Source: a virus
DNA: 6,275 nucleotides
Virus record (IMG/VR): IMGVR_UViG_3300045988_001142
Coordinates: 1-6,275 of that record
Reading direction: 5' to 3' (one strand)
The position numbers and the translations under genes are program-made. Below are positions 1 through 6,275 of the stretch, in pieces; positions within the stretch are counted from its first letter, which is position 1, and every line of letters starts with the position of its first letter. A model generated the notes under the pieces. That model was not told the DNA's origin. It worked only from the letters and a program-made list of their open reading frames with translations, and searched no databases.

Positions 1-55
1 ACTAATAACAGAAGTAGTAGTGTACGGAACAGAAGTTAATTGTTCTGCATTAGAA
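1..55. repeat. Terminal direct repeat, left copy; assembly overlap of a circular genome
   Basis: 1-55 (actaataacagaagtagtagtgtacggaacagaagttaattgttctgcattagaa) is identical to 6221-6275. The capsid reading frame is continuous across the implied junction: minus-strand codons start at 369, 366 ... 54, and 54 maps to 6274, which is in frame with the 4844..6193 ORF. Confidence 0.95.
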
Positions 56-369
56 GCATTCGAGACGGCAGAAGTCATATAATCAGACATCTGGGTAAAC
101 GCCTGAGGTAATGCACGAGAAATCAAACGTAACGGCACAGCGTAAAAATCATAATACTCCTTAATACGAGTATAAGCAGCGGTATTCACCGGAACAGTAC
201 GAGTAAACCAATCTGATTTAATACGATACTTACTACCTGGAATAGCAATCTGCCAATAAACAGGCAAAATTTCACCAACTTTTGCCGAAAACAACTTTTT
301 ACTAGACAAATCAAAGGAAGAGCGATGCACGGCAATTTTCGCTCGATCCAACGGATTAAAATCACTCAT
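1..369 (-). CDS. Major capsid protein VP1 (phiX174 F-like), N-terminal segment; continues across the circular junction into 4844..6220
   Basis: ATG at 369..367. My hand translation has no stops: MSDFNPLDRAKIAVHRSSFDLSSKKLFSAKVGEILPVYWQIAIPGSKYRIKSDWFTRTVPVNTAAYTRIKEYYDFYAVPLRLISRALPQAFTQ... The pattern FDLS..x..G.L.PV....PG......F.RT.P.NTAA.TRI.EY.DF..VP.RL is the conserved Microviridae VP1 N-terminus. The ORF track misses this segment because the ORF runs off the window start. Confidence 0.93.
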   Translation of the reverse strand, partial: MSDFNPLDRAKIAVHRSSFDLSSKKLFSAKVGEILPVYWQIAIPGSKYRIKSDWFTRTVPVNTAAYTRIKEYYDFYAVPLRLISRALPQAFTQMSDYMTSAVSNASNAEQLTSVPYTTTSVIS

Positions 370-394
370 AAACAATTAATTAATAATTAATAAA
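370..394. repeat. A+T-only VP4-VP1 junction (single C at 373) with a tandem heptamer and a TTAATTAA palindrome
   Basis: Plus strand aaacaattaattaataattaataaa. AATTAAT occurs at 378-384 and 385-391, preceded by AATT. The palindrome TTAATTAA is at 376-383. The region lies immediately 5' of the capsid ATG on the coding strand. Confidence 0.6.
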
Positions 395-2209
395 TTAAAC
401 CATGCGATTAAATATATCATTCGCATCATTAAGCTTTTTATGTTTAATCATATCACGACAGAATGTAGCAGCACGGAAATCAAGACATTCTTGTAAGTTG
501 CTACTTTGCCCACTATCATAGGCACTTCCTGTATCGGGTTTCGCGGATTTGATGTAATTACAAGCCGCGAGAGGTGGGATTCTGGGGTCATCAAACGGAA
601 CGCATATCTGTTCTTTAATGGGACGAATAAATCCGTCTGCATATTCTCCGTCCTCTCCGATACCAATGGTTGCCATTTCGCATCCCTCGGCTGGTAAATA
701 GAAATACCGAAGCATAGGGGCTGGCAAAGTCTGTTGTATTCGCAACGAATCACACATTCGTACATAGTCCGCTTTCTTCTCATACTCTATACCTTTCTTA
801 ATGATATAATTAATACGGGGGGTAAAAGGAGACAAATTATCACCAATGAGAGGCAAATGCCAATTTCGGAGGAACCTGGAGACATAAAGGAATAACCGAT
901 ATAACTTATTAATGAAAAATTCAACATCGACATCACTAGAACTGTTAACGAACCTAGTAAGGCACCTAGCATTATGTAATACAATCTTATCATCATCAGT
1001 TAATATATGATTTAAAGTTATATATTGATAATATGCACGAACAATAGATAGAATAGAATTAGTATTATAATCTACAATGCCGAATCGTGCAATTCTTTTT
1101 GGCGCTGTTGCAACTGCATGAACAACTCTAGATATCGCAACAGCATCATCATAGCGAGCTCCTGAGAATCTGGGGAGTAAGGAACGGATATACGATGTGG
1201 GGGGAGTTGACTTGACAACGATGCCATTAAAGTTATACTCTCTTCCATTAATGACCGAATCGATTTTTTGCTCAATTTGCGCATAGACATCTTCACTCTC
1301 ATCAAATGTCTCGCCTTTCTCAAAGAATCCAAGAGACGCACGTGATTTGGGTTTAAACGCACGGCATGAGCGATAAAGAGAGGGAGCAGAAGCCAAGCTG
1401 TTAACGTAACTCGCAACGTACGATGCACAGCCACCGTTGGAACATTGGATATCTGAACGACCGAGCTTCCAACTTTTATTATGACACTCTCGAAGCACAT
1501 TGGAGATTTCCTTTGAGTTAAAGAATAATAGCAAATGGAAATGTGGGCGGAAACGGACTGGACCATACTCGCCAACAGCGTAAAATGATATCTTTTCATT
1601 TGTAAATCTATCTAAATGTCTACGTAATCGTTTAATATAATTCTGAACATCCGCATAGTTCAAGAAAGGAATAAGATTATTACCGTACCTACGGGATAAT
1701 TCCCCATTTGTTCCGTAAGGTGTAGCAGATTGGGTCTTATGGATGAATGCACGCATAGAATCAACAGACACAAACCAATTATCTTTAACCGGTTCATACT
1801 GACCTGTTTCACGATTATATGGGACTGTACCTTGAACCTGAGTAAAGTATATATGCTGTAACCGCTGAGGATCAGTAGTACAGAACTTGGAAACCGGAAC
1901 ATAAGCATGTTTCTCATAACCATGAACAACGCCAGAATCACTTAAAACATCATCATATTCAGAATAGTATACTTCGCAATTGAATAGAGGAATGTGTTCA
2001 TTATCATAGGTGAGCGTAACAAACCAACAATGTTCGAAAGCACTTCCAGCGGTCTTCACGCGCATGGACGCTTTTTGAGCACGCTTGTATATACAATAGT
2101 CGCATTGACCGCAATCTACAGCGATACGCTTACCTGTATATTTGTTGGTGATAAACGAACGATGCTGACAGTGATCAGCAGCTTTAAGCAATTCTGGCGA
2201 ATATTTCAT
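395..2209 (-). CDS. Replication initiation protein VP4 (phiX174 A-like HUH rolling-circle endonuclease), unusually long at 604 aa
   Basis: N-terminal Cys cluster CGQCDYC. RCR motif I FVTLTY (2006-2023, checked against the DNA). The block YIKRLRR...YAVGEYG. Motif II HFHLLLF (1523-1543, checked against the DNA). Motif III with paired tyrosines, SYVASYV (about 1406-1420). ATG at 2209..2207, two nt after the upstream stop. Confidence 0.93.
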   Translation of the reverse strand: MKYSPELLKAADHCQHRSFITNKYTGKRIAVDCGQCDYCIYKRAQKASMRVKTAGSAFEHCWFVTLTYDNEHIPLFNCEVYYSEYDDVLSDSGVVHGYEKHAYVPVSKFCTTDPQRLQHIYFTQVQGTVPYNRETGQYEPVKDNWFVSVDSMRAFIHKTQSATPYGTNGELSRRYGNNLIPFLNYADVQNYIKRLRRHLDRFTNEKISFYAVGEYGPVRFRPHFHLLLFFNSKEISNVLRECHNKSWKLGRSDIQCSNGGCASYVASYVNSLASAPSLYRSCRAFKPKSRASLGFFEKGETFDESEDVYAQIEQKIDSVINGREYNFNGIVVKSTPPTSYIRSLLPRFSGARYDDAVAISRVVHAVATAPKRIARFGIVDYNTNSILSIVRAYYQYITLNHILTDDDKIVLHNARCLTRFVNSSSDVDVEFFINKLYRLFLYVSRFLRNWHLPLIGDNLSPFTPRINYIIKKGIEYEKKADYVRMCDSLRIQQTLPAPMLRYFYLPAEGCEMATIGIGEDGEYADGFIRPIKEQICVPFDDPRIPPLAACNYIKSAKPDTGSAYDSGQSSNLQECLDFRAATFCRDMIKHKKLNDANDIFNRMV

Positions 2210-2211
2210 AA

Positions 2212-2520
2212 TTATAATCTTTTATCAATCACTTGGCGACGACTACGAATACCAAATGATATGTGGATAAATGTAGGATACAATATCAACTGATCAAAAA
2301 CATGAATATTATCCGAATAGCTATGAATATATTCAAGCAAATGACCATAAGTAGTAGAACCGCAAGGCTTGATATCAATAGCTTCACCTATTAGATGTTG
2401 AGAATTAGGAGCACCATTGCAAGCCTTATTCTGTTCGGGAGTACGCTTCGCACTAGTCACAGCAAAATGAACGTTAGAACAAAGCAGGTACTCAAGGAAA
2501 TGCATAAGAGAATAATTCAT
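2212..2520 (-). CDS. Zinc D-Ala-D-Ala-type peptidase, M15 family (M15_3/VanY-like fold); putative endolysin, 102 aa
   Basis: VTSAKRTPEQNKACNGAPNSQHLIGEAIDI matches the family signature S.yR....N...GG...S.H..G.A.D. A distal FIHIS supplies the third ligand. The proposed metal triad is H42 (2397..2395), D49 (2376..2374) and H86 (2265..2263); I verified the H42 and D49 codons in the DNA. The ATG at 2520 overlaps the upstream stop as ATGA. Confidence 0.8.
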   Translation of the reverse strand: MNYSLMHFLEYLLCSNVHFAVTSAKRTPEQNKACNGAPNSQHLIGEAIDIKPCGSTTYGHLLEYIHSYSDNIHVFDQLILYPTFIHISFGIRSRRQVIDKRL

Positions 2521-2738
2521 AGTCCAATAGCATTAAGAATGTAACCAAGAGCAGCAGAAATAGCACCAATTACGATCTTCCAAATATTATTACTTTTCAT
2601 CAGGTTGAGTTTTAAATTCAACAAAATTATTTTCTTCTTTAATTGAATCCACAATAACAACAAGACCCAACGGAGAAACTCGCTCAGAATAATTTCCAAG
2701 ACCATCCAAAGAATTGACAATATAAGGCGGTATAACAT
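2517..2738 (-). CDS. Small hydrophobic membrane protein, holin-like candidate; start uncertain (73 aa from ATG 2738, or a 27-aa single-TM peptide from ATG 2600)
   Basis: The track lists 2517..2741, but 2741 is a GTG. The first ATG is 2738..2736. The long form has two hydrophobic stretches, LYRLILSILWMVLEIILSEFLRWVLLLLWIQL and IWKIVIGAISAALGYILNAIGL, joined by a Lys-rich loop. The short form is MKSNNIWKIVIGAISAALGYILNAIGL, from an ATG 11 nt inside the end of the 64-aa ORF. Its stop overlaps the peptidase start as ATGA (2520..2517), which suggests translational coupling. There is no homology evidence, and the upstream half overlaps the 64-aa ORF out of frame. Confidence 0.4.
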   Translation of the reverse strand: MLYRLILSILWMVLEIILSEFLRWVLLLLWIQLKKKIILLNLKLNLMKSNNIWKIVIGAISAALGYILNAIGL

Positions 2739-2784
2739 CACGACCAGTTTGCTTTTCTTTAAGGGAAATAATAAATTTCTGCAT
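2590..2784 (-). CDS. Hypothetical 64-aa protein; first gene after the long non-coding region
   Basis: ATG at 2784..2782, TAA at 2592..2590. Its composition is balanced and looks soluble: MQKFIISLKEKQTGRDVIPPYIVNSLDGLGNYSERVSPLGLVVIVDSIKEENNFVEFKTQPDEK. An AT-rich leader precedes it. I recognise no family. Confidence 0.5.
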   Translation of the reverse strand: MQKFIISLKEKQTGRDVIPPYIVNSLDGLGNYSERVSPLGLVVIVDSIKEENNFVEFKTQPDEK

Positions 2785-2880
2785 AATTGTAAGATTTTAA
2801 ATGTTAAAAATGTTAATAAATAATAAGTTTGGTTTCTACAGAGGCAAAGGAAAGAATTATTTTTGAATAAACAAAATATT
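2785..2880 (-). promoter_or_regulatory. Extremely AT-rich leader upstream of the 64-aa ORF / lysis / Rep gene string; probable promoter region
   Basis: 17 G+C in the 90 nt at 2791-2880 (19%, hand count). Contains the tandem 9-mer AAATGTTAA twice (2799-2816). On the minus strand there is a TTTG (inside CCTTTGCC) and only a near-match (TATTTTG) to the Bacteroides -7 element TAnnTTTG, with no exact consensus. This is a positional argument only. Confidence 0.3.
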
Positions 2881-2974
2881 CCGGAGGTTTTTTATTCTAC
2901 GGTTAGAGTGTGAGTTGTGCGTTTATGGACAAGAAAAAGGCGAAATTGAGATGATAACTCAATTTTCCTCCGGA

Positions 2975-3175
2975 CACAACTAGGGGCTTCGCTTGAATAA
3001 CATAGGGGTATAGGCACGGCAGGTCAGATAGAACCTGCCTTTGCGCGCCTTCGCGCTAAAATACCGAAGCGGAACGCTTCTCTAAAGAAGTCGCTCCGCT
3101 CCGTTTTTCGACCAGGCCCTACGCGGGCGGCGGGTGTATATCGCTCAAACGCCGCGATAGGCTCTTAGTCCTGAA
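2975..3175. other. GC-rich multi-hairpin non-coding island (candidate ssDNA origin / structured RNA / host-interaction site)
   Basis: 93 G+C in the 160 nt at 3011-3170 (58%, hand count). Stems verified by eye: 3018-3024 ggcaggt with 3033-3039 acctgcc; 3043-3047 gcgcg with 3052-3056 cgcgc; 3066-3071 gaagcg with 3075-3080 cgcttc; 3139-3144 tatcgc with 3154-3159 gcgata; and an alternative 3127-3132 gcggcg with 3150-3155 cgccgc. Just upstream, 2880-2887 tccggagg pairs with 2967-2974 cctccgga and encloses the hairpin 2943-2950 aaattgag / 2958-2965 ctcaattt. No ORF longer than 27 codons starts with ATG here on either strand. Confidence 0.6.
3057..3108. terminator. Bidirectional intrinsic-terminator-like hairpin downstream of the VP1/150-aa/VP2 gene string
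   Basis: An imperfect long hairpin pairs 3068-3080 (agcggaacgcttc) with 3087-3100 (gaagtcgctccgct) around the loop tctaaa. It is followed on the plus strand by ccgTTTTTcg (3104-3108). It is preceded by ctAAAAta (3058-3061), which reads as a TATTTT tract after the hairpin on the minus, coding strand. It lies 140-180 nt downstream of the VP2 stop. Confidence 0.4.
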
Positions 3176-3240
3176 GAATGTTATCGTGGAAGAATAGGTC
3201 ATAAACCGGAACCATTATAAATAGTAGTATTACGAGGACC

Positions 3241-4383
3241 TTAATCATAACGAAAGACCTGAGCGCCGGGGCGCATAGATCCAATTACATTACCAACACC
3301 AGAAGCTATAGAACCAAGTCCATGCGCGACAGATTCCCAATAATAGGTACGACCTTGTTTCCGAGTTAAATCAGCGCCATATTCATACATTTTTTGCCTA
3401 GCCTTATCAGTATTATACTGAATATGCTTACGTAATTTAACATTAGCGGAATCATAAGACGCGTCACGATATTGTAATTGGTAAGCAGCGTTCGCAGCCT
3501 TAATCAAAGAATCGGAAGTTCTTTCAGCAATTCGATCAGAAATCTTTTGACCAGAAGCCTGGGCAGCCGTTAATATAGCACGTTGGATTTCAGTCTGAAT
3601 CTGTTTCTCCGTAAGAGCACCATTCAATTGAAGATTAACCAAAGTCTGACTTTTTATAAATAAGTCAGCTTGTTGTTGCTGGTCAATATAACGGTTTAAC
3701 ATACGTTGAGCGTCAGAATTCAAAAGAATCTGAGTTTCTTGAGCAGCAGACAATCGTTCAGCAAACTGAAGATTCTTCAATTCTTGAGCCTCTTTAGATT
3801 GATCCAAAGCAGCGGATATACGACCAGTTTCTTTATTCCAATAGCCAGACTCACCAATAGCCAAATTCTTCCAATTTGTCAGACCTTTATAATAATTAGC
3901 AATTTGAGGAGTAATAGCATCAATATTATTAGATTCTGATTGTGCTTTTTTCGCTTGGGCAAGAGAAGCCAAAGAATTAAAGATATCGGAAAAATTAGGC
4001 GTAAAAGCCTGCATAGAAGGAACAGGAGCAGCAGAAGCGGCAGCACCACCAGAAGCGGGAGATCTAGAGCCAGCCATAGCTGCAGAACCTTGAACGAACG
4101 GATTCAAACCACGGGAAATCATAGCATTGGGGGAATTATAAGAATTATTCATTCTCCACATCTTTTCTTGCCAATCACGCTGAATCTGAGCCTGTTCGGC
4201 GTTAAAAGCATTATTATCGCGATTAATATCAATATTGGTCTGGTTGGCCTTATTCTGCGAAGAAGCGCCAATAGCATTGCCAATTAAAGAAGAACCAGCA
4301 GCGATAAGGCCTCCAAGGACAAGAGGCGCAATACACTTATCGTTAGGGGAGAGAATACTCTCCCCTATTTCTAGAAACTTCAT
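3241..4383 (-). CDS. Minor capsid / DNA pilot protein VP2 (phiX174 H-like), 380 aa
   Basis: A Gly/Ala-rich hydrophobic N-terminus (APLVLGGLIAAGSSLIGNAIGASS). The conserved block AEQAQIQRDWQEKMWRMNNSYNSPNAMISRGLNPF, typical of microvirus VP2. An Ala/Gly/Ser linker. A long Gln-rich helical region (QELKNLQFAERLSAAQETQILL...QIQTEIQRAILTAAQA) resembling the H-protein coiled-coil tube. The position after VP1 is canonical. ATG at 4383 overlaps the upstream stop as ATGA. Confidence 0.87.
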   Translation of the reverse strand: MKFLEIGESILSPNDKCIAPLVLGGLIAAGSSLIGNAIGASSQNKANQTNIDINRDNNAFNAEQAQIQRDWQEKMWRMNNSYNSPNAMISRGLNPFVQGSAAMAGSRSPASGGAAASAAPVPSMQAFTPNFSDIFNSLASLAQAKKAQSESNNIDAITPQIANYYKGLTNWKNLAIGESGYWNKETGRISAALDQSKEAQELKNLQFAERLSAAQETQILLNSDAQRMLNRYIDQQQQADLFIKSQTLVNLQLNGALTEKQIQTEIQRAILTAAQASGQKISDRIAERTSDSLIKAANAAYQLQYRDASYDSANVKLRKHIQYNTDKARQKMYEYGADLTRKQGRTYYWESVAHGLGSIASGVGNVIGSMRPGAQVFRYD

Positions 4384-4832
4384 GATGCAGAACCAGCAGG
4401 GGCGGACGCTTCAGGAGCGGGCTCTACTGTTTGCTCTGCCAACATAGCCTCGGCATAGGCCGTAAGCTCAGACTTTTCAGAAGCTAATTGCTGTAATACA
4501 GCCTGACGCTCAGACATGGTCTGGCAATGACGAGATATAACACAGTCAAAACGTTGTTCATCCGTCATATCATCCATAGTAGTAGAAGGAGTAGGATGCA
4601 TCTGAGCCAAGATATTATTAACGTTCATGTCACCAAGAAGGCGACGATACTTTTCTTGGTTTAGAAGGATAGCAGTCATGTCATTGAATATTAATGAACC
4701 ATCATCTAATTCATCAATTTGAACAGAATCAAACACACCAGACTGATAAGCGGGATGTCCTTCAACATCATCAATAGGACCGAATTGTTCTCCAATTTCG
4801 GGAGTAGGGAGTTTATAGTCAAATCTTCTCAT
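4380..4832 (-). CDS. Acidic 150-aa protein between VP1 and VP2; possible internal scaffolding (VP3-like) protein
   Basis: ATG at 4832..4830, 11 nt after the VP1 stop. TGA at 4382..4380 overlaps the VP2 ATG. Asp/Glu-rich, with a low-complexity tail EPAPEASAPAGSAS. The coding call rests on packing, coupling and composition. The scaffold role is inferred from size and charge only. Confidence 0.7.
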   Translation of the reverse strand: MRRFDYKLPTPEIGEQFGPIDDVEGHPAYQSGVFDSVQIDELDDGSLIFNDMTAILLNQEKYRRLLGDMNVNNILAQMHPTPSTTMDDMTDEQRFDCVISRHCQTMSERQAVLQQLASEKSELTAYAEAMLAEQTVEPAPEASAPAGSAS

Positions 4833-4843
4833 AACAACACAAA

Positions 4844-6275
4844 TTAATAAGGTAAACCATTTCGATCCAAGTTCTGAACGGCATAAACTTGGAAATTAAC
4901 ATTACAAATCAACTGATCAAAAGCAAGAGAATACGAAGACACAGTAACTTGAGGTAAGAATATAGAATTCATTTGGAACGGGAACACTTTCATAGATTTA
5001 TAGTTCCAAAGACCAGTACGAGTCAAAAGGTTTTCACCTCCTAAAGGCGCAGCCCATGCTTGATAAGCTAATTGAGGACGAAGGGCTCCGTTAACACGAT
5101 CGATATCGGATTTCCATTGCCAATAGCGAAGATTATAACCAAGATTACCAGTACCGTCACCAGACATGTTCTTAGAATTAACCAGAGCTAATTGAGGAAC
5201 AGGTTGCATGCCTAATTGATCGAACGCAGGCTGAGGGAAATCAGATATAGAAGTCACCATTAACTGAGGATGTTGACCAGTAGAAGCCCAATCCAACATA
5301 GGAACAGCATGATAAACACACATAATTACACAGTGCTCAGCACCACAATCATAAGTAATTTCATGGCCACTATTAGAGCTAACACCTTTACCAGCAATAC
5401 TAGCTTGAGAAGCATCAGTATCAAGGTTAGTATTAACTACTTCATTGATATTAATAACAGAAGACCAACCACCAATATAGTGAGCGTGATTACCCATATA
5501 CTCAGGGGCTTTAATACCAAATTGAGCAGCCATTTGATCTGAGTAATCTTTGCTAGAGAATTGAACTACTTCTTTCCAGCGCTGGAGGTATTCTGTTGCA
5601 CGAATTGAAAGGGCGGAAAGGTCAGAATTAACATAAGCAATCCGATTAGAAGTATCAGTATTAGTAGAAGCCAACGAAGTCCCATTAGCTGCATTAGAAA
5701 CACGACCGATAGAACCAGAATCACCCGAAAATTTACGAGAAAGAACTACAACATTAGAAGGATCAAGATTAGTTAAAGAAGGTAGAACAGCAACCGAACC
5801 ATACTGAGATGCAGGAAGAACTCCCATAAACATATCCTTGGGGTAATTACAGTAACGTAATTGCATCCAAGTAGCGGACATGGTTTGTTTCGTAAACGCG
5901 GACTTACCGTCCCAATAATCTACATTATAAGAGAAAGCCTGATGCTTTTCCCATTGAGAATTGCTGTAAAAGTCAAAGTATATTTTCTGATAAGATAATA
6001 AAGGTAACAGGTTAACCGCAACCGATTTCTTATACAAAAGAGGATTTAGATTATCATCCAGATCAGTGATACCTGTATACGAAGATGTTACAATATCCTT
6101 GGATAAGGAATTAGGATCAAGAATAGAACCGTAATTCAGATAGTCAAGTAACTTACAAGCACCATAACGATACGGAATATTAGCGTCATCCAAAAGAGCA
6201 GCAGCGTTTGAAAGATAATCACTAATAACAGAAGTAGTAGTGTACGGAACAGAAGTTAATTGTTCTGCATTAGAA
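4844..6275 (-). CDS. Major capsid protein VP1 (F-like), C-terminal segment; unique part is 4844..6220, joined length 1,746 nt = 581 aa
   Basis: Tracked ORF 4844..6193. Its listed start is a TTG at 6193..6191 and is really an internal Leu, since the frame stays open to the window end. It contains a conserved microvirus capsid block: SIRATEYLQRWKEVVQFSSKDYSDQMAAQFGIKAPEYMGNHAHYIGG. Stop TAA at 4846..4844. Confidence 0.95.
   Translation of the reverse strand, partial: SNAEQLTSVPYTTTSVISDYLSNAAALLDDANIPYRYGACKLLDYLNYGSILDPNSLSKDIVTSSYTGITDLDDNLNPLLYKKSVAVNLLPLLSYQKIYFDFYSNSQWEKHQAFSYNVDYWDGKSAFTKQTMSATWMQLRYCNYPKDMFMGVLPASQYGSVAVLPSLTNLDPSNVVVLSRKFSGDSGSIGRVSNAANGTSLASTNTDTSNRIAYVNSDLSALSIRATEYLQRWKEVVQFSSKDYSDQMAAQFGIKAPEYMGNHAHYIGGWSSVININEVVNTNLDTDASQASIAGKGVSSNSGHEITYDCGAEHCVIMCVYHAVPMLDWASTGQHPQLMVTSISDFPQPAFDQLGMQPVPQLALVNSKNMSGDGTGNLGYNLRYWQWKSDIDRVNGALRPQLAYQAWAAPLGGENLLTRTGLWNYKSMKVFPFQMNSIFLPQVTVSSYSLAFDQLICNVNFQVYAVQNLDRNGLPY
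6221..6275. repeat. Terminal direct repeat, right copy; assembly overlap of a circular genome
   Basis: Exact 55-nt copy of 1-55. Unit genome length is therefore 6,220 nt. Confidence 0.95.

Follow-up and report, generated by a model that had tools for sequence, protein, structure and literature searches.

A near-invariant 27-aa predicted membrane micropeptide encoded upstream of a truncated M15 peptidase in microviruses: a candidate lysis module

Gene organization of the locus

The window, a stretch of 6,275 nt of DNA from a gut microvirus (positions 1 to 6,275 of IMG/VR record IMGVR_UViG_3300045988_001142), carries 3 small minus-strand genes immediately before Rep, which overlap or abut one another. 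The first is a conserved 64-aa open reading frame (ORF; positions 2784-2590), which ends 8 nt into the gene for a 27-aa micropeptide (MKSNNIWKIVIGAISAALGYILNAIGL; 2600-2517, ATG 2600-2598, stop TGA 2519-2517), giving an overlap of 11 nt. The micropeptide is predicted to span the membrane once and is followed by a 102-aa peptidase (2520-2212; ATG 2520-2518, stop 2214-2212), a truncated member of Peptidase_M15_3 and candidate endolysin. The tetranucleotide ATGA at 2520-2517 is common to the micropeptide stop and the peptidase start, and Rep starts 2 nt past the peptidase stop. Between its neighboring ORFs, the micropeptide gene occupies a slot of 69 nt of its own, without overprinting. A 73-aa long form in the same frame, starting at ATG 2738 (2738-2517, minus strand), would be overprinted on the 64-aa ORF and is unsupported. 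A preliminary description had presented positions 2212-2784 as a holin/endolysin-like cassette in which the stop of a hydrophobic ORF overlaps the peptidase ATG; all of its features, including the overlap, are present on the minus strand as it placed them. Scans of the cassette with Rfam, a Bacteroides-type promoter motif, and sigma-70/terminator models returned nothing informative.

The 64-aa ORF matched no Pfam or PHROG profile, and its 2820 cluster representatives are all hypothetical proteins, none with a Pfam domain. Its structural model is of low confidence and all-beta, and a structure search with it matched only uncharacterized or hypothetical microvirus proteins. Long open hydrophobic +1 frames are found throughout this T-rich genome.

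A truncated Peptidase_M15_3 enzyme that retains its metal triad

The peptidase (11.6 kDa; pN/pS 0.26) matched Pfam PF08291 with 33.6 bits, above the gathering score of 23.2 (E 4.7e-8), over profile positions 44-89 of 108, as well as PHROG 894, annotated “endolysin” (E 6e-14); PF08291 was present in all peptidase homologs among the matches listed. Microviral and tailed-phage homologs (10 diverse sequences, including the KS9 endolysin) all retain H42, D49, and H86. H42 and D49 align with the SKHITGDAID zinc-ligand motif of the T5 endolysin (2mxz) and, in a sequence alignment, with H154 and D161 of 1lbu, and by alignment the protein displays the His-Asp-His zinc-ligand pattern of LAS-type M15A zinc peptidases (SxHxxGxAxD ... 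H). The Pfam domain is missing its N-terminal third, including the “hFxxxEF” segment; the protein is therefore a truncated member, short of approximately 30-40 N-terminal residues compared with homologs of 126-162 aa. No part of it forms a hydrophobic segment (the highest Kyte-Doolittle mean over 19 residues is 1.05), and it has no signal peptide. An AlphaFold2 model (pLDDT 77.7, below 50 around residues 36-42) resembled predicted viral M15/M15A peptidases in BFVD (E 1e-5 to 1e-3, TM 0.55-0.72), whereas a Foldseek search of the PDB gave no significant match, so that M15 matches came only from the viral predicted-structure library.

The protein thus belongs to Peptidase_M15_3, keeps the metal triad, and carries no signal for export, as the preliminary description had proposed: the search with the 102-aa protein matched an M15 profile above its cut-off, the metal ligands are kept, and the Kyte-Doolittle profile agrees with the lack of a signal peptide. 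It is a candidate endolysin with putative muralytic activity.

A link between such enzymes and microviral lysis has been made before. M15_3 peptidases were reported in gut Alpavirinae and Gokushovirinae as possible endolysins, with an adjacent “unknown ORF” noted in 5 of 11 genomes and nothing further on the membrane gene (Roux et al. 2012, PLoS One, PMC3394797). Those peptidases and the GenBank ones (Dulem and bajarodmic viruses) share PF08291, the virus family, and the position before Rep with the window; the nearest GenBank genomes are approximately 78% identical to it in nucleotide sequence and 74% to 80% identical in the peptidase. A “peptidase” CDS is annotated in GenBank relatives, in some records stretched over the micropeptide. 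That microviral peptidases act as endolysins is hence an idea already published and annotated. Searches of the literature outside subscription journals turned up no account of a membrane protein that partners microviral peptidases, and the micropeptide is the new part.

The micropeptide gene is under strong purifying selection

The 27-codon gene is real and under purifying selection. Its pN/pS is 0.11 in its own frame versus 0.94 and 7.3 in the other 2 frames, and in 83 unique related loci the variability of the 69 micropeptide-only nucleotides is 0.075/0.002/0.193 at the 3 codon positions, the second being almost invariant. The core WK[IL][IV]IGA[VI]SAALGY is near-invariant in the same 83 loci, so the hydrophobic ORF singled out in the preliminary description is indeed kept in relatives. 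Selection is stronger on the micropeptide than on the peptidase (pN/pS 0.11 versus 0.26). Holins typically evolve fast, which is unlike what is seen here; conservation this extreme would suit a peptide that binds one particular partner or target.

The peptide combines an N-terminus of net charge +2 with a 19-residue transmembrane (TM) helix running up to the last residue (...NAIGL). The Kyte-Doolittle 19-mer mean over residues 9-27 is 2.03, from which at least one TM helix is predicted, and Gly, Ala, Ser, or Thr make up 8 of the 19 residues; one face of the helix carries G12, S15, A16, G19, N23, and G26. Unlike a canonical holin, the peptide has no charged hydrophilic cytoplasmic C-terminal domain. 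The window micropeptide matched no Pfam profile, Microvir_lysis (phiX174 E) included, and comparison with holin families in Pfam and PHROG yielded no significant match (best E 0.03-0.5). The best weak match of the peptide was to PHROG 937, “hemolysin” (E 0.5); variants from a second clade of microviruses (clade 2) reached E 0.13 with holin PHROG 443 and E 0.033, below that model's cut-off, with Phage_r1t_holin. A tblastn search recovered the micropeptide from 35 GenBank microviruses only; in each it adjoins the peptidase, and none of these records annotates it as a gene of its own.

Micropeptide and peptidase genes are linked but separable

Among the 124 unique IMG/VR loci carrying the micropeptide core (clade 1), the peptidase lies directly downstream in 109, with the ATGA overlap in 108. 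Rep of clade 2 is only approximately 30% identical to that of clade 1, and there a divergent 29-aa micropeptide precedes the peptidase in all 49 unique loci, at a spacing that varies (3, 9, 16, 21, 32, or 56 nt). Adjacency to the endolysin gene, a property of canonical holin genes, was seen in 108/124 clade 1 loci (as ATGA) and 49/49 clade 2 loci. Within the relatives, Rep identity drops to approximately 66% to 73% while the TM core stays near-invariant.

The 2 genes also occur apart. Nine related clade 1 genomes keep the micropeptide and have no peptidase anywhere in the genome; bajarodmic 622 and 324 keep the micropeptide type with no peptidase within the genome halves examined, and Microvirus mar63 has the peptidase and no TM micropeptide. 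The micropeptide always stands just before Rep, whether the peptidase is present or absent, and the 64-aa ORF is likewise found in peptidase-less genomes. In a neighbor-joining tree of Rep, the peptidase-less genomes fall among the peptidase-bearing ones, and the junction sequence that they have in common points to a single lineage plus recombination. Since each gene is found without the other, there is no strict mutual dependence, and because the pair is not obligate, “dedicated holin” is too narrow a term for the micropeptide.

Integrated copies were sought in 185,579 species genomes, with no close relative found; a profile scan of these genomes returned homologs of just 30% to 47%, many of them in Bacteroidales, which is compatible with that phylum as host, short of a direct host assignment.

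Comparison with known lysis systems and with smalltalk peptides

The closest non-microviral homologs of the peptidase are endolysins within holin/spanin cassettes, namely KS9 gp23 and the Siara peptidase. Burkholderia phage KS9 (gp22-gp24') and Stenotrophomonas phage Siara (gp026-030) carry a signal-less M15 enzyme homologous to that of the window, 35% to 44% identical over approximately 80 residues, and, as in the window, a membrane-protein gene adjoins the M15 gene, the stop of one often overlapping the start of the other. TM-protein genes whose stop overlaps the peptidase ATG, including a 38-aa single-TM-domain (TMD) ORF, are also present on tailed-phage contigs that encode related peptidases. 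The membrane component of tailed-phage cassettes is, however, 100-125 aa long with 2 or 3 TMDs, compared with 27 aa, 1 TMD, and no cytoplasmic tail in the window; the window locus also differs in lacking a spanin, in having an enzyme of only 102 aa, and in belonging to a type whose membrane gene is retained where the enzyme is missing. A search for an outer-membrane (spanin-like) component found none. The holin/endolysin analogy of the preliminary description therefore holds in part: the endolysin homologs sit in cassettes and the TM genes overlap, whereas the pair is not obligate and canonical holin features are absent.

In another microvirus, Ebor (Tainavirinae), the peptidoglycan hydrolase Gp7 is active by zymogram (Bardy et al. 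2025, mBio, PMC11980548). Ebor encodes this murein hydrolase together with a small predicted 45-aa membrane protein, Gp1 (PMC11980548), which parallels the window pair. It belongs to another subfamily and infects Rhodobacter, its 2 genes are not adjacent, and Gp1 was given no role.

The micropeptide itself resembles the Bacteroidales “smalltalk protein” (NCBIfam NF033879)/DUF6486 (Pfam PF20096). These peptides are likewise approximately 30 aa long with a basic N-terminus and have a single Gly/Ala/Ser-rich TM helix (KVIIAVASAIAGALGY vs KIVIGAISA---ALGY), and both kinds are encoded immediately before a small murein hydrolase without a signal peptide. For smalltalk of Parabacteroides and gut metagenomes, this neighbor is a signal-less murein amidase (59 of 73 assessable loci). 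The cellular partner is an Amidase_2 enzyme, not an M15 enzyme as in the window, and cellular smalltalk ends in a lipobox-like Cys motif that the window micropeptide lacks. The window micropeptide had no match to the NF033879 and PF20096 profiles. A sister variant scored 17.2 bits (E 0.004) against smalltalk/DUF6486, below the cut-off of 22.7, and a clade 2 variant E 0.15; hhalign gave 56% probability (E 1.1e-4) over 9 columns, an alignment in which short TM helices may match by composition. The likeness to smalltalk/DUF6486 is thus a resemblance at sub-threshold scores. In a third microvirus lineage, bajarodmic 1034 encodes a bona fide DUF6486/“smalltalk” TM peptide of 31 aa, 26 nt upstream of an M15 peptidase; an exact-pattern scan of IMG/VR for peptides of this type found none.

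A proposed lysis module and its alternatives

We propose, giving it about an even chance, that the micropeptide and the peptidase form a 2-part lysis module, with the micropeptide as core membrane effector and the peptidase as accessory endolysin; membrane insertion, formation of a pore or lesion, muralytic activity, and a part in lysis are functions that we infer. The micropeptide would insert into the inner membrane in an N-in orientation, self-associate via the small-residue/Asn face (G12-A16-G19-N23-G26), and, as an assembly, permeabilize or gate the membrane. The peptidase, translated from the shared mRNA through termination-reinitiation at the ATGA, could then reach the murein, where this signal-less M15A zinc peptidase would cut peptide stems or cross-links. 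In genomes with no phage hydrolase, the micropeptide would evidently function without one, possibly via a host hydrolase, and the peptidase would be an accessory gained by horizontal acquisition.

A wider and distinctly tentative proposal is that the 27-aa peptide belongs to a smalltalk-like family of membrane micropeptides that supplies the lysis effector so far missing from Bacteroidales-infecting (Alpavirinae-type) microviruses. No smaller phage lysis protein would then be known, and it would act alone or by releasing signal-less murein hydrolases across the inner membrane, either the phage M15 enzyme or, failing that, the host smalltalk-linked amidase.

It is unlikely, in our estimate, that the micropeptide instead causes lysis by itself, as phiX174 E and LysM do, its single TM helix blocking a membrane step of peptidoglycan precursor synthesis or flipping (MraY, MurJ, or similar) while the peptidase merely speeds or completes wall breakdown once the envelope has failed. 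Protein E and LysM of phage M are small single-TMD proteins of small phages, as the micropeptide is predicted to be, protein E comes from the same virus family, and known small-phage lysis proteins are as short as the 37 aa of the single-TMD LysM (PMC12506998). The micropeptide, too, persists without a muralytic enzyme, in the 9 clade 1 genomes and in other smalltalk-type microviruses, and a TM core near-invariant despite Rep divergence is what would be expected of a helix fitting a conserved host protein. On the other hand, the micropeptide has no similarity to E-type or other lysis families in Pfam or PHROGs, is not overprinted inside another gene as E is, and is usually coupled to a peptidoglycan hydrolase, an enzyme that single-gene-lysis phages lack. 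An inhibitor of the precursor pathway would leave the placement upstream of signal-less murein hydrolases, in phages and on Bacteroidales chromosomes, unexplained, and cellular smalltalk homologs would be toxic if wall synthesis were blocked.

We consider it rather improbable that the micropeptide has a membrane role apart from lysis, such as superinfection exclusion, anchoring of replication or assembly, or entry, with the peptidase acting alone or for another purpose, for example wall remodeling at entry. The occurrence of either gene without the other, the constant position of the micropeptide before Rep, and its lack of a holin signature would all suit such a role. Against this, a signal-less 11.6-kDa hydrolase needs a route across the inner membrane, over 150 unique loci from 2 deeply diverged clades retain the adjacency of the 2 genes, and the pairing of a small TM peptide with a hydrolase recurs in host genomes.

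The possibility that the real membrane protein is the 73-aa form, a class-II-like holin with 2 or 3 TMDs overprinted on the 64-aa ORF much as E lies in gene D, appears very slight. The +1 frame is open with the ATG in place in most loci, the 64-aa ORF is less diverse at synonymous sites than its neighboring genes, and pN/pS in this region is 0.62 in the +1 frame versus 0.50 in the ORF's own. In the long form, however, codon positions 2 and 3 vary to the same degree (0.04/0.112/0.119 at the 3 positions). Stops interrupt it in 2 or 3 loci (e.g., L034) and its ATG is missing in L025 and L030, all of which still keep the 27-aa gene; most clade 2 loci have no ATG in the upstream extension of the micropeptide frame. 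Stop-creating synonymous changes, 2 of which were observed, are not significantly depleted once transversion bias is considered, and T-rich wobble positions generally give rise to hydrophobic open +1 frames in this genome. Of the 2 forms of the hydrophobic ORF offered in the preliminary description, selection favors the 27-aa one, and the variability of position 2 speaks against the other.

Cleavage of cytoplasmic precursors by the signal-less peptidase in a VanX/VanY-like fashion (D-Ala-D-Ala or UDP-MurNAc-peptide), starving wall synthesis without export, strikes us as highly implausible. The M15 clan includes VanX, a cytoplasmic dipeptidase, the peptidase has no export signal, and such action would suit the microvirus habit of attacking wall synthesis; yet its best matches are M15_3/M15A phage endolysins in holin cassettes, not VanX (M15D), and the coupled membrane peptide would be left unexplained. 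That recoding, by frameshift or stop read-through, joins the TM segment to the peptidase into a signal-anchor-release (SAR) type endolysin can be set aside, even with a TM segment as rich in Gly/Ala/Ser (8 of 19) as SAR domains and a clade 2 micropeptide that can share the peptidase frame across 1 stop codon and 1 sense codon, because the clade 1 genes are separate ORFs in different frames whose junction contains no slippery heptamer, neither frame nor spacing is constant between or within clades, the peptidase lacks a hydrophobic N-terminus, and the micropeptide survives free-standing without any peptidase.

Implications for microvirus biology

Microviruses outside the phiX174 group rank with the most abundant phages in the mammalian gut, and, to our knowledge, little is established about the way they lyse their hosts. 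Lysis cannot be explained by the peptidase alone, which has no export signal and is absent from some close relatives. A near-invariant, unannotated 27-aa membrane gene in the same slot of hundreds of genomes provides a concrete lysis candidate. Should the micropeptide prove ordinary, a lysis enzyme of known type would still have been annotated correctly. If the proposed 2-part module is real and the micropeptide permeabilizes membranes or releases hydrolases, it would represent a minimal lysis or export device, the Bacteroidales “smalltalk”/DUF6486 family would gain a function, and gene callers and GenBank records would be systematically missing a core microvirus gene. Under the wider proposal, if true, cellular smalltalk-amidase pairs would be minimal holin-endolysin-like modules for autolysis or export.

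Genome organization

The window corresponds to a near-complete microvirus genome of 6,275 nt with every gene on the minus strand: the major capsid protein (4844-6193, continuing beyond the window end), a 150-aa ORF (4380-4832), the DNA pilot protein (3241-4383), a 64-aa ORF (2590-2784), a 27-aa ORF (the micropeptide; 2517-2600), a 102-aa ORF (the peptidase; 2212-2520), and Rep (395-2209). The closest GenBank entries are Dulem viruses (lemur faeces and saliva) and Microviridae sp. (dog faeces); they are ~78% identical in nucleotide sequence across 50-70% of the genome, and most already carry a “peptidase” annotation at the same position. The micropeptide ORF is translated as MKSNNIWKIVIGAISAALGYILNAIGL; its ATG (2600-2598) lies within the final codons of the 64-aa ORF, overlapping it by 11 nt, and its TGA (2519-2517) overlaps the peptidase ATG (2520-2518), so that the ATGA junction at 2520..2517 pointed out in the preliminary description is seen directly in the sequence. 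Only 2 nt separate the peptidase stop from the Rep start.

Rep is unusually long (604 aa), with a Cys-rich N-terminal stretch (CGQCDYC) preceding a Rep_ORF2-G2P domain that is matched at residues 184-270 only. The 456-nt non-coding stretch between the pilot protein and the 64-aa ORF contains a GC-rich block of ~280 nt (2900-3180, minus strand) in an otherwise AT-rich genome. The block is conserved in ~125 related loci, folds as ssDNA much better than shuffled sequences (z = -4.3), and includes several GC hairpins (e.g., GAAGCGTTCCGCTTC at 3080-3066); no Rfam family matches the block, which may be a complementary-strand origin and/or terminator.

The peptidase is a truncated M15_3 enzyme

Against Pfam Peptidase_M15_3 the peptidase scores 33.6 bits, over a curated cut-off of 23.2, and it also matches PHROG 894 “endolysin” (E 6e-14). 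When a profile built from 13 microviral homologues was aligned to solved structures, the motif NSQHLIGEAID fell on the zinc-ligand motif of the T5 L-alanyl-D-glutamate peptidase (2mxz) and on H154/D161 of the Streptomyces zinc D-Ala-D-Ala carboxypeptidase (1lbu). The H-D-H triad proposed earlier is borne out: H42, D49, and H86 are invariant in microviral and tailed-phage homologues, as are S23, R26, N31, G36, S40, G45, and A47. The Pfam match is confined to profile positions 44-89 of 108, and ~30-40 N-terminal residues present in 126-162-aa homologues are missing. The lack of a signal peptide likewise holds, with no hydrophobic segment detected (top 19-residue Kyte-Doolittle mean 1.05). Structural comparison gave a divided answer: the AlphaFold2 model (pLDDT 77.7, weak near residues 36-42) matches predicted viral M15/M15A peptidases (E 1e-5 to 1e-3) but has no significant neighbor in the PDB.

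Homologues comprise more than 1800 cluster representatives, nearly all from ~6 kb contigs. Microviral M15_3 peptidases are already known, in line with the preliminary description: Roux et al. 2012 (PMC3394797) found them in the genomes of 6 Alpavirinae and 5 Gokushovirinae, argued that they had been acquired horizontally, and suggested that they act as endolysins, and later work reported M15 peptidases in further microvirus subfamilies. Peptidoglycan hydrolase activity has been demonstrated for microvirus Ebor (PMC11980548).

The micropeptide is conserved but unannotated

From IMG/VR and GenBank we assembled 83 unique loci with peptidases 72-98% identical to that of the window. Across them, the micropeptide core WK[IL][IV]IGA[VI]SAALGY[IV]LN[AST][IV]G[LI] is almost invariant; column variability over its 69 unshared nucleotides is 0.075/0.002/0.193 by codon position, and pooled pN/pS is 0.11 in its frame vs 0.94 and 7.3 in the other frames (0.26 for the peptidase). 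Residues 9-27 are hydrophobic (Kyte-Doolittle mean 2.03) and follow an N-terminus of net charge +2. A tblastn search located the micropeptide in exactly 35 GenBank phage records, all microviruses of the window's clade; in all 35 it lies immediately upstream of the peptidase, and in none is it annotated as a gene. Taken together, these sequence patterns indicate a real gene.

Some GenBank records lengthen the peptidase CDS by 22 codons, running over the micropeptide. The deposited 124-aa CDSs of Dulem viruses 238, 226, and 243 (loci L004, 1827-2201; L061 and L062, 1438-1812) use an ATG farther upstream in the peptidase frame and so span the micropeptide gene; in the window, this frame is closed by a TAA four codons ahead of the peptidase ATG. 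The peptidase is labelled just “hypothetical protein” in Dulem 241, Dulem 243, and MG945572.

Deeply diverged microviruses (clade 2; Rep identity ~30%, peptidase identity ~50%) encode a 29-aa analogue, MKSETKSKIWSAIIAAAVSLLTSIAQIFS, followed by the peptidase in 49/49 unique loci, with 3 to 56 nt between the two. When both peptide types are aligned on Trp, small or polar residues spaced 3-4 residues apart (G/A, A/S, G/T, N/Q, G/S) line one helical face, which would suit helix-helix packing.

The micropeptide frame is open upstream, with an ATG at 2738 in most loci, and the preliminary description had considered a 73-aa form. The evidence argues against this longer product: codon position 2 varies as much as position 3, one locus (L034) contains a stop, two (L025 and L030) lack the ATG, and two stop-creating synonymous variants were seen. 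The apparent depletion of such variants vanishes after allowing for transversion bias (2/17 vs 7/33), and long open hydrophobic +1 frames occur throughout this T-rich genome. The 64-aa ORF (2590-2784, minus strand) is itself highly conserved (2820 cluster representatives) and has low synonymous diversity (pS 0.23-0.26 vs 0.40-0.47 for micropeptide and peptidase); its product is predicted to be all-beta, with an acidic tail. Clade 2 has a counterpart of 57-58 aa ahead of the micropeptide, and in Microvirus mar63 this counterpart comes directly before the peptidase.

Micropeptide and peptidase occur separately

Searching IMG/VR with a degenerate DNA pattern for the micropeptide core yielded 124 unique loci. 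The peptidase lies directly downstream in 109, with the ATGA overlap in 108 of those; the ATGA-coupled hydrophobic ORF is conserved in relatives, a point on which the initial proposal of a lysis cassette depended. Nine genomes of 5.4-6.15 kb (L195, L226, L230, L240, L247, L249, L261, L269, and L275) encode the capsid, pilot, 150-aa, 64-aa, and Rep proteins together with the micropeptide, and tblastn searches of the whole genomes with four diverse peptidases gave zero matches. In all nine, the micropeptide ends in ...LSAIGV, followed by a common AT-rich spacer of ~52 nt and then Rep, and on this shared ending and spacer they appear to be one lineage as regards this junction. In the Rep tree they are scattered among peptidase-bearing genomes, a pattern pointing to either recombination or poor resolution. 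Conversely, the peptidase of mar63 (101 aa) is ATGA-coupled to a soluble ORF of 58 aa, and a credible transmembrane micropeptide was not found anywhere in its genome. Micropeptide and peptidase are thus not obligate partners.

Similar pairs in Bacteroidales and tailed phages

The microvirus bajarodmic virus 1034 encodes an M15 peptidase of 162 aa and, 26 nt upstream of it, a 31-aa ORF that clearly belongs to the smalltalk/DUF6486 group (Pfam DUF6486, E 1.8e-11; NCBIfam NF033879 “smalltalk protein”, E 9e-10). Related smalltalk-type peptides directly precede Rep in bajarodmic 622 and 324, and the peptidase motif was not found in the fetched halves of these genomes. The window's micropeptide matches neither model; a sister variant gives a full-length sub-threshold match (17.2 vs 22.7 bits, E 0.004), a clade-2 variant reaches E 0.15, and hhalign of the microviral micropeptides against the smalltalk group gives 56% probability over 9 columns. 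Homology (KIVIGAISA---ALGY vs KVIIAVASAIAGALGY) is plausible.

In Parabacteroides distasonis records, the gene immediately downstream of the annotated smalltalk gene encodes a signal-less N-acetylmuramoyl-L-alanine amidase of 148 aa. Among 84 unique gut-metagenome smalltalk loci, 73 had sufficient downstream DNA to assess; this amidase is the next ORF in 59 of these, starting within 50 nt in 44, although many loci are near-identical and 59/73 is not a count of independent events. Across the microviral, Parabacteroides, and gut-metagenome loci, a tiny transmembrane peptide just before a signal-less murein hydrolase thus recurs in microviruses and their presumed host order. The cellular genes (L370, 3022-3778, and L371, 3031-3573, in P. 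distasonis; L374 onward in gut metagenomes) sit between an HU-family DNA-binding gene and the 148-aa amidase, and their products terminate in a lipobox-like motif (...GISAC, ...GIQSC), leaving only 2-4 residues beyond the Cys; microviral peptides, bajarodmic 324 excepted, lack this Cys.

Tailed-phage contigs with relatives of the bajarodmic peptidase are laid out equivalently, carrying holin-like multi-TMD genes or a 38-aa single-TMD ORF upstream, the stop of the upstream gene overlapping the peptidase ATG. In three IMG/VR contigs of 42-62 kb (L302, L303, and L309), the 38-aa ORF (MRTTIRKISYIARQVIAAPALAVGLLCMGIWYIITDKD, ~1385-1501) ends at or overlaps the M15 peptidase start and follows the gene for a 162-aa protein with an N-terminal anchor; this layout may be a counterpart, in tailed phages, of the micropeptide arrangement.

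A candidate lysis module

The most economical reading of these sequences is that micropeptide and peptidase form a lysis module, in which both would be made from one mRNA in fixed order and the membrane micropeptide would let the cytoplasmic hydrolase reach the wall. The likeness to a holin-endolysin pair drawn in the preliminary description holds for the peptidase, whose nearest homologues outside microviruses belong to canonical lysis cassettes, in KS9 with holin gp22, endolysin gp23, and Rz/Rz1 and in Siara with peptidase, holin/antiholin, holin, and spanins; it holds less well for the micropeptide, which lacks canonical holin features and is not an obligate partner. Because it has neither a cytoplasmic tail nor a holin-family match, we file it as a peptide that would work like a holin, not as a holin-family member. 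No spanin-like gene was seen.

The natural genomes without peptidase and the extreme conservation of the micropeptide lead us to argue that the micropeptide would be the core effector of the lysis module and the peptidase an accessory. The same two observations are also compatible with an autonomous lysis protein resembling E or LysM, and with a micropeptide working through a host hydrolase. As far as the searchable literature shows, what is new is a conserved micropeptide gene that is coupled to the peptidase and unannotated, the fact that it also occurs where the peptidase is absent, and its likeness to smalltalk-hydrolase pairs. The finding makes the question of gut-microvirus lysis addressable by simple experiment.

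Follow-up and report, generated by a model that had tools for sequence, protein, structure and literature searches.

The window, a 6,275-nt stretch of DNA, is a complete circular microvirus genome with every gene on the − strand, and its most conserved part is a folded non-coding element of ~270 nt (about 3176–2906, − strand) inside a 456-nt gap. We hold with about even confidence that priming of the complementary strand takes place at this element, as a replication-origin region of single-stranded DNA (ssDNA); its 3′ module, module D, may contain a Rep site. The initial annotation had proposed a complementary-strand origin on the virion strand, and this idea is now the best-supported explanation because the element combines a strand-specific conserved fold with enriched mini-hairpin motifs, because its core module is flanked by a terminator on one side and a promoter on the other, and because it is universal in its clade. 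Several particulars of that proposal were wrong. The outer 8-bp helix (2880–2887/2967–2974) exists in this genome, but it is not conserved: 41.9% of cells were paired in 74 relatives, a level equal to that of shuffled and slid controls. The supposed ATAGG iterons occurred 13 times in the window versus 12.85 expected, and of the four in the region a single copy fell in a conserved block, so that they are not iterons.

The gap (2785–3240) runs from the stop of the DNA pilot protein (VP2) gene at 3241 to the ATG of ORF64 at 2784, which agrees with the non-coding region first described. As also stated there, the ORF list held no ATG ORF longer than 27 codons in the gap; the only ORFs above that length were a 41-aa GTG ORF and a 39-aa TTG ORF. 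The reported shift from 19% to 58% GC was measured as 18.9% (2791–2880) and 58.1% (3011–3170) in a genome of 39.4% GC, CpG stood at 12.5 versus 3.95 per 100 nt by composition count, and the perfect stems seen by eye reappeared as several perfect 7–8 bp inverted repeats. The claim that no other junction exceeds 25 nt was nearly right, the exception being a 69-nt stretch (2521–2589) that forms a second gap unless a small membrane-type ORF overlapping it proves to be a real gene.

Upstream of the gap, the VP2 gene (3241..4383, − strand) is a 380-aa ORF whose relatives are all annotated as DNA pilot protein; it closes the capsid-scaffold-pilot block. Between its stop and the element lies an unconserved spacer (3177..3240, − strand; mean column identity 0.25, 0% invariant columns). 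This spacer is absent or replaced in relatives, some of which carry a 50–52 aa accessory ORF there, and in some genomes the element directly adjoins the VP2 stop. Downstream, a conserved 64-aa ORF (ORF64; 2590..2784, − strand) opens the ORF64/M15 peptidase/Rep block. The Rep (395–2209, − strand) has HFH and YVASY motifs and matched Pfam REP_ORF2-G2P. CRISPR spacers assigned the host to Phocaeicola.

Carriers of the element comprised ~130 viral contigs, 34 GenBank microviruses and 54 metagenome contigs. Column identity in the element core was 0.914 with 61% of columns invariant, compared to 17–44% invariant columns in genes, and relatives were 85–89% identical over the element versus ~78% genome-wide. 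The element was universal in the clade of at least 62% capsid identity. Module D was present in every clade member, including those without modules A–C, which were present or absent among close relatives; L142 lacked A–C despite an 88% identical capsid. A covariance model, R1, placed module D at the syntenic site of four outgroups with 34–39% capsid identity, although, L251 apart, these matches were of marginal significance (E = 0.05 to 1.1). In a distant blastn search of 50,697 phage records, the region matched clade members only. No copy was found among 72,556 plasmids, and a pattern search of 185,579 species-representative bacterial genomes yielded no true copy, as all 54 matches failed the element profile; matches in long viral or metagenome contigs all failed it as well. 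Among CRISPR spacers, two target module C and the most widely matching one targets module D.

Folding of both strands as RNA and as DNA, a check suggested in the initial annotation, separated them clearly. The coding strand folded better than its shuffles (z about −3.3, as RNA or as DNA), compared to z = −1.4 only for the + strand. In Microviridae, the coding-sense strand is the virion strand. We modelled ten helices on this strand, nine of which carried compensatory changes, with 97% of cells in model helices paired. Covariation of the stems among relatives, likewise suggested as a check, was evident in this region that is more conserved than the genes: double-changed pairs numbered 21 versus 9.3 in shuffles (0/500), the covariation score was 0.174 versus at most 0.058 in slid controls, and G·U outnumbered A·C in helices on the − strand (542 versus 235). 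Seven short helices contained 173 double-change cells versus 6 wobble-type cells, and so few wobble cells are expected if G·T acts as a mismatch. Helices P4, P6 and P1a tolerated G·U as RNA helices do (191 one-sided versus 27 double changes); P1a crosses P8, and is lost where the VP2 stop adjoins the element. A long-range closing helix proposed by RNAalifold, GGAC(TAAGAG)/(CTCTT)GTCC, is weak or unsupported: its inner half had an A·C mismatch in 107 of 129 copies, and the GGAC arm was missing where the VP2 stop adjoins the element, with GTCC still invariant. A GGTAT/ATACC junction helix was invariant and hence uninformative.

The element is modular, with module A (P2, P3/P3x), module B (P4), module C (P5, P6) and module D (a three-way junction, P8–P10), all given here in − strand sense. 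Module A (3109..3176) showed compensatory changes in the P2 hairpin (3154–3158/3140–3144) and in two overlapping GC hairpins, P3x (3130–3132/3122–3124) and P3 (3125–3128/3116–3119), which in the model would form either a pseudoknot or alternative folds. It includes the invariant block GATATACACCCGCC (3129–3142), and no 60-nt windows elsewhere in the genome are as conserved as those within it (identity 0.964). This module was missing in L130, L135, L142, L147 and L152. Module B (3055..3103) consists of the long hairpin P4 (3092–3103/3065–3076 and 3086–3090/3077–3081; DNA-fold z = −4.3) followed by GGTATTTTAGC (3055–3065). The 5′ arm of P4 contains a GCGGAGC mini-hairpin motif (3093–3099), and a divergent sub-clade has a second GCGNAGC in place of the 3′ arm. 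Module C (3008..3056; z = −3.95) holds hairpins P5 (3053–3056/3045–3048) and P6 (3042–3044/3014–3016 and 3033–3039/3018–3024), and the conserved CGTGCCTATAC (3008–3018). In 19 of 74 sequences P5 had G-C in place of A-U, and intermediates were absent; P6 covaried with G·U intermediates.

Module D (2906..2997), the core 3′ module, displayed Watson-Crick covariation with a single C·A exception. It contains a GCGAAGC mini-hairpin (2986–2992), followed by the enclosing helix P8 (2974–2981/2913–2920), the mini-hairpin P9, CCGGAGG (2967–2973), and the hairpin P10 (2958–2965/2943–2950) with the conserved loop TTATCAT. A 22-nt pyrimidine-rich single-stranded linker (2921–2942) ends in CTTGTCCATAAAC, and CTCACAC (2908–2914) comes after it. 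The linker and the P10 loop were invariant in sequence, and the stems around them varied.

SCGNAGS motifs averaged 2.79 per copy on the folding strand, 23 times the chance value of 0.12, versus 0.08 on the opposite strand; the probability of three or more was 0.0002. Each copy has three such sites, which are strand-specific. At these sites any base is tolerated at N, the closing C-G is retained and the outer pair covaries among GC, CG and AT, with P9 occurring as GCGAAAGC, CCGAAAGG or GCGAACGC. The variation at all three sites obeys DNA mini-hairpin rules. The same variants have been reported as DNA mini-hairpins, with a Tm of 76.5 °C for d(GCGAAGC) versus 39 °C for r(GCGAAAGC), and such mini-hairpins occur at the G4, St-1 and α3 complementary-strand origins, RSF1010 ssiA and the N4 hairpin promoters (PMC13037366). 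The corresponding gaps of the outgroups contained 16 mini-hairpins on the coding strand versus 3 on the other.

The capsid-scaffold-pilot operon probably ends at P4 as its intrinsic terminator. A terminator-like scan match (3080–3066, tail GGTATTTTAG) joins a GC-rich hairpin to a U-rich tract at the operon end. Variants carry a canonical hairpin and U-run in the same slot: P4 is followed by U6 in L130, and canonical hairpin and U-run terminators lie directly upstream of module D in L135, L152 and L142. At the other end, we predict a Bacteroidota σABfr-type promoter for the ORF64-lysis-Rep block (2845..2875, − strand), made up of a −33 box TTTG (2872–2875), a 19-nt spacer and a −7 box TTCCTTTG (2845–2852). 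The published consensus is −33 TTTG and −7 TAnnTTTG, about 19–21 nt apart (PMC7366714). Most relatives have TAnnTTTG as the −7 box, from which TTCCTTTG of the window departs by one mismatch. The promoter was found in 126 of 140 unique copies, 85 of them with the strict consensus, compared to 0.65% in shuffles. It is followed by the AT-rich 5′ leader of ORF64 (2785..2844, − strand), with an invariant TTATTAA and moderate conservation (0.68). The AT-rich third of the gap is no more than this Bacteroidota promoter and 5′ leader. Module D lies between the terminator and the promoter and is therefore probably little transcribed.

We propose that the gap is a cis-acting control region of the genome, and that its ~270-nt core acts mainly as folded ssDNA of the virion (coding-sense) strand. 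Beyond what was observed directly, namely the conservation, strand-specific structure, motif enrichment, modularity, terminator and promoter context, and host, we infer that ssDNA is the active form, that it primes replication, and which enzymes would be involved. Upon entering the Phocaeicola cell, the circular ssDNA would be coated by SSB, and the GC-rich hairpins together with the very stable GNA/GNNA mini-hairpins (GCGGAGC, GCGAAGC, CCGGAGG) would stay folded and exclude SSB. At this SSB-free landmark, host primase/primosome or RNA polymerase could begin complementary-strand synthesis. Priming from such landmarks takes place at the G4, St-1 and α3 origins, at the phiX174 primosome site and at single-strand origins of rolling-circle plasmids. 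Module D, with its three-way junction, two mini-hairpins, conserved loop and linker CTTGTCCATAAAC, would be the ancient universal core, possibly also recognised by the phage Rep as a viral-strand origin. Modules A–C would form an exchangeable cassette, in which P4 may also act at the RNA level to terminate the capsid-scaffold-pilot transcript, and the promoter and leader of the ORF64-lysis-Rep genes would make up the AT-rich end.

The alternative that survives best, a tentative possibility in our estimate, is that the element is a structured RNA, either a highly folded 3′ UTR on the capsid-scaffold-pilot mRNA or a ~270-nt non-coding RNA produced by processing. Its role might be transcript protection, or the binding or sponging of a factor from host or phage, with the mini-hairpin resemblance being incidental. 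Virion strand and mRNA have the same sense, so ssDNA and RNA look alike here. The element has the sense of all genes and directly follows the pilot gene, in some genomes with no room for a separate promoter, and the pilot-gene mRNA must include modules A and B at its 3′ end. P3 and P3x both covary and would together make a compact pseudoknot, a typical RNA feature; the multi-helix architecture with its long-range and crossing helices (P3/P3x; P1a across P8), the long invariant unpaired blocks, the frequent G·U pairs in P4, P6 and P1a, and the RNA-fold z of −3.3 point the same way. Two further points count against the ssDNA-origin reading: the near-complete invariance over ~270 nt exceeds that known for the phiX174 or G4 priming signals, and A–C, which are dispensable in some close relatives, cannot be the sole priming signal.

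Several observations argue against RNA as the active form. The universal core, module D, comes after canonical terminators and before the next promoter. With just two Watson-Crick pairs, P9 and the site-2 hairpin nevertheless covary, and two-pair mini-hairpins are viable as DNA (Tm 65–76 °C) but not as RNA (39 °C). Wobble intermediates are nearly absent from seven helices (6 cells versus 173), and P1a disappears where the VP2 stop adjoins the element. The Rfam scan recommended at the outset gave no match in the region at E up to 10 with Rfam 15, for the whole window or the element alone; snoRNA, miRNA and leader matches at permissive thresholds were chance, outside the region or below threshold. 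ARAGORN detected no tRNA or tmRNA, and resemblances to group I intron, RNase P, tmRNA and 6S RNA were dropped with no model match. We consider it somewhat unlikely that the element is a new class of large structured microvirus RNA, or a dual-use ssDNA origin and RNA. If true, the large RNA would combine a pseudoknotted 5′ domain (P2, P3/P3x) with a three-way-junction 3′ domain and would target a factor of the host or the phage, as the first large non-coding RNA of the Microviridae.

Module D could instead be primarily the viral-strand (+) origin, which we regard as distinctly unlikely. The phage HUH Rep would bind the P8/P9/P10 junction and nick the pyrimidine-rich linker (…TCTCTTG/TCCATAAAC) in the manner of phiX174/pC194 CTTG/ATA, with modules A–C supplying the terminator and the complementary-strand signal. 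Module D is the sole part common to all clade members and to the outgroups with homologous Rep, it lies just upstream of the operon encoding a Rep with HUH and YxxxY motifs and a REP_ORF2-G2P match, and the invariance of linker and P10 loop among variable stems fits this assignment. Strict Watson-Crick covariation would be expected if the hairpin also extrudes from the double-stranded replicative form. A motif of the form (pyrimidine run)-CTTG-(T/C)CC-(A/T)TA recurs in four of four outgroups, and we take it to resemble the pyrimidine-rich CTTGATA nick region of pC194 and phiX174. However, exact CTTGATA is absent from the element, there are no iterons, Rep length showed no association with module content, and, with the phiX174 origin situated within gene A, the origin here may also be in coding sequence. 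CTTGATA itself was rejected as a marker of viral-strand origins, being too frequent in these AT-rich genomes, where its sites outside the element are at chance level.

It is very unlikely that the gap holds expression signals only, namely the P4 terminator, the promoter and spacer DNA, with the other hairpins serving as mRNA-stability or termination back-ups as in phiX174 intergenic regions. P4 with its U-tract is terminator-like, canonical terminators replace A–C in some relatives, and the promoter is conserved; but ~80 nt would suffice for a terminator and a promoter, compared to 270 nt in which the share of invariant columns (61%) is above that of every gene, module D persists beside independent strong terminators, and the invariant loops and linker and the mini-hairpin enrichment would be left unexplained. 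Next to no probability remains for a conserved small protein gene, or for DNA captured from a host, for example an attachment site for integration: some GenBank relatives annotate hypothetical proteins here (e.g. a 108-aa CDS in PP511392) and L001–L005 have ~110-aa ORFs, but the longest internal ORF varies from 5 to 83 aa between copies, reaching at least 80 aa on the folding strand in 1 of 129, and these readings are effectively refuted by the 288 of 301 deletions relative to the window that break frame and by the lack of a copy in the bacterial genomes, long metagenome contigs and plasmids searched.

Microviruses are among the most abundant human-gut phages. To our knowledge, their replication origins have been defined only for the phiX174/G4 group. 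The ssDNA-origin reading provides a bounded candidate for the replication-control region of a widespread Phocaeicola-infecting lineage, with a helix-by-helix model, the linker as candidate Rep site and the mini-hairpins as candidate priming landmarks. If true, DNA mini-hairpins would be tied to ssDNA origins in Bacteroidota as well as in E. coli phages, there would be a reason why these genomes are most conserved in a non-coding part that is a favoured CRISPR target, and Bacteroides genetic tools and the rebooting of synthetic microviruses would gain a portable single-strand origin.

The element resembles known origins in organisation, with no sequence similarity to the G4, St-1, α3 or phiX174 origins among the 50,697 phage records (blastn) or to plasmid single-strand origins (sso) among the 72,556 plasmids; the conserved RS-B/CS-6 motifs of known sso types were not matched either. 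The rolling-circle ssoA, ssoU, ssoT and ssoW and the f1/M13 minus-strand origin are orientation-specific structured non-coding cassettes of 150–300 nt. Such sso cassettes are exchangeable between related replicons, and modules A–C behave like a cassette of this kind. The CS-6 motif of ssoA is TAGCGT in a terminal loop; it is not reproduced here, TAGC(G/A)C being confined to the base of the P5 helix. General sso features include recognition by host RNA polymerase and a position near the Rep-dependent origin (PMC5714925). With the phiX174/pC194 double-strand origin (CTTG/ATA), the element's genome shares the HUH and YxxxY Rep arrangement, and the element shares a pyrimidine run ending in CTTG followed by A/T-rich sequence, here modelled as single-stranded and upstream of the Rep operon. 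It differs in having CTTGTCCATAAAC rather than CTTGATA, and in its non-coding position compared to an origin inside gene A.

The phiX174 primosome assembly site (n′/PriA hairpin, F-G intergenic region) is likewise a virion-strand hairpin at which host proteins start the complementary strand, and it coexists with an intergenic terminator and stability hairpins (PMC9865509; PMC5714925). That site is a single ~55-nt hairpin, compared to the multi-modular domain described here. A further parallel in organisation is with the G4, St-1 and α3 complementary-strand origins, which also lie in a microvirus non-coding intergenic region, consist of conserved strand-specific hairpins on the virion strand, and are presumed to exclude SSB (PMC13037366). 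They carry a GCGNNAGC/GCGNAGC mini-hairpin in an arm of a longer hairpin, so that the two folds compete (PMC13037366); its counterpart in the element is GCGGAGC in the P4 5′ arm. The element has about double their length and comprises ten helices, a three-way junction and three mini-hairpins, its host belongs to the Bacteroidota, and its priming role is putative. Roodoodoo- and reekeekeeviruses also have conserved non-coding hairpins with compensatory substitutions, identified through DNA folding, which have been proposed, without proof, to start negative-strand synthesis (PMC9865509). Theirs are one or two simple hairpins of 13–64 nt in unrelated small microviruses, whereas the element is a ~270-nt multi-domain structure that is more conserved than the genes.

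The 6,275-nt window comprises one complete, circular genome of a microvirus, with positions 1–55 repeated at 6221–6275. All genes lie on the – strand: the major capsid gene (369 through the junction to 4844), a scaffold-like ORF (4832–4380), the pilot protein gene (4383–3241), a 64-aa ORF (ORF64, 2784–2590), an M15 peptidase gene (2520–2212) and the gene for a 604-aa HUH Rep (2209–395). Microviridae package the gene-sense strand, which makes the – strand here both virion-sense and mRNA-sense. The 456-nt non-coding gap between the pilot protein gene and ORF64 (2785–3240) is real, and a stronger feature than the sequence alone had let the initial annotation see. As annotated, it held no ATG ORF longer than 27 codons, GC content jumped from 18.9% (2791–2880) to 58.1% (3011–3170), CpG density was high (12.5 per 100 nt compared to 3.95 genome-wide), and short perfect inverted repeats were present. 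Two finer proposals did not hold up. The 'outer' 8-bp helix was peculiar to the genome studied here; in relatives 41.9% of its cells were paired, the control level. ATAGG, suggested as an iteron, occurred at chance frequency (13 copies, 12.85 expected).

The region was matched at 74–89% identity in 34 GenBank microviruses sampled from lemurs, dogs and humans, the best matches reaching 85–89% compared to roughly 78% over the remaining genome. Searching with invariant blocks recovered over 110 IMG/VR contigs, of which about 130 contained the full element (about 3176–2906) by profile search, and a metagenome scan yielded a further 54 full and 14 partial copies, each on a contig of at most about 6 kb. 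When 46 circular genomes were aligned over their whole length, the core (3176–2905) had a mean column identity of 0.914 with 61% invariant columns, compared to 17–44% in genes, and the top 60-nt windows of the genome (0.964) lay at 3172–3083. Sampling via the capsid protein showed the element to be universal in the clade with capsid identity of at least 62%; the next relatives outside are at most 39% identical. Five contigs of 7.1–7.4 kb (L028, L125, L210, L232, L293) carried two copies spaced by about one genome length; the contigs are circular genomes assembled to more than unit length, and real duplication was rejected. We found no published description of the element in the literature.

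Of the two strands, only the – strand folded better than dinucleotide shuffles (z = –3.3 for the RNA fold, –3.4 for the DNA fold; + strand, z = –1.4). Ten – strand helices emerged from 129 unique copies when unbiased mutual information was combined with explicit counting. In a 74-sequence alignment, 97.0% of cells were paired in the model compared to 92.7% in shuffles, 21 pairs were changed on both sides compared to 9.3 (0 of 500 shuffles attained 21), and the covariation score was 0.174 compared to at most 0.058 in slid registers. G.U pairs outnumbered A.C pairs (542 vs 235), which together with the folding z-scores indicates that the – strand is the folding strand. The helices were grouped as four modules. 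Module A (3109–3176) combines P2 with P3x and P3, which overlap and are each backed by independent compensatory changes; module B (3055–3103) is a long hairpin, P4, with GGTATTTTAGC after it; module C (3008–3056) contains P5 and P6. In module D (2906–2997), P8 encloses P9, a hairpin of 2 bp; P10, a hairpin whose loop TTATC is invariant; and an unpaired, pyrimidine-rich 22-nt linker that ends in CTTGTCCATAAAC. The invariant GGTATTTTAGC block (3055–3065, – strand) has one mismatch to the –7 promoter box TAnnTTTG; its single-stranded position just 3' of a duplex resembles a fork junction, and we speculate that a sigma factor could bind it on ssDNA.

Five relatives retained module D alone, or B and D. 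In three of these (L135, L152, L142), the exact slot of modules A–C was taken by a textbook terminator of hairpin plus U-run, in another (L130) U6 followed P4 itself, and P4 of the window scored as terminator-like. L142 (IMGVR_UViG_3300020030_000089), without modules A–C and with a different terminator, is the closest capsid relative of the window (88% identity), and the modules have therefore been exchanged by recombination. The nearest relatives by non-coding region have capsids just 62–72% identical to that of the window, and these conflicting relationships indicate that recombination broke at the element or close to it. Of 140 unique copies, 126 carried TTTG-N19-T(A)nnTTTG, the Bacteroidota sigma-ABfr promoter consensus, 30–50 nt downstream of module D, so the AT-rich third of the gap is promoter and leader. 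Module D is positioned between terminator and promoter, a location expected to see little transcription.

Covariation alone is unable to separate DNA from RNA, as the virion strand and the transcripts have the same sense. Three observations (mini-hairpins, wobble avoidance and position) favour ssDNA for most of the element. The heptamer S-C-G-N-A-G-S averaged 2.79 occurrences per copy of the element on the folding strand compared to 0.08 on the opposite strand, with 0.12 expected by chance. At each of three fixed sites, the loop N varied, the C-G closing pair was constant and the outer pair covaried. P9 appeared as GCGAAGC, CCGAAGG, ACGAAGT, GCGAAAGC, CCGAAAGG and GCGAACGC, and a divergent sub-clade carried a second GCG(A/T/C)AGC in place of the P4 3' arm. 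These sequences are the 'mini-hairpin DNA' of Hirao and colleagues, which melts at 65–76 °C as DNA compared to only 39 °C for r(GCGAAAGC), and is documented in the G4, St-1 and alpha3 complementary-strand origins, RSF1010 ssiA and the N4 hairpin promoters (PMC13037366). In seven short helices (P2, P3, P3x, P5, P8, P9, P10), 173 cells were changed on both sides compared to 6 of wobble type, as expected if G.T counts as a mismatch. The pattern was reversed in P4, P6 and P1a (27 vs 191), a wobble tolerance that fits an RNA-level terminator role of P4.

The module D covariance model matched the syntenic gap of four outgroup genomes (34–39% capsid identity): L251 with a bit score of 50.4 (E = 1e-8), and L254 (17.8, E = 0.05), L253 (15.7, E = 0.14) and L252 (11.4, E = 1.1), these three individually marginal yet co-located. 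Helix sequences were wholly different, but the junction architecture was kept, together with GNA-loop hairpins (ACGAAGT, CCCGAAGGG, CCGTAGG) and the linker, as pyrimidines-CTTG(T/C)C-(T/A)TA. The mini-hairpin strand bias also appeared in outgroup gaps (16 vs 3). Module D may, in addition or instead, be a viral-strand origin recognised by Rep: the linker is invariant, unpaired and just upstream of the Rep operon, and Rep has HFH and YVASY motifs. Rep length did not track module content, and CTTGATA itself gave no information on viral-strand origin location. Two outgroup gaps share AGCACCTTGATATCG (L252 3585–3610; L254 3655–3680), directly followed by an extended mini-hairpin (GATCGGAGATC and CGGCGAAGCCG, respectively). 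The CTTGATA core matches the phiX174/pC194 nick-site consensus, so this site could be the viral-strand origin of both outgroups.

We consider it rather unlikely that the element is a structured RNA. Speaking against the DNA reading, transcription of modules A and B is certain, P3/P3x resembles a pseudoknot, and near-invariance over 270 nt goes beyond that of known priming signals; set against this are the three observations favouring ssDNA. The element is not a gene, nor is it any known RNA: its longest internal ORF ranged from 5 to 83 aa among copies, the reading frame was broken by 288 of the 301 deletions that copies show against the window, Rfam 15 left the region without a match, also when the element alone was queried with E as high as 10, and ARAGORN found no tRNA or tmRNA. 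GenBank 'hypothetical protein' CDSs across the element or module D in relatives (L001 793–1119, PP511392 XCD03858.1; L251 3581–3784, PP511526 XCD05189.1; L006 505–801) have non-conserved reading frames and are probably annotation artefacts. Acquired host DNA, also raised initially, found no backing, with no true copy in 185,579 bacterial genomes (pattern search), long contigs or plasmids.

Some relatives have a 50–52 aa ORF (MKYELRIKVGRKVVFS… / MYYEVRIKKGRKVVFS…) between the pilot gene and the element (L003 1065–1217; L004 1069–1221; L147, reverse complement, 2999–3157), which, given its homology between distant members, is probably a real small accessory gene. The ORF64 region (2517–2784, – strand) was nearly as conserved as the element (identity 0.91; 0.93 in the 2692–2633 window). 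A conserved hydrophobic ORF of 73–74 aa overlaps it in another frame, just upstream of the M15 peptidase gene, and its C-terminal part (MKSNNIWKIVIGAISAALGYILNAIGL) resembles a membrane helix. This candidate may be a lysis or holin-like gene that arose by overprinting and, if real, would fill the 69-nt 'gap' at 2521–2589.

One metagenome 'match' (L322, contig OFFZ01002528.1) was a type I-C CRISPR locus (reverse-complement coordinates 3028–6665; cas genes 2–2862) with Cas7/Csd2, Cas4, Cas1c and Cas2 by NCBIfam classification, Cas1c and Cas4 exactly matching proteins of Phocaeicola vulgatus. Of the 55 spacers in the locus, about 37 matched the microvirus clade, reflecting intense, repeated spacer acquisition against it. 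Three were aimed at the non-coding element, and the spacer against module D matched 196 loci, the most of any. Judged by these matches, the P. vulgatus locus assigns the host and gives independent support for a member of the Bacteroidota, in agreement with the sigma-ABfr promoter type.

We regard an ssDNA-origin mechanism for the element as evenly balanced. On the incoming virion strand, a folded SSB-resistant domain would mark the complementary-strand priming site for host enzymes, P4 would also serve as terminator of the late transcript, and module D may additionally or alternatively be the Rep-recognised viral-strand origin. The proposed priming logic is shared with plasmid sso elements and with the single-strand initiation signals of G4 and phiX174 (PMC5714925; PMC9865509). 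Among the known origin and terminator regions of phiX174/G4-type phages, the element is best filed as an unusually large, modular variant.
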